Positions 1-64,000 of a DNA stretch of 64,000 nt are shown here, one piece after another. The notes beneath the pieces were generated by a model, which did not search any database, had not been told where the DNA came from, and saw only the letters and a program-made list of their open reading frames with translations. Source of the DNA: Nitrosopumilaceae archaeon (GTDB lineage: Archaea; Thermoproteota; Nitrososphaeria; Nitrososphaerales; Nitrosopumilaceae); contig CBDBCR010000003.1 in assembly GCA_965203465.1 (NCBI GenBank), positions 288,001 to 352,000 of the forward strand. The letters run 5' to 3'. Both the position numbers and the translations under genes were made by a program. How positions within the stretch are numbered: position 1 is the first letter of the stretch; each line of letters opens with the position of its first letter.

Positions 1-30
1 TCGACCGAGCGCGACGCGTAACCGGACATG

Positions 31-483
31 TCACGCCTTTTTGGCGGCGGGTTTTTTGGCCGCCGGTTTCTTGGCCTCCGGCTTTTTGGCGGCCGGCTTC
101 GCAGTTGCCGGCTTTTGGGCCGCGGGCTTTGCGGCTGCCGGCTTTGCGGCTGCCGGCTTTGCGGCTGCCGGCTTTGCGGCTGCCGGCTTTGCGGCTGCCG
201 GCTTTGCGGCTGCCGGCTTTGCGGCTGCCGGTTTTTTGGCGGCCGGTTTCTTGCGCGTCGTCTTGATCTCCTTGGAGTCGGCCTCTACGCGCGCGCGCAG
301 CTTTGCCTTGTACTTTAGGTTGCGCGGCTTTGTGCGGAGGCGGTACCCGCAGCAGGGGCACCAGAGCCCCTCCCACTTTATGAAAATCTCGCATATCTGG
401 CAACGCCGCTGGCCCGAGGCGTACCTGCCGGTGCCGACCGGCTTTTGCGCCTTGTACCGGATGCAGATGCCCTTGCACGTCAT
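31..483 (-). CDS. Conserved thaumarchaeal Cys-rich zinc-finger protein with an added histone-H1-like (KPAAA)n tail
   Basis: MTCKGIC...CQIC...CPCC motifs, then Lys/Ala/Pro repeats; AT-rich box about 25 nt upstream of ATG 483. Confidence 0.8.
123..232. repeat. 15-bp coding tandem repeat GCGGCTGCCGGCTTT (KPAAA), about 7 copies
   Basis: read directly. Confidence 0.85.
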
Positions 484-692
484 GCTGTCGTATTCTAAAG
501 TTATGTATATAAGGATGGATCCCCATAATTTCTCCAAAACGTGCCGTTTAGCGCGATTCTGCGCTTCAGGCGGGACGAAACGCGCACTGCGTACACGTAA
601 AGCCCGCTCCCGGACGAAATATTGGACAGCGGCGATCAAAAACCGGGCCGCCTGTCGAAGGTTAATAAGGAAAAATGCGCGCAGGGCCGCGC

Positions 693-1517
693 ATGGCCAC
701 TAAGGCGAGCATAACGGTCGTCGGGCCAGACAGGGAGGGCATCGTAGCCGCCTTTACCAGCTTTGTCTTTGAAAACGGCGGCAACATCGAAAAAATAAAC
801 CAGAACGTCATGGACGGCGTGTTCGGCATGCACATGCAGGCCGCGTTCTCTAGGTACGGCGCCCGGGTGGAGCGCGGGCTGGAGGGGCTGGCCGCCGAGC
901 ACGGCATGGACGTCAACGTGCACGTGGGCAGGCGCGCAAGGAGCATAGCCGTGTTCGTGACCAAAGAGCCGCACTGCCTCAGGGCGCTGCTGGCAGAAAA
1001 GCGGGGCCTCGCGGGCAGGATCTCGGTGGTGGTCGGCACCGAGGAGACGCTGCGCCCCGTGGCGAGGGAGTCTGGCGTGCCGTTCGTGTGCGTCTCTGCC
1101 AAGGATCAAAAGTCCGCCGAGGAGCAGATCATAAGGGCGTGCAAAAAGTATTCAGTGGACTTGATACTTTTGGCGCGCTACATGAGGATACTGACGCCCA
1201 ACTTCGTCTGGAGGTACCCCGAGCGCATAATCAACGTGCACCCGTCCCTGCTTCCGGCGTTCCCCGGGGCCTTGGCGTACTGGCAGGCCTTCGAGCGCGG
1301 CACAAAGATAGCCGGCGTTACGTGCCACTACGTCACCGAGAACCTCGACCAGGGCCCGATAATAATCCAGGAATCGTTCAGGATCGGCGCCGGCGACACC
1401 ATAGAGAAGATAAAGGAGAGGGGGCGCAGGCTGGAGGCGCGGGCCCTGCTCAAGGCGGCCAGGCTCCACATATCCGGGAGGCTCGAGGTGCGCTGGAGAA
1501 AGGTGCGCGTGTCCTGA
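693..1517 (+). CDS. purU: Formyltetrahydrofolate deformylase
   Basis: ACT domain GPDREGIVA; [21 protein letters not shown] and LDQGPII motifs. Confidence 0.92.
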
Positions 1518-1543
1518 CGCCCTCCGATCCGCAGGTGCGCGCC

Positions 1544-2173
1544 ATGTCCGGTAGGCCGGCGGTCGTGCCGGTCGGCGCCACCGAGCAGCACGGGCCGCAC
1601 CTGCCGGTAACAACTGACACCGACATCGCATCGGCCCTCTCGTCGCGGCTGGCAGAGAAGATAGGCGCCCTGCTGATGCCGGCCGTGCAGTACGGCGTCT
1701 CGTTCGAGCACGCGCCGCTCTTCCAGGCGAGCGTGCCGCCCGGCGTGCTGGCGTCCCAAGTGGAGTGGCTGTGCAGGTCGGTTTCCTCGTACGGCATCGG
1801 GCCGGTCTTTGTGGTCAACGGCCACCACGGCAACGTGCAAGCGCTGGCGCGCGCGCGCGGCGCGCGCGTGCTCCACTACTGGAAGTTCGCGGAAAAGTTC
1901 GACCACGCCGGGCGCGTCGAGACATCGCTGATGCTGGCCCTCTGCGGCGGCGTGCGCATGGACCTCGCCCCCTCTGGGCTCGACGAGGAATCCCTGGACG
2001 GGGCTGGGCTGGAAAAGGCGAGGAGGCTCGCGTCCAGGTCCTTTCCGGAGGCGACCGGCGGCGGCGTGTGGGGCGATCCGCGCGGGGCCACCGCCGGCGA
2101 GGGCCAAGAGATCGCCTCGCGCGTGGTAGAGGCCATGGCCTCCGAGTGCCGCGCGGCCATGCTCGCCCGGTAG
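1544..2173 (+). CDS. Creatininase-family amidohydrolase (possibly ArfB-like)
   Basis: PVGATEQHGPHLP, VNGHHGN, DHAGRVETS; start uncertain. Confidence 0.85.
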   Translation: MSGRPAVVPVGATEQHGPHLPVTTDTDIASALSSRLAEKIGALLMPAVQYGVSFEHAPLFQASVPPGVLASQVEWLCRSVSSYGIGPVFVVNGHHGNVQALARARGARVLHYWKFAEKFDHAGRVETSLMLALCGGVRMDLAPSGLDEESLDGAGLEKARRLASRSFPEATGGGVWGDPRGATAGEGQEIASRVVEAMASECRAAMLAR

Positions 2174-2525
2174 CGGCACCCCGCTGGGGGCGCGCGCAAC
2201 GTTCGTCTGCCTAGAACGCCAGCCCAAACCAGTCGCGGATAAGCCCAACCTCCCGTCCGCATCGTGCGCCAGATTGTGCAGGCAGGATAGAAGCGACGAT
2301 CCCTGGGGCTAGCCGAGGGCCAGCAGGCGCAAATTGCACGCGTCGGTTTTGGCCACGGTAGGAGAGCGCGATCCAGACATTCGGCATCCTTTTTCACGGC
2401 GAACTTGCCTGTTGCGCGACCCGGCGCGGTCTCCCCCTCCCAAGATCTCGCACGAACAGGATCTCCGCCCGTTGCTTGGCCACGGATCGCATGCCTTATA
2501 CGGGGCGGTGTTCCACCGCGGGTAC

Positions 2526-2591
2526 CCGTGCTTGAATCCCTTGGGCCGATACGGGATGTATCGGCTATGCCTTGGGCTCATGTGAGTACGG
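2526..2591 (+). ncRNA. Hairpin motif copy 1 (putative small RNA associated with the RNase H-fold gene)
   Basis: CCGTGCTT-GAATCCC..GCCGATAC-GGGAT-GTATCGGC..GGGCTC-ATGT-GAGTACGG; CTTATA at 2495-2500. Confidence 0.65.
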
Positions 2592-2594
2592 CAC

Positions 2595-3200
2595 CCTTGA
2601 ATCTCTCGAACGTCTCTGCTATCTGCCCCCCATTCATCGATCTGAATTATACCCGGAGGCTCATTGCCCCCGTTGCTGGCCCAAGCGATGGCGTCTGCGA
2701 TCTTGTGGGCGCGGTCTTACATGCATGAACGCAGCCCGACATTGGTCACGAGGTTCTTGCAGTCATCTTCACACTCGGCTGCGAGGCATGTTGGTGCGAA
2801 TCCGCGCTTGGAGACTCCGTCTTGCCACGCACGGTTCTGAAGTAGCGTTGATCGTACAAACGACAACTGGGTGCACTTATGGTCGTCTCGATCTACTTAA
2901 ACATCCGATGCAATGGACGCGGTTTCTTCTCCCCGTCTCCCAAAAGCACCGCGCGCAAGATCGCCGGGTGGCAGATTGCGGGCTTTCGGCGCCGATCCTA
3001 ACGCCTTACGCATCCTGCCGACCTATAACACCGCTCAGACGTATTTCCCCCACCCCAGCCTGCGCCCGAAGGGCGGGAAGGAAATTGCCTCGGCGTGGTG
3101 TTGTAAGACACCGGATCAAGAGCAGCGGCGCGCCGGCCAAAGGCCGCATCTGCCACGATGCGGTAATTGCCAACCCAGCACTTGTACTAACAAGAGTTTG
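2595..3200 (-). pseudogene. Decayed homolog of the 60181-60759 RNase H-fold gene
   Basis: minus-strand translation AECEDDCKNLVTNVGLRSCM*DRAHKIADAIAWASNGGNEPPGIIQID aligns with VESDTDSRGFVADIGLRSTTPSYAHTLADAVAWANHRGIEPDGVISVD; has a stop and frameshifts; 5' limit approximate. Confidence 0.7.
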
Positions 3201-3876
3201 CCGACCTGACGATTTTCCCGCAGGATCTTCCAAAACGCGCCGGGCCGCGCCAGCTATGCGCCCGCCCCCGCCGCGGGCAATTTCGCCTAGATCCCGCCCT
3301 GCCAGCCCACTCTGCTCCAGGTCATGCCCGTATCCTCGCTTGGCCTCGTGGTGCACGCACCGACCTTCCTCGAACTCTTTTCTTGCTCGGCACCAAGAAT
3401 GTCCCGCCATGTTGATCCGTCGTCCCCCGTCCCGTCAAGACCGGTTCCACATCTGCCTCTACGGGCCGGTTCTCGGCTTGCGCCATGGCAGCGGATTCGT
3501 CAGACGTGCGGGTCGCGGCCACGCCAGTGAGCGGTTTTTGCGGCAAATAAGCCGTCCGAGGGCAGGATTGGAAAATGCGCCCCGGATCGGCCGCCCAGAT
3601 CGCGGACAGGCCGGGACGCGCTTCACGCCGCCGAATCGTGCGCGGTCGGACGGGAGGCTCCCGCCAGGGGCCGACGCATGGCCGGCGGCGCAGTCCGCGC
3701 GCCGGCGGCCGTTTTCGGTTTTGTTCGGCAATTCCCCGATCCGTGCCTGAGCGGAGCCGTTTTTTGGCCGATCCGGCCACGGCGCAGGCACGAAAATGCG
3801 AATTGTCGAACACAGCCCCGTTTTCGCAACTGATTTATGCAGGCAGTTTTCGACCCCGCCCGTGGCAAGAGGCTCC

Positions 3877-4512
3877 ATGATGAGGCGGCGGAGGGGCAGG
3901 CCGCGCGCGCAGGCGGCGCCCAAGGCCGATCGCTCAAAGAGGGTCAGAAAGTCCATAGAGGCCGCCGCAGAGGCCCTGCAGTCGGCCCACGATTCGCGCG
4001 AGTTCCTTCTGCGCAACACGCGCACGGCGGTCCTGACGTCGGGCCGCGCCATAATGGAGATACACCGCGAAAACTACCGCGAGGCCGAAAAGATGATAGC
4101 CGCGGCGTCGGGGATGATAGAGGAATACAGGAAAAAGGCGCCGGCCGGCCTGCGGTACCTGCTAGTCACCTCCGAGCAGGAGATGGTCGAGGCAAGCGCG
4201 CTGCTCGCCGTGGCGCGCGGCAGGCAGATCCCCACGTCGTCGTCCCTCGGCGTCTCCAACGAGGGGTACGTGCTGGGCATGATGGATTCGCTCGGCGAGA
4301 TAAAGCGCCATGTGGTGGATCTGCTCAGGCGCAACGAGGCGGCGCGCGCGCGCCGGGCGTTCGAGAGGATGGAGGAAATGTACTCTATGCTGTACCCGTT
4401 CGCCGCGATGGACCGCGTGCTGAAAGAGGCGCGCCGCAAGATGGACGTAGGGCGCATCCAGCTCGAAGACGCCCGCGTGCTGCTCGTCCAGGCGCACATC
4501 GCCGGCAGGTAG
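3877..4512 (+). CDS. Translin-family RNA-binding protein
   Basis: RE..L...R, QEMVEA and YVLGMMDSLGEIKR translin motifs; start uncertain. Confidence 0.85.
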   Translation: MMRRRRGRPRAQAAPKADRSKRVRKSIEAAAEALQSAHDSREFLLRNTRTAVLTSGRAIMEIHRENYREAEKMIAAASGMIEEYRKKAPAGLRYLLVTSEQEMVEASALLAVARGRQIPTSSSLGVSNEGYVLGMMDSLGEIKRHVVDLLRRNEAARARRAFERMEEMYSMLYPFAAMDRVLKEARRKMDVGRIQLEDARVLLVQAHIAGR

Positions 4513-4574
4513 CGGGCCCGGCTTTTTGGAAAAGGCAGGTCTACAGGCGGCTCTGCCCGCGCCGGAAATTTGAA

Positions 4575-4659
4575 TGCGGGCGATGGGATTCGAACCCACG
4601 AACTCCTGAGAGACTAGCCCCTCAAGCTAGCGCCTTTGGCCAGTCTGGGCGACGCCCGC
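4575..4659 (-). tRNA. tRNA-Leu(GAG)
   Basis: GCGGGCG acceptor stem, CTAGC-TTGAGGG-GCTAG anticodon arm, long variable arm, GGTTCGAATCC T-arm. Confidence 0.95.
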
Positions 4660-4709
4660 GCCGCGCGGTCCTTGCATGGTTTTTATAATCCTTGGCGGCG
4701 GCCGCACGC

Positions 4710-4946
4710 ATGCTGGTTCCCGTGCGCTGTTTCACGTGCGGCAACCTGATTGCCGACAAGCACAAAGAGTACAAGGAGCGCATCGCCGCCGGCGACGAAT
4801 CGGGCGCGGCGCTCGACGCGGTCGGCGCAAAGAGGTACTGCTGCAGGCGCATGCTGCTCACGTCCATGGAGACGGTGCGCCAGATAATACCGTTCTACGA
4901 GGCAATGCACAGGCGCCGCCAGGAAGTCCAGTCAGAGCTAGAGTAG
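4710..4946 (+). CDS. rpoN: RNA polymerase subunit N (Rpo10)
   Basis: MLVPVRCFTCG...RYCCRRMLL. Confidence 0.95.
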   Translation: MLVPVRCFTCGNLIADKHKEYKERIAAGDESGAALDAVGAKRYCCRRMLLTSMETVRQIIPFYEAMHRRRQEVQSELE

Positions 4947-4947
4947 G

Positions 4948-6177
4948 TTGCCCTCCATAACTGAACTGCGCGGCAGGCTGGTGCGCGACAGCCGCGGATC
5001 AAAGACGGTCGAGGTCGACGTGACGGCCGACGGCAAGTTCACCGGCAGGGCCTCGGCGCCGTCTGGCGCGAGCGTCGGCATCCACGAGGCCACGGGCTTT
5101 CCGGGCTCGCCGGAGGCGTGCCTCGCGGTCCTCGAAAAGAACGCCTCGCGCTTCGTCGGCGCCGATCCGTCCAGCCTAAAGGGAGTGCACGACGCGCTCA
5201 GGGAGATGGACCCCACCCCAAAGTACGAGGTGTGCGGCGGCGGGGTGGCGTTTGCGGTCACGCTGGCCTCTGCCGACGCGGCGGCCAAAGCTTTGGGCGA
5301 GCCGCTCTTTTGCGTCCTGTCCGACCGAGAGCCGCAGCTGCCGCGCCCGCTCGGCAACGTGCTGGGGGGCGGCGCGCACGCCGGCCCCGGCACGCCGGAC
5401 ATCCAGGAGGTGCTGGTGTGCGCGACGGGCGCAAAGACGGCCGCCGAGGCGGTCGATGCCAACGCGCAGGTCCACGCGCAGCTGGGCAAGATGCTGCTGG
5501 AGGATCCGTCGTTTACCGGCGGCAGGGGCGACGAGGGCGGCTGGGCCCCGCGCATGCGCAGCGAGGACGCGGTGGAGGCCGCCGCGCGCGCGATAGAAAA
5601 GCTCGGGTACACGCTGGGCGAGGAGGTCTCGCTGGGCATAGACTTTGCCGCCTCTACGATGTGGAAGTCCGGCTCGTACGAGTACTCGCGCGACGGCGCC
5701 ACCAGGTCGGCGGGCGAGCAGGAGGATTTTGTGGCCGGGCTGGCAGAAAAGTTCAAGCTGATATACGCGGAAGACCCCGTCCACGAGGAGGACTTCGAGG
5801 GCGCCGCTCGCCTCACAAAGAGGCTGCCGCGCACCATGGTGGCAGGCGACGACCTGACCGTGACCAGCGCCTCCATCCTCGAGAGGGCCGCGGCGTCGGG
5901 CTCGTGCAGCGGGGCCATACTCAAGGTCAACCAGGCGGGCAGCCTGCACGACGCCATGGAGTTCGCCTCGGCCGCCCGGAGGCTCGGCGTGGGCACCGTC
6001 ACGTCCCACCGCTCCGGCGAGACGTGCGATCCCCACATCGTCCACGTGGGCGTGGCCGCCGGCTCCGCGATGCTAAAGTCGGGCATAGTCGGCGGCGAGC
6101 GCGTCGCCAAGTCCAACGAGCTGCTCCGCCTCTCGGAGCATGATTTAATACACAGCCTCCGGGCGGTGGCAAGGTGA
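4948..6177 (+). CDS. eno: Enolase
   Basis: DSRG..TVEV, PSGASVG, GDEGG, LKVNQAG, SHRSGET. Confidence 0.95.
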   Translation: MPSITELRGRLVRDSRGSKTVEVDVTADGKFTGRASAPSGASVGIHEATGFPGSPEACLAVLEKNASRFVGADPSSLKGVHDALREMDPTPKYEVCGGGVAFAVTLASADAAAKALGEPLFCVLSDREPQLPRPLGNVLGGGAHAGPGTPDIQEVLVCATGAKTAAEAVDANAQVHAQLGKMLLEDPSFTGGRGDEGGWAPRMRSEDAVEAAARAIEKLGYTLGEEVSLGIDFAASTMWKSGSYEYSRDGATRSAGEQEDFVAGLAEKFKLIYAEDPVHEEDFEGAARLTKRLPRTMVAGDDLTVTSASILERAAASGSCSGAILKVNQAGSLHDAMEFASAARRLGVGTVTSHRSGETCDPHIVHVGVAAGSAMLKSGIVGGERVAKSNELLRLSEHDLIHSLRAVAR

Positions 6178-6788
6178 GCCACCAGATCCCCGACATGCGC
6201 AGGGAGATACTCGCAGCCGAGGTCAACAAGGGCACCGAGGTAAAGACCACCTTCATGGAGCAGTTCGTCACAAAGTCCGATTCGCGCGGGTTCTACATGA
6301 TGGACGCCGACGCCACGCTTGCCCGCATAAAGACGGCCGCCAAAATGGTGGTCAGGATAGGCGCCGGCAACTTGATAGTGTGCTCTGGGCGCCAGAACGC
6401 GGACAGGCCGGCCGGCATGATGGCAGAGGCCGTCGGCGCAAAGGCGCTGCTGGGCAGGTTCATGCCGGGCACGCTGACCAACCCGTCGCTCCCCTACTAC
6501 ATAGAGCCAAAGCTGGCGATGATATCGGATCCCCAGATAGACACGCAGGCCATCGTGGAGGCCACCAACGCTGGCATACCCGTCATCGGCATGGCCAGCA
6601 CCGACAACATCACGTCCAACGTAGACCTGGTGATACCCGCCAACAACAGGGGGCGCAGGTCCATCGCAGCCGTGTATTGGATGCTGGCGCGCCAGATACT
6701 CGTAGAGCAGGAGAGGATGGAAGAGGGAGCCGAGATGGAGCAGTCGGTGGACGACTTTGCCGCAAAGATCACCGACGAGGACGAGTAG
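6174..6788 (+). CDS. rps2: 30S ribosomal protein S2
   Basis: GRFMPGTLTNP, DLVIPANNRG. Confidence 0.95.
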   Translation: MSHQIPDMRREILAAEVNKGTEVKTTFMEQFVTKSDSRGFYMMDADATLARIKTAAKMVVRIGAGNLIVCSGRQNADRPAGMMAEAVGAKALLGRFMPGTLTNPSLPYYIEPKLAMISDPQIDTQAIVEATNAGIPVIGMASTDNITSNVDLVIPANNRGRRSIAAVYWMLARQILVEQERMEEGAEMEQSVDDFAAKITDEDE

Positions 6789-7665
6789 CGCCTCGGCGCC
6801 CGGCAAGGTGATACTGTTCGGGGAGCACTTTGTGGTGCACGGGACCGGCGCGGTGCTGGCCGCCATAACGCCGCGGGCGCGCGCCGTCGCCCGCCCGCTC
6901 GGCGCGCCGCAGATAAGCGTCGAGACGCACTACGCCTCCGAGACCGTTGCGCGCGGCGGGGCCGGCTCGCGCCTGGGCCCGCTGGTACGCGCAGCGGAGG
7001 CGGCGCTGGAGGAGAACTGCGACGAGAACGGCATGAGCGTCAGGCTGGAGTCGGACATTCCCGGAGGCATGGGGCTGGGTGCCTCGTCGGCCGCCTGCGT
7101 GGCCGTGGCCGGCGCGGCCTTTGGGCTGTACGGCAGGCCGTCGGCCGAAAAAGTCGCGCGCGCGGCCCTCGAGGCGGAGCGATCCGAGTTTCCCGCCGCC
7201 TCGGGGGCCGACCACGCGGCCTGCGCGCACGGGGGCGCGATTTACTTTGACGGCGCCGTGCGGCGCCTCCGAGTCTCGCCCCGCCTGCGCCCGGTGGTGG
7301 TGCCCTCCTCGTCGAGGCACCGCACGGCCCGCATGGTGGAGATAGCCGGCAGGTTCCGAAAGTCCGATCCGGCCAGGTTCGAAGAGCTGTGCCGCACGGT
7401 CTCGGCCATCATGGAGCGCGCCGAGCCCATGCTGGCCTCTGGCGACGCCGGCGGCCTGGCCTCGCTGATGCTCCAGAACCACGCCTGCCTGCGCGAGCTT
7501 GGCGTCTCCAACCCGGAGCTGGACGGCATCGTGGAGCAGATGGGCGGCGGCAAGATGACCGGCGCCGGCGGCGGAGGGTGCGCCGTCTCGGTCTCGGACG
7601 GGCCGGCGCGCGCGCCCGGCGCCATGGACGTGGGGATGGACGCGCGCGGCCTGGAAGTTTTTTAA
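6757..7665 (+). CDS. mvk: Mevalonate kinase
   Basis: SAPGKVILFGEH, PGGMGLGASSA, KMTGAGGGG (GHMP family); start uncertain. Confidence 0.9.
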   Translation: MPQRSPTRTSSASAPGKVILFGEHFVVHGTGAVLAAITPRARAVARPLGAPQISVETHYASETVARGGAGSRLGPLVRAAEAALEENCDENGMSVRLESDIPGGMGLGASSAACVAVAGAAFGLYGRPSAEKVARAALEAERSEFPAASGADHAACAHGGAIYFDGAVRRLRVSPRLRPVVVPSSSRHRTARMVEIAGRFRKSDPARFEELCRTVSAIMERAEPMLASGDAGGLASLMLQNHACLRELGVSNPELDGIVEQMGGGKMTGAGGGGCAVSVSDGPARAPGAMDVGMDARGLEVF

Positions 7666-7687
7666 CCGGCCTGCCCGGCGCCGGGCC

Positions 7688-8425
7688 GTGATACTGGTAA
7701 AGCTGGGCGGCTCGCTGATAACCGAAAAGTCCGGAAAGGAAGAGTACAGGCCCCGCGCGGCCTCGGCCGTGGCGCGCGCCCTGGCGCGCGTAAGCGAGCC
7801 GCTCATCGTGGTGCACGGGGGCGGCTCGTACGGCCACTACTGGTCGGTGAGGCACGGCATGCACACCAAGCCCGGCATGACCGGCGCGCGCGGCGTGGCG
7901 CGCGTCAAGAACTCCATGGCCGAGCTCAATTCGAGGGTGCTGGCCACGATGTACGGGGCCGGCCTGTCCCCGTACTGCATGCCGCCCTCGTCGCTGGTGT
8001 CGGGAAAGAAGCTTCTGCCGGCGCGCGCAAAAGAGGCCGAGCGCGTGGCAAAGGCCGGCATGATCCCGGTCACGTACGGCGACGCGCTCTGGTGCGGCGG
8101 CGGCAGGACGTACATACTGTCCGGCGACAGGCTCATGAGCATGCTGGCCCCGGCAGTCGGGGCCAGGCTGGCCGTGTTCGCCACCGACGTAGACGGCGTG
8201 CTCGGCCCGGACGGGGGCCTCGTCGCCGAGATGGGCGGGCGGCGCGCGGCGACCCTGCCGGTGCGCGGCGACGTGACCGGCGGCATGGCGAGGAAGGTCT
8301 CCGAGGCGCGCCGCATGGCGCGCTCGGGCGCCGACGTGCTGATAGCCAACGGGGAAAGGCCGAATAGGCTGATATATGCCGCGCGCGGGTCGCGGATGCA
8401 TGGGACGCTCTTCCGGGGAAGATGA
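7688..8425 (+). CDS. ipk: Isopentenyl phosphate kinase
   Basis: VKLGGSLIT, VHGGGSYGH, DVTGGM; operon context. Confidence 0.9.
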   Translation: MILVKLGGSLITEKSGKEEYRPRAASAVARALARVSEPLIVVHGGGSYGHYWSVRHGMHTKPGMTGARGVARVKNSMAELNSRVLATMYGAGLSPYCMPPSSLVSGKKLLPARAKEAERVAKAGMIPVTYGDALWCGGGRTYILSGDRLMSMLAPAVGARLAVFATDVDGVLGPDGGLVAEMGGRRAATLPVRGDVTGGMARKVSEARRMARSGADVLIANGERPNRLIYAARGSRMHGTLFRGR

Positions 8426-9029
8426 GTTGGAATACGTGGTGCTAGTCGACGAGAACGACAACAGGCTGGGCCTGGAGGAGAAGGAACGCTGCCACCTTTT
8501 GGACGGCAGGCTGCACCGCGCCTTCACCGCGCTCATATTCGACGGGGGCGGCAGGCTGGCCCTCGGCAGGCGCAGCGGATCGAAGATGCTCTGGCCCGGC
8601 TTTTGGGACGGCACGTTCGCCAGCCACCCGCGCGACGGCGAGACCTACGCCGCCTCGGCCGCAAGGAGGATGCCAGAAGAGGTGGGCCCGGCCTGCCGCA
8701 TGGACGTGCTGTTCCGCTTCGAGTACCACGCAAGATACGGGGACGTGGGATCTGAAAACGAGATCTGCGCCACGCTCGCCGGCACGGCCGAGCCAGATTC
8801 CATGGCGCCGTCTCCGTCGGAGATTAGCGAGCTGCGCTGGGTCGGCGCCGGTCAGCTTGTCGGCGAGCTCGAGGATCCGCGCGCGTTCTGCCCGTGGATG
8901 CTGGCGGCCATACACCTGCTGGAGCCGGCGCCCGGCGTGCCGGCGCCGTGGACCGACGCGTCCGTGCGCGTGGCCGCCGGCAGGGCCGCGCGCGCCCACA
9001 TGGGCGGATGGAGGCGCCTGCCGCAATGA
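8400..9029 (+). CDS. idi: Isopentenyl-diphosphate delta-isomerase, type 1 (Nudix fold)
   Basis: LHRAF, WPGFWD..ASHP, ENEIC. Confidence 0.9.
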   Translation: MGRSSGEDELEYVVLVDENDNRLGLEEKERCHLLDGRLHRAFTALIFDGGGRLALGRRSGSKMLWPGFWDGTFASHPRDGETYAASAARRMPEEVGPACRMDVLFRFEYHARYGDVGSENEICATLAGTAEPDSMAPSPSEISELRWVGAGQLVGELEDPRAFCPWMLAAIHLLEPAPGVPAPWTDASVRVAAGRAARAHMGGWRRLPQ

Positions 9030-9961
9030 GCGTGGACGGCCGCATGGCCTCGGCCCTGAGGGGCAGCCCGCCGGGCCTGTACAGGGCGGCCGCGCACCTG
9101 ATCAGGCACGGCGGCAAGAGGCTGCGCCCGCGCATGGCGGAGGCGAGCGCGCAGGTCTTTGGCGGCAGCGCGCGGCAGGCGGCGGCGGCGGTGGAGATGG
9201 TCCACAACTTTACGCTCATACACGACGACATCATGGACAACGACGAGCGCCGGCACGGCGTGCCGTCGGTCCACAAAAAGTACGGGCAGCCGCTCGCCAT
9301 ACTGGCCGGCGACGTGCTGTTTTCGAAGGCGTTCGAGCAGATAGCTTCGGCCGGCACGCCGGCGCGCGCCGCAGAGTCGGCCCGCCGCCTCGCGCGCGCG
9401 TGCGTGGAGGTCTGCGAGGGCCAGGCCCTCGACATGGCCATGGCGGAGTCGGCCCGCGTGCCCTCCGTGAACCAGTACCTGGGGATGGTGGGCAAAAAGA
9501 CCGCCGCCCTCTTCGACGTCTCGTGCGCGCTCGGGGCCATAGCAGGCGGCGCGCGGGCGCGCGGCGCCGAGGACATGGCCGCGTTCGGCAGGAACCTCGG
9601 CGTGGCGTTTCAGATAACGGACGACTTGATAGGCGTGCTGGGCGATCCGAAAAAGACCGGCAAGCCGGTCGGCAACGACCTGCGCGAGGGCAAAAAGTCG
9701 CTGCCCGTGATCGCCGCGCTGCGCAGGGCCGACAGGCGGCAAAAGAGGGCCATAACGGGGTGCCTCGGCGACCGCAGGGCCTCGCGCGCCAGGATAGGCG
9801 AGGCCGTCGAGGCGATGCGCGAGATGGGGATAGAAGAGGAGATGCGCGCGAGGGCTGGGCGCTGCGCGGACGCCGCGCGCGCGCGCCTGGCGGGCAGGAG
9901 CGGCAGGGGCGCATCGGCGCTGCTGGCGGCACTCGATCTTGCGGTAAGGCGTGACTTTTGA
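9026..9961 (+). CDS. Polyprenyl (geranylgeranyl) diphosphate synthase
   Basis: GGKRLRP, HDDIMD, FQITDD, DLREGK. Confidence 0.93.
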   Translation: MSVDGRMASALRGSPPGLYRAAAHLIRHGGKRLRPRMAEASAQVFGGSARQAAAAVEMVHNFTLIHDDIMDNDERRHGVPSVHKKYGQPLAILAGDVLFSKAFEQIASAGTPARAAESARRLARACVEVCEGQALDMAMAESARVPSVNQYLGMVGKKTAALFDVSCALGAIAGGARARGAEDMAAFGRNLGVAFQITDDLIGVLGDPKKTGKPVGNDLREGKKSLPVIAALRRADRRQKRAITGCLGDRRASRARIGEAVEAMREMGIEEEMRARAGRCADAARARLAGRSGRGASALLAALDLAVRRDF

Positions 9962-10989
9962 GCTCGGACATGGACGACGCCCAGATAATGGAGGCGTACC
10001 ACGGGGCGCTGCGCGCGGCGGCCTCGATGAGGGCTGGGCTGGGCGGCGGCGCCGAAGAGTTCGACGAAAAAGTCCACCCCGAGGTGACAGCCATGCTCCA
10101 AGAAAGGGTCGCCGGGCTGAGGGCCGAGGCGCGGCGCGGCGGCCCGGGCGCCTTCGACCGGCTGCGCGCGGCCACGAGCATGCTGGAGTTCGTCGGGCAG
10201 TACGAGGCGTGCAGGGACCGCTCCGCGGACATGGCGCGCGAGCTGGGGGCCGCGAGGGGGTCGGCGCCGCGCCGCGAGGGCTTTGTGGAAGAGCCGGTCC
10301 CGCGCGGGCCCTGGCACGGCACCGGCGGCGCGGCCGGGGCGCTGCGCGGGTTCGCCGAGAGCAGCCCGATGTACAGGATTCTGCGCGACGACGGGAAATA
10401 CCGCTGGTACGAGGCCGACATCAACGCGCACTGGCTGGAGAGCACCTCGCACGCCGGGAGCTTGGCGCCGTTCTCGCCCACGTGGCTGCTCTCGGCGCTC
10501 GCCATCGCCGAGCGCGCATCAAAGCTCGGCTACCGCGAGATGGTCGACGTGGGATCGGGCGACGGGCGCGTGGCCTTTTGCGCATCGCTGCTGGGCATGA
10601 AGGCGTGGAGCGTGGAGGTGGATCCCGGCCTTGCGCGCGCGCAGGAAGAGCTGCGGGCCCGGACGGGCCGCCGGTTCGAGGTCGTCTGCGCCGATGCTGC
10701 CCGGCTCGACTACTCGATGGAAATGCAGAGGCCCGTCTTTGCGGTAGGCGGCCTCGCGCAGATGGGCGCCTCTGGCATGGCCGAGCCTGCGCGGGAGCAG
10801 AGGCCCGACGCGGGGTTCGTGCTGTCGGGCACCCGCGCCCCAAAGTACGGCGGCAAGGAGCCGGCCGGGTGGGGCGGCTTTTTGGAGAGGGCCGGCCTGC
10901 GCGTGCTCTCCGAGCTTCGCCTGCCCACCGCGTGGACCGCCGGCGAGCCGGAGGGCACCCCGTACCTGTTCGCGGCCCCGCCGGCCTAG
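9958..10989 (+). CDS. Putative SAM-dependent methyltransferase-fold protein
   Basis: VDVGSGDGRV motif I; VEVD. Confidence 0.65.
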   Translation: MSSDMDDAQIMEAYHGALRAAASMRAGLGGGAEEFDEKVHPEVTAMLQERVAGLRAEARRGGPGAFDRLRAATSMLEFVGQYEACRDRSADMARELGAARGSAPRREGFVEEPVPRGPWHGTGGAAGALRGFAESSPMYRILRDDGKYRWYEADINAHWLESTSHAGSLAPFSPTWLLSALAIAERASKLGYREMVDVGSGDGRVAFCASLLGMKAWSVEVDPGLARAQEELRARTGRRFEVVCADAARLDYSMEMQRPVFAVGGLAQMGASGMAEPAREQRPDAGFVLSGTRAPKYGGKEPAGWGGFLERAGLRVLSELRLPTAWTAGEPEGTPYLFAAPPA

Positions 10990-11103
10990 TTCCGGCGCGG
11001 CCCCGGATGCCAAGTCTTTAATTTGCGCGCAAGTCAGGCGCCTGCGATTGCAGAGCCGCGCCAACGAACCGACCGACGGCAGGCCGCACGGAGGCCCGCC
11101 GGC

Positions 11104-11502
11104 ATGAGGCCCGTCGCCGTGGTCATGGTGGGCTTCATGTACATGATGTCGCTGGGGTTTTACCTGGCCGAGGAGGTCTTCCTGACGCCTGCCGGCATAG
11201 AGGTGCGCTCGCTCAACGGCACGGCCATAAGCCCGCGCGAGTTCGTCGAGAGCACGAGCCCGGCGTTTACGGAGGCAGGCAGCGGGGCGCTCGAGCCGCC
11301 GGACGGCCCTTTCGAGAGCGTCCTTGATTTTTCGCAGAGCGGGTTTGCGGCGGTGTGGACCCTGCTCGGCCTGCTGTCCGGCACGTATTTCCTGCAGTTC
11401 CTCCAGTTTTTCGGCATCCCGTCCCCGCTCATCACCGTGTTTCAGCTGATCTTTGGCTTTGTGGCGGTGCGCACCGTCGTCTATTACGTGCTCGGGCGGT
11501 AG
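11104..11502 (+). CDS. Hypothetical membrane protein
   Basis: three hydrophobic segments; coding-like GC3. Confidence 0.65.
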   Translation: MRPVAVVMVGFMYMMSLGFYLAEEVFLTPAGIEVRSLNGTAISPREFVESTSPAFTEAGSGALEPPDGPFESVLDFSQSGFAAVWTLLGLLSGTYFLQFLQFFGIPSPLITVFQLIFGFVAVRTVVYYVLGR

Positions 11503-11567
11503 GGCCGTCCCGGGGCAGGCCGCCCCTAGTGCGTGAAGCCTCCGATGAAGGATCGAACACGGGGGTT

Positions 11568-14500
11568 CTAGCTGAGTTGGTTTGTCATGTAGCTGTACTT
11601 TGCGGTGGAAGTCCAGCCGCCGTCCCTCGCCGTCCAGACCTCGTAGTCCGCCACCGCCAGGTCGCCGGCCGCGTTTAGCTGTATGTCGCCCAGCGCCCCG
11701 CTGTGCGCGTTGGCCACGTCCATGAATATCGGCTTTATGTCGGAGGCCGAGCCGCTCTGCGCCTCCATGATGGCCTTGCCGACCACCCAGGCCGCGTCGT
11801 AAGAGCCGTACGTGTATGTTATCGGCTCGCGGCCCAGCAGATCCATGAGCCTCTGCCGCAGGTCCGCGTTGACTTCGTTGTCGTCCACGGCGATGATGGG
11901 CGCCGAGAACGAGACGGCCTCGGCGAACTCGCTCGCTATCGGATCCGTGCTTATCTTTTGATCCTTTGCGTTGCCGTCGGATCCGTACCACTGCACCTGC
12001 TTCAGCGAGTCGTACTGGGCCGCCGACTGGATTATCTGGGCCCCTTCGGAAAAGCTGATCAGCACCACGGCCGTAGTCTCGGAGTCCATCGAGCTTACCA
12101 CGTTTGCGAGCAGCGAGGCCGACGCCGAGAATTCTGGCAGCTCTGGGTTGTAACGTATCCCCCTGTCCACGGTTCCCTCAAAGCTGTCCGTTATGGCCGC
12201 CACGAGGCCGTCGCCCCACGCGTCGCCCCGGTATATGGGGACGAGCGTCTCTATCTGATCCCTCTGCGCCAGCTTTGCCATCACCACTCCCTGGTTTTCG
12301 TCGTTGGTCGTGAACCGGAACACGCTGTCGCCCTCTATCGCGAGTGCCGGCGCCGTCGAGCAGCAAGATATGAGCATCATGTCGTTGGCGTCCGAGTACG
12401 CCCGCATGTTGCGTATGTTGGAGCTGGTCTCGGGTCCTATCACGATGTCGATGTTGCGCGCGTTGAGGGCTGTCAGTTTCTCGAGCGCCGTGACCGGGTT
12501 GGTGGCCGAATCCTCGCTTACCAGCTTTAGCCGCCACTGCTCGCCGGACTGCTCCAAAAAGTCGTTAAAGTCGGCCACTCCCAGCTTTGTGGCCTCCATG
12601 TTTTCCTCGCCGTGGCTCGCAAGCTCGCCTGTCAGCGGCAGTATGGAGCCGATCGATATCTCGCCGGAGAGCGCCGAGGTGCTGGACAGCTTGCCGGTCG
12701 CATAGCTGTACTTTGCGGTGGAAGTCCAGCCGCCGTCCCTCGCCGTCCAGACCTCGTAGTCCGCCACCGCCAGATCGCCGGCCGCGTTTAGCTGTATGTC
12801 GCCCAGCGCCCCGCTGTGCGCGTTGGCCACGTCCATGAATATCGGCTTTATGTCGGAGGCCGAGCCGCTCTGCGCCTCCATGACGGCCTTGCCGACCACC
12901 CAGGCCGCGTCGTAAGAGCCGTACGTGTATGTTATCGGCTCGCGGCCCAGCAGATCCATGAGCCTCTGCCGCAGGTCCGCGTTGACTTCGTTGTCGTCCA
13001 CTGCGATGATGGGCGCCGAGAACGAGACGGCCTCGGCGAACTCGCTCGCTATCGGATCCGTGCTTATCTTTTGATCCTTTGCGTTGCCGTCGGATCCGTA
13101 CCACTGCACCTGCTTTAGCGAGTCGTACTGGGCCGCCGACTGGATTATCTGGGCCCCTTCGGAAAAGCTGATCAGCACCACGGCCGTCGTGACGTCGCTG
13201 AACGAGCCCACGCGGTCTGCGAGCAGCGAGGCCGACGCCGAGAATTCGGGCAGCTCTGGGTTGTACCTGATCCCCTCGTCGACGGTGCCGGCAAAGCTGT
13301 CCGCTATGGCCGCCACGAGGCCGTCGCCCCACGCGTCGCCCCGGTATATGGGAACCAAGGTCTCGATGCCGGCCCCCTGCGCCAGCTTTGCCATCACCAC
13401 GCCCTGGTTTTCGTCGTTCGTGGTGAACCTAAAGACGCTGTCGCCCTCTATGGCCAGGGCCGGGGCCGTCGAGCAGCACGATATGAGCATCATGTCGTTG
13501 GCGTCCGAGTACGCCCGCATGTTGCGTATGTTGGAGCTGGTCTCGGGGCCTATCACGATGTCGATGTCGCGCGCGTTGAGGGCGGTCAGTTTCTCGAGCG
13601 CCGTGACCGGGTTGGTGGCCGAATCCTCGCTTACCAGCTTTAGCCGCCACTGCTCGCCGGACTGCTCCAAAAAGTCGTTAAAGTCGGCCACTCCCAGCTT
13701 TGTGGCCTCCATGTTTTCCTCGCCGTGGCTCGCAAGCTCGCCGGTCAGCGGCAGTATGGAGCCGATCGTTATCTCGCCGGAGAGCGCCGACGTTTTGGTC
13801 CTAAACTCGCCCGTGACGTAGCTGTACGATTCTGTCATCAGCCACTGCCTGTCGTTTACAGTCCATACCTCGTAGTCTGCCACCGCCAGGTCGCCGGCCG
13901 CGTTTAGCTGTATGTCGCCCAGCGCCCCGGTGTACTCGTTGGCCACGTCTATGAATATCGGCTTTAGGTCCGACGCGGACGCGCTCTGCGCCTCCATGAT
14001 GGCCTTGCCGACCACCCAGGCCGCGTCGTAAGAGCCGTACGCGTACGTTATCGGCTCCCTTCCGAGCAGATCCGAGAGGCGCTTGCTGACGTCGGCGTTC
14101 TTTTCGTTGTCCGCCACCGCTATGATGGGCGCCGAGAACGAGACGGAAGCCGCAAACTCGCCCGCTATCGGATCGTCGGTTATCTGCTGGTCTTGCGAGT
14201 TGCCGTCCGAGCCGTACCACTGCACCATGGCAAGCTCCGGGTGCCCGGCGGCGGACTGGAGTATCTGCACCCCTTCTGCAAAGCTCGTCAGCAGAACGGC
14301 CACCTTGCCCGCGCCCACCTCTTCTATGCGCTCGCCCACGCGCTCCCCGAGGATGGAGGTGGACGCAGAGTATTCTGCGATCTCGGGGTTGTAGCGTATC
14401 CCTTCGTCGACGGTGCCGGCAAAGCTCTCCTTTACGGCCGCCACGAGGCCGTCGCCCCACGCGTCGCCCCTGTATATGGGAACTATGACTTCGATGCCGG

Positions 14501-15041
14501 ACTTTTGCGCCAGCTTTGCGAGAACGACTCCCTGGTTTTCGTCGTTGGTCGTGAACCGGAACACGCTGTCGCCCTCTATGGCCAGGGCCGGCGCCGTCGA
14601 GCAGCACGAGACCATCATCATGTCGTTGGCGTCAGAGTACGCCCTCATGTTGCGTATGTTGGAGCTGGTCTCCGGCCCTATTATCACGTCCACGCCGCGC
14701 GCGTTGAGCGCCGTCAGTTTGTCCAGCGCGATTACGGGGTTTGTCGCAGAGTCTTCACCGATCAGCCTCAGGCTCCACCGCTCGCCCTGCTCTTCCAAAT
14801 ACTCGTTAAAGTCTGCCACCCCCAGCTTTGCCGCCTCCATGTTTTCTTCGCCGTGGCTCGCAAGCTCGCCGGTCAGCGGAAAGATGTACCCTATGGTGAT
14901 CTCGCCGGACAGCCCGGATTCAGTGCCGGCGTCCATCGCGCCCGGTTCCTGCGGCGCCATCGAGACCGAAGCGGCCGCCGCTATTGCGATCGCGACGGCT
15001 GCGACCGCGGCACCGATGATTATCGTGTTCTTTGACGCCAC
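11568..15041 (-). CDS. ABC substrate-binding protein (branched-chain amino acid/LivK-like PBP1) with three tandem domains
   Basis: N-terminal anchor plus three copies of IG..PLTG...EDSATNP...GDAWGDG...YGSYDAAW. Confidence 0.9.
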   Translation of the reverse strand: MASKNTIIIGAAVAAVAIAIAAAASVSMAPQEPGAMDAGTESGLSGEITIGYIFPLTGELASHGEENMEAAKLGVADFNEYLEEQGERWSLRLIGEDSATNPVIALDKLTALNARGVDVIIGPETSSNIRNMRAYSDANDMMMVSCCSTAPALAIEGDSVFRFTTNDENQGVVLAKLAQKSGIEVIVPIYRGDAWGDGLVAAVKESFAGTVDEGIRYNPEIAEYSASTSILGERVGERIEEVGAGKVAVLLTSFAEGVQILQSAAGHPELAMVQWYGSDGNSQDQQITDDPIAGEFAASVSFSAPIIAVADNEKNADVSKRLSDLLGREPITYAYGSYDAAWVVGKAIMEAQSASASDLKPIFIDVANEYTGALGDIQLNAAGDLAVADYEVWTVNDRQWLMTESYSYVTGEFRTKTSALSGEITIGSILPLTGELASHGEENMEATKLGVADFNDFLEQSGEQWRLKLVSEDSATNPVTALEKLTALNARDIDIVIGPETSSNIRNMRAYSDANDMMLISCCSTAPALAIEGDSVFRFTTNDENQGVVMAKLAQGAGIETLVPIYRGDAWGDGLVAAIADSFAGTVDEGIRYNPELPEFSASASLLADRVGSFSDVTTAVVLISFSEGAQIIQSAAQYDSLKQVQWYGSDGNAKDQKISTDPIASEFAEAVSFSAPIIAVDDNEVNADLRQRLMDLLGREPITYTYGSYDAAWVVGKAVMEAQSGSASDIKPIFMDVANAHSGALGDIQLNAAGDLAVADYEVWTARDGGWTSTAKYSYATGKLSSTSALSGEISIGSILPLTGELASHGEENMEATKLGVADFNDFLEQSGEQWRLKLVSEDSATNPVTALEKLTALNARNIDIVIGPETSSNIRNMRAYSDANDMMLISCCSTAPALAIEGDSVFRFTTNDENQGVVMAKLAQRDQIETLVPIYRGDAWGDGLVAAITDSFEGTVDRGIRYNPELPEFSASASLLANVVSSMDSETTAVVLISFSEGAQIIQSAAQYDSLKQVQWYGSDGNAKDQKISTDPIASEFAEAVSFSAPIIAVDDNEVNADLRQRLMDLLGREPITYTYGSYDAAWVVGKAIMEAQSGSASDIKPIFMDVANAHSGALGDIQLNAAGDLAVADYEVWTARDGGWTSTAKYSYMTNQLS

Positions 15042-15122
15042 TTGCGGGGTGCGCCAAAACCCTACTATATATTCCTAGATCCATAATGCCAAGTAAAATA
15101 CGCCTCTGCTAAACGCGGAGCG

Positions 15123-15713
15123 TTGTTCACCGGCATAGTCGAGGGCACGGGGCGCGTAGAAAAGATATCGGCGTCCAAGGATCGCAGCGCCCGCGCCGTC
15201 ACCGTGCGGATTGGATCGGCCGCCCGCGGCCTCAAAAAGGGGCAGAGCGTCTCGGTCAACGGCGCCTGCCTGACCGCCGAGGCGGTGAGGGGCGGCAGGT
15301 GCACGTTCAAGGTGATAGACGAGACCATGGCAAAGACCGCCATGGGAAAGCTCCGCGAGGGGGACGCCGTCAACATAGAACGCAGCCTCAGGGCCGGCGC
15401 GCGCCTGGAGGGCCACTTCGTGCTCGGTCACGTGGACGGCACAGGCACCGTGACGCGCGTGCGCAGGATGCCCGGCGAGGTGCGCGTCTGGGTGAGGCTG
15501 CCCCGGTCCTTGGCGGCCCAGACGGTCCGCAAGGGCTCGATAGCCGTCGACGGCGTCAGCCTCACGGTCGCCTCAAAGTCGCGCAACACGGTGATGGTCT
15601 GCCTCATACCGCACACGGTAAAGTCCACGTCCCTCGGCGCCAGAAAAGAAGGCGACGCGGTGAACATAGAGACCGACATTCTGGGCAAGTACGTCCTACG
15701 CGATTCCGGGTAA
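15123..15713 (+). CDS. ribE: Riboflavin synthase (alpha-type)
   Basis: MFTGIVE, NGACLT, GHFVLGHVD. Confidence 0.93.
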   Translation: MFTGIVEGTGRVEKISASKDRSARAVTVRIGSAARGLKKGQSVSVNGACLTAEAVRGGRCTFKVIDETMAKTAMGKLREGDAVNIERSLRAGARLEGHFVLGHVDGTGTVTRVRRMPGEVRVWVRLPRSLAAQTVRKGSIAVDGVSLTVASKSRNTVMVCLIPHTVKSTSLGARKEGDAVNIETDILGKYVLRDSG

Positions 15714-15763
15714 TTACCACTTTTCAGGTAATGCTTATAACCGGAGTTCGCCCGACTGCTCCC

Positions 15764-16426
15764 ATGACGCTGGCGCCCGCTCTGGACTCGCTCAAGAGGG
15801 GCGAGTTCGTCCTCCTGTACGATTCCGAATCGAGGGAGAACGAGGTGGACATGGTAGTCGCAGCCGAGCACGCCGCGCCCGAGCATGTGGCCCGCATGCG
15901 CCGGCACGCCGGCGGGATACTGTGCGCGGCCCTCGACGGCGCGATGGGCCGCACGCTGGGGCTGCGGTACATGCACGACATGCTGCTCTCGGATCCGGGG
16001 GCGGCGCCGCTTGCGGGCGGCGCCTCGCCGTACGGGGACAAGCCGACATTTTCGGTCTCCGTGAACCACCGCCGCACGTACACCGGCGTGACCGACCGCG
16101 ACAGGGCCACCACCATACGCGAGATCGCCGCGCTGCACGGCGCGCCGGATCCGCGCGCCGAGTTCGTCTCGGGCTTCCGGGCCCCCGGCCACGTGCCGCT
16201 GCTGCTGGCCTCGGAGGGCCTGCTCGGCTCCAGGCAGGGCCACACCGAGATGTCAGTGTACCTTGCGCGCCTGGCGGGGCTGGCCCCGGTCACGGCCATA
16301 TGCGAGATGATGGACGGGCAGACGTACTCTGCGCTCTCGCCCAAAAAGGCGCGCGAGTTTGCCGCGCACAACGGGGTGCCGTTCTTGGACGGGCGCGAGC
16401 TGCTAGAGTACGCCCGGGTGAACTGA
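15764..16426 (+). CDS. ribB: 3,4-dihydroxy-2-butanone-4-phosphate synthase
   Basis: RENEVD, TGVTDRDR, FRAPGHV, RQGHTE. Confidence 0.93.
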   Translation: MTLAPALDSLKRGEFVLLYDSESRENEVDMVVAAEHAAPEHVARMRRHAGGILCAALDGAMGRTLGLRYMHDMLLSDPGAAPLAGGASPYGDKPTFSVSVNHRRTYTGVTDRDRATTIREIAALHGAPDPRAEFVSGFRAPGHVPLLLASEGLLGSRQGHTEMSVYLARLAGLAPVTAICEMMDGQTYSALSPKKAREFAAHNGVPFLDGRELLEYARVN

Positions 16427-16428
16427 CG

Positions 16429-16845
16429 TTGAACATAGCTCTGGTGGTCTCTGATTTCAACCAGAAGATAACCTCGAGGATGGAGTCGGCCGCAAAAGAG
16501 AGGGCCTCGTCGTCGGGCGCCCGCATAGTCAGCACGGCGCGCGCGCACGGCGCGTTCGACGTGCCGCCGCTCGCCGACGCGCTGCTCGCGCGCCCGGACG
16601 TCGACGCGGTCGTGGCGCTCGGCGCCGTGATCAGGGGCCGCACGCGCCACGACGAGGTCATCGCCCACGCGGTGGCCTCGCAGCTCTGCGCCGTGGCGGT
16701 CCGGCGAGGCAAGCCCGTCGGCCTCGGGATATCGGGCCCCGGCATGGACGAGCGGCAGGCGTACGCCCGCATAAGGCCGGTGGCGGAGAGGGCCGTCGAC
16801 GCGGCGATAGGCTCGCACGCCGAGCTTGCGAGGATAAAGCCATGA
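16429..16845 (+). CDS. ribH: 6,7-dimethyl-8-ribityllumazine synthase
   Basis: VVSDFN, GAFDVP, LGAVIRGRTRH; TTG start. Confidence 0.92.
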   Translation: MNIALVVSDFNQKITSRMESAAKERASSSGARIVSTARAHGAFDVPPLADALLARPDVDAVVALGAVIRGRTRHDEVIAHAVASQLCAVAVRRGKPVGLGISGPGMDERQAYARIRPVAERAVDAAIGSHAELARIKP

Positions 16846-17579
16846 TACAGCTGAGCGTCATGCGCATAACCGGCTACGGGCCCTGGACCCTGACGCTGGG
16901 CCCCGACAGGGAGCACGAGCTGCAGATGCTGCAGTCGTCGCTGTACTCCGAGATACAGGCCATAATGTCGGGGCGCGGGGCGCTCGCGTTCCAGAACAGG
17001 TGCGACGAGTGCGTGGTTCTGTCCAGCGGCCTCACGCTGCCCGAGCACGTCGAGGCGCAGGAGCGCCTCTGCGCAAAGTTCCCCGAGGCGCGCCTGCAGG
17101 TCTCGGTCGGCTGCGGCAAGACCGCCTACGAGGCCAACGCGGACGCCCACCGCAGCGCGGAATCGAAAAAATACCTGGACGAGCCGCACCAGATACTCGG
17201 CAGCGTGGCGCCGGACAGCGAGGCGGTCATAATGCACATGGACATAGAGGGCTCGTCGGGGGGTTCCATGACGCCGTACGACGTGACGCTGCGCGTCTTC
17301 GGCCTGTACCACAGGATGGCCTCGTTCTTCGCGCAGAGGGGCTCGCTCGCGTTCTTCATGGGCGGCGACAACTTCATGATAGCCACGCAGGGCGACCCGT
17401 CCGCGGACGCGCGCGAGTTCGTCGGCCTCGAAAGGGAGGGCGGCGTTCCCATCAACTGCGGGATAGGCAGGGCCGCCAAGGCCAGGGAGGCCGCCGCCCG
17501 GGCGACGGGCTCGCTCGACGCAATACGCAAGATGAGGGACGCGGGCGGCGCGCCCACCGTCTACGAGATGCCATGCTGA
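16842..17579 (+). CDS. gch3: GTP cyclohydrolase III
   Basis: YGPWTLTLGPDREHELQ, FMGGDNF. Confidence 0.92.
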   Translation: MIQLSVMRITGYGPWTLTLGPDREHELQMLQSSLYSEIQAIMSGRGALAFQNRCDECVVLSSGLTLPEHVEAQERLCAKFPEARLQVSVGCGKTAYEANADAHRSAESKKYLDEPHQILGSVAPDSEAVIMHMDIEGSSGGSMTPYDVTLRVFGLYHRMASFFAQRGSLAFFMGGDNFMIATQGDPSADAREFVGLEREGGVPINCGIGRAAKAREAAARATGSLDAIRKMRDAGGAPTVYEMPC

Positions 17580-18679
17580 TACGCGGCGTCCGGGCGTTGC
17601 TCGGCGAGCGTCTGCAGCCGTCCGGGCCGCTCGACATTTCGGTGGAGGGCGGCGCGTTCTCCAGGATAGGCGGCGCGGGCGGCGAGGGCCTGGACGGGCG
17701 CGGCCTCTTGGCGGTGCCCGGGCTCATAAACTGCCACACGCACGTGGGCGATTCGATAGCAAAGGACGTGGCCGCCGGCATGGACACCTATTCGGCCACG
17801 CACCCGGCCCTCGGCGTAAAGGCCCGCGTGCTCTCCGAGACGCCGCCCGGCAGCCTGGCCGAGCACATGCGCGCCTCGGCGCTGGCCATGGCCCGCTGCG
17901 GGGCCACGTGCTTTGTGGACTTTCGCGAGGGCGGCGCCGCGGGGGCCCGCCTCCTGAGGCGGGCCGGCGGGCCGGCGCGCGCCGTGGTGCTAGGCAGGAC
18001 GGCCGGGCGAGGCCAGTCCGAGCTGGACGAGGTTCTGGAGGCCTCGGACGGCATCGGTATAAGCGGCGCCAACGAGTGCGGCGACGCAGATCTTGCGGCG
18101 TATTCGAGGTCGCCAAAGCTGCGCGCCATACACGCGGCCGAGACCGAGGCGAGCGTGCGCGTGTCGGTCGAGCGGACCGGCAAGTCCGAGGTGGAGCGGG
18201 CGCTGTCCATGAGGCCCCACTTTCTTGTACACATGACCCACGCCACGCGTGCCCAGCTTTCGGCCGCGGCGGGGGCGGTGCGCGGCATCGTGGCCTGCCC
18301 GCGCGCCAACGCCGCGCTGGGCGCCGGCTCGCCGGACATCGGCGCGATGATGAGGTCGGGCTGCAACGTGGCGCTCGGGACCGACAACGTCATGGTGAAC
18401 TCGCCGGACATGCTGCGCGAGATGGACTACGCGGCAAAGTCGTCGGGCCTGGGGGCCCGCAGGGTGCTGCAGGCGGCCACGGTCAACGCGGGCAGGATAC
18501 TCGGCGACGGCTCGGGGGTCATAGCCGAGGGCAGGCGGGCCGACGCCTTTTTCGTGGAACTGAACGACGCGGCGCTGCACCCGGCCCACGACCTCCACGC
18601 GGCCGTGGTGGGGCGCGCCTCGGAGGCTTCGGTGCGGGCCGTCATGGTGGGGGGGAGGATAGTGCATGGCTCGCTCTAG
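17573..18679 (+). CDS. Metal-dependent amidohydrolase
   Basis: PGLINCHTHVGD, HAAE, LGTDN. Confidence 0.88.
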   Translation: MLIRGVRALLGERLQPSGPLDISVEGGAFSRIGGAGGEGLDGRGLLAVPGLINCHTHVGDSIAKDVAAGMDTYSATHPALGVKARVLSETPPGSLAEHMRASALAMARCGATCFVDFREGGAAGARLLRRAGGPARAVVLGRTAGRGQSELDEVLEASDGIGISGANECGDADLAAYSRSPKLRAIHAAETEASVRVSVERTGKSEVERALSMRPHFLVHMTHATRAQLSAAAGAVRGIVACPRANAALGAGSPDIGAMMRSGCNVALGTDNVMVNSPDMLREMDYAAKSSGLGARRVLQAATVNAGRILGDGSGVIAEGRRADAFFVELNDAALHPAHDLHAAVVGRASEASVRAVMVGGRIVHGSL

Positions 18680-19325
18680 GCCCGAGGTGACAGTCTGCGC
18701 GGCCGTCTCCATAGACGGCCGCATAGCTTCTGCGTCGGGCGACTCGCGCCTTTCGTCGGGGGCCGACCTGGACAGGCTGCACCGGCTGCGCGCGAGCTCC
18801 GACGCGGTCATGGTCGGCGCCAACACGGCGCGCCTCGACGATCCGCGGCTCACCGTGAGGAGGGCCGGCGGGCGCAGCCCGCTCAGGGTGGTGGTGGATT
18901 CGGCCGGGGCCGTGCCGCCCGGCTCGCACCTGATCCGGACAGCCCGGGACGTCCCCACGCTGGTGGCGGTCTCGCGCTCGGCGCCGCCCGACGCGGAGGC
19001 GCGCCTGTCGCCAGCCGAGGTGGTGCGCGTCGGCGAAGGCCGCGTGGACTTGCGCGGGCTGCTGGAGACGCTCCACGCGAGGGGCGTGCGGTCGGTCCTC
19101 GCCGAGGGCGGCGGCCGCCTCAACTGGGAGCTGGTGCGTCTGGGCCTGTGCGACGCGCTGCAGGTGACCGTCTGCCCCGTCGTGCTCGGCGGCGGCACGT
19201 CGCTTGCGGAGGGCGCCGGCGCTGCCGGCCCCGGATCGGCGCCGGGCATGTCTCTCGAAAAAGTATGGAGGGACGGCAACGAGGTCGTCCTGAGGTACTC
19301 TAGAACTGGCGCATGTCGGCCCTGA
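18666..19325 (+). CDS. RibD C-terminal-type pyrimidine reductase
   Basis: SIDGRIA, VGANT..DDPRLT, LAEGGG. Confidence 0.9.
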   Translation: MARSRPEVTVCAAVSIDGRIASASGDSRLSSGADLDRLHRLRASSDAVMVGANTARLDDPRLTVRRAGGRSPLRVVVDSAGAVPPGSHLIRTARDVPTLVAVSRSAPPDAEARLSPAEVVRVGEGRVDLRGLLETLHARGVRSVLAEGGGRLNWELVRLGLCDALQVTVCPVVLGGGTSLAEGAGAAGPGSAPGMSLEKVWRDGNEVVLRYSRTGACRP

Positions 19326-19812
19326 TCTCGGCTATCTTTTTCTGGTAGGCGCGCTTTGAGCGGTCGTTCTTTTTTGCGTTGAGCACCCTGCCGCACGAGT
19401 CGCACTTGAACATGTTCTCCAGGGCCGCCTCGAAGGTGACGCGCGGGCAGTCGCGGTTGCCGCAGTGGTAGAACTCGGACGACTCTTCGTAGTCCAGGCG
19501 CTGCTGGAGCCGGTCGGCGATCTTTTTCTTTTGGTTTTCTATGAACGTCTCCACCTCGTCGCCGCGCGTCCTCCACCTGTACACGAACCAGCCCTTGCGC
19601 TCGTCCTTGACCCGTATGCCGGTGATGAGCGACTTGCCGAACAGGTCGTAGAGCACCTTGCGGACCATGTTTATGCGCAGGCCCGTAGAGCTTGCGATCT
19701 CCTCGTCGGTGGCGTCCTCCGCCTTCAGCAGGGAGCGGGCCACCTTGAGGTACTCGTCGCCGCCGATCATGGACGATATGCGGACGAACGGATCGTCGTA
19801 CTTGTCAACCAA
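19300..19812 (-). CDS. tfe: Transcription factor E
   Basis: TDEEIA..G..IN.VRK.LY wHTH, GWFVY.W, zinc ribbon. Confidence 0.93.
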   Translation of the reverse strand: MVDKYDDPFVRISSMIGGDEYLKVARSLLKAEDATDEEIASSTGLRINMVRKVLYDLFGKSLITGIRVKDERKGWFVYRWRTRGDEVETFIENQKKKIADRLQQRLDYEESSEFYHCGNRDCPRVTFEAALENMFKCDSCGRVLNAKKNDRSKRAYQKKIAEIRADMRQF

Positions 19813-19861
19813 CCTTCCCGTGGGCCGAGCGGCCGCTATTAATCCGTTGCCGGGCCGGGCC

Positions 19862-19956
19862 GGTAAGCGGCCAAGTCGGGGGATGGCCCGGTCGTGAAAA
19901 AGTAATGCGCGTGGATCGGGCCGTGCCCAAACGCAAGCCCGGCTTGGCCGGTTACC
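19862..19956 (+). ncRNA. Candidate structured RNA: long intergenic hairpin
   Basis: CGGCCAAGTCGGG/CCCGGCTTGGCCG and ATGGCCCGGTC/GATCGGGCCGT stems with G-U wobbles on the + strand. Confidence 0.45.
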
Positions 19957-19963
19957 CGCGCCG

Positions 19964-20473
19964 CTAGGCCATGTCCACCCGCTTGCCGCGCGCGCTGGGC
20001 ACTATCCTGCGGCGCGCCCCGGCAAACTCCATGCCGAACTGCCCGCCGCCCTGGAGCCTGTCGAGGAACACGGCGAGCGCGGCTATCTCCGAGTGCGGCT
20101 GCCCGGTCACCGACACGTTGTACTTTGACTCCTCGTACAGCTCGCGGGGCACCTTGCCGGCCCCGATGACGGCCAGCACCCCGCGCTCCCGGCGTATCTC
20201 CCCGACCGCCTCGGAGACGGGCGTGCCGTACATCGTCAGGTGCACCGGCGAGAGGCCGGCGGCGCGCCTCTGCCGCAGCGTGGAGCGCCAGCTGTTCGTG
20301 CGGACCAGCTCAAAGCCGCCGCCCCACGATTCGCGCACCGAGCCGAGCGTGCCGTCCAGGTCGTCCCCCGCCCAGTCCATGTGTATGCGCGAGGCGCCGA
20401 ACGCGCGCGCCACGAGCGCCGCGTGCGTGGTCACCCGGTCGTCGCGCACCAGCCTGCCGCCCACGCGCAGCAC
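19964..20473 (-). CDS. trm56: tRNA (cytidine56-2'-O)-methyltransferase
   Basis: RDDRVTTH.ALVARAFGA, VHLTMYG, QPHSEIAAL. Confidence 0.92.
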   Translation of the reverse strand: MLRVGGRLVRDDRVTTHAALVARAFGASRIHMDWAGDDLDGTLGSVRESWGGGFELVRTNSWRSTLRQRRAAGLSPVHLTMYGTPVSEAVGEIRRERGVLAVIGAGKVPRELYEESKYNVSVTGQPHSEIAALAVFLDRLQGGGQFGMEFAGARRRIVPSARGKRVDMA

Positions 20474-20475
20474 CT

Positions 20476-21546
20476 CTATTTCCAGCCCGCGTCACCCGGC
20501 CCGGCGGCCCCCGCTATCTGCCCGGCCAGGCCCTCCACCCGGCCGGAGCGCGCAGAGACGGGCACGCCCCCCTCTATGCCCAGGGCGGCGGCGCGCTCCA
20601 GCGCCTCGCCGGCGCCCGTGATATCGGACTTGTTGAGCGCGTACACCAGCCTGCCCTTTTCGACCCCGAGCGAGCCGAGCGTGCGCGAGCAGCTGCGGAA
20701 CTTTTTGCGCAGCAGCTCCGGCGGATCGCTGACGTCTATCACCACCACCACCGCGGCCGAGTGGACCAGCTCCTCGAGCGTCGAGCGGAACGCGTCCACC
20801 ATGTACGCGGGCAGGCCGCTGATGAAGCCGACCGTGTCCGAGAGCAGGAACGTCTCGCCTCCCGCATGCAGGCGCCTCATCGTGGTCGAAAGCGTCGTGA
20901 ACAGGCCCGGCGACTCGGGGCGCGACTCGCCGGTCAGCGCGTTGAACAGGGTGGTCTTGCCCGCCGACGTGTACCCCGCCAGCGAGACGGTCCTGAACCC
21001 CTGCCGCGCCCTCGACTGGCGGTGGAGCTCGCGCTGCTTGCCGGCCTTTGCCAGCTTGCGCGAGACCGCCTGCATGCGGTGCCGTATGTCGTCGCGGTAC
21101 GCGTCGGCCTCGAACTTGCCTATCCCCATGAACCCGGGCTGCTCGCCCATCTTGGAGAGCCTGACCTTTTCGCGCGCGCGGGCCATCTCGTAGCGCATCT
21201 TGCCGAGGCGCACCTGCAGCTTTGACTCGGCGCTCGAGGCGCGCCCCTCGAATATCTCGAGTATCAGGGATTCGCGGTCGAGTATGTTGCGGCGCAGGCG
21301 CGAGGCCAAGTTGTAGTTCTGGCTGGGCCGGAGCACCTCGTCGTAGACGATGACGTCCGGCTCGAGGCGCCGGGCCGAGTCCTCCAGCCTGCGCACCGTC
21401 TCCTCGCCTATGCCGTACTTTGGGCGGTCCAGGTACTCCTGCCTGATTATGGAGTCGACCCGGTAGCCGGCCGCGCGGCACAGCGAGACGGCCTCGTCCA
21501 CGGCGTCCCTGCGGCCGTACGTTATCAGTATGGCAGAGCCGGGCAA
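20476..21546 (-). CDS. hflX: GTPase HflX
   Basis: [23 protein letters not shown]. Confidence 0.93.
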
Positions 21547-21549
21547 CGC

Positions 21550-22602
21550 TCACCTCGGGGGCCTGCCGCCCTTTAGCAGCGCCTTTTCTATGTTGAGGTT
21601 TATGGCTATCTCGGCGATGTCGCTGGCGTACTCTGATATGCGCCGCAGGTTGCCCGACATGCGCCGCGCCCGGAACACCGTCTCCTCGTCGCGCGCGCGC
21701 AGGTCGGCCACGCGCTTTTCGTGGCGCGAGATCTCGAGGCACCGCAGTATCGTGCGCTCGGCCTGCACGTAGTCCTCCTTGAACAGGGCGAGGCACGCCT
21801 CGTCGAGCACCTCGATGGAGAACGCGCTCATCTTCTGCAGCGCGGCGAACGCGTCGGGCCGCACGCCCTCGCCGAACTCCACGAGGTCGCGCGCTATGAG
21901 CGCGGCGTGGTCGGCGGCCCGCTCTATGCTCTTTGCCACGATGCGGTACCCCAGGCAGTGGCGCGCGTCGCGCAGGCCCATCTCCTCCATCATGTGCTCG
22001 TTCTGCACTGCTATCTTGATCTGCCGGATGATGTAGAACCCGAACCTGTCGACCTCGTCGTCGGTGTTGACGACCTCCTCTGCCAGGTCGGCGTTGGACT
22101 CTTTTACGGAGAGCATCGCGTCGGTCAGCATGGTGCGCGCGAGGTGCAGCATCCGCTTGAGGGCCCCCTCGACCGACAGATCCATCAGGTTGACCAGCAC
22201 CTGCACGGTGATGCCGGCGCTCGAGTCCGATATTATCTCCGAGCCCATCAGCATGCGCTTGACGGACCCCTTGACGGCGGCGCGCTGCTGCGGCCCGAGC
22301 CTGCCGCCGCGCGGCACCACGTGTATCATCCTGAACCCCAGAAAGTACAGCGAGATGAGCTTGCGCACGACGGTCTGGATCTGCTCGTCGGGCGAGATCT
22401 CGACGTAGGCGTCGTCCTTGTGGCGCGCAGAGGCCCTGTGCTTCACCGGCGTGACGTGCAGGCCGGCAGCGCCGCGCCTCTGCATCGCCAGCTGGTCGCC
22501 CTGGCGCAGGCCGAGGTCGGTCACCCACCGCTTGGGGAGCGAGACGATGTACGAGGACTTGCCGGTGAACTGTATCTTGCGTGTCTCCTCGCGCTCCTCC
22601 AC
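21550..22602 (-). CDS. AbrB-PhoU phosphate-uptake regulator family protein
   Basis: RKIQFTGKSSYIVSLPKRW, DDEVDR, IERAADHA. Confidence 0.9.
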   Translation of the reverse strand: MEEREETRKIQFTGKSSYIVSLPKRWVTDLGLRQGDQLAMQRRGAAGLHVTPVKHRASARHKDDAYVEISPDEQIQTVVRKLISLYFLGFRMIHVVPRGGRLGPQQRAAVKGSVKRMLMGSEIISDSSAGITVQVLVNLMDLSVEGALKRMLHLARTMLTDAMLSVKESNADLAEEVVNTDDEVDRFGFYIIRQIKIAVQNEHMMEEMGLRDARHCLGYRIVAKSIERAADHAALIARDLVEFGEGVRPDAFAALQKMSAFSIEVLDEACLALFKEDYVQAERTILRCLEISRHEKRVADLRARDEETVFRARRMSGNLRRISEYASDIAEIAINLNIEKALLKGGRPPR

Positions 22603-22653
22603 GGCCCGGGCGCGCGTGCATACTATATAGAGCATGGCGCGCGGCCAAGACGG

Positions 22654-23121
22654 GTGGATCCGCGCACAAAGCTGGAACGCACGGTAGACGCCCTGTTCGG
22701 CGCGGGCGTCTCGGCCGCGCTGCCCCCGGAGCTGGACATGACGTTCTCCTCCAACGGCAGGCTCCGCGGCGTCTCGGACGCCTCGGGGCCGCTCGCGACG
22801 CTGCGCATAGACGGCGGGCTGGCCGTCTCGGTCAGGCTGGCGCAGATGCTCCGCGGCGCCGAGGCCTTTTCGGGCAACTGCCTCGGCGTCTCTGACGAGG
22901 CCGGCCCGTTCGCCGAAAAGGGGTACTCTGTGTTCGCAAAGCACGTGATCTGGTGCGGCCGGAACATACGGCCCGGCTCCGAGGCGGCCGTGATCTACGG
23001 CGGCAGGGTCGCCGCGGTCGGCAGGGCCGCGATCCCCGCCCGGATGATGGGGGCCCCGAGGGGCGTGGCCGTGCGGGTCAGGGATAGCTTAAAAACGAAG
23101 GACGGGCGGGACAGGGCATGA
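22654..23121 (+). CDS. PUA-domain protein (archaeosine TGT C-terminal-like)
   Basis: LATLR.DG, G.SVFAKHV, IRPG.E, GVAVRVR. Confidence 0.82.
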   Translation: MDPRTKLERTVDALFGAGVSAALPPELDMTFSSNGRLRGVSDASGPLATLRIDGGLAVSVRLAQMLRGAEAFSGNCLGVSDEAGPFAEKGYSVFAKHVIWCGRNIRPGSEAAVIYGGRVAAVGRAAIPARMMGAPRGVAVRVRDSLKTKDGRDRA

Positions 23122-23462
23122 TGCGTGGGGGCAACCGCCAGATGCGCAGGATGATGGACAAGATGAGCGCCAACATGAAGGAGATAGAGGGCGTAAAGGA
23201 GGTCATAATCAGGACCGCGAAAAAAGAGATCGTCATACCGGAGCCGTCCGTCCAAGAGATCGCCGGCACCCCCGACGCGTGCGTCTTTGCGGTGACGGGC
23301 AAGGACTACGAGGAGGTCGAGCGCGACGTAATCGACTTTCCCGACGAGGACGTGGATCTCGTGTGCGCGCAGACCGGCGCGGACAGGCAGAAGGCCGTCG
23401 AGGCCCTCTCCGAGACGCGCGGCGACCTGGCCCAAGCCATACTCATGCTAAAGACCGGCTAG
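23118..23462 (+). CDS. nac: Nascent polypeptide-associated complex protein
   Basis: RQMRRMM, EVII, C-terminal UBA domain GDLAQAI. Confidence 0.93.
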   Translation: MMRGGNRQMRRMMDKMSANMKEIEGVKEVIIRTAKKEIVIPEPSVQEIAGTPDACVFAVTGKDYEEVERDVIDFPDEDVDLVCAQTGADRQKAVEALSETRGDLAQAILMLKTG

Positions 23463-24291
23463 CGGGCGCGCGTTCCGGCGGCCGGTTTGGCGAGTCGCGG
23501 ACGCGCGCAAGGATCCACCAGGTTCTCAACGCCGAGAGCGGCTTTGCGAATCTTGGCCCTCCTGGAATTTCCGGGCGCAAGCCACCCGACAGCGCGTCCG
23601 GCCGCTTCGCCTTGTAGAAGACAAGAGATCGGGGAGCTAAAACCAGAATTGGCCGGCGCCGCGGATCTGGGGCGCCCGGTTTGGCTCCGGAGGCGATCTC
23701 GCCCGAGCACGTACCCGACGCCATCGCGTCGCGCGATTCTGACGAAAGCGTTTTCTTGTGCAGGGGAGCGGCTGGCGGATCCGAAGGGCGGCCGGGCGCG
23801 CGGTCTTGCGCCCGGTTCGCGCGTCTTGGAAAGAAACGGCGGCCGACCGGAGCGCCGCAAAAGAGTCGAGGCTTGTGCGCCGATACGGGAGCGCGTCGAT
23901 CCGCCGCGGGCCTGCGCGGAGCGGCGTCCGGCCCCGAAAGACGCGGGCTTCTGCAAAAAGCCGCCGCGCGCGGGATGAGTCCGGCAGGCCCATCCGCGGC
24001 GTTGATCGCGGCCGCAAGAGCCCCGGAACGGGCCTGCCGGCGGCTGGTGGCGCCCCGGCTGCGCCCGGCGCCGCGCAGTTCTCCAACGCCGTCGGCCCGG
24101 CTGCGCATAGCCGCGTGCGCCGTACGCGGCAGAACCGCCGCGGGCCGAGATCCCCGAGCCGCGGCCCTGTCTGCGCGCCGCCTAGCCGGCGCAGGCGGGC
24201 GCCGGGCGCGGGCAGGGGGTACTGTTGCGAATTCGTGGGGTAGCCCCCGGCTAGGGCGCGGAGCCGGGTTAGGCATATATCGAATCCAGAA

Positions 24292-24376
24292 AGCCGCCAA
24301 GCGCGGGATTCGAACCCGCGAAAGGCTTTCGAGACCTTGCCGCCAGTCAGGGCGGTGCCCATCCAAGCGTGCAGGC
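24292..24376 (-). ncRNA. tRNA-like (Ser/Leu-type) degenerate element inside the IS end
   Basis: perfect T-arm GCGGG-TTCGAAT-CCCGC, long variable-arm hairpin, CCGCC-CTGACT-GGCGG stem; acceptor 5' strand and D-arm not canonical. Confidence 0.5.
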
Positions 24377-24414
24377 GCGCCGGCCGGAACTGGCCGGGCG
24401 CGGCCTGCGCGATC

Positions 24415-25317
24415 TTAGACCCGCTTCCCCGTCTGGGCGAGGTACCGGCTCCCGTTCTGGATCATAGTCCGCCACTTGTCGGCCCCCTCGATGAAGATCC
24501 CGGCTTCCTCGCCGGGCGTCCGCTTCAAGGTCTGGTGCTTGCGGGCGTGGTTGTAATTCACGCGGATGCCGCAGAACTCGCGGGTGTGCTTGCCTTGCAG
24601 GCCCCTGAACGTCTTTTCCCTGTCCCGTATCGTACCGTTGAGCCGTTCCATGCGGTTGTTGTTGTCCTTGCCCTTGCGGACGCCGGTGATGTGTATTTCC
24701 CGCACGTGCTCCGTCAACGGCAATACCTCCTCGGCGGCCACCCGGTACGAGTTCAATCCGTCGGTTATCATCCTGGCCGGTATCTTGCCTGTTTGCTCCA
24801 GCGTATCCTGAAACAGCTTGGTCGCGTCGTGGCCCTCCTTGCGGTCGGCCAGGTCCGAGGCCAGCCAATATCTGGTATCGTTGTCCATCGAAGAGAAAAG
24901 ATACATGAGGTCGCCGGCCACCTTTACGTAGAGCTCGTCGGCGCGGTAGTCGCTGCCTGTCTCGGGCTTTTGCCTGTCCATGTAGGCGGCCGCCACGGGG
25001 CCGTATCTTTCCACCCACCTGAATACCGCAGACCTGTCGATCTTGAGCCCCCGCGCCTCCAGGTTCTCGGCAATCTTGCCCACCGAGAGGCCGGAAAAGT
25101 GGAGCCGCAGGCATTCGGTGATCACGGCCCGCGAGTACCGCCTGTACCTGAACCCGAACCGGGCCGAAAACACCCGGTTGCATTCGCGGCACTTCATCAG
25201 TTGCGTGATACCGGACTTGTTCTGCCGTATGCCGTTCTTGTAGATGTGCCTGGAATTGCAGTACTTGCACTTTGTCGGCGTGTCGAAATTCTTTACCGTC
25301 TTTACGTATCTCTGCAT
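24415..25317 (-). CDS. IS6-family DDE transposase with N-terminal zinc ribbon
   Basis: CKYC..CREC, ADELYVKV, ITDG, NNRMERLNG; the ORF could start at 25368. Confidence 0.9.
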   Translation of the reverse strand: MQRYVKTVKNFDTPTKCKYCNSRHIYKNGIRQNKSGITQLMKCRECNRVFSARFGFRYRRYSRAVITECLRLHFSGLSVGKIAENLEARGLKIDRSAVFRWVERYGPVAAAYMDRQKPETGSDYRADELYVKVAGDLMYLFSSMDNDTRYWLASDLADRKEGHDATKLFQDTLEQTGKIPARMITDGLNSYRVAAEEVLPLTEHVREIHITGVRKGKDNNNRMERLNGTIRDREKTFRGLQGKHTREFCGIRVNYNHARKHQTLKRTPGEEAGIFIEGADKWRTMIQNGSRYLAQTGKRV

Positions 25318-25414
25318 GCCCCTGGGTACGGGCCGTGGTAATAAAAACATTGCCAAGTAAATTGCCATGTGGAAAACGGGTCAAATTCATAAAGAGGTCA
25401 ATTTACTTGCCTGT

Positions 25415-25597
25415 ATGAAAATAGGAACCAACGTGACCTCGCTCTCGCTGGCCGTCGAAAAGAGCTCCACGCTGCGCACGACCGTGCCGGCCGCGGTGGC
25501 CGACAAGCTCGGCCTCAAAAAGGGCGATCGCGTAAAGTGGGATTTCGACAAGGTGGACGGCGAGTGGTTCGCCACGGTCAGGAAGCGGCCGGAATGA
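25415..25597 (+). CDS. AbrB/MazE/SpoVT-family DNA-binding protein
   Basis: LRTTVP..VA..LGLKKGD.V.W. Confidence 0.8.
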   Translation: MKIGTNVTSLSLAVEKSSTLRTTVPAAVADKLGLKKGDRVKWDFDKVDGEWFATVRKRPE

Positions 25598-25680
25598 GCC
25601 TCAAGATAGCCCTGACCTTGATTTTCGTGGCGGGTGCGGGCCTTGCGCTGGTATCAGGCGTGATCGCGGCCATGCCGTGA
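25594..25680 (+). CDS. 28-aa hydrophobic peptide MSLKIALTLIFVAGAGLALVSGVIAAMP
   Basis: ATGA overlap with the AbrB stop codon; single TM segment. Confidence 0.45.
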   Translation: MSLKIALTLIFVAGAGLALVSGVIAAMP

Positions 25681-25793
25681 ACGCCGTTATCTTGAAAGTG
25701 TTATAATTGTTAATAACGCTTGGCCACACTTAATAACGACTCAGTGCCCGCCCGCGCCGTGCTCCCGGAGGGTCGGGCTGTGAGGGCGGCCGA

Positions 25794-26802
25794 ATGTCCC
25801 TCTTAAAGCAGGCGCGCCGCCAAGTGCCGTTTTTGGACACGGTAAAGTGCGGCGACAGCGCCCAGATGCTCAGGTCGTTCCCCGACAATTCAGTCGATCT
25901 GGTGATCACGTCCCCGCCGTACTTCCAGCAGCGGGCGTACGGCTGGGGCGGAGCGGGTGAAGAGAAGCGCGTTGACGGGTACATAGACGCCGTCATGGAG
26001 GTATTCCAGCAGTGCGTCCGGATAACCAAGGACACGGGCAGCATAGTGTTCAACATGGGCGACAAGTACCTCAACGGCAGTCTGGCGCTGGTACCGTACA
26101 GGTTCGCCATAGAAGCAACCGACGGCGGGGGCGTCAAACTGGTGAACGACATCACGTGGGTGAAGTCCAACCCGACGCCTCGCCAGTTCCAGCGCAGGCT
26201 CGTGAGCAGCACGGAGCCGTTTTTCCACTTCGTGAAATCGGACGGCTATTTCTACAACATAGGCGCGTTCAAGGGGGGGGGGGGACGCGCGCGACGGCAA
26301 GCCGCCAAAAAACACGACGATCGGGGGCCGGTACAAGGATCTCGTCAAAAAGTCGGATCTGACGCCGCGCCAGAAGCGGCTCGCCCTGGCCGCGCTGGCC
26401 GAGACCGTCCAAGAGGTCAAGTCGGGCAAGATACACAGCTTCCGCATGAAAATACGGGGCATACACTCGCCGGCGTTCGGCGGCCAAGCCGGGGGCAGGC
26501 AGATCCAGATTGAGAAAAACGGATTCACCATAATCAAGCTGTCCGGCAAGTCGCTGGCCCGCGATGTCGTGGTTCACAAGGTCGAGAGCCTGAAGTGGAA
26601 CGACCACCCGGCCATATACCCAGAGAAAATAATACGCGACATGATAGAGCTGCTCACGCCCGAAGGCGCCGTAGTGATCGATCCGTATATGGGGAGCGGC
26701 ACGACCGGCGTGGCCGCCAAGACCGCCGGGCGCCGGTGGGCCGGGATAGACATCAACCCCGAATACTGCGAGGCGGCCAACAGGAGGATCGGCAAAGCGT
26801 GA
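25794..26802 (+). pseudogene. Beta-class N4-C/N6-A DNA methyltransferase, frameshifted at G12
   Basis: TSPPY in the 5' ORF and DPYMGSGTTG in the 3' ORF; G12 at 26273-26284, and G11 gives one continuous ORF. Confidence 0.85.
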
Positions 26803-27902
26803 ACGACGGCTTGGACACGTACAGGCAGAAACTGGAAGGCTGTCTGGAAAAGGCCAAGGACGGAGGCGCGCCGATCGACGACGAGACGGCCGGGATGGTG
26901 CGGATCGTCGTGGACAATTCCGGCAACGCCACGGGCGTCCTAGCCGTCACGCTCACGTCCCTGTTGAAAAAATCGATCGACCGGGGGCAGGATGTCCGCA
27001 TGCATCAATTCCAGATGCCGGGCGGCTATTCGGGGCGGGGGCTGGACAGCAAGGTCGTGACGCCGTGGCTGAAAAGGCACTATTTCCCGGCCATGCGTTC
27101 GGGCTCCGGCTGGCTCACGCGCTCGCTGGAGCAGGCCGTGCCGTACACGCTGGATTATCCCGGCAAGATCAACCCGCCGCCGGTCAAGGCGGCGTTTCTC
27201 GGGATTTTGGACGCGGTGCAGGACGGGGCTGATCCGGACGCGCTCATAGTATATTTCGCCGAGAGGCTGATCGAGAAACGGGAGCGGGAGCGCGTCGATC
27301 TCACGCTTCCGGCGGGCAGGCGCATAAACGACATAGTGGACATGCTCGGCAGGCATTTCACGGCCGACTACGGGGGCGCGCACGGGGCCGCCCGCCTGCC
27401 GGTGCTTGCCATATACGCGGCCTACGAGCAGATGATGGCAGAGTTGCGCCGCTACAAGGGGTGCGAGCTGAGGCCCATGCAGCACCACACGGCGGCAGAC
27501 GCCAAGACCGGCACCGTGGGGGACATAGAGGTCGAGGACGGGGGCGGCAGGCTGTTCGAGGCGCTGGAAATCAAGCACGGGCAGGCCATAACGCTGGCAA
27601 TGGTCGAGAACGCCTACGAGAAGTTCAGATCGGAGGGTATAAAACGGTATTACGTTCTCACCACGCACGAGGACTATCAAGGATCTGATGATATGACCGA
27701 CAAGATACTGGAAATCCACAGGAACACCGGGTGTCAGGTGATCGTCAACGGTGTCATGCATACGCTCAGGTACTACCTGAGGCTGCTTGACGACCCGACG
27801 GACTTTCTGCGCCGGTACGTCGACCAGCTCAACCAGGATCCCACGGTGCTGTACGAACACAAGTCCGAATGGAACAGGATAGCCGGAGGCGCGTTGGTAT
27901 GA
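26799..27902 (+). CDS. Putative type II restriction endonuclease (PD-(D/E)XK)
   Basis: GTGA overlap with the MTase; AD..TG..GDIEV...EIK catalytic-like motif. Confidence 0.65.
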   Translation: MNDGLDTYRQKLEGCLEKAKDGGAPIDDETAGMVRIVVDNSGNATGVLAVTLTSLLKKSIDRGQDVRMHQFQMPGGYSGRGLDSKVVTPWLKRHYFPAMRSGSGWLTRSLEQAVPYTLDYPGKINPPPVKAAFLGILDAVQDGADPDALIVYFAERLIEKRERERVDLTLPAGRRINDIVDMLGRHFTADYGGAHGAARLPVLAIYAAYEQMMAELRRYKGCELRPMQHHTAADAKTGTVGDIEVEDGGGRLFEALEIKHGQAITLAMVENAYEKFRSEGIKRYYVLTTHEDYQGSDDMTDKILEIHRNTGCQVIVNGVMHTLRYYLRLLDDPTDFLRRYVDQLNQDPTVLYEHKSEWNRIAGGALV

Positions 27903-28126
27903 TGGTGGGCATATCCGAACTGATAAGAAACGTGTTCAGCGACGGCGAGATACACACGCTGGAGGAGGCGTATCTGGCGGTGCTGGCGAGGATGAAGGCG
28001 GCGGAGGTCGAAGTAAGCGACGGCACCGTGCGCCACCGCGTCAGGAGCCGGGTACATGGCCTACACAAAAGCGGCGCAATCAAGCGCGTCGGGCCGGCGG
28101 CTTACATACTCAACAAGGACGGGTAG
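27899..28126 (+). CDS. Small winged-helix-like protein
   Basis: ATGA-coupled; TLEEAY..VRSRVHGL..G.I.RVG...Y. Confidence 0.6.
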   Translation: MMVGISELIRNVFSDGEIHTLEEAYLAVLARMKAAEVEVSDGTVRHRVRSRVHGLHKSGAIKRVGPAAYILNKDG

Positions 28127-28356
28127 GCTGCCGCGCCGATGATCGGGGGCGCGAATTGGAAGCGGCACCGTCGCGCTTCTAGCACGTCGGTACGGGCGTC
28201 CCGGTTCCCGTGCGGGACTCGGGCAGGCGCGCGTCGGCCGGCCCGTGCTTCGTCATGTCCGTGAACGCCGGCCTCACCCTGCCGCCGACGGCCTTGAGCG
28301 TCCCAACGGCCTCTTCGAGGCCCACGCCGTACCAGTGCATCGGGCCGCGCGCCGCC

Positions 28357-28578
28357 CTACCAAAAAACCATGTCCGTCTTTATTTCATTGGATTCCGACC
28401 TTACCGTGACGCGGCGCTTCAGCTTGCCGTCTTTGCCGCGTTCGTACCTCCAGGCCGTCCCGTCGCCCCGGTGCACGGTGAGCGTCTTTACCGGCTCCCC
28501 GTCGTAGACGCGGCGGCGGAAAATCTGGAGGGGTGGCCGCCACTTCGCTTCCACTGCCGGCGATCGCCGAGCGCCCAT
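28357..28578 (-). CDS. Small basic hypothetical protein (IS cargo)
   Basis: ATG ORF with TTAAA immediately upstream. Confidence 0.4.
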   Translation of the reverse strand: MGARRSPAVEAKWRPPLQIFRRRVYDGEPVKTLTVHRGDGTAWRYERGKDGKLKRRVTVRSESNEIKTDMVFW

Positions 28579-28703
28579 TTAAGAGCCGGGCTTCTGGCCT
28601 CTGGCCGCGCCATGCCTAGCCGGGGGCTACCCCACGAATTCGCAACAGTGCCGGGCAGGGCCGCCACCGAACGGTTAATAGCGGGAGGGCCGGGCGGCCG
28701 GCC

Positions 28704-29030
28704 GTGAGCGAGTCAAAGGTGGCAGGCATAGTCGGGGCCCTGTCAGAGCTCGAAGACAGGATAGACGCCCTCCACGGCCGCACAGGCGAGGCCGAAAAGG
28801 CCGTAGCGGCCAAGGCCCAGTCCGAGATCGCCCGGCTCGCCGAAGAGACGCGCAAGGCCGCGTCCCGCGAGGCCGAGGAGGCCGTAGCGGCCGCGCGCGC
28901 CAAGGCCGAAAAAGAGGCGGCCCTCATAGCCGAAAAGGGCCAAGAGGAGCTCGCCCGGACAAAGGCGAGCATGGAACAGAACTTTTCCCGGGCGGTAGAT
29001 GCGGCTGTCGCGGCGGTCCTCAAGGCGTAG
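28704..29030 (+). CDS. Coiled-coil protein (A/V-ATPase subunit H/G-like)
   Basis: Ala/Glu/Lys helical composition. Confidence 0.65.
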   Translation: MSESKVAGIVGALSELEDRIDALHGRTGEAEKAVAAKAQSEIARLAEETRKAASREAEEAVAAARAKAEKEAALIAEKGQEELARTKASMEQNFSRAVDAAVAAVLKA

Positions 29031-29691
29031 CGGTGCGCGCGCCCCGCTCGGGTCGCGCCGCATAGCCGTGGCCACCGTGCAGGGGAGGGCGTACTACCGG
29101 TTCTGCTCGGCCCTGCGGGCGCTGGACATCGGCTTCGATACAATACTCCCGTCCCAGATCCAGCGCTACGACGGCAGCGCCGTGCTCACCACGGCCGCCG
29201 AGGCCCCGCGCGAGCCGCGCGTGGCCGTCATACTGGACGAGCAGATGCCGTCCCACCCGACCGTGGTCCACGGCACGCTCGTGCGCGAGCTCGGCTGCGG
29301 GTTCGGCGCGGCGCACCTGGTCATGGGGGTGGATCCGGGCACCAGGCCGGGCCTCTCCGTATGGTACCACGGCCGCGAGATAGAATCGTCGATGCACGCC
29401 TCGCCCGAGTCGCTGGTCTCGCACATGATAGAGATCATGGCCGGCCTGCGCGCGACGGCCAAAAAGGTAAAGATCGGCGACGGCGACAGGGGCGCGGCCT
29501 CGGACATCGCCCGCCGGCTGAGGCTGAGGTACTGCTCGGACTTTGACCTCGAGATCGTAGACGAGCGCGGCACCAGCCCGCGCATGAAGAACCACAACCG
29601 GCGCGGCAAGAGAGACATGGCCTCGGCCCGGTCCATAGCGGGCAGGGACGCGCCGGCCGTCCACCTGCTGCCGCCCTCGCTGACCGGCTGA
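28999..29691 (+). CDS. Conserved hypothetical protein with YqgF/RNase H-like motif
   Basis: MGVDPG..PG, KIGDG, IVDE..TS, D..SA..IA; start uncertain. Confidence 0.65.
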   Translation: MRLSRRSSRRSGARAPLGSRRIAVATVQGRAYYRFCSALRALDIGFDTILPSQIQRYDGSAVLTTAAEAPREPRVAVILDEQMPSHPTVVHGTLVRELGCGFGAAHLVMGVDPGTRPGLSVWYHGREIESSMHASPESLVSHMIEIMAGLRATAKKVKIGDGDRGAASDIARRLRLRYCSDFDLEIVDERGTSPRMKNHNRRGKRDMASARSIAGRDAPAVHLLPPSLTG

Positions 29692-29750
29692 GCGGGCTAG
29701 GCACGGGGCCGCATGGCAGGTATATTAGGAGGTATATAAGACGCGGGCCC

Positions 29751-30317
29751 GTGACGCAGACAAAGCCGCTGGTCAGCATAGAGAACGTGGTGGCCTCGGC
29801 ATCGGTGGACCAAAAGATAGACCTCAACGAGGTGACCAAAAAGTTCCCCGCCACCGAGTACCACCCCGAGCAGTTCCCAGGGCTGGTCTTCCGGCTCGAA
29901 TACCCGCGCACGGCCACGCTGATCTTCCGGACCGGCAAGATGGTCTGCACCGGCGCAAAGTCCGAAGAGATGGCCGTAAAGGCGGTGCGGACCGTGGTGC
30001 AAAAGCTGCGCAAGAGCAAGATCAGGATAAAAAAGGACGCCGTCGTGGTCGTGCAGAACATCGTGGCCGCCATCAACCTTGGCGGCAAGATACACCTGGA
30101 AAAGGCCGCCAGGGTGCTGCCGAGGAGCATGTACGAGCCGGAGCAGTTCCCCGGGCTGATACACAGGATGCTCGATCCAAAGACCGTCATACTGATCTTC
30201 GCGTCGGGCAAGCTCGTGTGCACCGGCGCCAAAAAAGAATCCGACGTGTACCGCTCGGTACACAACCTGCACGCCCTGCTCGAAGAAAAGAACCTGATGG
30301 TCTACGACAAGGCCTAG
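29751..30317 (+). CDS. tbp: TATA-box-binding protein
   Basis: duplicated Y.PEQFPGL..R and LIF.(T/S)GK.VCTGAK. Confidence 0.97.
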   Translation: MTQTKPLVSIENVVASASVDQKIDLNEVTKKFPATEYHPEQFPGLVFRLEYPRTATLIFRTGKMVCTGAKSEEMAVKAVRTVVQKLRKSKIRIKKDAVVVVQNIVAAINLGGKIHLEKAARVLPRSMYEPEQFPGLIHRMLDPKTVILIFASGKLVCTGAKKESDVYRSVHNLHALLEEKNLMVYDKA

Positions 30318-30922
30318 CCCAGGAACCGAAACTCGGCGCTCTCCACCAGCCCGCCGTGCGCGACCGTGACGAGGTACGTGCCCGCCGCCCAGCCGGGGCC
30401 GCCCGAGATGGCCAGCGTCGAGAACGAGCCGTCCGGCAGCAGCGCGACCTTTTCGCTCCAGACCACCGCGCCAGTCTCGTCCGAAAGGTACACGTCGACG
30501 GCCTGCCCGGCGGCGGCGGACTCTCCGCTGATCGCCACGATGTCGCCGGTCCTGTACGATTCTGCGTCCAGGCCGACTGACAGCGGCGAGATGTTCACCC
30601 CCGCCAGCGCAGAGTAGGCCCCCGCGGCGGCCAGCGCGGCCACCACTCCGGCCAGCACCAGCGTCTTTCTGCCGAACCTGCGCCGCGGAGGCGCGGGCGG
30701 CACCAGGGCCTGCCCGGCCGGCGGCTGGGGCGGCGCCGGCTTGGCCCTCCTTTTCGGCACCGGATCCAGGTACGCGCTGCGCAGGCGCTCGACGTACTCG
30801 CGCTCGTTGAGCGATATGGGCTCGTGGCGCTCGGCGGCACGTAGCACCTGCTCCAGCATGCCGCGATCGCCTATCCCCTTGAGAAGCAGCTCCGAGACCG
30901 TGTCTGCCAGGGTGTTCGCCAC
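30314..30922 (-). CDS. Hypothetical single-TM protein with Ig-like C-terminus
   Basis: GD.G.LE..L; TM segment; Y..GD.V.ISG. Confidence 0.7.
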   Translation of the reverse strand: MANTLADTVSELLLKGIGDRGMLEQVLRAAERHEPISLNEREYVERLRSAYLDPVPKRRAKPAPPQPPAGQALVPPAPPRRRFGRKTLVLAGVVAALAAAGAYSALAGVNISPLSVGLDAESYRTGDIVAISGESAAAGQAVDVYLSDETGAVVWSEKVALLPDGSFSTLAISGGPGWAAGTYLVTVAHGGLVESAEFRFLG

Positions 30923-31041
30923 GGAGCGCACGCGATCCGATCTACGTTTAAGATTTTCCGAGGGGCGGGCCGGCCCGCAATGCAGGAAGGGGCGCCCCGC
31001 CCCCACGCGCATGGATGGCCGAATCCGGATTTAACGCCCCC

Positions 31042-31272
31042 CTACAGCCGGCTCGCCTGCACGAACATGCCCGAGGCGTCCGGCCTGGCCGAGACGCGGG
31101 CAGAGGCGCGCGCGCCGGCCCTGGCCATGACCGTCCTCGCGTAGTCGCGGGCCGTCGCGTCGGTGACCCCCATCTGCTTGGCCCTCTCAAAGAGGGCCGC
31201 CGGCTGCGGGTTCGCCGCGTAGAACCGGAGCAGGGCGTTGAGCCTGACCGATCGGCGCTCGTCGCTGTTCAC
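31042..31272 (-). CDS. Small HTH-like hypothetical protein
   Basis: TTTTTATATA box upstream; AKQMGVT.ATARDY. Confidence 0.6.
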   Translation of the reverse strand: MNSDERRSVRLNALLRFYAANPQPAALFERAKQMGVTDATARDYARTVMARAGARASARVSARPDASGMFVQASRL

Positions 31273-31348
31273 GCGGTACAGTACGGTACTGTATATAAAA
31301 AACCTCCGGTGCGCCGGCGCCGCAGAGCTGCCTCTGGGCCGGCGGCGC

Positions 31349-34300
31349 TCAGATCTTCCTTGCAAGACGCGCCGCGGCCGGGGCGGCTGCCGCAAGACCC
31401 GCTGCGACAGCCGCGTGCCAGAGCTCGAACGCGGGCGCCGCTCGCCCCGGTTCGCGCGGCTCGCGCAAAAGAACCGGCGCGTCTTGGGCGGTCGCGGTTT
31501 TCGGCGCGGGCGGCTCGGCCTCTAGATCCCCGGGCCCGTCCGGCGCGGGAGCCGCGGATTCGGGGGCGTCGGACGGGGCCGTCGTCGGAGGCGAGCCGGT
31601 TTTGGGAGTTGCGGCCGGCGCAGAGCTGGCGCGAGGGCCAGGCGCGTCGGTCGTGGCTCCCGCGTCTTCGGGCTCGGGCGGCCCGGCCCCCGCGGCCGGG
31701 GGCGCGGCCGGCTCCGGCGCCCGCACGTCCGGCAGCGCGCCGAACGCCGTGAACCGGACCGAGCCCGAGCACGATTCCGTGTCCACGATCTGGGAAACGC
31801 CGGCGGCCTGGCCGCCCCGGTGCGCCGCCCTGATCTCCAGCAGCGCCGCGTCGGGCAGTATGGGCGCCTCCCAGACCGCCGAATCCGGCGCGCCGTACGG
31901 CTGCCCGACGGGGCGCGCCGCGGTGACGGCGCCGGCCTGCTCCAGCGTCACTGCGGCGTGGGACGGCGATGCCGCCACCCTTGCGTGCGGCACCTCAGAG
32001 CACCGCTCGTAAGAGACCGCGTGTATGACCGCCAGCGCGATTCCCGTCCCGCCCGGGCCCCTCGCGATGTCGGCGGGCCGGCCCGCCGCGCCCGGGCCGG
32101 GCGGATCGGGGACGGGTTCGGCCGGCGCCGGCTCCCCGTGGACGGCGCCGTCCGACACCGAAGGCGCGTCGCCCGCGTTGGCCGACGCGCGCGAGCCGGT
32201 CGCCGCGCCGTCGCCCAGGACCGGCGAATCTGAAAGCAGAATCGCAGACGCGCCGGCGCGCGCAGAGTCTGCCAGGACGGGCGAGTCCGACTCTGCTACG
32301 GAAGAGACGCGCGCAAGCGCAGAGTCTGCGATCGTAGGCGAGCTCGAATCGGAGGCGTTGCGCGCGCTCCCCCAGCGCGCCGAATCGAACGGGGCCTGGA
32401 GGCTGGACGCGGGAAACGACGACTTGTATGCCCGCGCAGAGTCGGAAGGCGCCTGCGAGTCGGACAGGGGGCGGGAGAGGGCCGCCAGCCCGGAGGCAGA
32501 GTCGGAGAGGGCCGGCGAGCTGGACTGCGCGGAGCCGGACCTGTAGGCGCGCGCAGAGTCGGAAAACGTGGCGCCGTCGGACGGCCCCTGCACGAACAGG
32601 CCCGCGTACGAGGCCGAGTCGGACGGCGACAGCGAATCCCGGGCCGACGCGGACGACTTGAACGAGGCCGCGGAGTCGGAAAAGACGCCCGTGTCCGCAG
32701 AGACGGCCACCCGCATGCCCGCCCGCCCCGCAGAGTCCGAAAAGTCCGGCGAGCTCGACTGCGCAAAGCCGGACCTGTAGGCGCGCGCAGAGTCCGAGAC
32801 GGTCGCGGCGTCGGACAGTCCGGCGAGCCGCATGCTCGCAACGGACGCGGTGTCCGAAAAGGCCGCCGTGTCGGACAGCGAGCTGAGCACCATGTTGGCG
32901 CCCGAGGCCGAGTCCGAAAAGGCGGCGGTGTCGGAGGAAAGAAAGACCGACTTGTACGAGCGGGCGGAGTCGGAAAAGGCGGCGGTGTCGGACAGCGAGC
33001 TGAGCACCATGTTGGCGCCCGAGGCCGAGTCCGAAAAGGCGGCGGTGTCGGAGGAAAGAAAGACCGACTTGTACGAGCGGGCGGAGTCGGAAAAGGCGGC
33101 GGTGTCGGCGGAGACCGACACCTTCATGTCAGCCCGGGAGGCGGAGTCCGAAAAGGCCGCCGTGTCGGAGGAAAGGAAGACCGACTTGTACGAGCGGGCG
33201 GAGTCGGAAAAGGCGGCGGTGTCGGCGGAGACCGACACCTTCATGTCAGCCCGGGAGGCGGAGTCCGAAAAGGCCGCCGTGTCGGAGGAAAGGAAGACCG
33301 ACTTGTACGAGCGGGCGGAGTCTGAGAATGCGACAGTTTCCGAAGATGTGCGGATCGCCGCGTGCTTGCCCGCCACAGAGCTTGTAAGAACAGGCGAGCT
33401 TGACGGGACAAGGGACGACTTGTACGCCCGGACAGAGTCGGAAAAGACGGCGGTGTCGCCAGACGCGCGCACCAGCGCGTTGAGGTTCAGGGCGAGGTCT
33501 GAAAGCGCGGCGGTGTCCGAAGAAGCCCTGACCAGTGCGCTCGTGCTCACGGCGGAATCTGAAAAGGCGGCCAGATTCTGCTCGACAAAGCTGGACTTGT
33601 GAGATCTGACAGAGGCTGAAAGCGCGGCGGTGTCTGAGGAAACAGAAGCGGACTGGTACGAGCGGGCAGAGTCGGAAAAGACGGCGGTGTCGCCAGACGC
33701 GCGCACCAGCGCGTTGAGGTTCAGGGCGGGATCCGAGAACGCCGGCGTGTCCGCCGCGACAAAGCCGGACTTGTGCGCGCGCTCGGAGCTTGAAAGGCCC
33801 GGCGAGCTTGACGGCGCAAAGCCGGACTTGTGCGTCCTTGCAGAGTCCGAGAACGCCGGGGAGTCGCGGGCCAGCGCCAGTTCGACCTCCAGCTGCGCGC
33901 CAGTCGTGCCCGCAAAAGCGTTGCCCACCAAGTCCTCGAACGCGCTGCCCGATACGGTGATGCGCAACGGGCCGTCGCGCAGGTGAGCCAGCACCAAGCC
34001 GCGCGTCTGCTCTCCGGTCAGCCGAAGCGCCAGCGCGTCCGCATCCTGCGCGGGGGCCGCGGCCCCGCCAAGCTGCGTGCTGGAGGCGAGGCCCAACACG
34101 GCGACGCCGCCCGGATCGATCTCGGAGGCGTCGATCGGCTCGTCGAAATCCAGCTCCAGCGCCCCCAAGGCGAGATCAAGGCGCGGCGTCGCCTCCAGCG
34201 TCGGCCTGATCCCGTCTATCGACAGATCCTTTGAGAACGAGAGCGAATCGAGCGACCCGGGCCGGGGGAGGCCCAGCACCGCCGTGTCGCTAGACGCCTC

Positions 34301-37300
34301 GACGGAGCCGCCCCGCAGCGTCAGGGAAGAGCGCCCCACGTATTCCAAGTCCGGCGACCAGTCGCCTTGCTGTACCGTGTACCCGAAGGCCAGCGTGTCC
34401 GTCCCTGAGCCAGAGGCGTACGCCGCGGGCCTGTCCGTCGCGCCGGTCTCGAGCAGCAGCGCCGGCGAGCCGGTCACGCTGACCGGCTCAGAAAACTCCA
34501 CTTCTATTTCGATCCGGCTGCCCGGCCCGTACGGGCCGTCGGGCGTAGTAGAGCCGACGCCCTCCACAAAAGGCGGCCGGAACGCGGACATGACGTACGT
34601 TGCGCCCCGGTCGTCGTTGCCGCTGTCGTCGTGCGCGGGCCCGCCGACGGCGAATTCGGCCGATCCGTCGCCGTCCAGATCCCCGACGGCGGCAACCGAG
34701 GCCCCGAAGCGGTCGCCGACCGCGATCCCGGGCGCCGCGGCCGCGCCGGTATAGTGCGTCTCCTTTACGTATCCGTCGGGGCCGAGCAGCATCAGGTAGG
34801 CCGAGCCGTCCGCGCCCGCCAGCAAGTCCTCCGTCCCGTCCCTGTCGACGTCCCCGGCCCGTGCCACCGACGAGCCGAAGCGGTCGCCGTCGGCCAGCGG
34901 CGGCCCGTTCGAGGTCAGGCTGCTCAGTTCGACGGCGCCTGGCTTTAGCGTGCCGTCGGAGTTGAGGAACAGCAGGTGGACGGCGCCGCGGTTGGCGCCG
35001 CCCGCGTCGCGCCCGCTCGATCCCACCGCCAAGTCCTGAACGCCGTCGCGGTCCAGGTCTCCGATGCCGGCCACCGACGAGCCGAACAGGTCGCCAAAGG
35101 TCACCGACGGCATGTTGGCGGCCGCAGAATCGAGCTTTGCCGTGCTTTTGACTGTGCCGTCCGAGTTGAGGAAGATCAGGTGCGCCGAGCCCAGGCCGCC
35201 GTCGCGCGGGGCGCCCGCGGCCAGATCGGGCACCCCGTCGCGGTCCAGGTCGCCGATGCCGGCCACCGACGAGCCGAAGCGGTCGCCTATCCTCAGCGAT
35301 GGCCCGTTGGTCACCGAGCCGTCTATCTCGACCGTCCTCTTTACGGTGCCGTCCGAATTCATGTACAGCAGGTGGACGGCGCCGGTCTCGTTTAGGTCGC
35401 CCCATGCCCCCGCGGCCAGGTCGGCCACGCCGTCGCGGTCCAGATCCCCTATCTCTGCCACCGACGAGCCGAACATGTCGCCGCGCCCTAGCGCGGGCGC
35501 GTTGGGCGTGCCCGCTTTTATGGCGCGCGACTCCGAGGTTCCGTCCGCGCCGAGGAACAGCAGGTGGACGGCGCCCGCGTTTCTTGCGCCGGTGCGGTCG
35601 CCCGCGGCCCCCACGGCCAGATCTTCCACCCCGTCGCGGTTCAGGTCTCCGATGCCGGCCACCGACGAGCCGAACATGTCGCCGGCGGCCAGTGACACGT
35701 CCGGCCCGCTTTCGCTCATCCGGACGGCCCTGCTTACAGAAGAATCCACGCCCATGAAAAGCACGTACGCGTCGCCGCCGGTTCCCGCGGACTTTGCCCC
35801 CACGGCCAGGTCGGCCACGCCGTCGCCGTCCAGATCCCCCAGGCTCGCCACCGAAGAGCCGAATTCGTCGCCTGCGCCGGGCGCCGGAACCCCACCGGCC
35901 GCGCGGCCGATGTCCCTCGAGCTTTTCAGGGTGCCGTCCGAGTTGAGCATCAGCAGGTGTAAAATCCCAGAGTTGTTGCCCGGCCCGTCGTTGGACTCGG
36001 CGCCGGCGGCGATGTCGGGCACCCCGTCGCCGTCCAGATCGCCCACCGCTGCCACCGAAGATCCGAATTCGGCGCCGAGCGAGAGGGCGGGGCCGCCGGG
36101 CGTCTGCCTGTCGATCTTGGAATAGCCCTTTGCCGTGCCGTCCGAGTTCATCAAGAGCACGTGGACGGCGCCGTATGGATGTGACACCACGCGGCCCGGT
36201 TGGACGGTCTGGGCGCGCGCGTCGCGCACGGCCCCCACGGCCAGGTCGGCCACGCCGTCGCCGTCCAGATCCCCGGCGGCCGCCACCGAAGATCCGAAAT
36301 AGTCGAAGACGTCGGACAAAGCGGATGTCACCCTCGCCGTCTCCTTTATCGTCCTGTCCTGGTTCATGAAGAGCACGTGGACGGCGCCGTCGACGGGGGC
36401 CCCCACGGCCAGGTCGTCCACGCCGTCGCCGTCCAGATCCCCTATGCCCGCGGCCGAATATCCGAACCAGTCGTTGTCGGCAAGCGCGGGGCCGCGCGCC
36501 GTCCGGTCGTTTATCTTCGATGCGCTCTTTGCCGTCCCGTCGGAGTTGAGCAGCACGATGTACAGGGCGCCCCGGTCGGCGCCGGTAGCGCCCGCCGCCG
36601 GGGCCGCCACGGCAGTGTCTGTCCCGTGCGCCCCCACCGCCATGTCCGGTATCCCGTCGCCGTCCAGATCCCCCGTCGCTGCCACCGACGAGCCGAAATA
36701 GTCCATGTCGGACAGGGCCGGCCCGCCGCCTGTTCCGCTCGCGATCTTTGTAATCTCGTCGATGGAGCCGTCCGCGTGCATCAGGGCCACATAGACCGCG
36801 CCCCGATCGGTTCCCCCCGCGTCGTCCCTGTCGGCGCCCACCGCCAGGTCCGGCACGCCGTCGGAGTTGATGTCGCCCAGCACGGCGGCCGAGGCGCCAA
36901 ATCTGTCCATGTTGTCCAGCGTAGGCAGCACTCCGCTGTCGCCGCTCAGCCTCAGGACCGCGCGCATCGTGCCGTCCCCCGACGGGGCCGTGACGTCGAG
37001 GCGGACGATGTGCACGGTGCCCGCGTTGGCCCAGCGCGCATCGTCCCCCGTCGCCCCCACCGCCAGATCCTCGATCCCGTCGAGGTCCAGGTCGCCCATC
37101 AGGGCCACTGACCGGCCGAACTCGTCGCCGGCCGCGAGCTGCGGGCCGTTGGCCGTCGAGGCGTTGATCTCGGCGGTGCGCTTCACCGTGCCGTCCTGGT
37201 TGAGGAACAGCAGGTGGACGGCGCCGGTCTCGCTCAAGCGGCCCCACGCCCCCGCGGCCAGATCGGGTACGCCGTCTCTGTCCAGATCCCCCACGGCTGC

Positions 37301-38587
37301 CGCCGACGAGCCGAAAAAGTCGCTCGCTGCGAGCCGCGGGCCGTTGGCCGTCGAGGCGTTGATCTCGGCGGTCCTTTTCACGGTGCCGTCCGGGTTCATG
37401 TACAGCAGGTGGACGGCGCCCGCGTCCGTGCCACCCGCGTCGTCGCCCACCGCGCCGACTGCGATGTCGCCCGTCCCGTCGCGGTCTAGATCGCCCATCA
37501 GGGCCACTGACCGGCCGAACTCGTCGCCGGCCACGAGCTGCGGGCCGTTGGCCGTCGAGGCGTTTATCGGGGCTGTGCGCTTCACGGTGCCGTCCGAGTT
37601 AAGGAACATCACGTAGACGGTGCCCGCGTCGGTCGCCTTGGCGCCGTCTTCGCTGGCCCCCACTGCCAAATCCTGCGTCCCGTCTCTGTCCAGATCCCCG
37701 ACGGCTGCCGCCGACGAGCCGAAGAAGTCGCCTCGTTCAAGCTGCGGGCCGTTGGCCGTCGAGGCGTTGATCTCGACGGTGCGCTTCACCGTGCCGTCCT
37801 GGTTGAGGAACAGCAGGTGGACGGCGCCGGCGTTCTCTGCCCCCGCGTCGTCGCCCCACGCGCCTGCGGCCAGATCCGGCACCCCGTCTCGGTCAAGATC
37901 CCCCATTGCGGCAAGGGAGGAGCCGAACAGATCGCCGGCCGCGAGCTGCGGGCCGTTGGCCGTCGAGGCGTTGATCTCGACGGTGCGCTTCACCGTGCCG
38001 TCCTGGTTGAGGAACAGCAGGTGGACGGCGCCGGCCCGGTTCCCGCCCCCGTCGTCGCTCCATGCCCCCACGGCCAGATCCTGCACCCCGTCTCGGTCAA
38101 GATCCCCCATTGCGGCAAGGGAGGAGCCGAATTGGTCGCCGAAGGCAATCTGCGGCCCGTTGGCAGTCAGGCCGTTGATCTCGGTGGTCAGGTCAGGATA
38201 CGCGTAGTTGCGCGCCACCGCCTCGTCCCCCCCGAAGCCTAGCAGCAGCGCGTGGGGGCCTGCCGTATTTACCCTGACCGAGAGGGTGGCGATGCCGCCC
38301 CCTTCGAACCCTGCAAAGACCAAGCTACCGCCGTCCGATTCGGGCGCGACGGGCCGCCCCGCCGCGTCGCGCAGTTCCGCAAACGAGACATCCGCCCCGA
38401 GGGCGGTGCCGTCGGCGCCCGAGACGGTCAGGTCGTGCGTTCCCCGCGCTTCGAACCGCACCTGCCACAGCCCGCCCACCTCCGGGTGCGACTGCTGGTT
38501 CAGCACGGTTATGCGGTTGGCGAGATCGGTAGGCGGCGCCGCGTGCGCCCACAGCGCGGGCGCGCACGCGAGCGACGCGGACAACAA
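31349..38587 (-). CDS. Giant surface protein: 18 FG-GAP (integrin-alpha-like) repeats, Ig-like domains, Ser/Ala/Asp stalk and C-terminal anchor
   Basis: FGSS...GDLD.DG..DLAVGA repeats; SDTAAFSDSA repeats; Pro-rich linker, hydrophobic tail, RK. Confidence 0.9.
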   Translation of the reverse strand: MLSASLACAPALWAHAAPPTDLANRITVLNQQSHPEVGGLWQVRFEARGTHDLTVSGADGTALGADVSFAELRDAAGRPVAPESDGGSLVFAGFEGGGIATLSVRVNTAGPHALLLGFGGDEAVARNYAYPDLTTEINGLTANGPQIAFGDQFGSSLAAMGDLDRDGVQDLAVGAWSDDGGGNRAGAVHLLFLNQDGTVKRTVEINASTANGPQLAAGDLFGSSLAAMGDLDRDGVPDLAAGAWGDDAGAENAGAVHLLFLNQDGTVKRTVEINASTANGPQLERGDFFGSSAAAVGDLDRDGTQDLAVGASEDGAKATDAGTVYVMFLNSDGTVKRTAPINASTANGPQLVAGDEFGRSVALMGDLDRDGTGDIAVGAVGDDAGGTDAGAVHLLYMNPDGTVKRTAEINASTANGPRLAASDFFGSSAAAVGDLDRDGVPDLAAGAWGRLSETGAVHLLFLNQDGTVKRTAEINASTANGPQLAAGDEFGRSVALMGDLDLDGIEDLAVGATGDDARWANAGTVHIVRLDVTAPSGDGTMRAVLRLSGDSGVLPTLDNMDRFGASAAVLGDINSDGVPDLAVGADRDDAGGTDRGAVYVALMHADGSIDEITKIASGTGGGPALSDMDYFGSSVAATGDLDGDGIPDMAVGAHGTDTAVAAPAAGATGADRGALYIVLLNSDGTAKSASKINDRTARGPALADNDWFGYSAAGIGDLDGDGVDDLAVGAPVDGAVHVLFMNQDRTIKETARVTSALSDVFDYFGSSVAAAGDLDGDGVADLAVGAVRDARAQTVQPGRVVSHPYGAVHVLLMNSDGTAKGYSKIDRQTPGGPALSLGAEFGSSVAAVGDLDGDGVPDIAAGAESNDGPGNNSGILHLLMLNSDGTLKSSRDIGRAAGGVPAPGAGDEFGSSVASLGDLDGDGVADLAVGAKSAGTGGDAYVLFMGVDSSVSRAVRMSESGPDVSLAAGDMFGSSVAGIGDLNRDGVEDLAVGAAGDRTGARNAGAVHLLFLGADGTSESRAIKAGTPNAPALGRGDMFGSSVAEIGDLDRDGVADLAAGAWGDLNETGAVHLLYMNSDGTVKRTVEIDGSVTNGPSLRIGDRFGSSVAGIGDLDRDGVPDLAAGAPRDGGLGSAHLIFLNSDGTVKSTAKLDSAAANMPSVTFGDLFGSSVAGIGDLDRDGVQDLAVGSSGRDAGGANRGAVHLLFLNSDGTLKPGAVELSSLTSNGPPLADGDRFGSSVARAGDVDRDGTEDLLAGADGSAYLMLLGPDGYVKETHYTGAAAAPGIAVGDRFGASVAAVGDLDGDGSAEFAVGGPAHDDSGNDDRGATYVMSAFRPPFVEGVGSTTPDGPYGPGSRIEIEVEFSEPVSVTGSPALLLETGATDRPAAYASGSGTDTLAFGYTVQQGDWSPDLEYVGRSSLTLRGGSVEASSDTAVLGLPRPGSLDSLSFSKDLSIDGIRPTLEATPRLDLALGALELDFDEPIDASEIDPGGVAVLGLASSTQLGGAAAPAQDADALALRLTGEQTRGLVLAHLRDGPLRITVSGSAFEDLVGNAFAGTTGAQLEVELALARDSPAFSDSARTHKSGFAPSSSPGLSSSERAHKSGFVAADTPAFSDPALNLNALVRASGDTAVFSDSARSYQSASVSSDTAALSASVRSHKSSFVEQNLAAFSDSAVSTSALVRASSDTAALSDLALNLNALVRASGDTAVFSDSVRAYKSSLVPSSSPVLTSSVAGKHAAIRTSSETVAFSDSARSYKSVFLSSDTAAFSDSASRADMKVSVSADTAAFSDSARSYKSVFLSSDTAAFSDSASRADMKVSVSADTAAFSDSARSYKSVFLSSDTAAFSDSASGANMVLSSLSDTAAFSDSARSYKSVFLSSDTAAFSDSASGANMVLSSLSDTAAFSDTASVASMRLAGLSDAATVSDSARAYRSGFAQSSSPDFSDSAGRAGMRVAVSADTGVFSDSAASFKSSASARDSLSPSDSASYAGLFVQGPSDGATFSDSARAYRSGSAQSSSPALSDSASGLAALSRPLSDSQAPSDSARAYKSSFPASSLQAPFDSARWGSARNASDSSSPTIADSALARVSSVAESDSPVLADSARAGASAILLSDSPVLGDGAATGSRASANAGDAPSVSDGAVHGEPAPAEPVPDPPGPGAAGRPADIARGPGGTGIALAVIHAVSYERCSEVPHARVAASPSHAAVTLEQAGAVTAARPVGQPYGAPDSAVWEAPILPDAALLEIRAAHRGGQAAGVSQIVDTESCSGSVRFTAFGALPDVRAPEPAAPPAAGAGPPEPEDAGATTDAPGPRASSAPAATPKTGSPPTTAPSDAPESAAPAPDGPGDLEAEPPAPKTATAQDAPVLLREPREPGRAAPAFELWHAAVAAGLAAAAPAAARLARKI

Positions 38588-38666
38588 CAGACACGCCCAA
38601 AGTCCTCTGGAACAGGGTGCAGGACATCGCGGCCGGCGGGGCGCGGGCTGACGGCCCCGAGGCGTA

Positions 38667-38679
38667 CCCCCCCCCCCCC
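38667..38679 (-). repeat. G13 homopolymer in the adhesin 5' region
   Basis: C13 on the + strand. Confidence 0.8.
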
Positions 38680-38872
38680 GGGCCAGCCGTACAGCATCAT
38701 GGTCTAAGACCTCGGAATAATGCGGTTTAACTTTAGCTGCGAAAAATCCGGTGCGTGTTTACGTGTCACGCCCGTCCGTTCTGCCGGTCGTGGAAGATTT
38801 CGCCCTCGCCTGTCTGATGCGTGGAGGGGGAGGCGAAATTTTCAACGCCCGGCAGACCCTGTATCAAATCTT

Positions 38873-39045
38873 ATCTGGGAGGGGAGCATGGCTCTCCGAG
38901 ATGGGCCCGAGAGTTGAACTATTCTCACCCCGCATGAGGGTGACCGGCAGACTAACTCACAACAATAGGCGGACGGGGTACTACCCCACAGAGGGTGAAT
39001 GGGAGCTTTCCGCTCAATCGGGCAAATCCACAAATCCAATGGCTT
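38873..39045 (+). ncRNA. Candidate bridge RNA
   Basis: GAGGGTGA+CCGGCAGACT (matches the reconstituted target) and GAGGGTGA+ATGGGAG (matches the element's right end); limits approximate. Confidence 0.7.
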
Positions 39046-39061
39046 CGAAGGAGGTGACACA

Positions 39062-40135
39062 TTGATCAACATTGGGATAGACGTGCACAAAAAGATGTGC
39101 GTGGCGACAATAAAAGGAAACGGCAAGGATATAATAGAACAGACCGAATTCAAGAACAGCAAAAAAGACATAGAGGCGTTCGCGGCACACGTAAAGAAGA
39201 CGCACGGCAAGAACGCCAGGGCGGTCTGCGAGGCGACCGGCAATTACTGGATGATACTGCACGACACGCTGGAGGACTGCGGCATCGACACGATCTTGGC
39301 TCACCCGGCCAAGACCAAGGCCATAGCCGAGGCAAAACTGAAAGACGACAGGGTGGACTCGGAGGTGCTCGCGGATCTGCTGCTCCTAGACATGGTTTAC
39401 GAGTCGTTCGTGCCTGACGAGCGCTACAGGAACCTGCGCAACCTGGCCAGAACCCGGCTCGACAGGGTCCGCACGGCGACGGAGCAAAAAAACAAGATAA
39501 CTGCGCTTCTGGCCAAATACGAGCACAAGCTTCCCACAAAGACGAAATTCTCAAAGACCAACTTGAAGTGGATGCGAACCGTAAGCGTCTCGCCAGTGGA
39601 CAGGCTGTCGCTGGACTCGTACCTCGACACGCTGCAGCTGATGCAGAAACAGACGGAAACGCTGGAGCGCGAGATAGCTTCCGAATGCATGGACGACGAT
39701 AGGGCAAAGCTCGTCATGACGGTCACCGGAATAGGATACGTTACCGCGCTGACCATAATCGCAGAGATAGTAGACGTAAAGAGATTCAGGACGGCCGAAA
39801 AACTCGTCTCGTACGCGGGCCTTTCTCCGTCCCACCGGAACAGCGGCGAGACCAAGCGCGGCGGCGGCATAACCAAAAAGGGGTCCGTCTGGTTAAGGAA
39901 CGCCATGGTGGAGGCGGCCAACGTCGCGGCGCGCTACGACGCTCGAATGTCTTCGACCTACGAGCGGCTGTCGAAAAGGATAGGCAAAAAGAAAGCGAAG
40001 GTGGCCATCGCGCGCCGCCTGACGGAGGTAGTCTGGCACATACTGACCGACATGGCCGAATACCGGACGCAGGACAAGGATCTAGTGCAGCGAAAGTATA
40101 AAGCGGCGGCGGCCAAAGCCCGCCCGCCTGACTGA
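39062..40135 (+). CDS. IS110 recombinase (DEDD RuvC-like plus Tnp domain)
   Basis: GIDVHK, CEATG, KDDRVDS, SYAGLSP...SG; GGAGGTGA ribosome-binding site before TTG. Confidence 0.95.
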   Translation: MINIGIDVHKKMCVATIKGNGKDIIEQTEFKNSKKDIEAFAAHVKKTHGKNARAVCEATGNYWMILHDTLEDCGIDTILAHPAKTKAIAEAKLKDDRVDSEVLADLLLLDMVYESFVPDERYRNLRNLARTRLDRVRTATEQKNKITALLAKYEHKLPTKTKFSKTNLKWMRTVSVSPVDRLSLDSYLDTLQLMQKQTETLEREIASECMDDDRAKLVMTVTGIGYVTALTIIAEIVDVKRFRTAEKLVSYAGLSPSHRNSGETKRGGGITKKGSVWLRNAMVEAANVAARYDARMSSTYERLSKRIGKKKAKVAIARRLTEVVWHILTDMAEYRTQDKDLVQRKYKAAAAKARPPD

Positions 40136-40318
40136 GCACACACTCGTTTGCAGTGGCCCGTCAATCCGGGAAGATTTGATATGGGAGACTAGGTGCTTGC
40201 CGCCCTAAGGCAAAATCCGTCCATGTTGCGCCGAAAACGGCATCGCCCCCCAGGTAGCGCGCGGCACACGCCTGCAAGCTCCGCGCCGTTGCCGGAATCC
40301 GCGCCAGCCGCGCCAGGC

Positions 40319-41107
40319 CTACGGGCCGCCGGCCCGCCTCTCGGCTATCAGCATGCCCGCAGCGTACAGCCCCATCATGGGCCCCGCGATGAGCCACATG
40401 GTGATGCCGGTGCCGTCCGGCGTGATGGCGGCCCCGAACACGACCATGACCACCACGGCTATCCTCAGGTTGCGCCTCCAGAACCGCCCGTCCAGCGCGC
40501 CCGAGGCGGTGGCCGCGTACATGATTATGGGCAGCTGGAACGACAGCCCGAAGGCCAGCACGAACTGGAGCACGAACGCCACAAAGTCGATGACGTTGAG
40601 GAACTGCAGTATCTCGGCGGACTGCCCGTACTGGTACAAAAACACCAGCGTGCTCGGAATGACCGCCAGGTACGCAAAGGCCGCGCCGCCGGCGAACAGG
40701 CCGACGGCCGGCGCCACCACCGACAGGCCCACCCGGATCTCGGCCTCGCGCAGCGCCGGCGCGACGAATCCTGCGAGCTCCCGCACGGCGACGGGCATGC
40801 AGACGAGCAGGCCGGCGAGGGCCGCGATGTACACCTGCGCGAAAAACGCCTCGCCCGGCGCCGTCTGTATCAGGTCGACCGACGGCGGCACCAGCGCGTC
40901 CTTCATGGCGACGGTTATCTGCGCGGCTATGTTGTCGAGCGGGTCCGGGACCGGATAGTACAGCCGCAGCCCCCACACCTCGGCAGGCTCGAGGTGCAAG
41001 GCCAGTATGGCGGCCGTGACGGCCCCGACGCACACGACTATCCTCAGCAGCCTCTTGCGCAGCTCTTCGAGGTGGGCGGCAAACGGCCCCTCCGAATCGA
41101 GCGCCAT
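40319..41107 (-). CDS. tatC: Twin-arginine translocase TatC
   Basis: HLEELRKRL, P.EAF, FGLSFQLP, AITPD. Confidence 0.93.
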   Translation of the reverse strand: MALDSEGPFAAHLEELRKRLLRIVVCVGAVTAAILALHLEPAEVWGLRLYYPVPDPLDNIAAQITVAMKDALVPPSVDLIQTAPGEAFFAQVYIAALAGLLVCMPVAVRELAGFVAPALREAEIRVGLSVVAPAVGLFAGGAAFAYLAVIPSTLVFLYQYGQSAEILQFLNVIDFVAFVLQFVLAFGLSFQLPIIMYAATASGALDGRFWRRNLRIAVVVMVVFGAAITPDGTGITMWLIAGPMMGLYAAGMLIAERRAGGP

Positions 41108-41110
41108 GCC

Positions 41111-41575
41111 CTAGTTCGTCGGGATCGGAAGCAGCTTTGCCGGCGGCAGGCCGGCCGACGCCATCTCTTCCTCGTCAAAGTCAGAAAATTCCAGGGTGAT
41201 CACGGCCTTGGCCCCCAGCAACCCCTCCAGGTCCGAGGCCAGCGAGGCGACGTCGGGGCCCGAATAAATCTCGCGCGAGCCGGCCAGTATCACCCTCTCG
41301 CCCTTTGCCGTCTCGTCGCCGCCGAAGCGCGAGCGCAGGCTCTTGGTGAGATCCGCGCGCGCCCGCTTGGGCACGTTGTTGTGGTAGTAGCTTATGCCCC
41401 TGACCGCCTCGTAGTCGCGCGGGGTGCCGTGGCGGTACATGAACACGCCTGCAAACGAGGCGTCCTCCTCGGGCCCGATCGTCAGTTTTATGTCCCAGTT
41501 TAGGAGCTTTGAGACGTCGTAGGAGAGCTCAGAGACCTCCGACGGCTCCAGCTTCCAGTACCGCGCCCTGGCCAC
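41111..41575 (-). CDS. Conserved hypothetical protein
   Basis: clean ORF with TTTATA upstream; 3 nt from tatC. Confidence 0.75.
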   Translation of the reverse strand: MARARYWKLEPSEVSELSYDVSKLLNWDIKLTIGPEEDASFAGVFMYRHGTPRDYEAVRGISYYHNNVPKRARADLTKSLRSRFGGDETAKGERVILAGSREIYSGPDVASLASDLEGLLGAKAVITLEFSDFDEEEMASAGLPPAKLLPIPTN

Positions 41576-41782
41576 GGACTTGGCCCGTCTAGGCTCGCTA
41601 TAAACCGTGCCGGGGGCGGGCGCCCGGCCTTTCCGCGATCGGCCGGGCGCGTGCCCCCCCCCCCCCCCGGGCGGGCCCGCGCCTTGCAGCCCCTTGTGCT
41701 ATCGGGGACCCCCGGCGGGCGCGAATTTGGCGCACCCGCATAGCAGGGTTTTTTAGGCCCAGTCGCGCACCCTCGCGCAAGG

Positions 41783-41847
41783 CCGTACTCGAATCCCTTG
41801 GGTGGATGTGTTAACATCCGCGAGTCCTTGGGCTCATGTGGGTACGG
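41783..41847 (+). ncRNA. Hairpin motif copy 2
   Basis: CCGTACTC-GAATCCC..GGATGT-GTTA-ACATCC..GGGCTC-ATGT-GGGTACGG; TTTTTTA at 41749. Confidence 0.65.
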
Positions 41848-42069
41848 AATTCTATTTTTGCAGTCCGGCGAGCCGGCCCGTCCCGACGACGCGCCCGGTA
41901 GCCCCACTGCCTTTCGCGCTGTTCGTTCTCCCGCCGGCGATCTTGGGTTGCCGCCATTTTCGGCGCATGTGCGTGCCCGCCTCCGTTCGTTCAGCTTTGG
42001 CCCCCCGTCGCGGCAGTTCTGTAGAGAAATCACACGGTATTTATCCTAGTACCCGGATACGCTGGGCAA

Positions 42070-42136
42070 CCGTAGCCCGAATCCTGTGGGCGGATACGGG
42101 ATGTATCTGCGATCCTCTGGGCTCATGTGGGTACGG
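42070..42136 (+). ncRNA. Hairpin motif copy 3
   Basis: CCGTAGCCC-GAATCC..GCGGATAC-GGGAT-GTATCTGC..GGGCTC-ATGT-GGGTACGG; TATTTAT at 42038. Confidence 0.65.
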
Positions 42137-42279
42137 CCGTCATCGATTCTTGAGTTGGTCGCCTGATCTGAAACGCGCAATCCCCGCCTGCCAGACTGGC
42201 TACGCGGGATCTGCCCCAGACGGATTGCGCGCAAAACCACCCGTTGCGGACCGGCACCCTCAGAGCTGCCCGCCCCGAT

Positions 42280-43482
42280 CTATCCGGGTCTGTGCGCGCG
42301 GGCGCTGCCGTATGAGGCCGGCAGGCACGAGCGCGCCACCGCCTCTATCGACTTTTCGTAGATCCCGTCGTAGTCGGCGTCGTCGCGGTGGTTGGCGGAC
42401 AGGCCCACCGACGCGAAAAAGACGTGCAGCCCGAACCGCTCGGCGATCTCGTCGTGCTGCGCGCGCGGGCGCGCCTTTTGGAATTTTTCCAGAAACTCGC
42501 AGTTGCGGTTGACCAGCACCTCGGACTTGCTGGCCCGGGCCACGTTTGTCGCGCCCCACCCCATCTCGGCCCAGTTCTCCCGCGTCACCCACCTGAACGA
42601 CTGGAGCCGGACGCCGGACCTCTTTTTCCTCTCCTCCGGCTCTACGAATATGGCGTGTATGACGCACGAGAGCGGCCCGTCGCCGGGCCGGGCGAGGGTG
42701 ACGACGACGTCGCCGGCGTCCTCGGACGGCCGCCCCGTACCGCGCACCTTCACCTTGACGCGCCCGCCGAACGGCCCGTGGGGCGAGCCGTCCAGGGCCG
42801 GCGGAAACTTTGCTTCGAGCGAGCCTGCGTCGCGCTCCCGCGTCGTGTAGTCGTCGGGCGCGTCGGTCTCGAGCGTCACGTACGCGGCCGAGCCGTCCGC
42901 GGGGACGGGCCTGTGCGCCGAGACCGCGCCGTTTCTGAACCGCAGGTACGTCGGCACGTAGCTCGTAGGCCGAGTCTTTCTGCCCTTGCCGTCCGGATCG
43001 CCGCCGTCTCCCTCCCACGGCTTGCCGCTCTCTGCAGACGTGCTGCCCGGCGAGAGCATCTCCGAGATCGTCTTGTTCCTGCTGACCGCGTCCCGTATGG
43101 CCCGGTTCATGGACGAATCCTTTACGGATATCCGCTCGTCGAGCTTCCTGTACTCGGACTCTAGCGCCCGGACCTGCTCGTCCTCGCCCACGTCCTCCAG
43201 TATCCTCTCCTCGAGCCTCTTGGAGTCGGCCGACTGGCGCATGCGGTCGCGCGAGGCGAGGAACATCTTGGCCTTGCGCGGAGGCAGGTCGGTCAGGTCT
43301 ACGTGGACCATGGCGTACTCGGCCAGGGAGGAGAGGCCCGACTCGGAGTCGAGCCTCGACTGCCTGAACGAGGCGTGCGTCTGCCCGTTCTGCGTGAGCA
43401 GTATGGCCGCCGACTTTGGCCTCAGCTCCCTCGCGACGTTCTTTTTGTCGGGGTGGAGGCTGGCGTGCCTGAGCACGGCCAC
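42280..43482 (-). CDS. Hypothetical protein, possibly a 5'-truncated larger gene
   Basis: protein-like composition; weak GTG start next to the integrase. Confidence 0.6.
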   Translation of the reverse strand: MAVLRHASLHPDKKNVARELRPKSAAILLTQNGQTHASFRQSRLDSESGLSSLAEYAMVHVDLTDLPPRKAKMFLASRDRMRQSADSKRLEERILEDVGEDEQVRALESEYRKLDERISVKDSSMNRAIRDAVSRNKTISEMLSPGSTSAESGKPWEGDGGDPDGKGRKTRPTSYVPTYLRFRNGAVSAHRPVPADGSAAYVTLETDAPDDYTTRERDAGSLEAKFPPALDGSPHGPFGGRVKVKVRGTGRPSEDAGDVVVTLARPGDGPLSCVIHAIFVEPEERKKRSGVRLQSFRWVTRENWAEMGWGATNVARASKSEVLVNRNCEFLEKFQKARPRAQHDEIAERFGLHVFFASVGLSANHRDDADYDGIYEKSIEAVARSCLPASYGSARAHRPG

Positions 43483-43560
43483 GTCTATCCGGTTGGTGCC
43501 GAAACCGCGCAGCGCAGACCCGCTTTAGTGCCTTATCAGGAACATAATCCAGACGGGACC

Positions 43561-44835
43561 GTGGAGATAGACGTGGACTCCATGGAGGGGACTGCCTACT
43601 CCGATCTGATGGAGTCGCTCGGCAGCGACGCCACAAAGTACGTGTACCGCGGCAACCTGGCGTCCTTCATGGCGGCCGTGCCCGACGGCGTCTTTGTAAA
43701 ATACGCCGGATCCCCTCCAAAGTCGCGCGGCATAGAGGACGTGTGCGAGGCGTTCGTGGGGCTGGCGCGGTCCAACCCCGACGCCGCAAAGGCGGCCGTT
43801 CGCAGCTACGTAAAGGGGCTGAAGGGGCTGGTCGAAAGGGGCAAGATGAGCCCCAACACGGTTCCCAACAAGATAAAGCCCGTAAAGGCGCTGCTGGCCG
43901 CGTCCGAGATAGACGTCTCGTGGAGGGTGATCAACAAGATGATGCCGCCGCCCGTCAAGAGCCGCGACCGCGCCTACACCCGCGAGGAGCTGCAGGCTAT
44001 GCTGGCCGGCTCGTCTAGTTTGACGGACAAGGTCATAGTCTTGCTGTTTTCGTCGGGCGGCTTCCGCATCGGCGCGTGGGACTACTTTTGCTGGGAGGAC
44101 ATGGTGCCGGTGGGCGATCCGCCCGAGGGGGCCGCGCTGCGGGTGTACCGCGGGTACCCCGAAGAATACTGGACGTTCGTGACGCCCGAGGCCCACGGGG
44201 CCATGGGCCTGTACCGCAAAGAGTGGAAGTACAGGTTCGGAGACGAGCCGCGCGGGGGCGATCCGCTGCTCGCGTCCGTGAGGTACGACAGGCCCGTGCG
44301 GATCAACGCGCGCGGCGTGAAGGCGAGGGTGACGAAGATAGTCGCGCGCGCCGGCCTCCGCCCGCCGGGGGAGGGGCGCAGGATGCACGCGGTGAAGCTG
44401 GATCACGGTTTCCGCAAGTACTTCAACACCATGCTGAGGCGCGCCAAGGTGGACTACCTGGACAAGGAGGACATGATGGGCCACAAGGTGGGCCTCGAAT
44501 CCCACTACGAGCGGTACAACGAGGAGGATTTCGAGCGGTTCCCCGAGTACAAAAAGGCCATACCGTTCCTGACGGTCTCGGACGAGGAGCGGCTCAGGGT
44601 CGAGGCGGCGGCAAAGCAGGCCAAGATAGACGAGCTGACGGCCCTGCGCAGAAAAGAGGCCGAAGGCAGGGAAAAGATACGCTCCCTCAAAAAGCAAGCC
44701 GTCGGCGAGCGCGAGCTGCGCGGCAGGGTGTTCGAGATGATCGAGGAGTTCATGAGCAGGACCCCGGGCGGCAGGCCGTGCGCGAGGTGCGGCGCGGCGC
44801 ACGAGGGCGAGTGCTCCGGCGGCGTCCCGGGCTGA
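43561..44835 (+). CDS. Tyrosine recombinase/integrase
   Basis: SSGGFRIG (R), HGFRK (HxxR), MGH, catalytic Y; C-terminal coiled coil. Confidence 0.9.
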   Translation: MEIDVDSMEGTAYSDLMESLGSDATKYVYRGNLASFMAAVPDGVFVKYAGSPPKSRGIEDVCEAFVGLARSNPDAAKAAVRSYVKGLKGLVERGKMSPNTVPNKIKPVKALLAASEIDVSWRVINKMMPPPVKSRDRAYTREELQAMLAGSSSLTDKVIVLLFSSGGFRIGAWDYFCWEDMVPVGDPPEGAALRVYRGYPEEYWTFVTPEAHGAMGLYRKEWKYRFGDEPRGGDPLLASVRYDRPVRINARGVKARVTKIVARAGLRPPGEGRRMHAVKLDHGFRKYFNTMLRRAKVDYLDKEDMMGHKVGLESHYERYNEEDFERFPEYKKAIPFLTVSDEERLRVEAAAKQAKIDELTALRRKEAEGREKIRSLKKQAVGERELRGRVFEMIEEFMSRTPGGRPCARCGAAHEGECSGGVPG

Positions 44836-45071
44836 TGCGGGCGCGCTGAAATCGCGGCCTTTTACGCGCGCCGCGCATGCGCCGCATGGCAGACTGCCCT
44901 TCCTGCACGGAGCCGTTCGCAGACCATTCGAACAGGCGGCTCGTGGCGTGCGCGCGGCGCCTCCTGAAAGAGAACCCGATAGATGCCGCGGATTCGTAGG
45001 CCCGGCATGTCGGACTGGCTGCTTGGCCCGCCGAGAATCGCCGGAGACAATGTTAATATCGCACGTTCGGT

Positions 45072-45575
45072 TTGTCGCGCGCGTTGCTGGCCAGAATCAG
45101 ACTTGCCGTTAATACGCGCAGGCTCAAAAAAGGCCTCGAGCGGCTGGACAACATAGGCGATGCCGTTTGCTGGCGTTTGAAGTTTATACATTACCCCGAC
45201 GGAGCCGAATTCAAAATCGAAGCGTGGGAAGCAGAGTTGATCGTGTTGCAGGCGTACTGTAGGGAATTCGGAATGGGCTTGCCTGAAGTCCAAGTTATGC
45301 TCTATCATTTGCATACTGCGTTATTGGTAAAACCGGAACGCAAAAAGGACATGGTGGATCTGCTGGTAAAGCACGGGTATGCCGTCCGTTGCTTCAAACG
45401 CGCAACACAGATAGACATACGCGATCATGACACCGTCAATTACGAGTTTACGTACACTTCCGAAGGCGATCTGGTAGCTCCGCTCATAATACCTGACTTC
45501 ATATCTGCCGTAAAAGAGGCAGTAGAAGAAATAGAACATTATAGAAACATGCTGAAGATTGTTTCCAATTCGTAG
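45072..45575 (+). CDS. Hypothetical protein (low GC)
   Basis: 167-aa ORF within an AT-richer patch. Confidence 0.6.
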   Translation: MSRALLARIRLAVNTRRLKKGLERLDNIGDAVCWRLKFIHYPDGAEFKIEAWEAELIVLQAYCREFGMGLPEVQVMLYHLHTALLVKPERKKDMVDLLVKHGYAVRCFKRATQIDIRDHDTVNYEFTYTSEGDLVAPLIIPDFISAVKEAVEEIEHYRNMLKIVSNS

Positions 45576-46021
45576 GCAACGGGCATTTGATCCAGAGGCG
45601 CACGGGAGCGCCCCGCATCGCAGGCCGGACTCCGTGCCAATCCGCGGTTCGGATCCACAAACCGGCCCAGGGTTGCATGTCTGTGCGAAGCGGACCGGCA
45701 GGCTGCAACGCGAGCCAGAGGCGCGACCCGGCGTTCTGAAAAACGGGCGTCAATCCCGGCCCCTAGCCCTGCGCCTGTATCGCGGGCTGTCCAGCATGGC
45801 CCGGGCCAGCTCCTCGCGGAACGGCTCTGGCCTGCGCAGCTCGTCCACGGGCCTTCAGATTCTGCGGCATAAAAGACGGTCCGGGGCGCGCCCCGCAGCC
45901 TGGATGCCGGCGTCCCGGGCAAAGGGCACGTCGCAAGCAAGCAGGCCCCTTGAATGCGCCCTGCCCATCTCCGGCCGCCGCGCACGGCCCCCCTTCGGGC
46001 GGCGCCGGACCCCCAGACGGA

Positions 46022-46286
46022 CTGTAGGGGAGCATATACCCCGCAGCCGGGACGCTAGGATCCCGACTGTTGGGCACATCGCCCGCGGATCTAGGGCGCC
46101 TTTTACGCGCCCGGTCGCCCCCGCCGGTCTCGGCCGTGTTGTACGGCCCACTTCAGACGGTCCCAGACACCATCTACCGGCTGTAGGAGGACATGTACCC
46201 CATAGCCGGGACGTTTTTGTCCCCGTTATGTGGTACATCGCCCGCGGATCGGGGGCCCCTTTTAACCGGCCGGCCTCCCCGCCCGG
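46022..46286. repeat. Imperfect ~105-bp direct repeat, 2 copies, upstream of the actin-like gene
   Basis: CTGTAGG..CAT.TACCCC..AGCCGGGACG...ACATCGCCCGCGGATC...CCTTTTA at about 46022 and 46181. Confidence 0.7.
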
Positions 46287-46355
46287 CGCCGCCACCGGCC
46301 GCCCGGGCGGGCGGCATGCCCGGATCCCCTTTTATGCGCCCTGCCCACCGCGCGC

Positions 46356-47186
46356 ATGCTCAAAATGGGCCTGGATCTGGGCACCGGCTTCGTAAAGTGC
46401 GTCTCGGATCGCGGCGCCGTCCGGTTCCCGTCGGTCTGCGTGAGGCGCGTGCACGGGGCGTGGTCCGAAAAGGACGCCGAGGCCGTCGGCGCCGGCGCGG
46501 CCGAGATGGCCGGCGCCTCGGGCTCCTCGGTCGTGCGGCCCATATCGAGGGGCCGGCCCGAGCCGCGGTACGCAAAGCAGGCCGAGGCCCTAGTGCGCGA
46601 GGCGGTGAGGCTGTCGTGCGCCAAGGACGCCAAGAGCCAAGAGCCGGAAAAGATCAGCATGGTGGTGGGCCTGCCCTACCACGCCTTCGCCGACCGAGAG
46701 GCTCTCGTGCGGCTGGTCAAGCGGACCGCCGACGTCGAAAAGTGCCGGGTGGTGGCCCAGGCGTGCGGCACGCTGGTCTGCCTCGGAAAGCCGAGCGGCA
46801 TATCCGTCTCGGTGGGGCAGGGCACCACCGAGATAGTGGTCGTCGAAGAGTACGAGGTCATAGACGGGGACAGCTCCCGGTGGGCCTCGGACTTTGTGAC
46901 CCGCAAGATAGGCAAGCTGGCCCACCTGGACCCGGGGCTGCTGGAGCGCAACAGGGAACTTTGCAAAAAGTACTCGAGGATACTGGCCGAGAACTTGGAA
47001 TCGGAAGTGCTCGACATGGCAGACGGGTGCGGCAAAAAGCACGACATCGCGCTCTCGGGCGGCGGGCTGCTGCTGCCCGGCATGCTCGACGACCTGTCCG
47101 GCCGCCTCAAAAAGAGGTTCGGCGTTCTGGTTCCCGACGACCCCGTAATGAGCAACGCCCAGGGGCTGTACAGGCTGGTCAGGTAA
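46356..47186 (+). CDS. Actin-fold ATPase (ParM/StbA/MreB-like)
   Basis: GLDLGTGFVK, VVGLP, VGQGTTE, LSGGG, DPVMSNAQG. Confidence 0.85.
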   Translation: MLKMGLDLGTGFVKCVSDRGAVRFPSVCVRRVHGAWSEKDAEAVGAGAAEMAGASGSSVVRPISRGRPEPRYAKQAEALVREAVRLSCAKDAKSQEPEKISMVVGLPYHAFADREALVRLVKRTADVEKCRVVAQACGTLVCLGKPSGISVSVGQGTTEIVVVEEYEVIDGDSSRWASDFVTRKIGKLAHLDPGLLERNRELCKKYSRILAENLESEVLDMADGCGKKHDIALSGGGLLLPGMLDDLSGRLKKRFGVLVPDDPVMSNAQGLYRLVR

Positions 47187-47187
47187 G

Positions 47188-50100
47188 ATGGGTTCCAAGC
47201 GCTGGCAGCTGTCCAACAGGAAGAAACCGGCGGGGCAGCTAGGCTCCGCCGACCGGTTCCTGCCCCCCGCGGGCGAGTTTGCCGCCTGCTCGGTCTTGGT
47301 CCCCATACGGATGGATACGAAGGCGGCCATCCTCGCTGCGGGCGGCTTGGCGAGCCAGAGCGCGCGCAGTTTTGAGATCTGGTGGGACGGGCGCGAAAAG
47401 CGCCTCGACATAGTGCTGGCCGCCGAAAAGCGCGACCTGCCTGCCTACCGGCAGGCGTTCCTCAACATGTACCCCAACGCGGCCTTTTCGGACATGGCCG
47501 CCACCGTCCCGTCCTGGTTCCCGCCGGGCCCCGAGTGCAGGTTCTTCGACGTCGGCACCTACCACGGCCACTACGCCTCGGTGCTCGACAAGGGCAGGGC
47601 CCACCAGCTGATGTCGCAGGTGGCCGCCACCGTCCAGCTCTCCGGCAGGGCGTGGATCCAGTTCGTCTTCAAGCTCCACCCGTTCAACGGGTTCCTGCGC
47701 AGGCACGTGACGCGCCTCAACGCCAAGAACCGCGAGATATCGCGCGGCAAGTACCTGTCCAACACGGAAATATTGATGCACCCCGACAAAAAGCCGCACG
47801 ACCACCCGGAGCTGGGCTACGACTACACGAACAACTACGCCGGCCTCCAAAAGCACGCCACGCTCAAGATGCAGGGGGCCCACGTGCTCATGTCCGCGCG
47901 CGGCGCCGTCTGCGGCGGCGACGACCTGGATCTCCACTTTGACGAGATCGAGGCCATGCCCGTGGAGAACATACACTCGGGCCACGAGCACCTCACGAAG
48001 TTCGGGTACAAGCACTCGGACTTTGCCGACGAGAAAAAGGCGCGCGTGAAAATCGGCAAAGAAAGGGGAACGCGGATGGACCTGTTCGCTTCCCGGCTGC
48101 TGCCGGAGCCGGCCAGGTTCATGGACAAGGCCGTCGGAAGATACTTCGACAAGGGGATATTCGGGTACGGGGAGCGCAGGCCCCTGCCCTTTCTGCTGCT
48201 CAACTTGTCAGAGATCCCGCTGCTGGTTCACCTGCCGGCGCCGGCGACCCCCAACATCGAGACGACCCGCGGCGTCTCGATACCGTCCAAGCCGTCCGAA
48301 AAAGAGGGCGCCAACGTGGGCTTTTTCAGGCAGCCGGCCCCCTCCGGCTTCGACTGGTCCGAGGCGTGGGGGGTATCGGCCAGGTCCAAGGACGTGGGCG
48401 CGGCCGTCGTCTCCGAGGCCGACTTTGCCACCCACCTGTACGCCGTGGGGGCGTCGGGCTCGGGCAAGACCTCGCTGATACGGCTGCTGGCCAAGCATTT
48501 GGAGGCGTGGAACGGTTCGGGCTTCCCCAACGCCTTCGTGTACGTGGATCCGAAAGGGGACGACTCCCACAAGTTCGTAAAGCAGTGCTCGCCCGAGGCG
48601 CTGGCCTCGGGCAGGGTCCATTTCCTGGATCCGCAATCGACCCGGTTCTCGATAAACCCGCTGGAACTGCCCGCCTACGCGCCCGAAGAGAGGGAGGAGA
48701 CCGTCTCGCGGTACGTCGGGTACTTTATGAAAACGATAGAGGAATGGTACCAGCAGTCGGCCAGCTACGTGCAGATGGAGAGGATCTTCCGGGCCCTGCT
48801 GTTCTACCTGTACATGAGGCACGACGCCCCGACCTTTCTGGACATACACGACACGATACTCAAGCTCCAGGACCGCAAGGGAGACGCTTTGCCGGAGATA
48901 ATAGAGACGTTCGGCGAGCCGGACCCCGAGATGGAGCGGGCCTTGGAGAGCATCGCCACGCTAAAGGGTGAGGCGTTCACGCCCCTGCTCAACAGGGTGG
49001 AGCAGTTTGCCACCGACTCGGTGCTCAAGAGGATGTTCTCGGTCAGACGCGGCACCGTCGATTTTGCCGACCTGATAAAGCCGGGCTCGTACACGGTGGT
49101 CAGGATATCGCCCTTGAACATGCCCCAGCACGTACAGCCGCTGGCCATGCAGGCTTTCATACTGAAACTGTGGTTCACCATACAGGAGAGGGCCAACCGG
49201 GTGCCCGACGAAAAAGACCGCACGCAGGTCGTTCTGGCGCTGGACGAGTTCCAGATAGTAAAGGATCTGCAGGTTCTGCAGCTGATGCTCGAGCAGGCCC
49301 GCTCGCTGGGCCTCGGGCTGGTATTGTCACACCAGACCACCGAGCAGATAAGCGACAAGCAGCTGGGCATCATATCGGGCAACGCGGGCACCCAGCTGGT
49401 CGGCAAGGTCAACGGCAAGGACGCCTCGCGCATAGCCCAGATCTGGGATCCACAGTTCCAGACCGAGCTCCAGCAGCAGCTGGCAAGCCAGGAATACTTC
49501 CACTGGACCGTGCGCGAAAAGGCGCCGCCCGGAAAGGAGCAGCCGCCCCCCATACAGTTCTGGCTGGGCTCCCCGCCCGAGCAGATGGTGGGCGGGGCAG
49601 CGTACCAGGAGTTCGTCGCCGACCAGCTGGAGAGGTACGGGCGCGGCGTGGTCGGCAGCGCAGAGTCGGCGGCCAGGGAGGCAAAGACGCGGTGGATGGA
49701 GCAGGTGACCGTCAAACTACCCTCCGGCATGGAGTGGAAGATAATGCTGGCCCTCCGCCAGGGGCAGAGCCTACAGCAGGCGCAGATAGTCGATATTCTG
49801 CGCGTGGCCAACAGGACAGAGGTGCTGCCCGTCCTAAAGGATATGGTCGGGCGCGGCCTGCTGGAGCGGCCCGGCGGCGGCCGGACGGCCCCGTACAGGC
49901 TGACCTCCAAGGCGAAAAACACCTACTTTGATCTGGACTTTGTCGGGGTCGGCACGGCCGGCGACGTCGAATCGCTGTGCCGCAAGGCCGCCGAATCGTA
50001 CATGGCCTGGGACATGTTCGTGGCAGTCGCCAGCCAGAAGATATCCAAGGGCAGGGACAGGACGGATCTCGTGGCCTACAACTACGAGACGGGCGTGCCG

Positions 50101-50289
50101 GTCAGCGTGGAGATAGAGTCGGCCAGCGAGGTGTCCAGCCACCGCGAGCACGTCCGGTACAACATGGTAAAGTGGAGGAAGATGGGCTTCGGCACCTGCC
50201 ACGTGTGGTCCACCAGCCCCAAGGTGCGCGAGATCTACGACACCCTGGACGAGCGCGACAAAAAAGTGGTCGAGCTCGTGGTCACTTGA
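47188..50289 (+). CDS. VirD4/TraD-HerA-like ATPase with C-terminal wHTH and possible PD-(D/E)XK domain
   Basis: GASGSGKT, VDPKGD, INPL, LDEFQ, AR..GL..VLSHQ; TDLVA..VEIE. Confidence 0.85.
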   Translation: MGSKRWQLSNRKKPAGQLGSADRFLPPAGEFAACSVLVPIRMDTKAAILAAGGLASQSARSFEIWWDGREKRLDIVLAAEKRDLPAYRQAFLNMYPNAAFSDMAATVPSWFPPGPECRFFDVGTYHGHYASVLDKGRAHQLMSQVAATVQLSGRAWIQFVFKLHPFNGFLRRHVTRLNAKNREISRGKYLSNTEILMHPDKKPHDHPELGYDYTNNYAGLQKHATLKMQGAHVLMSARGAVCGGDDLDLHFDEIEAMPVENIHSGHEHLTKFGYKHSDFADEKKARVKIGKERGTRMDLFASRLLPEPARFMDKAVGRYFDKGIFGYGERRPLPFLLLNLSEIPLLVHLPAPATPNIETTRGVSIPSKPSEKEGANVGFFRQPAPSGFDWSEAWGVSARSKDVGAAVVSEADFATHLYAVGASGSGKTSLIRLLAKHLEAWNGSGFPNAFVYVDPKGDDSHKFVKQCSPEALASGRVHFLDPQSTRFSINPLELPAYAPEEREETVSRYVGYFMKTIEEWYQQSASYVQMERIFRALLFYLYMRHDAPTFLDIHDTILKLQDRKGDALPEIIETFGEPDPEMERALESIATLKGEAFTPLLNRVEQFATDSVLKRMFSVRRGTVDFADLIKPGSYTVVRISPLNMPQHVQPLAMQAFILKLWFTIQERANRVPDEKDRTQVVLALDEFQIVKDLQVLQLMLEQARSLGLGLVLSHQTTEQISDKQLGIISGNAGTQLVGKVNGKDASRIAQIWDPQFQTELQQQLASQEYFHWTVREKAPPGKEQPPPIQFWLGSPPEQMVGGAAYQEFVADQLERYGRGVVGSAESAAREAKTRWMEQVTVKLPSGMEWKIMLALRQGQSLQQAQIVDILRVANRTEVLPVLKDMVGRGLLERPGGGRTAPYRLTSKAKNTYFDLDFVGVGTAGDVESLCRKAAESYMAWDMFVAVASQKISKGRDRTDLVAYNYETGVPVSVEIESASEVSSHREHVRYNMVKWRKMGFGTCHVWSTSPKVREIYDTLDERDKKVVELVVT

Positions 50290-50331
50290 TCGGCCCGTCC
50301 GAGTCTGCCCGACTTTGCCCCCCGGCCGCGC

Positions 50332-50640
50332 TCACTTGATCTCCAGCCTGTCCAGCGGGTCGAAATCCAGCTTGTCGACGGGCTCTGTCCTGCGCTCTTC
50401 GGCCGCGCCCTTCATGGTCTTTTCGATGGCCTTGCGCGCCTGGGACACGTAGTCGTCTACCGCCTTGGCGTCCTTTTTGCTCAGGGTGTCCCGCCGCTTG
50501 ACCACCAGCATCCCAGATACGGCATCCATGGCTATCTCGTCTCCGGCCTCCCACCCCAGGTTCCTGACCATGTGGGTGGGCACGCTCAACATGTACGTCC
50601 TGTCTTTTTTGCGCAGCATCCGGCTCTGCCTCTTGTCCAC
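50332..50640 (-). CDS. AbrB/MazE-family DNA-binding protein
   Basis: TYMLSVP..VR.LGW.AGD.I; TTAAAT upstream. Confidence 0.78.
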   Translation of the reverse strand: MDKRQSRMLRKKDRTYMLSVPTHMVRNLGWEAGDEIAMDAVSGMLVVKRRDTLSKKDAKAVDDYVSQARKAIEKTMKGAAEERRTEPVDKLDFDPLDRLEIK

Positions 50641-50693
50641 GCCCTCCGTCGGGCGGCCGGATTTAAGGCAGAAAGGCGCCTGCACGCGCCTTT

Positions 50694-50846
50694 TGCTGTA
50701 CCTGCAGGCGCCTTTGCTACGACCTGCTGTACCTGCAGGCGCCTTTTTGCTGTGCTTGCGGGCGCCTTTTCAAATTCCTGCTGTACCTGCAGGTGCCTTT
50801 TTGCTGTGCTTGCGGGCGCCTTTTTGCTGTACCTGCAGGCGCCTTT
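50694..50846. repeat. Six 22-bp direct repeats TGCTGTRCYTGCRGGYGCCTTT
   Basis: starts at 50694, 50725, 50748, 50779, 50802 and 50825 (periods 31/23/31/23/23). Confidence 0.85.
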
Positions 50847-51176
50847 GGGCAGGCCCGCGCCGCCCTCGCATTTACCCACAAAACGACCAAACGAACAGAC
50901 ACGGGAGGAGCACGGCTCCCCCGAATCCTCCCGACCTTAGCGGGCCGCCCGTCGGCGGCCCATGTCCCTGACCGTCTCGGCCGGCTGAACACCGGCCGAA
51001 CCCAGAGATCGCGGTCACGGCCGGCCCGGCCCGTTCCGTATCCGTACGCCCGGGCCGGTCAGGCCCCGACCAGGATCGCCTCCAGATTGTATTCGCGCAC
51101 GACACGACGGCACGAAATCAAAGTACGCGGCACCCGGCTTGATCTGGCTCCGCTTCCGGCTCTGGATTCGCGTACG

Positions 51177-51476
51177 CCGTGGCTCCATGGCCCGTGGCTC
51201 CATGGCCCGTGGCTCCATGGCCCGTGGCTCCATGGCCCGTGGCTCCATGGCCCGTGGCTCCATGGCCCGTGGCTCCATGGCCCGTGGCTCCATGGCCCGT
51301 GGCTCCATGGCCCGTGGCTCCATGGCCCGTGGCTCCATGGCCCGTGGCTCCATGGCCCGTGGCTCCATGGCCCGTGGCTCCATGGCCCGTGGCTCCATGG
51401 CCCGTGGCTCCATGGCCCGTGGCTCCATGGCCCGTGGCTCCATGGCCCGTGGCTCCATGGCCCGTGGCTCCATGGC
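51177..51476. repeat. Perfect tandem array, 20 x CCGTGGCTCCATGGC
   Basis: counted directly; no spacers. Confidence 0.95.
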
Positions 51477-51543
51477 ACAAATGAATCCAAATCGCCAGCA
51501 GAGACACACGCTTCGTCGAACCCAATCCTGTTGAATCGCTAGA

Positions 51544-52188
51544 TCATATTGTCCACTTGGGAGAGCGGGAGCGGCGGCTCTTCGTGGAGCCGAAGAGCCC
51601 CGAGCCGGCCGACTTTTTGGAGCGGCCCTTGGAGGGGGAGCCGAAGAGCCCCGAGCCGGCCGACTTTTTGGAGCGGCCCTTGGAGGGGGAGCCGAAGAGC
51701 CCCGAGCCGGCCGACTTTTTGGAGCGGCCCTTGGAGGGGGAGCCGAAGAGCCCCGAGCCGGCCGACTTTTTGGAGCGGCCCTTGGAGGGGGAGCCGAAGA
51801 GCCCCGAGCCGGCCGACTTTTTGGAGCGGCCCTTGGAGGGGGAGCCGAAGAGCCCCGAGCCGGCCGACTTTTTGGAGCGGCCCTTGGAGGGGGAGCCGAA
51901 CGAGAACATCGGATCTCCCTTCTCTACCACGTACTTTTTGCCCAGGCTACGTTTTTTGCGCTTTTGCAGGGGAGACAGTTTTGCCCCGCCCGTCTTTACC
52001 TCCACGTACCTCGTCTCTTTTTTGCCCGTCAGCCAGTTGCTTCGCGTGGCCTTGAAGTCGTGGCCGCGGCCCGTACGCTTCATCTTGTATCCGGACATCT
52101 CGTACTTGTCCCGGACGCGCCTCTCGCCGGACCTGCCCTGGGCGGCGTTGTCCCTGATGACGCTCCTCTTCGATCTCCTGAAGAACAC
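51544..52188 (-). CDS. PD-(D/E)XK nuclease-like protein with basic 19-aa C-terminal repeats
   Basis: G..GE...GHDF...YVEVKTG; FGSPSKGRSKKSAGSGL-type unit, 6 copies. Confidence 0.75.
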   Translation of the reverse strand: MFFRRSKRSVIRDNAAQGRSGERRVRDKYEMSGYKMKRTGRGHDFKATRSNWLTGKKETRYVEVKTGGAKLSPLQKRKKRSLGKKYVVEKGDPMFSFGSPSKGRSKKSAGSGLFGSPSKGRSKKSAGSGLFGSPSKGRSKKSAGSGLFGSPSKGRSKKSAGSGLFGSPSKGRSKKSAGSGLFGSPSKGRSKKSAGSGLFGSTKSRRSRSPKWTI

Positions 52189-52318
52189 GCGTACGGGACG
52201 AGCCGCGCCGTAATCAACCTTGTGGCCGGTTCCAGCAGCCGCCTGCTTGACCCGCCGTGGCCGGCGCCCGCGTACACTGTACAGGCGGCTTTAAATCGGC
52301 ACGCTTCCACGCGGAGGC

Positions 52319-53089
52319 ATGGGCGTGCCCAAAAGGAGCGACATAGCCGTCGGAGACAAGGTAGGCGTAGAGACAAAGGCAGACCAGGGAACGGGAAGGC
52401 TAACGGAGAGGGTCGTGGAGGCTGTACTTACGAGCAGCGAAGATCACCCGCACGGGATAAAGGTCAGGCTACAGGACGGCAATATCGGCAGGGTAAAGTC
52501 GCTGGTAGGCCCGCCTGCTCCCGCAGGGATGCAGTTTGTGGATCTTGCCTCCAGGCAGATACCGGCCACCGAGGATTCCGGCAACGGGTTCAAAGAGTCC
52601 TACCAGTACGACCGGGAGACCGAAAAACTGGGCGGGCTGGCAGGCAACGAACGGCACGCGGCCGTAGAGGCCAAAAAGACGGCGTCGCTGGAACTGGTGG
52701 CCGCGGCCATCTGCGCCATTGGCAACAAGGACGGGGGCTTCGTATACGTGGGCGTCCGAGACGACGGGACGCCGGCCGGGTTCCGAAAAGACCTGGATCT
52801 GCGGGGTTTCGCCGATTACAAGGACGCGATGGCAAACCACATGGCAGACTCGTTAAAGACGCTGATCAGGGACGACGCGTTCGTCCTGTCAAAGCTCCGC
52901 ATAGAGTTCCGGTATGTCGAAGGCGCCCCGGTCTGGACGATACAGGTCCTGCCGTCGGACAGGCCTCTCTTTCTTCACGGCTCCCGGGGCAAGGAGTTCT
53001 ACGTCCGGGGCGCAGCGCCCCGCTCCGAGAGGCTGGACGGCCATGAGATGGCTAGGTACATCTCCGAGCGGTTCCGGAGGCAGGCGTGA
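52319..53089 (+). CDS. YwbE/DUF2196-like domain fused to a Schlafen/AlbA_2 domain
   Basis: K.DQ.TG.LT...LT.S..HPHGIKVRL; FKES, AICAIGN.DGG..YVGV.DDG, FYVR. Confidence 0.8.
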   Translation: MGVPKRSDIAVGDKVGVETKADQGTGRLTERVVEAVLTSSEDHPHGIKVRLQDGNIGRVKSLVGPPAPAGMQFVDLASRQIPATEDSGNGFKESYQYDRETEKLGGLAGNERHAAVEAKKTASLELVAAAICAIGNKDGGFVYVGVRDDGTPAGFRKDLDLRGFADYKDAMANHMADSLKTLIRDDAFVLSKLRIEFRYVEGAPVWTIQVLPSDRPLFLHGSRGKEFYVRGAAPRSERLDGHEMARYISERFRRQA

Positions 53090-54051
53090 AGGACATGGAC
53101 GGACTGATACACAGCCCGCTGTTCGGGCACATCTCCGACTATTTTGCGGCAGGCGACACCGGAACCGACACGACGTTCCTGTTCACCCCGTACGTCAGGG
53201 CGGGGGTGGCCGGCAAGCTCTTGGAAGGGGTACGCAACAGGGTGGTTATCGTGACCACCTGGAATCCGGCCGACCTGAGGTCGGGCTCGTCTGACATCGA
53301 GCTGTATCCGTTCTGTCGGGAGAAGGGGTACGCGCTGTACGTCAACGACGATCTGCACCTCAAAGCGTATTCCGTGGGACTGGGCGACGCCGTGCTCGCC
53401 ACGGGCAACGTCTCTTGCCGCGGCCTTTTGCCCGGGGGCAACTACGAGGCGGCCGTCCGCGTGGTGCTGACTCCGGCCGACCGGCTGTTCCTAGAGGGCA
53501 TACGGCGCGGCGCGCGGCTGGTGGACGACGCCGTGTACGAAGCCGCCAAGGGGTGGCTGGAAGCCAACCCGGCCGAGATGTCCGAGCCTCCGTCGCTCGG
53601 CGAGATCGCGCCCGAGCCGGGCGCCGACGATTTTTTGATCTCGGCTCTGCCCATGACGCGCAACATCGACGACTTGGCGGAAGGATACGCCCGCATGGCC
53701 GAGGGCGGGCAGCCGTCCGACGACCCCGAGACGGCGGCCTGCATCTTTCACGACCTGGCAAACTACGGCGTGCCGTCCGGGCTGGACGGAGGCGGGTTTC
53801 TGTCCGAGCTGTCGGTCCGGTTCTTTGCCCACCCGTTCATACGCCGGATAGACGAGTTCATAGACCCCGAGGCGTACTTTGGGCGGATCAAAGAGTGGGT
53901 GCAGGACAACTGCACCGACGTGCCCGTCCCGAGCAGGAGGGAGCTGACCGGCAACGTGCAGGTCCTGCTGGAGTGGTTTGTGGCACTGGGGGCCGGCCGG
54001 TACCAAGTGGACGTGCCCGGAAGGAGATCCCAGAGGATTAGGCGGCTCTGA
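53086..54051 (+). CDS. Phospholipase D-family (HKD-like) nuclease
   Basis: FTPYV, LHLKAY, ATGNVS, GNYE. Confidence 0.75.
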   Translation: MKDMDGLIHSPLFGHISDYFAAGDTGTDTTFLFTPYVRAGVAGKLLEGVRNRVVIVTTWNPADLRSGSSDIELYPFCREKGYALYVNDDLHLKAYSVGLGDAVLATGNVSCRGLLPGGNYEAAVRVVLTPADRLFLEGIRRGARLVDDAVYEAAKGWLEANPAEMSEPPSLGEIAPEPGADDFLISALPMTRNIDDLAEGYARMAEGGQPSDDPETAACIFHDLANYGVPSGLDGGGFLSELSVRFFAHPFIRRIDEFIDPEAYFGRIKEWVQDNCTDVPVPSRRELTGNVQVLLEWFVALGAGRYQVDVPGRRSQRIRRL

Positions 54052-54149
54052 TAGAGGGTCTCGGTCCCGCGAGTATTTGGCGCGAACCTCATACACGGCA
54101 GGAACAGCGCGACCGGCACTCTTATCTTGAGGGCCCGGGGCGGAACCGC

Positions 54150-55520
54150 ATGGACAGGATTCTCAGCCCGTATCAAAAAGCCCTGCTCCCGCACCTGTTA
54201 ATCGAAATTCTGAGAGGCAAGGGACGGACCGTAGTCGATCTCGGAAGCAAGGCATCCCGAGGAGATCCGATACAGAGAGAACATACAGGCCTGCCCGTAT
54301 GGCACGCCAAGAGTAGCATAGACGACCAAGTGGCCAAGACCCTGCGCTTGCCGCCGTCGCTCCACGGTCCTAGTAGAGAGACCAACAACCTTCCAATCCA
54401 AACGCGCAGAGCGATTGACAAGTTGTGCAAACAGGGGATCGTCGCAGTCTGGAACTCCAAGCGGGCTTCGCTTTTCAGACTAGCCGATTTCGGCCGTCAG
54501 CCGACACCCAAGCCGCGAACAGGCACGCCTGCGCGCCCCGACTTGGACGCAGGAGCCCTGTTCATGACGATTGTCTCCCAATCAAGCAAAGACAACACGT
54601 ACAAGTTCGTCCTAGGCAAAATACTGCTTGACTACTGTAGGGACAACGCCCCCGAATCCGGCAAACACAGTATATCCTACGATTACCTGGCCGGCGAATT
54701 CCTGAGGCACTACTGGCACCAAAAGTACAGGTTCAAGATGAAGCAGGACTTTCACGTGCACGGCAGGGGACCGGTGGCCGTCCAGATACTGGAAGATGTC
54801 TTTGGCGAAGATTCTCCCGGCAGGTTCGAGGAGCTAGACCAGGCAAAGGTGGAGAAGGCCAGACAGACGATGCTCAGGAGGGTGTTTGCCAGAGCCAGCA
54901 GCTACCAGGGGAACGTGCTGCACAGATTCCAGAGAATCGGCAGGGGCGACGGCATGTACGACGGGACAGACATTTACGACAACGATGAAGGGAAGAAGAC
55001 CATCACGCTAAAGCCCGACATCCACGCTTTTCTGAGGCAGAATTACGTCTGGCTCGAGCGCGCGCTAGTGTCAGAATGGGCGTCGTACTTGGAGCGCGCC
55101 AATCCCGGGCTCCCTCGGCTGATCTCAAAGCTGTCTAGGCTGGATGCGAACCCGGAGCCTGCCAAGTACAGGGCGGACTTTCTGCGGGCAGGGGAGTCAC
55201 TCCGCTGCTTCTATTGTGAGCGCGGGTTGGAGCCCAAATTCGCCCGCATGGATCATTTCATACCGTGGCCGTACATGTTTGACTACCATGCCTGGAACAT
55301 CGTCACCGCGTGCCGCGAATGCAACCGCGCAAAGGGCGATTTGCTGGCACCTGCAAAGTTGGTAGACCGGTTGATCGAGAGGAACGACCTATGCGCAAAG
55401 ACGATGCAGATCATGCGGACGTCCCTGTCCCGGCTCTCGCTAGGCGGAGACTGGGAAGGCACGATGCGCGGTCATTACGCCATGTGTGGAGGATTCGGGT
55501 TCGGAAAATGGGCGTCTTGA
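54150..55520 (+). CDS. HNH endonuclease
   Basis: NTYKF, CFYC, DHFIPW, WNIV.AC..CN..K. Confidence 0.88.
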   Translation: MDRILSPYQKALLPHLLIEILRGKGRTVVDLGSKASRGDPIQREHTGLPVWHAKSSIDDQVAKTLRLPPSLHGPSRETNNLPIQTRRAIDKLCKQGIVAVWNSKRASLFRLADFGRQPTPKPRTGTPARPDLDAGALFMTIVSQSSKDNTYKFVLGKILLDYCRDNAPESGKHSISYDYLAGEFLRHYWHQKYRFKMKQDFHVHGRGPVAVQILEDVFGEDSPGRFEELDQAKVEKARQTMLRRVFARASSYQGNVLHRFQRIGRGDGMYDGTDIYDNDEGKKTITLKPDIHAFLRQNYVWLERALVSEWASYLERANPGLPRLISKLSRLDANPEPAKYRADFLRAGESLRCFYCERGLEPKFARMDHFIPWPYMFDYHAWNIVTACRECNRAKGDLLAPAKLVDRLIERNDLCAKTMQIMRTSLSRLSLGGDWEGTMRGHYAMCGGFGFGKWAS

Positions 55521-55606
55521 CTGTCTGCATTACAGGGTTGGAAAGTCGTGTGGGCAAGCCACCAGATTCAAAGCTTCGATCGCGATGTCTCTCGTAAACT
55601 CGGCGG

Positions 55607-57376
55607 TCATTTGTTCAGGAAAGACTCCATGATCTCTCCCCAGTGGAAACGGCTGTTGGCCAAAATTTTTCTGTTGTTGTCGTTGGGTTCTTCGTCTTCA
55701 AGACGTGCCCATGATGCGAGTAGAAGGAAGAGGCCAAGTTTGGCGTCTTTGAGGCGCTGCAGTGCATCAGCCTGCCCGATGTCGTCCGACACATCTTCTA
55801 CTAGCAGGAGGAGATTCTTGTAAGCTGGGTGGTTGGTGTTGAGCTTTACTATTGCGACACCGCCGTCCAGACTCACGTCAAAAAACTGCGAATTGTTCCA
55901 GTCGGCTTTTTCAAATTTGATCCGGATCTTTTTGCGCACTATGTCCATTGCTTCCTCTTCGATATGCTCCTTGGGCACTACGTCTGCAAGCGTCGGTTTG
56001 ATGTTTTCTATCCTCTGCGTATCGGTCTGTTCTTGTATCTGCCCATCGGTTACGCTGGGATGCCCCTGTTGTTCCCTTTGCCGAGCTTTCTCGCTAAAAG
56101 GATCGTGCCTTTGTTCTTTACGTGCTTTCTTCCCCCTTCCTTGTTTTTTGATCTGCGTACGCATGTTTCTGAGTCGCGTCTGGATTCTCTTGACGATGGT
56201 GGCCATGATCTTGTCCTCCTCGTTCAATTCTTCTACATCGGCCGGTTTGTCGTGTATCTCCACCCCGTATCTCTTGGTCATGATCGAAAAATTGGTCGCC
56301 TCCTGTTTGTTGTTGGTAATCCCGAAAAACTCATCGAGTGCAGGGGGAAATTCCACCTCTGCTCCCCACCAGCGCTCTAGTGGATCATACGTTTGGCACA
56401 GATTCTGATCCATGTTGATCTCACGCCCGCCTCTAACCACAGAAACTCCCAAGTTAAAGTTGGCGTGTTGCCCGTGCGGTTGGCTCCCTGCCTGGCTACC
56501 ATCAACCAACTCCCTAGCTTCGCCCTTGGCAAATGCAAAGCGCATAACAACCAAGTGTGAATTTCCATCCGCATCTTCTACTGGAATTTCTTCCTTGTGC
56601 CCTGCCTCGTCACCGTCTAGGGCGAACATTGGTTTTGAATCCCACGGCGGCGGCGTAGATGACTTTACCATCTGGTAAAGTGGATCGTTGGGGCGCACGT
56701 ATGTAGTGTCCCCAGTTTTGTCTTGGTTGTCGATTGGCACAAGGCGGATCTTTAGCTTGCCAGAGTCTATGAACTTGCGGTATATCCTGCCTACCAGATT
56801 TTCGGATCTCTTTAGCAGAGTAGACGACTTTTTCCATATGCATCTGTCAAGCTGGGACCATACAACCATGGTGCCCGATCCGTTCAAGAAGATCTTGGAA
56901 TTGGACTTGAATATCTCCGGAATCTCGGCAGGTTTAGGTTCGGGCACCTCGCGCATGTTGTGCTTTCTGATCTCGTCAAGATCTAGATACGTCGACATCA
57001 CCTTTCCCGGCTCCTGCCAAGTGTACACTTCCACTTTCCGGCACTGAGATATTGAAGAGTAGGGCAGCCCCATGCCGAATCTGCCTATTCCTTTCCTAGA
57101 TCTGCGCGTGCCGATCCCGAACCGGAGCGAGTCCCACAATACGTCCTTGGACATGCCGTCGCCGTTGTCTACGACCGCCACATGCTGTAGCCGCTCTACC
57201 CTGCGCGTCATGGTATCGTCTATGCTGTCCTTGCACACCACGTCGATCTTTGAAGCGTTTGCCTCGAAAGCATTGTCGATGAGTTCGGCCAAGGCGTGCG
57301 CCGGGCTGCGGTACCCGCCGTACCTCATGGAATCTATAAAGTCGTCCCCGCCGAGTATGTCGTGCCTGCCGCTCAT
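55607..57376 (-). CDS. MORC-like GHKL ATPase
   Basis: ALAELIDNA, VDNGDGM, GRFGMGL, GTMVVW. Confidence 0.88.
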   Translation of the reverse strand: MSGRHDILGGDDFIDSMRYGGYRSPAHALAELIDNAFEANASKIDVVCKDSIDDTMTRRVERLQHVAVVDNGDGMSKDVLWDSLRFGIGTRRSRKGIGRFGMGLPYSSISQCRKVEVYTWQEPGKVMSTYLDLDEIRKHNMREVPEPKPAEIPEIFKSNSKIFLNGSGTMVVWSQLDRCIWKKSSTLLKRSENLVGRIYRKFIDSGKLKIRLVPIDNQDKTGDTTYVRPNDPLYQMVKSSTPPPWDSKPMFALDGDEAGHKEEIPVEDADGNSHLVVMRFAFAKGEARELVDGSQAGSQPHGQHANFNLGVSVVRGGREINMDQNLCQTYDPLERWWGAEVEFPPALDEFFGITNNKQEATNFSIMTKRYGVEIHDKPADVEELNEEDKIMATIVKRIQTRLRNMRTQIKKQGRGKKARKEQRHDPFSEKARQREQQGHPSVTDGQIQEQTDTQRIENIKPTLADVVPKEHIEEEAMDIVRKKIRIKFEKADWNNSQFFDVSLDGGVAIVKLNTNHPAYKNLLLLVEDVSDDIGQADALQRLKDAKLGLFLLLASWARLEDEEPNDNNRKILANSRFHWGEIMESFLNK

Positions 57377-58947
57377 TCCCAAACATCCTCCCAGTTGCTG
57401 AACGCATCCACCACGCTGCCGAATCCTGGCAGCGTTATATCTGTCACGGTCACTACAGAGCAGTATTTGGAGCCACCCACACGGGGGCCACGTATGGCCC
57501 TGCCTACCATCTGGCTGTACAGCACTAGCGACTTGGTGGGCCTGGCGATGACCACCGCGGTGGTGCGGGGGGCGTCGAACCCGGTGGTCAGAACCCCATA
57601 GTTGCATATGATCCGAGGCTCCCCGCCGTCCTCCTTGTACTGGTCGATTATCTGATCCCGCACGTCCCGGGGCGTGCCCGCATCTACGTAAAAAGCTCGG
57701 TGTCCGCGCGTGTGCAGTATGAGGGAGAGATCGCGCGCGTGGGAGATGCTTGCGGCAAAGACGATTATGCGCCGGTGCTTGCTTCTGATCAACTCTTCGA
57801 CTTGATCAACTATTTTCACGTTGCGAATCTCATCTCTTGCAAGTTTCACCAGTACGTCCTCAGGTATTTCCAGTGCCTTTTCTATACGCGTCTTGTCGGC
57901 TTCTGACAAGTGACCGTTGTGCGATATCTGTTTGATACGCGCTTTCGCTATAAAGCCATCTTTGATCAGGAACTTTACCGGATGCATGCCCACATCCAAG
58001 GTAACTTTTGTCTTGTTGAAAAACTCAGCAAGCGCCTCGTCGGCCCCCACGTCGCTCCACGTTCTTCCAGGGGTGGCGCTCAGACCCATCAATCCCGCGC
58101 CGTGTTTTTCTACAAGATAGCTTAGGATGAATTGGTACGTCTCGGCCACCGCTTGGTGCGCCTCGTCTATGATCACCAGCGACACCCTGTCTGCCAGCGT
58201 GGTCAAAAACAGATCTTTCTTCTGCGCTGTCTTGTACATTTTGCCCAGTCCCGCCACGATGAGGCCAGTTTTGCAGTTGGGAGACAAGAGATCCGGAGAA
58301 TGGGATCCAAAGAACCGATGTATTGGAACCGCCTTGTTGCCTGCGTGTAGCCAGGCAGCCTTAAATTCTTCTATGGCCTGTTCGCACAGCTCTTCGCTGT
58401 ATGCCATCCAGATCACCAAGGCGGTGCGATCCTTCAAGAACAGGTCTGCTACCACCCTCATTGCGGTCCTGGTCTTGCCGGCGCCGGTGGGCATGTGGAG
58501 CAGCACGCGCGCCTCCGGTTCTTGCAGTATGCGTTCGATCTTTTCGATGGCCACGATCTGGTGGTCGAAGAGTGGCCGGGCCACCGCCGCCGCGTCGGAG
58601 CTAGGCGGCTTTGATGGAACCGTGTACTCTGACCATTCTGCGTCAAAGAACCGAAAGAGCGCCTTTTCTTTATCAGAGTTTTTTCTGAATGATTGCCTAG
58701 TGACAGCGGCATATTCGTCTTGGTCTTCTATGTCCAGAATTTTGGCAAGCCTCGTCATGGAGTTGCGCCCAAGGCTCATCAACAGAGCGTGGCGCATTTT
58801 TCTGTCTCGCAACATCTCGGTTCGCGACACCTTGTCAATCACCAGCTTTAGGAGATTTTCCGGGTTGACAGATGCGGGATCGAGTGCCTTGAGCACGTCC
58901 ATGCAGGCGCGGCTCAAAAACACGTTCTGGAGCTTGTCGGTTCCCAT
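57373..58947 (-). CDS. SF2 DEAH helicase (type III Res-like)
   Basis: MPTGAGKT, IDEAH, LSATP, LTTGFDAP, QMVGRAIR; the start could be 59007. Confidence 0.9.
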   Translation of the reverse strand: MGTDKLQNVFLSRACMDVLKALDPASVNPENLLKLVIDKVSRTEMLRDRKMRHALLMSLGRNSMTRLAKILDIEDQDEYAAVTRQSFRKNSDKEKALFRFFDAEWSEYTVPSKPPSSDAAAVARPLFDHQIVAIEKIERILQEPEARVLLHMPTGAGKTRTAMRVVADLFLKDRTALVIWMAYSEELCEQAIEEFKAAWLHAGNKAVPIHRFFGSHSPDLLSPNCKTGLIVAGLGKMYKTAQKKDLFLTTLADRVSLVIIDEAHQAVAETYQFILSYLVEKHGAGLMGLSATPGRTWSDVGADEALAEFFNKTKVTLDVGMHPVKFLIKDGFIAKARIKQISHNGHLSEADKTRIEKALEIPEDVLVKLARDEIRNVKIVDQVEELIRSKHRRIIVFAASISHARDLSLILHTRGHRAFYVDAGTPRDVRDQIIDQYKEDGGEPRIICNYGVLTTGFDAPRTTAVVIARPTKSLVLYSQMVGRAIRGPRVGGSKYCSVVTVTDITLPGFGSVVDAFSNWEDVWE

Positions 58948-58985
58948 GTTGCGTAGAGCCCGTTCAACCTCCAAACTGCCCGCCC

Positions 58986-59813
58986 CTACAAATGACACAT
59001 CGTGCACGGAGTCGACTCCTCGTCCTCGTCCAAAGCTTCGTCCAGCACTTGGACCAGCGGCAGGTTGGCGCGCTTGGCCTTTGCGCGTTTTTTGCCCTCT
59101 TCGTGTCTTTCCATTATCTCGTCGCGCCTTGCCAGCAGCTGCGGCAGCGTCTCGCCGGGCGACCACGTGTACTGCCTTCCCCGCATGGCGTTGGACTCGA
59201 ACGAGACGCCCGCGTCCTTTAGCATCTTGTTCTCGATGGCGACGGCCTTTTCGAACAGATCCGGGTGCTTGTCGGCAAGCCCCACCCACTCGGCCTTGCG
59301 CTGAAAGAAGCAGAAATAGCACCCAGAGCGCGTCCTCCACGAATAGTATTCGGGCAGATCCAAGCCGGCCTCGCGCAGTATCCCCATCACGCCGTCGTGG
59401 TCTATTCCGTCGTCGACGAACGGAAACTCGGCCCGGATGTTGGGCTTTGTAGATACGTACCCCTTGCGATTGCTCTCGTCCGCGCGTATGGCCACGTACG
59501 AGACCACGTCGTCCTCTCCGACCCAGTCCTCCAGCGGCTTTATCTTTAGGTGGGTGGTGCACCAGCGCATCTGCGGCGACGGTAGGGCGCCCCTGAACAC
59601 CTCGAAATAGTGGTCGAACCCGCGCGTCGAGTTGAGCCGGTTTATCGGCTTGCCCAAGACGACTTCGAGTTTTTGTAGGTACGCGTACGTCTCTGGAAGC
59701 TCGGCCCCCGTGTCGCAGAAAAAATACTCCATGTCCGGAACCCGATCGCGCATATATACAGCCAAGGCGCTAGAATCCTTGCCGCCGGAGATCCCGCAGA
59801 TGTGCCTCGGCAT
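58986..59813 (-). CDS. PAPS-reductase-family protein (SspD/DndC-like)
   Basis: SGGKDS, CDTG.ELPET, RWCT..LKI, RSGCYFC, C-terminal CxxC. Confidence 0.85.
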   Translation of the reverse strand: MPRHICGISGGKDSSALAVYMRDRVPDMEYFFCDTGAELPETYAYLQKLEVVLGKPINRLNSTRGFDHYFEVFRGALPSPQMRWCTTHLKIKPLEDWVGEDDVVSYVAIRADESNRKGYVSTKPNIRAEFPFVDDGIDHDGVMGILREAGLDLPEYYSWRTRSGCYFCFFQRKAEWVGLADKHPDLFEKAVAIENKMLKDAGVSFESNAMRGRQYTWSPGETLPQLLARRDEIMERHEEGKKRAKAKRANLPLVQVLDEALDEDEESTPCTMCHL

Positions 59814-59872
59814 GGCGCAAAAGTACGGTACCCGGTTTATAAGTATGGCGAGGATCTCTAGCCGTCGGAATT

Positions 59873-60079
59873 CTACTTTAACTTGGCGGCCAAGCTTTCG
59901 AACTCTTTCTTGGTGACGGTCAGGGAGAACAGCAGTCGATCGGGATCTTTGGCGCCTTCTTTCATCGGGTAGAACTTGATGGTATAGGCGTTGCCGACCT
60001 TGGCGATCTCGTACGGCCTAGCGCCCACTTTTTCACGCACGCCTGCTTGTCTCGGTAGTTCTTTATAAAGATGAATCAT
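59873..60079 (-). CDS. Small hypothetical protein
   Basis: 68-aa ATG ORF, co-oriented with the cluster. Confidence 0.55.
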   Translation of the reverse strand: MIHLYKELPRQAGVREKVGARPYEIAKVGNAYTIKFYPMKEGAKDPDRLLFSLTVTKKEFESLAAKLK

Positions 60080-60114
60080 AGAGTATTTATTTTAGTAGCC
60101 TGACACTCTAGTCA

Positions 60115-60178
60115 CCGTAGCCCGAATCCTGGGGCTGATACGGGATGTATCGGCGATCCTGGGCTCATGTGGGTACGG
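60115..60178 (+). ncRNA. Hairpin motif copy 4, 2 nt from the stop of the intact RNase H-fold gene
   Basis: CCGTAGCCC-GAATCC..GCTGATAC-GGGAT-GTATCGGC..GGGCTC-ATGT-GGGTACGG; TATTTAT at 60084. Confidence 0.7.
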
Positions 60179-60180
60179 CT

Positions 60181-60759
60181 TCATTTTCTCTTGAGTCGTC
60201 TTGCTATTTCGTCCACGCGATCGACTGAAATCACGCCATCCGGCTCTATGCCACGGTGGTTCGCCCAAGCTACCGCGTCTGCTAGGGTGTGCGCGTAGCT
60301 AGGCGTGGTAGAGCGCAGTCCAATATCCGCCACGAACCCCCGGCTGTCCGTGTCGGACTCTACAACCATAGACGTCAAGGCGTATCCGTTGCCGCTCAGG
60401 AACGCTTCCAGCGGATCGCGCACGGATGCGAAATGGAGATTGTGGTACCTGCGTATGATTTTGTTTAGGGCCGGGTTGGACCCCCTGCCCAGTACTAACC
60501 GCGGTGTCAGTTTTTCGAGCGTGGCGCCTCTTTCCAGCCTTATACAAAACCCAGCGTATTGCCGCATGTCAAAGTTTATCTCGTTCAATACCACGTTGCG
60601 CACATCCTGCTTTCTTGATGTCAGATCCAGGCCGTGCCGCTCGAGCATCTTGGCCATCCTGTCTGCGCCTTCTTGCGTGCATGCTGCTACGCCCATGTGC
60701 CCGTGGTTGCCCGACCCCGGAGTTCCTGAAACATCCACACCCATAAACAACATGCTCAC
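60181..60759 (-). CDS. RNase H-fold protein, DUF3800-like (inferred)
   Basis: N-terminal FMGVDVSG and C-terminal HTLADAVAW resemble the DUF3800 DESG...QxAD pattern. Confidence 0.65.
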   Translation of the reverse strand: MSMLFMGVDVSGTPGSGNHGHMGVAACTQEGADRMAKMLERHGLDLTSRKQDVRNVVLNEINFDMRQYAGFCIRLERGATLEKLTPRLVLGRGSNPALNKIIRRYHNLHFASVRDPLEAFLSGNGYALTSMVVESDTDSRGFVADIGLRSTTPSYAHTLADAVAWANHRGIEPDGVISVDRVDEIARRLKRK

Positions 60760-63700
60760 TCTTCCGACTTGTGTATAAGCAACGCCGCTAGTGCCCGCAG
60801 ATCTTTGGGCGAGAACCCGCCACCTTTCATGTCCCGAGCGACTTTGTCGGCTACTCTTTCCATGGTTTTTTTCTGTTGTGCGGGCATGCTTACCACGTCG
60901 CGCTCCGTCCGCCCGTCCCGGTGCACCACGGTGACTTGGAACGAAGGCCTAGCGTACATTCCGGACACGTCTGCAAAGTGCAGTGCGCCCAGTTGCGTGA
61001 ACCTGTCGCGCATGTCGGCCAAATTTTCCTTGAACGCGCGCCGATCCCCGTCCGTCCAGTCCGCGGGCGGAACTTCGGTCAGGCACATGGCCACGTACTT
61101 TATCCACTCGTCGTCTTTGAGCGTGTCGGCGGCCAGCGCGGTCAGAAACGCCCTAGTCCGGCGGTCGGCGGCGTGTTCCAGCAGGGCGGCCGCAGATTTT
61201 GACAGCTTGTCCCTGTCGCCTGCCTCCATCTCGTCTAGCAGCGCGGTCCGCAGATCCTGCAGCATGCGGGTGAACGCCGACTCTAGTACATTGACGGCGC
61301 TGCCCAGCCTGAGCGCGAATTCGTCCAGCCTGGCCTCCGCCCTGGCGCCGCGCACATGGCCAAGCCCTAGCGCCGCCGGCAGCGACTCGAACAGGAGCGT
61401 GTCGGGCTCTGTCGCCCTGCTTATGGCTTCGCGTACCGCGGACGCGTCTTTTCCTACGGTGTCAGTTTCCTTGACGCACTTGGGCAACGAATTGACCGTC
61501 CTGACCAGCCTGGACACGACGTCTAGTATATCGAGCCTGCCGGATCCGGCCTTGCCCGTCTGTAGCTCGCGCGCGATGCGCTCTAGCGCGGGCCTGTTGG
61601 CCTTGGCGCTTCCCACGTGCTTTACCTCAAAGAGGTCTGGGTTTTTGACCATGCGCTCTAGCGACTCTGCGGTGACCGTCGGGCAGTACGTGCCGTGCTC
61701 GTAGAGGGCGATGGAGTCGCGGTTGGCCAGGATCAGCGCAGTGAGCAGCACCGGCATGATGCCGGCCCTTGCGCCGAACGGCGGCGAGGCGGCCTCCGAG
61801 TAGATCTCGGAGACACGCACCCGTCCCCCGCGTTCCTTGATCATCAAATGCATGCGGTTCCACATTTTCGCTACGAGGCCGCGCGGGGGGTAAAGTCCGA
61901 CCTTTGCGTTCTTGCCGCGGTGTATGCCGGTTCTGCCAAGCAGGGCCTCGTATATGGCACGCTCTGGCCCCCATCCCTCTATTCCCAACCTGGGCGCCCC
62001 GCTGTTTTTGACCATGGCCCCCAAGAGCTTGTTCACGGCCGATGTTCCCTGCGGCGAGACGACGTTGCGGTTTACTATAACGTTGAACACGAGCGGCGCG
62101 TCGGGGTACGCGTCGTCGCACGCTTTGGAGGCAGCCTCGCCAGCGCTGTTCTGCTTGGCAGGCTTGCCGGGTTTTCCCGCGCGGTGCCACTTGGCGCCCT
62201 TGCCGAACGCCGCATCAAACCCGCGCACCATGGCCGACTCTGCGGCCTCTAGCCTCTCGTTGAGCTCCTTGCGCGCCACCCAGTCGACGGTGATCTCCGG
62301 CTTGCTCTCCAACACATCTCGTATGGACGCTGCCTCGATCGCGGCCGCGCGCAATGGCCCCAGGTCGGCTGCCTCTACCGCAAGCACCGGGCGCCTAGGC
62401 GGCGATTCGCTGCGCTCCGGCTTGCCCGTGACGTACGTAATGGCTCCGTCACGCCCTTCAGGCTCTGCCCACTCGCCTTGGCCCCGATCCGCAAAGCGCC
62501 TCTCGAACACCCGGACAGTCCCCGTCTTGCGTGAATGCCGGGCAGCTACGACCGGATCCAGCGGCATGAACTTGTTGAGCATGTCTGCCAGCGGCGCGTC
62601 AGACCAGCGCGTACGCGCAGTCTCCAGGGCCGCCCTTATGTCGGTGTCCGATCCGTGCCAGATCCTGTACTCGTCGGCGTGCCGGCGGTACGTCACGATC
62701 GACTTTTTCTCAAGCACCTGCAAAGCCGCGTCGGACGAGCCGCCCGTCGCGTACCGGACCATGCTGCGAGACGCGCGGAGCCTGCCAGACTTGCCCAGCA
62801 GGTTCAACACCCCGATCGCCTTTAGCGCGCGCGATTCCTCTTCGGACAGACCGCGCGCGTCGCGTATTATGGTGGACACCTCCATCAGCCTAGAGACGTT
62901 GGACGAGGAGGCGTGTGCGAGCGCGGAGCCTGCCACAAAGTAGTCGTACAGTACGTCTAGGCCCACCGCTGGCAGCTCGCCCAGTCCGTCCCAGTCTTTT
63001 TCGTCTATGAACCTGGCAACCGTGTGGGACCCGCCGCCAGCGACAAAGGACAGCAGCGTCCGCTCGTTCTGCCCGTACCGGGAGCACATTTCGGGCAGCA
63101 CCTCTAGGACGAGCGGGTGGAGCGGGTAGCACGATGACAGCAGGCCCTCGCTTATGTCTTGGCCCAATCCTGCATTTCGTGCTTTCTCTGCTTGATCCTT
63201 GGCCCATGCGTCGATCGCTTCCCGGTACTCTTTTTTGACGTGATCTGTTTCGGCGGGCTTTAGCGCGCCGGCCACTAGAAGGCGCGCCTGTTCCGGGGAG
63301 TTTGAGAACGGCAGATCGTCAAAGCGGCCCTGTACTTTGGACCATTCTCGCCGTTGCGCCGTCGACACACCGGTGGCGTACTCTTCGAATGCCATGTGTT
63401 GGAGCGTCACGATAAAGAGCGGGATCCTCTCCGATCCTCCAGCCAGCTCCGCCATGGCCTGCAGTAGGAACAGATCGCCTTCCCCGCGCTGCTCGTCGGT
63501 AAAGTATTCTATGTTCTTGCCAAACTCGTCTACGATTACTAGTATAGGCGCCTTGGCACACATGCCTCGTATCACGTTCAGGATGGATGCGGTGTTGGGC
63601 ATCTTGCCCCCGTCCAGCCCGTTCTTCATACTCTTGAGTGCGTCGGCGCCGTCAAAGGCCCACCTGCGCCGGCCGAAATACCGGCGCGCGCCGTCTTCTA

Positions 63701-64000
63701 GCGCACGCACAATTGTGGCCGCGACCGGCTCGCGACTTGCCGTGACGGTGCAACGTAACAGTCCATTTTTGTGCGCGTTCAAATCTTTACGAGTGTTGTG
63801 CACAGAAGACGCCAGTTCGGGCACCGCGTCGCGCAGGATGCCGTGGGCCTTTTTCCATTCAGCGCTGTTGCCGGGCGCGTACAGCGCGTCCAAGAACACG
63901 GCCATAGTTGACTTGCCGGAGCCGTACGGCCCGGTCACCGATATGGCGCGGCCGTGCTTGCCGCCCCGCATCCCCAGATCCAGCCTTGCGATCGCGTCGA
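60756..64000 (-). CDS. Large P-loop ATPase (SspC/BrxC-like), 5' end probably beyond the window
   Basis: GPYGSGKS, IVDEFGK, EWSKVQGRF, YPLHP, QNERTL. Confidence 0.8.
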   Translation of the reverse strand, partial: DAIARLDLGMRGGKHGRAISVTGPYGSGKSTMAVFLDALYAPGNSAEWKKAHGILRDAVPELASSVHNTRKDLNAHKNGLLRCTVTASREPVAATIVRALEDGARRYFGRRRWAFDGADALKSMKNGLDGGKMPNTASILNVIRGMCAKAPILVIVDEFGKNIEYFTDEQRGEGDLFLLQAMAELAGGSERIPLFIVTLQHMAFEEYATGVSTAQRREWSKVQGRFDDLPFSNSPEQARLLVAGALKPAETDHVKKEYREAIDAWAKDQAEKARNAGLGQDISEGLLSSCYPLHPLVLEVLPEMCSRYGQNERTLLSFVAGGGSHTVARFIDEKDWDGLGELPAVGLDVLYDYFVAGSALAHASSSNVSRLMEVSTIIRDARGLSEEESRALKAIGVLNLLGKSGRLRASRSMVRYATGGSSDAALQVLEKKSIVTYRRHADEYRIWHGSDTDIRAALETARTRWSDAPLADMLNKFMPLDPVVAARHSRKTGTVRVFERRFADRGQGEWAEPEGRDGAITYVTGKPERSESPPRRPVLAVEAADLGPLRAAAIEAASIRDVLESKPEITVDWVARKELNERLEAAESAMVRGFDAAFGKGAKWHRAGKPGKPAKQNSAGEAASKACDDAYPDAPLVFNVIVNRNVVSPQGTSAVNKLLGAMVKNSGAPRLGIEGWGPERAIYEALLGRTGIHRGKNAKVGLYPPRGLVAKMWNRMHLMIKERGGRVRVSEIYSEAASPPFGARAGIMPVLLTALILANRDSIALYEHGTYCPTVTAESLERMVKNPDLFEVKHVGSAKANRPALERIARELQTGKAGSGRLDILDVVSRLVRTVNSLPKCVKETDTVGKDASAVREAISRATEPDTLLFESLPAALGLGHVRGARAEARLDEFALRLGSAVNVLESAFTRMLQDLRTALLDEMEAGDRDKLSKSAAALLEHAADRRTRAFLTALAADTLKDDEWIKYVAMCLTEVPPADWTDGDRRAFKENLADMRDRFTQLGALHFADVSGMYARPSFQVTVVHRDGRTERDVVSMPAQQKKTMERVADKVARDMKGGGFSPKDLRALAALLIHKSEE

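What the first reader, a model, noticed from the sequence alone, without database searches (positions are those of the whole stretch)
38849..40195. Archaeal IS110 with readable bridge-RNA guides
Seen: removing the element restores the target CCGGCAGACTAGG. The 5' non-coding end contains CCGGCAGACT (38944-53), a 10/10 match that crosses the junction, and ATGGGAG (38999-39005), identical to the element's right end (40181-87). Each match follows the same GAGGGTGA octamer that closes a hairpin. Known: IS110 recombinases use bispecific bridge RNAs. Unusual here: an archaeal host, two self-similar guide modules, and sub-terminal IRs (an IS1111 trait) combined with an upstream non-coding end. I could not place the right-hand guides with confidence.
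Basis: partly seen in the sequence, partly recalled or inferred. Interest (0 to 1): 0.78.

Follow-up and report, generated by a model that had tools for sequence, protein, structure and literature searches.

The report
Archaeal insertion sequence with mirrored bridge RNA
This is a mobile DNA element in an archaeon that carries its own guide RNA for choosing where to insert; it belongs to a known kind of element, but its guides are laid out as the mirror image of the best-studied example.

Summary
Window 38856-40187 is a 1332-bp IS110-family insertion sequence in an archaeal genome. It has an intact DEDD/Ser recombinase gene (39062-40135) and a roughly 200-nt upstream non-coding end that encodes a full bridge RNA.

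- **Guides:** all four covary with flanks or element ends across about 60 non-redundant relatives from Nitrosopumilus, Bathyarchaeia and Methanophagales assemblies. A haloarchaeal plasmid element read by eye has the same layout.
- **RNA fold:** 15 of 23 pairs show compensatory changes.
- **Boundaries:** a contig from another sample carries the empty site CCGGC-AGA-CTAGG, which fixes the ends.
- **Target:** the natural target is the end of a REP-like palindromic repeat.

What is unusual is the layout. Each loop has its right guide 5' and its left guide 3', the IS1111/seekRNA order, and the element has 11-bp sub-terminal inverted repeats, yet the RNA lies upstream as in IS110-type elements. Read on the opposite strand, it is IS621-like, including a CT core and handshake bases.

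Verdict: a new variant of a known kind, of moderate interest. No RNA data were available, and the recombinase was not placed on a tree.

The parts
38780..38857 (.). REP-like palindromic genomic repeat whose end supplies the target
   Evidence: Its arms are 38780-38811 and 38825-38856, 81% complementary (I1). blastn-short finds 12 matches in the genome including this one. The ends read as CCGGCAGAATAGG-like inverted sites.
38849..38855 (+). Left target half CCGGC plus core AG
   Evidence: Identical at the left junction of all 4 copies. Also present at unoccupied repeat ends and in the empty-site contig.
38856..40187 (+). The insertion sequence, 1332 bp counting one core copy
   Evidence: The empty-site joint skips 1332 bases. 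Copy B is also 1332 bp and differs at 17 positions.
38862..38872 (+). Left sub-terminal inverted repeat TATCAAATCTT
   Evidence: I7: 11 nt, 100% complementary to 40171-40181. Equivalent repeats occur in all relatives.
38905..38910 (+). Closing stem, 5' strand GCCCGA, pairing with 39018-39023 TCGGGC
   Evidence: Present in the MFE fold. The Nitrosopumilus relatives have GCCTGA/TCAGGC, a compensatory change (alignment).
38911..38916 (+). Target-loop basal stem, 5' strand GAGTTG, pairing with 38953-38958 TAACTC
   Evidence: RNAalifold. The stem is GGCCCG/TGGGCC in Bathyarchaeia. 4 of its 5 pairs show changes on both sides (helix 2).
38919..38925 (+). Right target guide (RTG) CTATTCT, the reverse complement of core AG + AATAG
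   Evidence: Complementary to the right junction of copies B and C and to empty repeat ends. The same structural position covaries with right flanks in relatives.
38926..38942 (+). Target-loop distal hairpin CACCC...GGGTG
   Evidence: The 38926 C/T difference among copies keeps the pair, C-G versus U.G.
38944..38952 (+). Left target guide (LTG) CCGGC+AG (38944-50) plus 2-nt extension AC (38951-52), which equals the first 2 bases of the element
   Evidence: The extension matches the left end in 38 of 49 non-redundant pairs: AC/AC in 33 and AA/AA in 5.
38968..38973 (+). Donor-loop basal stem, 5' strand GGCGGA, pairing with 39009-39014 TCCGCT
   Evidence: helix 5, 97.4% of cells paired. In this row the register was read by eye, because MAFFT shifted it by 2.
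38973..38982 (+). Right donor guide (RDG) ACGGGGT(A)CT, complementary to AG+ACCCTGT of the left end, with one G.T pair and one bulged A
   Evidence: Read from the sequence. The position is supported by relatives read by eye: L129 CTACACGACT versus AGACGTGTA, L041 TACTT versus AAGTA. This is the weakest of the four guides.
38983..38996 (+). Donor-loop distal hairpin ACCC...GGGT
   Evidence: helix 6: 4 of 4 pairs with changes on both sides. In this single sequence a competing hairpin, GGGG-TACTA-CCCC, is also possible.
38999..39007 (+). Left donor guide (LDG) ATGGG+AG (38999-39005) plus 2-nt extension CT
   Evidence: Identical to the right end at 40181-87. The variants ATAGGAG, ATGGAAG and ATGGATG track the right ends of relatives.
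39050..39057 (+). Shine-Dalgarno-like GGAGGTGA
   Evidence: Nearly invariant in the 21-sequence alignment.
39062..40135 (+). Recombinase gene: TTG start, 357 aa
   Evidence: Pfam DEDD_Tnp_IS110 (1.4e-25) and Transposase_20 (1.1e-25). The start aligns with the ATG/GTG starts of relatives. D7, E57, D96, D99 and S261 align with IS621's motifs (with residue roles).
40171..40181 (+). Right sub-terminal inverted repeat AAGATTTGATA
   Evidence: I7.
40181..40187 (+). Left donor half ATGGG plus core AG: the element's right end
40188..40193 (+). Right target half of this copy, ACTAGG (consensus AATAGG)

Best explanation
An autonomous, recently active IS110-family insertion sequence of an archaeon. I infer that it moves by bridge-RNA-guided recombination.

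**RNA layout.** The upstream non-coding end is transcribed (inferred) into an RNA of about 120-200 nt. A closing stem carries two similar arms, and each arm is an internal loop between a basal stem and a distal hairpin.
[quoted passage not shown] - Two further bases after the left target guide (AC) equal the first two bases of the element. I read them as handshake bases that pair only after strand exchange.

**Reaction (inferred by homology to IS621).** The DEDD/Ser recombinase, bound to both loops, recombines the circle junction ...GATATGGG-AG-ACCCTGTATC... with the target CCGGC-AG-AATAG at the AG core.

**Mirror relation.** Read on the opposite strand, the system is a mirror of IS621. The core is CT, the 5' guide is the long one, the 3' guide is short, and it is followed by handshake bases complementary to donor positions 6-7. 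So the RNA-plus-gene cassette is inverted relative to the recombination sites. This is the guide order reported for IS1111-type seekRNAs, but here the RNA lies upstream of the gene.
For: **Protein.** Pfam DEDD_Tnp_IS110 and Transposase_20 both hit. The best solved relatives are the IS621 (E 2e-16) and ISCro4 transposases, with the IGID, EATG, DxxD and SG motifs aligned. The ORF is intact in copies A and B.

**Copies and mobility.**
- The genome holds 4 near-identical copies plus one 74% relative.
- All 4 left junctions read CCGGCAG|ACCCTG. The right junctions read GGGAG followed by ACTAGG, AATAGG, AATAGG and ATCAGC.
- Unoccupied CCGGCAGAATAGG-like sites sit at the ends of a repeat with 12 matches in the genome.
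- An empty-site contig occurs in 1 of 4 runs and skips exactly 1332 bases.

**Left target guide covariation.**
- The left-end anchor was found in 94 of 108 related loci. One more was dropped for lack of a guide anchor and the window copy was added, leaving 94 entries, 62 of them non-redundant with 37 distinct guide 9-mers.
- Own guide versus own left flank matches 4.31 of 7 positions. Permuted pairs give 1.87 +/- 0.16, with a maximum of 2.42 in 2000.

**Right target guide covariation.**
- 63 non-redundant loci have a located right end.
- The best match to the reverse complement of core+right flank is 7.35 of 9, against 5.76 +/- 0.13 permuted (maximum 6.17 in 1000).
- Without the dominant CGCG class (32 loci) it is 7.06 against 5.08 +/- 0.17.
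- The best match usually falls at the same structural place. Examples are L108 CTTAAAACT and L111 CGTAAGGCT, each 9 of 9 in that test, and both extend to 10 of 10 by eye.

**Donor guides.** The variants ATGGGAG, ATAGGAG, ATGGAAG and ATGGATG follow the right ends.

**Handshake-like positions.**
- The base after the donor guide equals right-target base 1 in 48 of 63 loci. The permutation maximum is 44, with 0 of 5000 reaching the observed value.
- The extension after the target guide equals the first two bases of the left end in 38 of 49 non-redundant pairs.

**RNA structure.**
- RNAalifold on 21 sequences gives 19 pairs, 12 with compensatory changes.
- On 61 sequences it gives 23 pairs, 15 compensatory, with 97.9% of cells paired.
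- Slid partners give 27-49% paired and 2-4 compensatory pairs. 0 of 500 shuffles reach any observed measure.

**Guide rules and order in the literature.**
- Passages of Durrant 2024 (PMC11208160).
- Passages of Hiraizumi 2024 (PMC11208158).
- Passages of Siddiquee 2024 (PMC11187229).
Against: - No RNA evidence exists. No RNA run is on record for this DNA, so transcription, RNA ends and the promoter are all inferred.
- The single-sequence fold is no better than shuffles (z = -0.04). A competing GGGG/CCCC hairpin could occlude the RDG.
- The RDG needs a bulge and a G.T pair here, and it is poorly defined in the Nitrosopumilus relatives.
- The donor-loop extension CT does not match any of this element's right targets.
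- Several copies in one Nitrosopumilus assembly (L014, L028, L038 and others) sit in flanks that match a sibling's guide rather than their own. Explaining this requires action in trans or recombination between copies.
- In one search the register of each own flank was optimised over 4 shifts, and the permuted flanks kept that register. This slightly favours the observed value.
- Related sequences are not independent, so the permutation figures are not probabilities.
- The structure tested was derived from the same alignment.
- The right ends used were located with the help of the donor guide, so the LDG test is partly circular.
Confidence: 0.9

Rival explanations
1. The internal CCGGCAGAC is not a guide. 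It would be a scar or repeat of the element's left junction, with CCGGCAGAC belonging to the element, or arising by duplication or slippage. The element would then choose sites through protein-DNA contacts with its sub-terminal inverted repeats.
For: All 4 copies carry CCGGCAGAC on the left, as would be expected if it were part of the element. Copy B has a tandem 95-bp duplication bounded by this 9-mer, so the 9-mer does take part in DNA-level rearrangement. Repeats of 9-11 nt are common by chance in this region.
Against: CCGGCAGA is present at unoccupied repeat ends. It stays behind in the empty-site contig. The internal segment changes together with the left flank in 37 distinct variants. 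A second segment complementary to the right flank covaries as well.
Confidence: 0.03
2. The conserved non-coding end acts as DNA or as an mRNA leader. For example, it could provide recombinase-binding sites or translational control of the recombinase gene, rather than a trans-acting guide RNA.
For: It lies directly upstream of the gene, with a conserved Shine-Dalgarno-like motif. There is no RNA evidence. Rfam 15 has no family matching it.
Against: Compensatory changes in 15 of 23 pairs argue for an RNA structure. A leader or binding-site role does not explain four segments that track both flanks and both ends on defined strands. Homologous elements are shown experimentally to use such RNAs (passages read).
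Confidence: 0.04
3. The element is a dead relic. The guides are readable but the copies no longer move.
For: Two of the four copies are interrupted by other insertion sequences. The 74% relative carries Y in place of the first catalytic D and has a degraded non-coding end. This copy sits in a site with one mismatch to the RTG.
Against: Copies A and B have intact ORFs with the catalytic motifs and are 98.7% identical. The insertion is polymorphic between samples. Perfect unoccupied targets remain in the genome, so the system is not saturated.
Confidence: 0.15

Closest known systems
IS621 (IS110 group) and its bridge RNA (Durrant et al. 2024, PMC11208160; Hiraizumi et al. 2024, PMC11208158; passages read)
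   Same: - DEDD + Ser recombinase with the same two Pfam domains and aligned catalytic motifs.
- The RNA is encoded upstream of the gene in the left end.
- Two internal loops, one for the target and one for the donor.
- Each loop pairs with both DNA strands and overlaps a 2-nt core.
- Extra handshake bases lie beyond one guide.
- It targets a repetitive palindromic element.
- ATA/TAT flanks the programmable donor.
   Different: - Guide order in each loop is reversed. [quoted passage not shown]
- The handshake-like bases follow the left guides, not the right ones.
- The core is AG (CT only on the opposite strand).
- Sub-terminal inverted repeats are 11 bp, against 2-3 bp.
- Protein similarity is low: phmmer E 2e-16, best stretch in the C-terminal half.
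- The host is an archaeon.
IS1111-type elements and their seekRNAs (ISEc11, ISPa11, ISKpn4; Siddiquee et al. 2024, PMC11187229; passages read)
   Same: - Sub-terminal inverted repeats of 11-13 bp.
- Short asymmetric terminal extensions.
- The segment complementary to the top strand precedes the one complementary to the bottom strand.
- REP targeting, as in ISPa11.
- Recombinase of about 340-360 aa.
   Different: - The long non-coding region and its RNA lie upstream of the gene, not downstream.
- The paper notes a few such exceptions (ISMtsp17 upstream; ISHvo10 and ISAcp5 on both sides). In the passages I read it does not describe their guides.
- Terminal extensions here are 6 (+2 core) and 4 bp, rather than 7 and 3.
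Archaeal IS110-family entries of ISfinder (ISH18/ISHvo9/ISHvo10 cluster; ISMac14/ISMba7/ISMba20/ISMma5 cluster), as listed in Durrant et al.'s supplementary protein table
   Same: They have archaeal hosts and the same family. A haloarchaeal plasmid element that I read (L136, 37% identity) shows the same layout by eye: RTG CTGTATTCC, LTG GTGCTGAC, LDG ATAGGTGA, a 15-bp sub-terminal repeat and an upstream RNA.
   Different: I could not obtain these ISfinder sequences, so relatedness to them is not tested. I saw only rows of the supplementary table, and those rows say nothing about RNA position or guide order.

Membership tests
IS110 family (sensu lato) insertion sequence | Recombinase with an N-terminal DEDD RuvC-like domain (PF01548) and a C-terminal Transposase_20 domain (PF02371) carrying the catalytic Ser | tested here: met
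   E 1.4e-25 and 1.1e-25, both above the curated cut-offs. D7, E57, D96, D99 and S261 align with the IS621 motifs.
IS110 family (sensu lato) insertion sequence | Site-specific insertion without long terminal inverted repeats; a short core shared by target and donor junction | tested here: met
   the same CCGGC-AG site at 4 of 4 copies. AG (AGA ambiguity) is shared by the target and both junctions. The empty site was recovered.
Bridge-RNA / seekRNA-guided recombination system | [quoted passage not shown] | tested here: met
   LTG and RTG covary with the left and right flanks.
Bridge-RNA / seekRNA-guided recombination system | Second loop matching both element ends (the donor) | tested here: met
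   The LDG is clear. The RDG is supported but weaker: it needs a bulge and a G.T pair here, with by-eye covariation in Bathyarchaeia relatives.
Bridge-RNA / seekRNA-guided recombination system | Conserved RNA secondary structure presenting the guides in internal loops | tested here: met
   15 of 23 pairs with compensatory changes. Guides lie between basal stems and distal hairpins.
Bridge-RNA / seekRNA-guided recombination system | The RNA is expressed, binds the recombinase and is required for and programs recombination | not testable with these tools
   No RNA run holds the stretch. This needs bench work.
IS110 group (IS621-like) | RNA upstream of the gene, in the left end | tested here: met
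IS110 group (IS621-like) | [quoted passage not shown] | tested here: not met
   the order is reversed in both loops.
IS110 group (IS621-like) | No, or only 2-3 bp, sub-terminal inverted repeats | tested here: not met
   I7: 11 bp, perfect.
IS1111 group | Sub-terminal inverted repeats of 7-17 bp | tested here: met
   I7. Relatives have 10-15 bp.
IS1111 group | The top-strand complement lies 5' of the bottom-strand complement in the RNA | tested here: met
   against the rule quoted.
IS1111 group | Long non-coding region and RNA downstream of the gene | tested here: not met
   Only 52 bp lie between the stop (40135) and the right end (40187). The RNA is upstream.
IS1111 group | The recombinase falls in the IS1111 clade of the family tree | not tested
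   No labelled IS1111 reference could be obtained. The ISEc11 record was not in the collection. Only ISEc21, ISSso6 and an unnamed Klebsiella element were fetched, and no tree was built.

The most novel reading that the evidence does not exclude
These archaeal elements (Nitrososphaeria, Bathyarchaeia, Methanophagales, Halobacteria) would form a third architectural class of bridge-RNA insertion sequences. The RNA lies upstream as in IS110-type elements, but the loops are mirror images and the sub-terminal repeats are long, as in IS1111-type elements. This would be the intermediate expected if the IS110 and IS1111 layouts are related by inverting the RNA-plus-gene cassette relative to the ends and then moving the RNA. 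The handshake bases are attached to the left guides. This implies that, in the usual orientation, the bottom strand (5'-CT-3' core) is cut and exchanged first. The conserved AAAnnTTTT core of the sub-terminal repeat might also serve as the archaeal BRE/TATA promoter of the RNA.
Probability: 0.35. Interest if true: 0.6.

Novelty: new variant of a known kind. Interest (0 to 1): 0.45.

Why it matters
Bridge and seek RNAs are the only known system in which a single RNA specifies both partners of a DNA recombination, and they are being developed as genome-writing tools. This locus adds three things.

1. **A fully readable natural example from archaea.** All four guides, the core, the empty site and the natural target (a REP-like repeat) are defined from sequence alone. 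More than 30 naturally reprogrammed relatives could serve as a ready-made specificity table.
2. **A link between the two described layouts.** The layout combines features used to separate the IS110 and IS1111 groups. The mirror-image reading suggests how those two layouts relate, and it predicts which strand is exchanged first.
3. **A set of compact archaeal recombinases (about 357 aa).** Some relatives come from sediment and methane-seep lineages, and they could be tested for properties different from IS621.

The finding does not change the known mechanism.

Tried and rejected
- **RNA evidence.** No RNA holder is listed for window 38700-40300, so expression could not be examined.
- **Rfam.** Rfam 15 gives no family for the non-coding end at E up to 1. 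The only hit in 38000-41000 is a chance-level Hrs13 match elsewhere.
- **Single-sequence folding.** It gave no signal (z = -0.04), so I relied on alignments.
- **An IS621-like right target guide 3' of the left guide.** Rejected: the left guide runs directly into the basal stem. AATAGG at 38964-69 is identical to the right target, not complementary to it. It aligns with the conserved (G)AGCGG stem region of relatives, so I treat it as coincidence.
- **The hairpin loop (CGCAT) as the right guide.** Considered because this loop varies in Bathyarchaeia. Rejected because the best flank complement falls just before the hairpin.
- **The 74% relative in the same genome (L006).** It is decayed and uninformative for guides.
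- **The closest bacterial hit (Rhizobium plasmid, 38% identity).** Read by eye. It seems to have long non-coding regions on both sides, and I could not place guides.
- **Placement on a family tree.** Not done. ISEc11 was not in the collection, and names alone do not give group membership.
- **Supplements.** Durrant et al.'s supplementary tables were only searched for names in a truncated copy. Their Table 5, which gives RNA location per ISfinder element, may already list archaeal elements of this layout. I did not see Siddiquee et al.'s supplementary figures.
Full report
**1. What is in the sequence**

- CCGGCAGAC is at 38849-57 and 38944-52.
- ATGGGAG is at 38999-39005 and 40181-87.
- GAGGGTGA is at 38936-43 and 38991-98.
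- A perfect 11-nt inverted repeat lies at 38862-72 and 40171-81 (I7).

The ORF inside carries both Pfam domains of IS110-family recombinases. Its real start is most likely the TTG at 39062, five bases after GGAGGTGA. This position aligns with the ATG/GTG starts and the same Shine-Dalgarno-like motif in all relatives. The longer ORF that begins at the ATG inside the donor guide (38999) is therefore an artefact of ORF calling.

The catalytic motifs align with those of IS621 (residue roles from the passages read; positions). The host genome is archaeal: the best rRNA models are the archaeal SSU and LSU. Nearly all relatives of the recombinase come from archaeal assemblies.

**2. Other copies, empty sites and boundaries**

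The genome (2.26 Mb, 4 contigs) gave 8 DNA matches. They resolve as follows.
- Four near-identical copies. Two of them (C and D) are each split by another insertion sequence.
- An extra 95-bp tandem copy of the left end in front of copy B.
- One 74% relative.

All four left junctions read CCGGCAG|ACCCTGTATC. The right junctions read ...ATGGGAG followed by ACTAGG (this copy), AATAGG (B and C) and ATCAGC (D).

CCGGCAGA is not part of the element. It occurs at unoccupied sites of the form ...CATGACCGGCAGAATAGG. These are the ends of a palindromic repeat of about 85 bp, with 12 matches in the genome. This copy sits at one end of such a repeat and copy B at the other end of another, in inverted orientation.

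Direct proof of the boundary came from public reads. In 1 of 4 runs laid on the region, a contig joins 38853 to 40186. It skips 1332 bases with a 3-base ambiguity, giving the empty site CCGGC-AGA-CTAGG.

The element is therefore 38856-40187, counting one copy of the core. Across relatives the base after AGA/AGC varies with the element rather than the target, so the core consistent with all junctions is AG. TG plays this role in the Methanophagales relatives.

Copies A and B are both 1332 bp, differ at 17 positions, and both have intact ORFs with 4 amino-acid differences.

**3. The guides**

I collected 45 related loci from genomes and 80 from metagenomes.
- Of the 108 with a usable match, a conserved left-end anchor was found in 94. 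The other 14 were dropped because they had no anchor or the contig ended.
- One more locus was dropped for lack of a guide anchor, and the window copy was added.

*Left target guide.*
- The 9 bases before the conserved stem strand T(A/G)(A/G)(C/G)(T/C)C equal the last 5-7 bases of the left flank plus the core.
- There are 37 distinct guide 9-mers among 62 non-redundant pairs.
- Own pairs match 4.31 of 7 positions. Permuted pairs give 1.87 +/- 0.16 (maximum 2.42 in 2000).
- The own register was optimised over 4 shifts, which favours the observed value slightly.

*Right target guide.*
- The reverse complement of core+right flank is found just 5' of the distal hairpin of the same loop.
- Over 63 non-redundant loci, own pairs match 7.35 of 9 positions. 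Permuted pairs give 5.76 +/- 0.13 (maximum 6.17 in 1000).
- Without the dominant CGCG class (32 loci), the figures are 7.06 against 5.08 +/- 0.17.
- In this element the guide is CTATTCT (38919-25). It is complementary to AG+AATAG of copies B and C and of the empty repeat ends. It has one mismatch to this copy's ACTAG and two to copy D's ATCAG.

*Left donor guide.* ATGGGAG equals the right end. The relatives' variants (ATAGGAG, ATGGAAG, ATGGATG) follow their own right ends. This test is partly circular, because the guide helped to locate the right ends.

*Right donor guide.*
- The 5' side of the second loop, ACGGGGT(A)CT at 38973-82, can pair with AG+ACCCTGT of the left end, using one G.T pair and one bulged A.
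- In Bathyarchaeia relatives the same position changes with the left end. Examples read by eye are CTACACGACT with AGACGTGTA, and TACTT with AAGTA.
- This is the weakest assignment.

*Extensions.*
- The two bases after the left target guide equal the first two bases of the element: AC/AC in 33 and AA/AA in 5 of 49 non-redundant pairs.
- The base after the left donor guide equals the first base of the right target in 48 of 63 loci. The permutation maximum is 44, with 0 of 5000 reaching the observed value.
- This second rule holds in the Bathyarchaeia-type elements but not in this element (CT against AA, AC or AT).

**4. The RNA fold**

The single sequence does not fold better than shuffles. The alignments tell a different story.
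- With 21 sequences, RNAalifold gives 19 pairs, 12 with compensatory changes.
- With 61 sequences it gives 23 pairs, 15 compensatory, and 97.9% of cells paired.
- Slid partners give 27-49% paired and 2-4 compensatory pairs. None of 500 shuffles reaches any observed measure.
- Caveat: the structure was derived from the same alignment, and the sequences are related.

The fold has a closing stem (GCCCGA/TCGGGC here; GCCTGA/TCAGGC in Nitrosopumilus relatives) around two similar arms. Each arm is a basal stem, an internal loop and a distal hairpin. In both loops the right guide is on the 5' side and the left guide on the 3' side.

Relatives have their own repeated equivalent, for example GAGACCC in Bathyarchaeia.

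**5. How it compares with what is known**

[quoted passage not shown] Two handshake bases next to the right guides pair with positions 6-7 of the other DNA's top strand after exchange (Hiraizumi 2024, passages).

In IS1111-type seekRNAs the top-strand complement comes first. The RNA lies downstream, and the sub-terminal repeats are 11-13 bp. A few exceptions with an upstream non-coding region are mentioned (Siddiquee 2024, passages).

The present element has the IS1111 order and repeats, but an upstream RNA. Read on the opposite strand it becomes IS621-like in every respect I could check.
- The core is CT.
- The 5' guide is the long one and is identical to 'left half + core'.
- The 3' guide is short and is complementary to 'core + right half'.
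- That 3' guide is followed by two bases complementary to donor positions 6-7.

I therefore read the element as the same machine with the RNA-plus-gene cassette inverted relative to the recombination sites. It follows, by inference only, that the strand exchanged first is the bottom strand in gene orientation.

**6. Novelty**

Archaeal IS110-family proteins were already in Durrant et al.'s data set (rows seen). [quoted passage not shown] REP targeting is classical for this family. The host and the existence of the RNA are therefore expected.

The upstream position combined with mirror-image loops and long sub-terminal repeats is conserved across at least three archaeal lineages. A haloarchaeal plasmid element shows it too (read by eye). 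I did not find this combination described in the passages I read or in three of my full-text searches: 'bridge RNA'+IS110+archaea, seekRNA+IS1111 and IS1111+cryo-EM+'bridge RNA' from 2025. I read only listings and selected passages, and supplements were only partly visible. I rate it a new variant of a known kind.

**7. Side observations**

The DNA encoding the left target guide (CCGGC-AG-ACTAAC) is itself a near-target. The 95-bp tandem left end of copy B is what one would get from insertion into that site followed by deletion between the two copies. It could also arise from unequal exchange at the 9-bp repeat. The sequence cannot tell these apart.

Noticed in passing
window 38780-38857; own genome C1:106719, 278431, 540479, 825790, C3:158692, 783384, 851857, 852934, 936924 and others: A palindromic repeat of about 85 bp with 12 matches in the genome. 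Its two ends are inverted copies of a CCGGCAGAATAGG-like site. It is REP-like, and its own function and origin (MITE, small RNA, or protein-binding site) are unknown.
   Followed up: partly
own genome C3:936988-937082 (L008), directly before copy B: An exact extra 95-bp copy of the element's left end, ending at the guide-encoding CCGGCAG. It fits either self-insertion into the guide DNA followed by deletion, or unequal exchange at the 9-bp repeat.
   Followed up: partly
L003:354-1500 (own genome C3:728918-730064) and L004:2173-3281 (C1:501208-502316): Copies C and D are each interrupted by a different 1.1-kb element with terminal inverted repeats, TA at both junctions, and HTH + DDE_3 domains (IS630-like). 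The one in copy C looks frameshifted and occurs at 5 or more other places in the genome.
   Followed up: partly
own genome C1:168973-170009 (L006): A 74%-identical relative of the element. It has Y in place of the first catalytic D (IGIYVHRK) and a shortened, degraded non-coding end. It is probably a dead older copy.
   Followed up: partly
window 38926: This copy has C where copies B-D and contigs in all 4 runs laid have T. The change keeps the hairpin pair (C-G versus U.G).
   Followed up: yes
window 38964-38969: AATAGG in the linker between the two loops is identical, not complementary, to the consensus right target. I judge it a coincidence because it aligns with a conserved stem region in relatives.
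   Followed up: partly
window 38668-38679: A run of 12 C between the end of the giant FG-GAP repeat protein gene (31349-38587, minus strand) and the REP-like repeat.
   Followed up: no
L009-L050, contig OZ252243.1 (Nitrosopumilus sp. assembly): More than a dozen diverged copies of the related element lie in one genome, with at least four guide variants. Several copies sit in flanks that match a sibling's guide rather than their own, suggesting action in trans or recombination between copies.
   Followed up: partly
window 38866-38875 and the equivalent left-end positions of all relatives: An invariant AAAnnTT(TT) core inside the sub-terminal repeat lies about 30-40 nt upstream of the RNA's closing stem. 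It could be an archaeal BRE/TATA promoter as well as a recombinase site.
   Followed up: no
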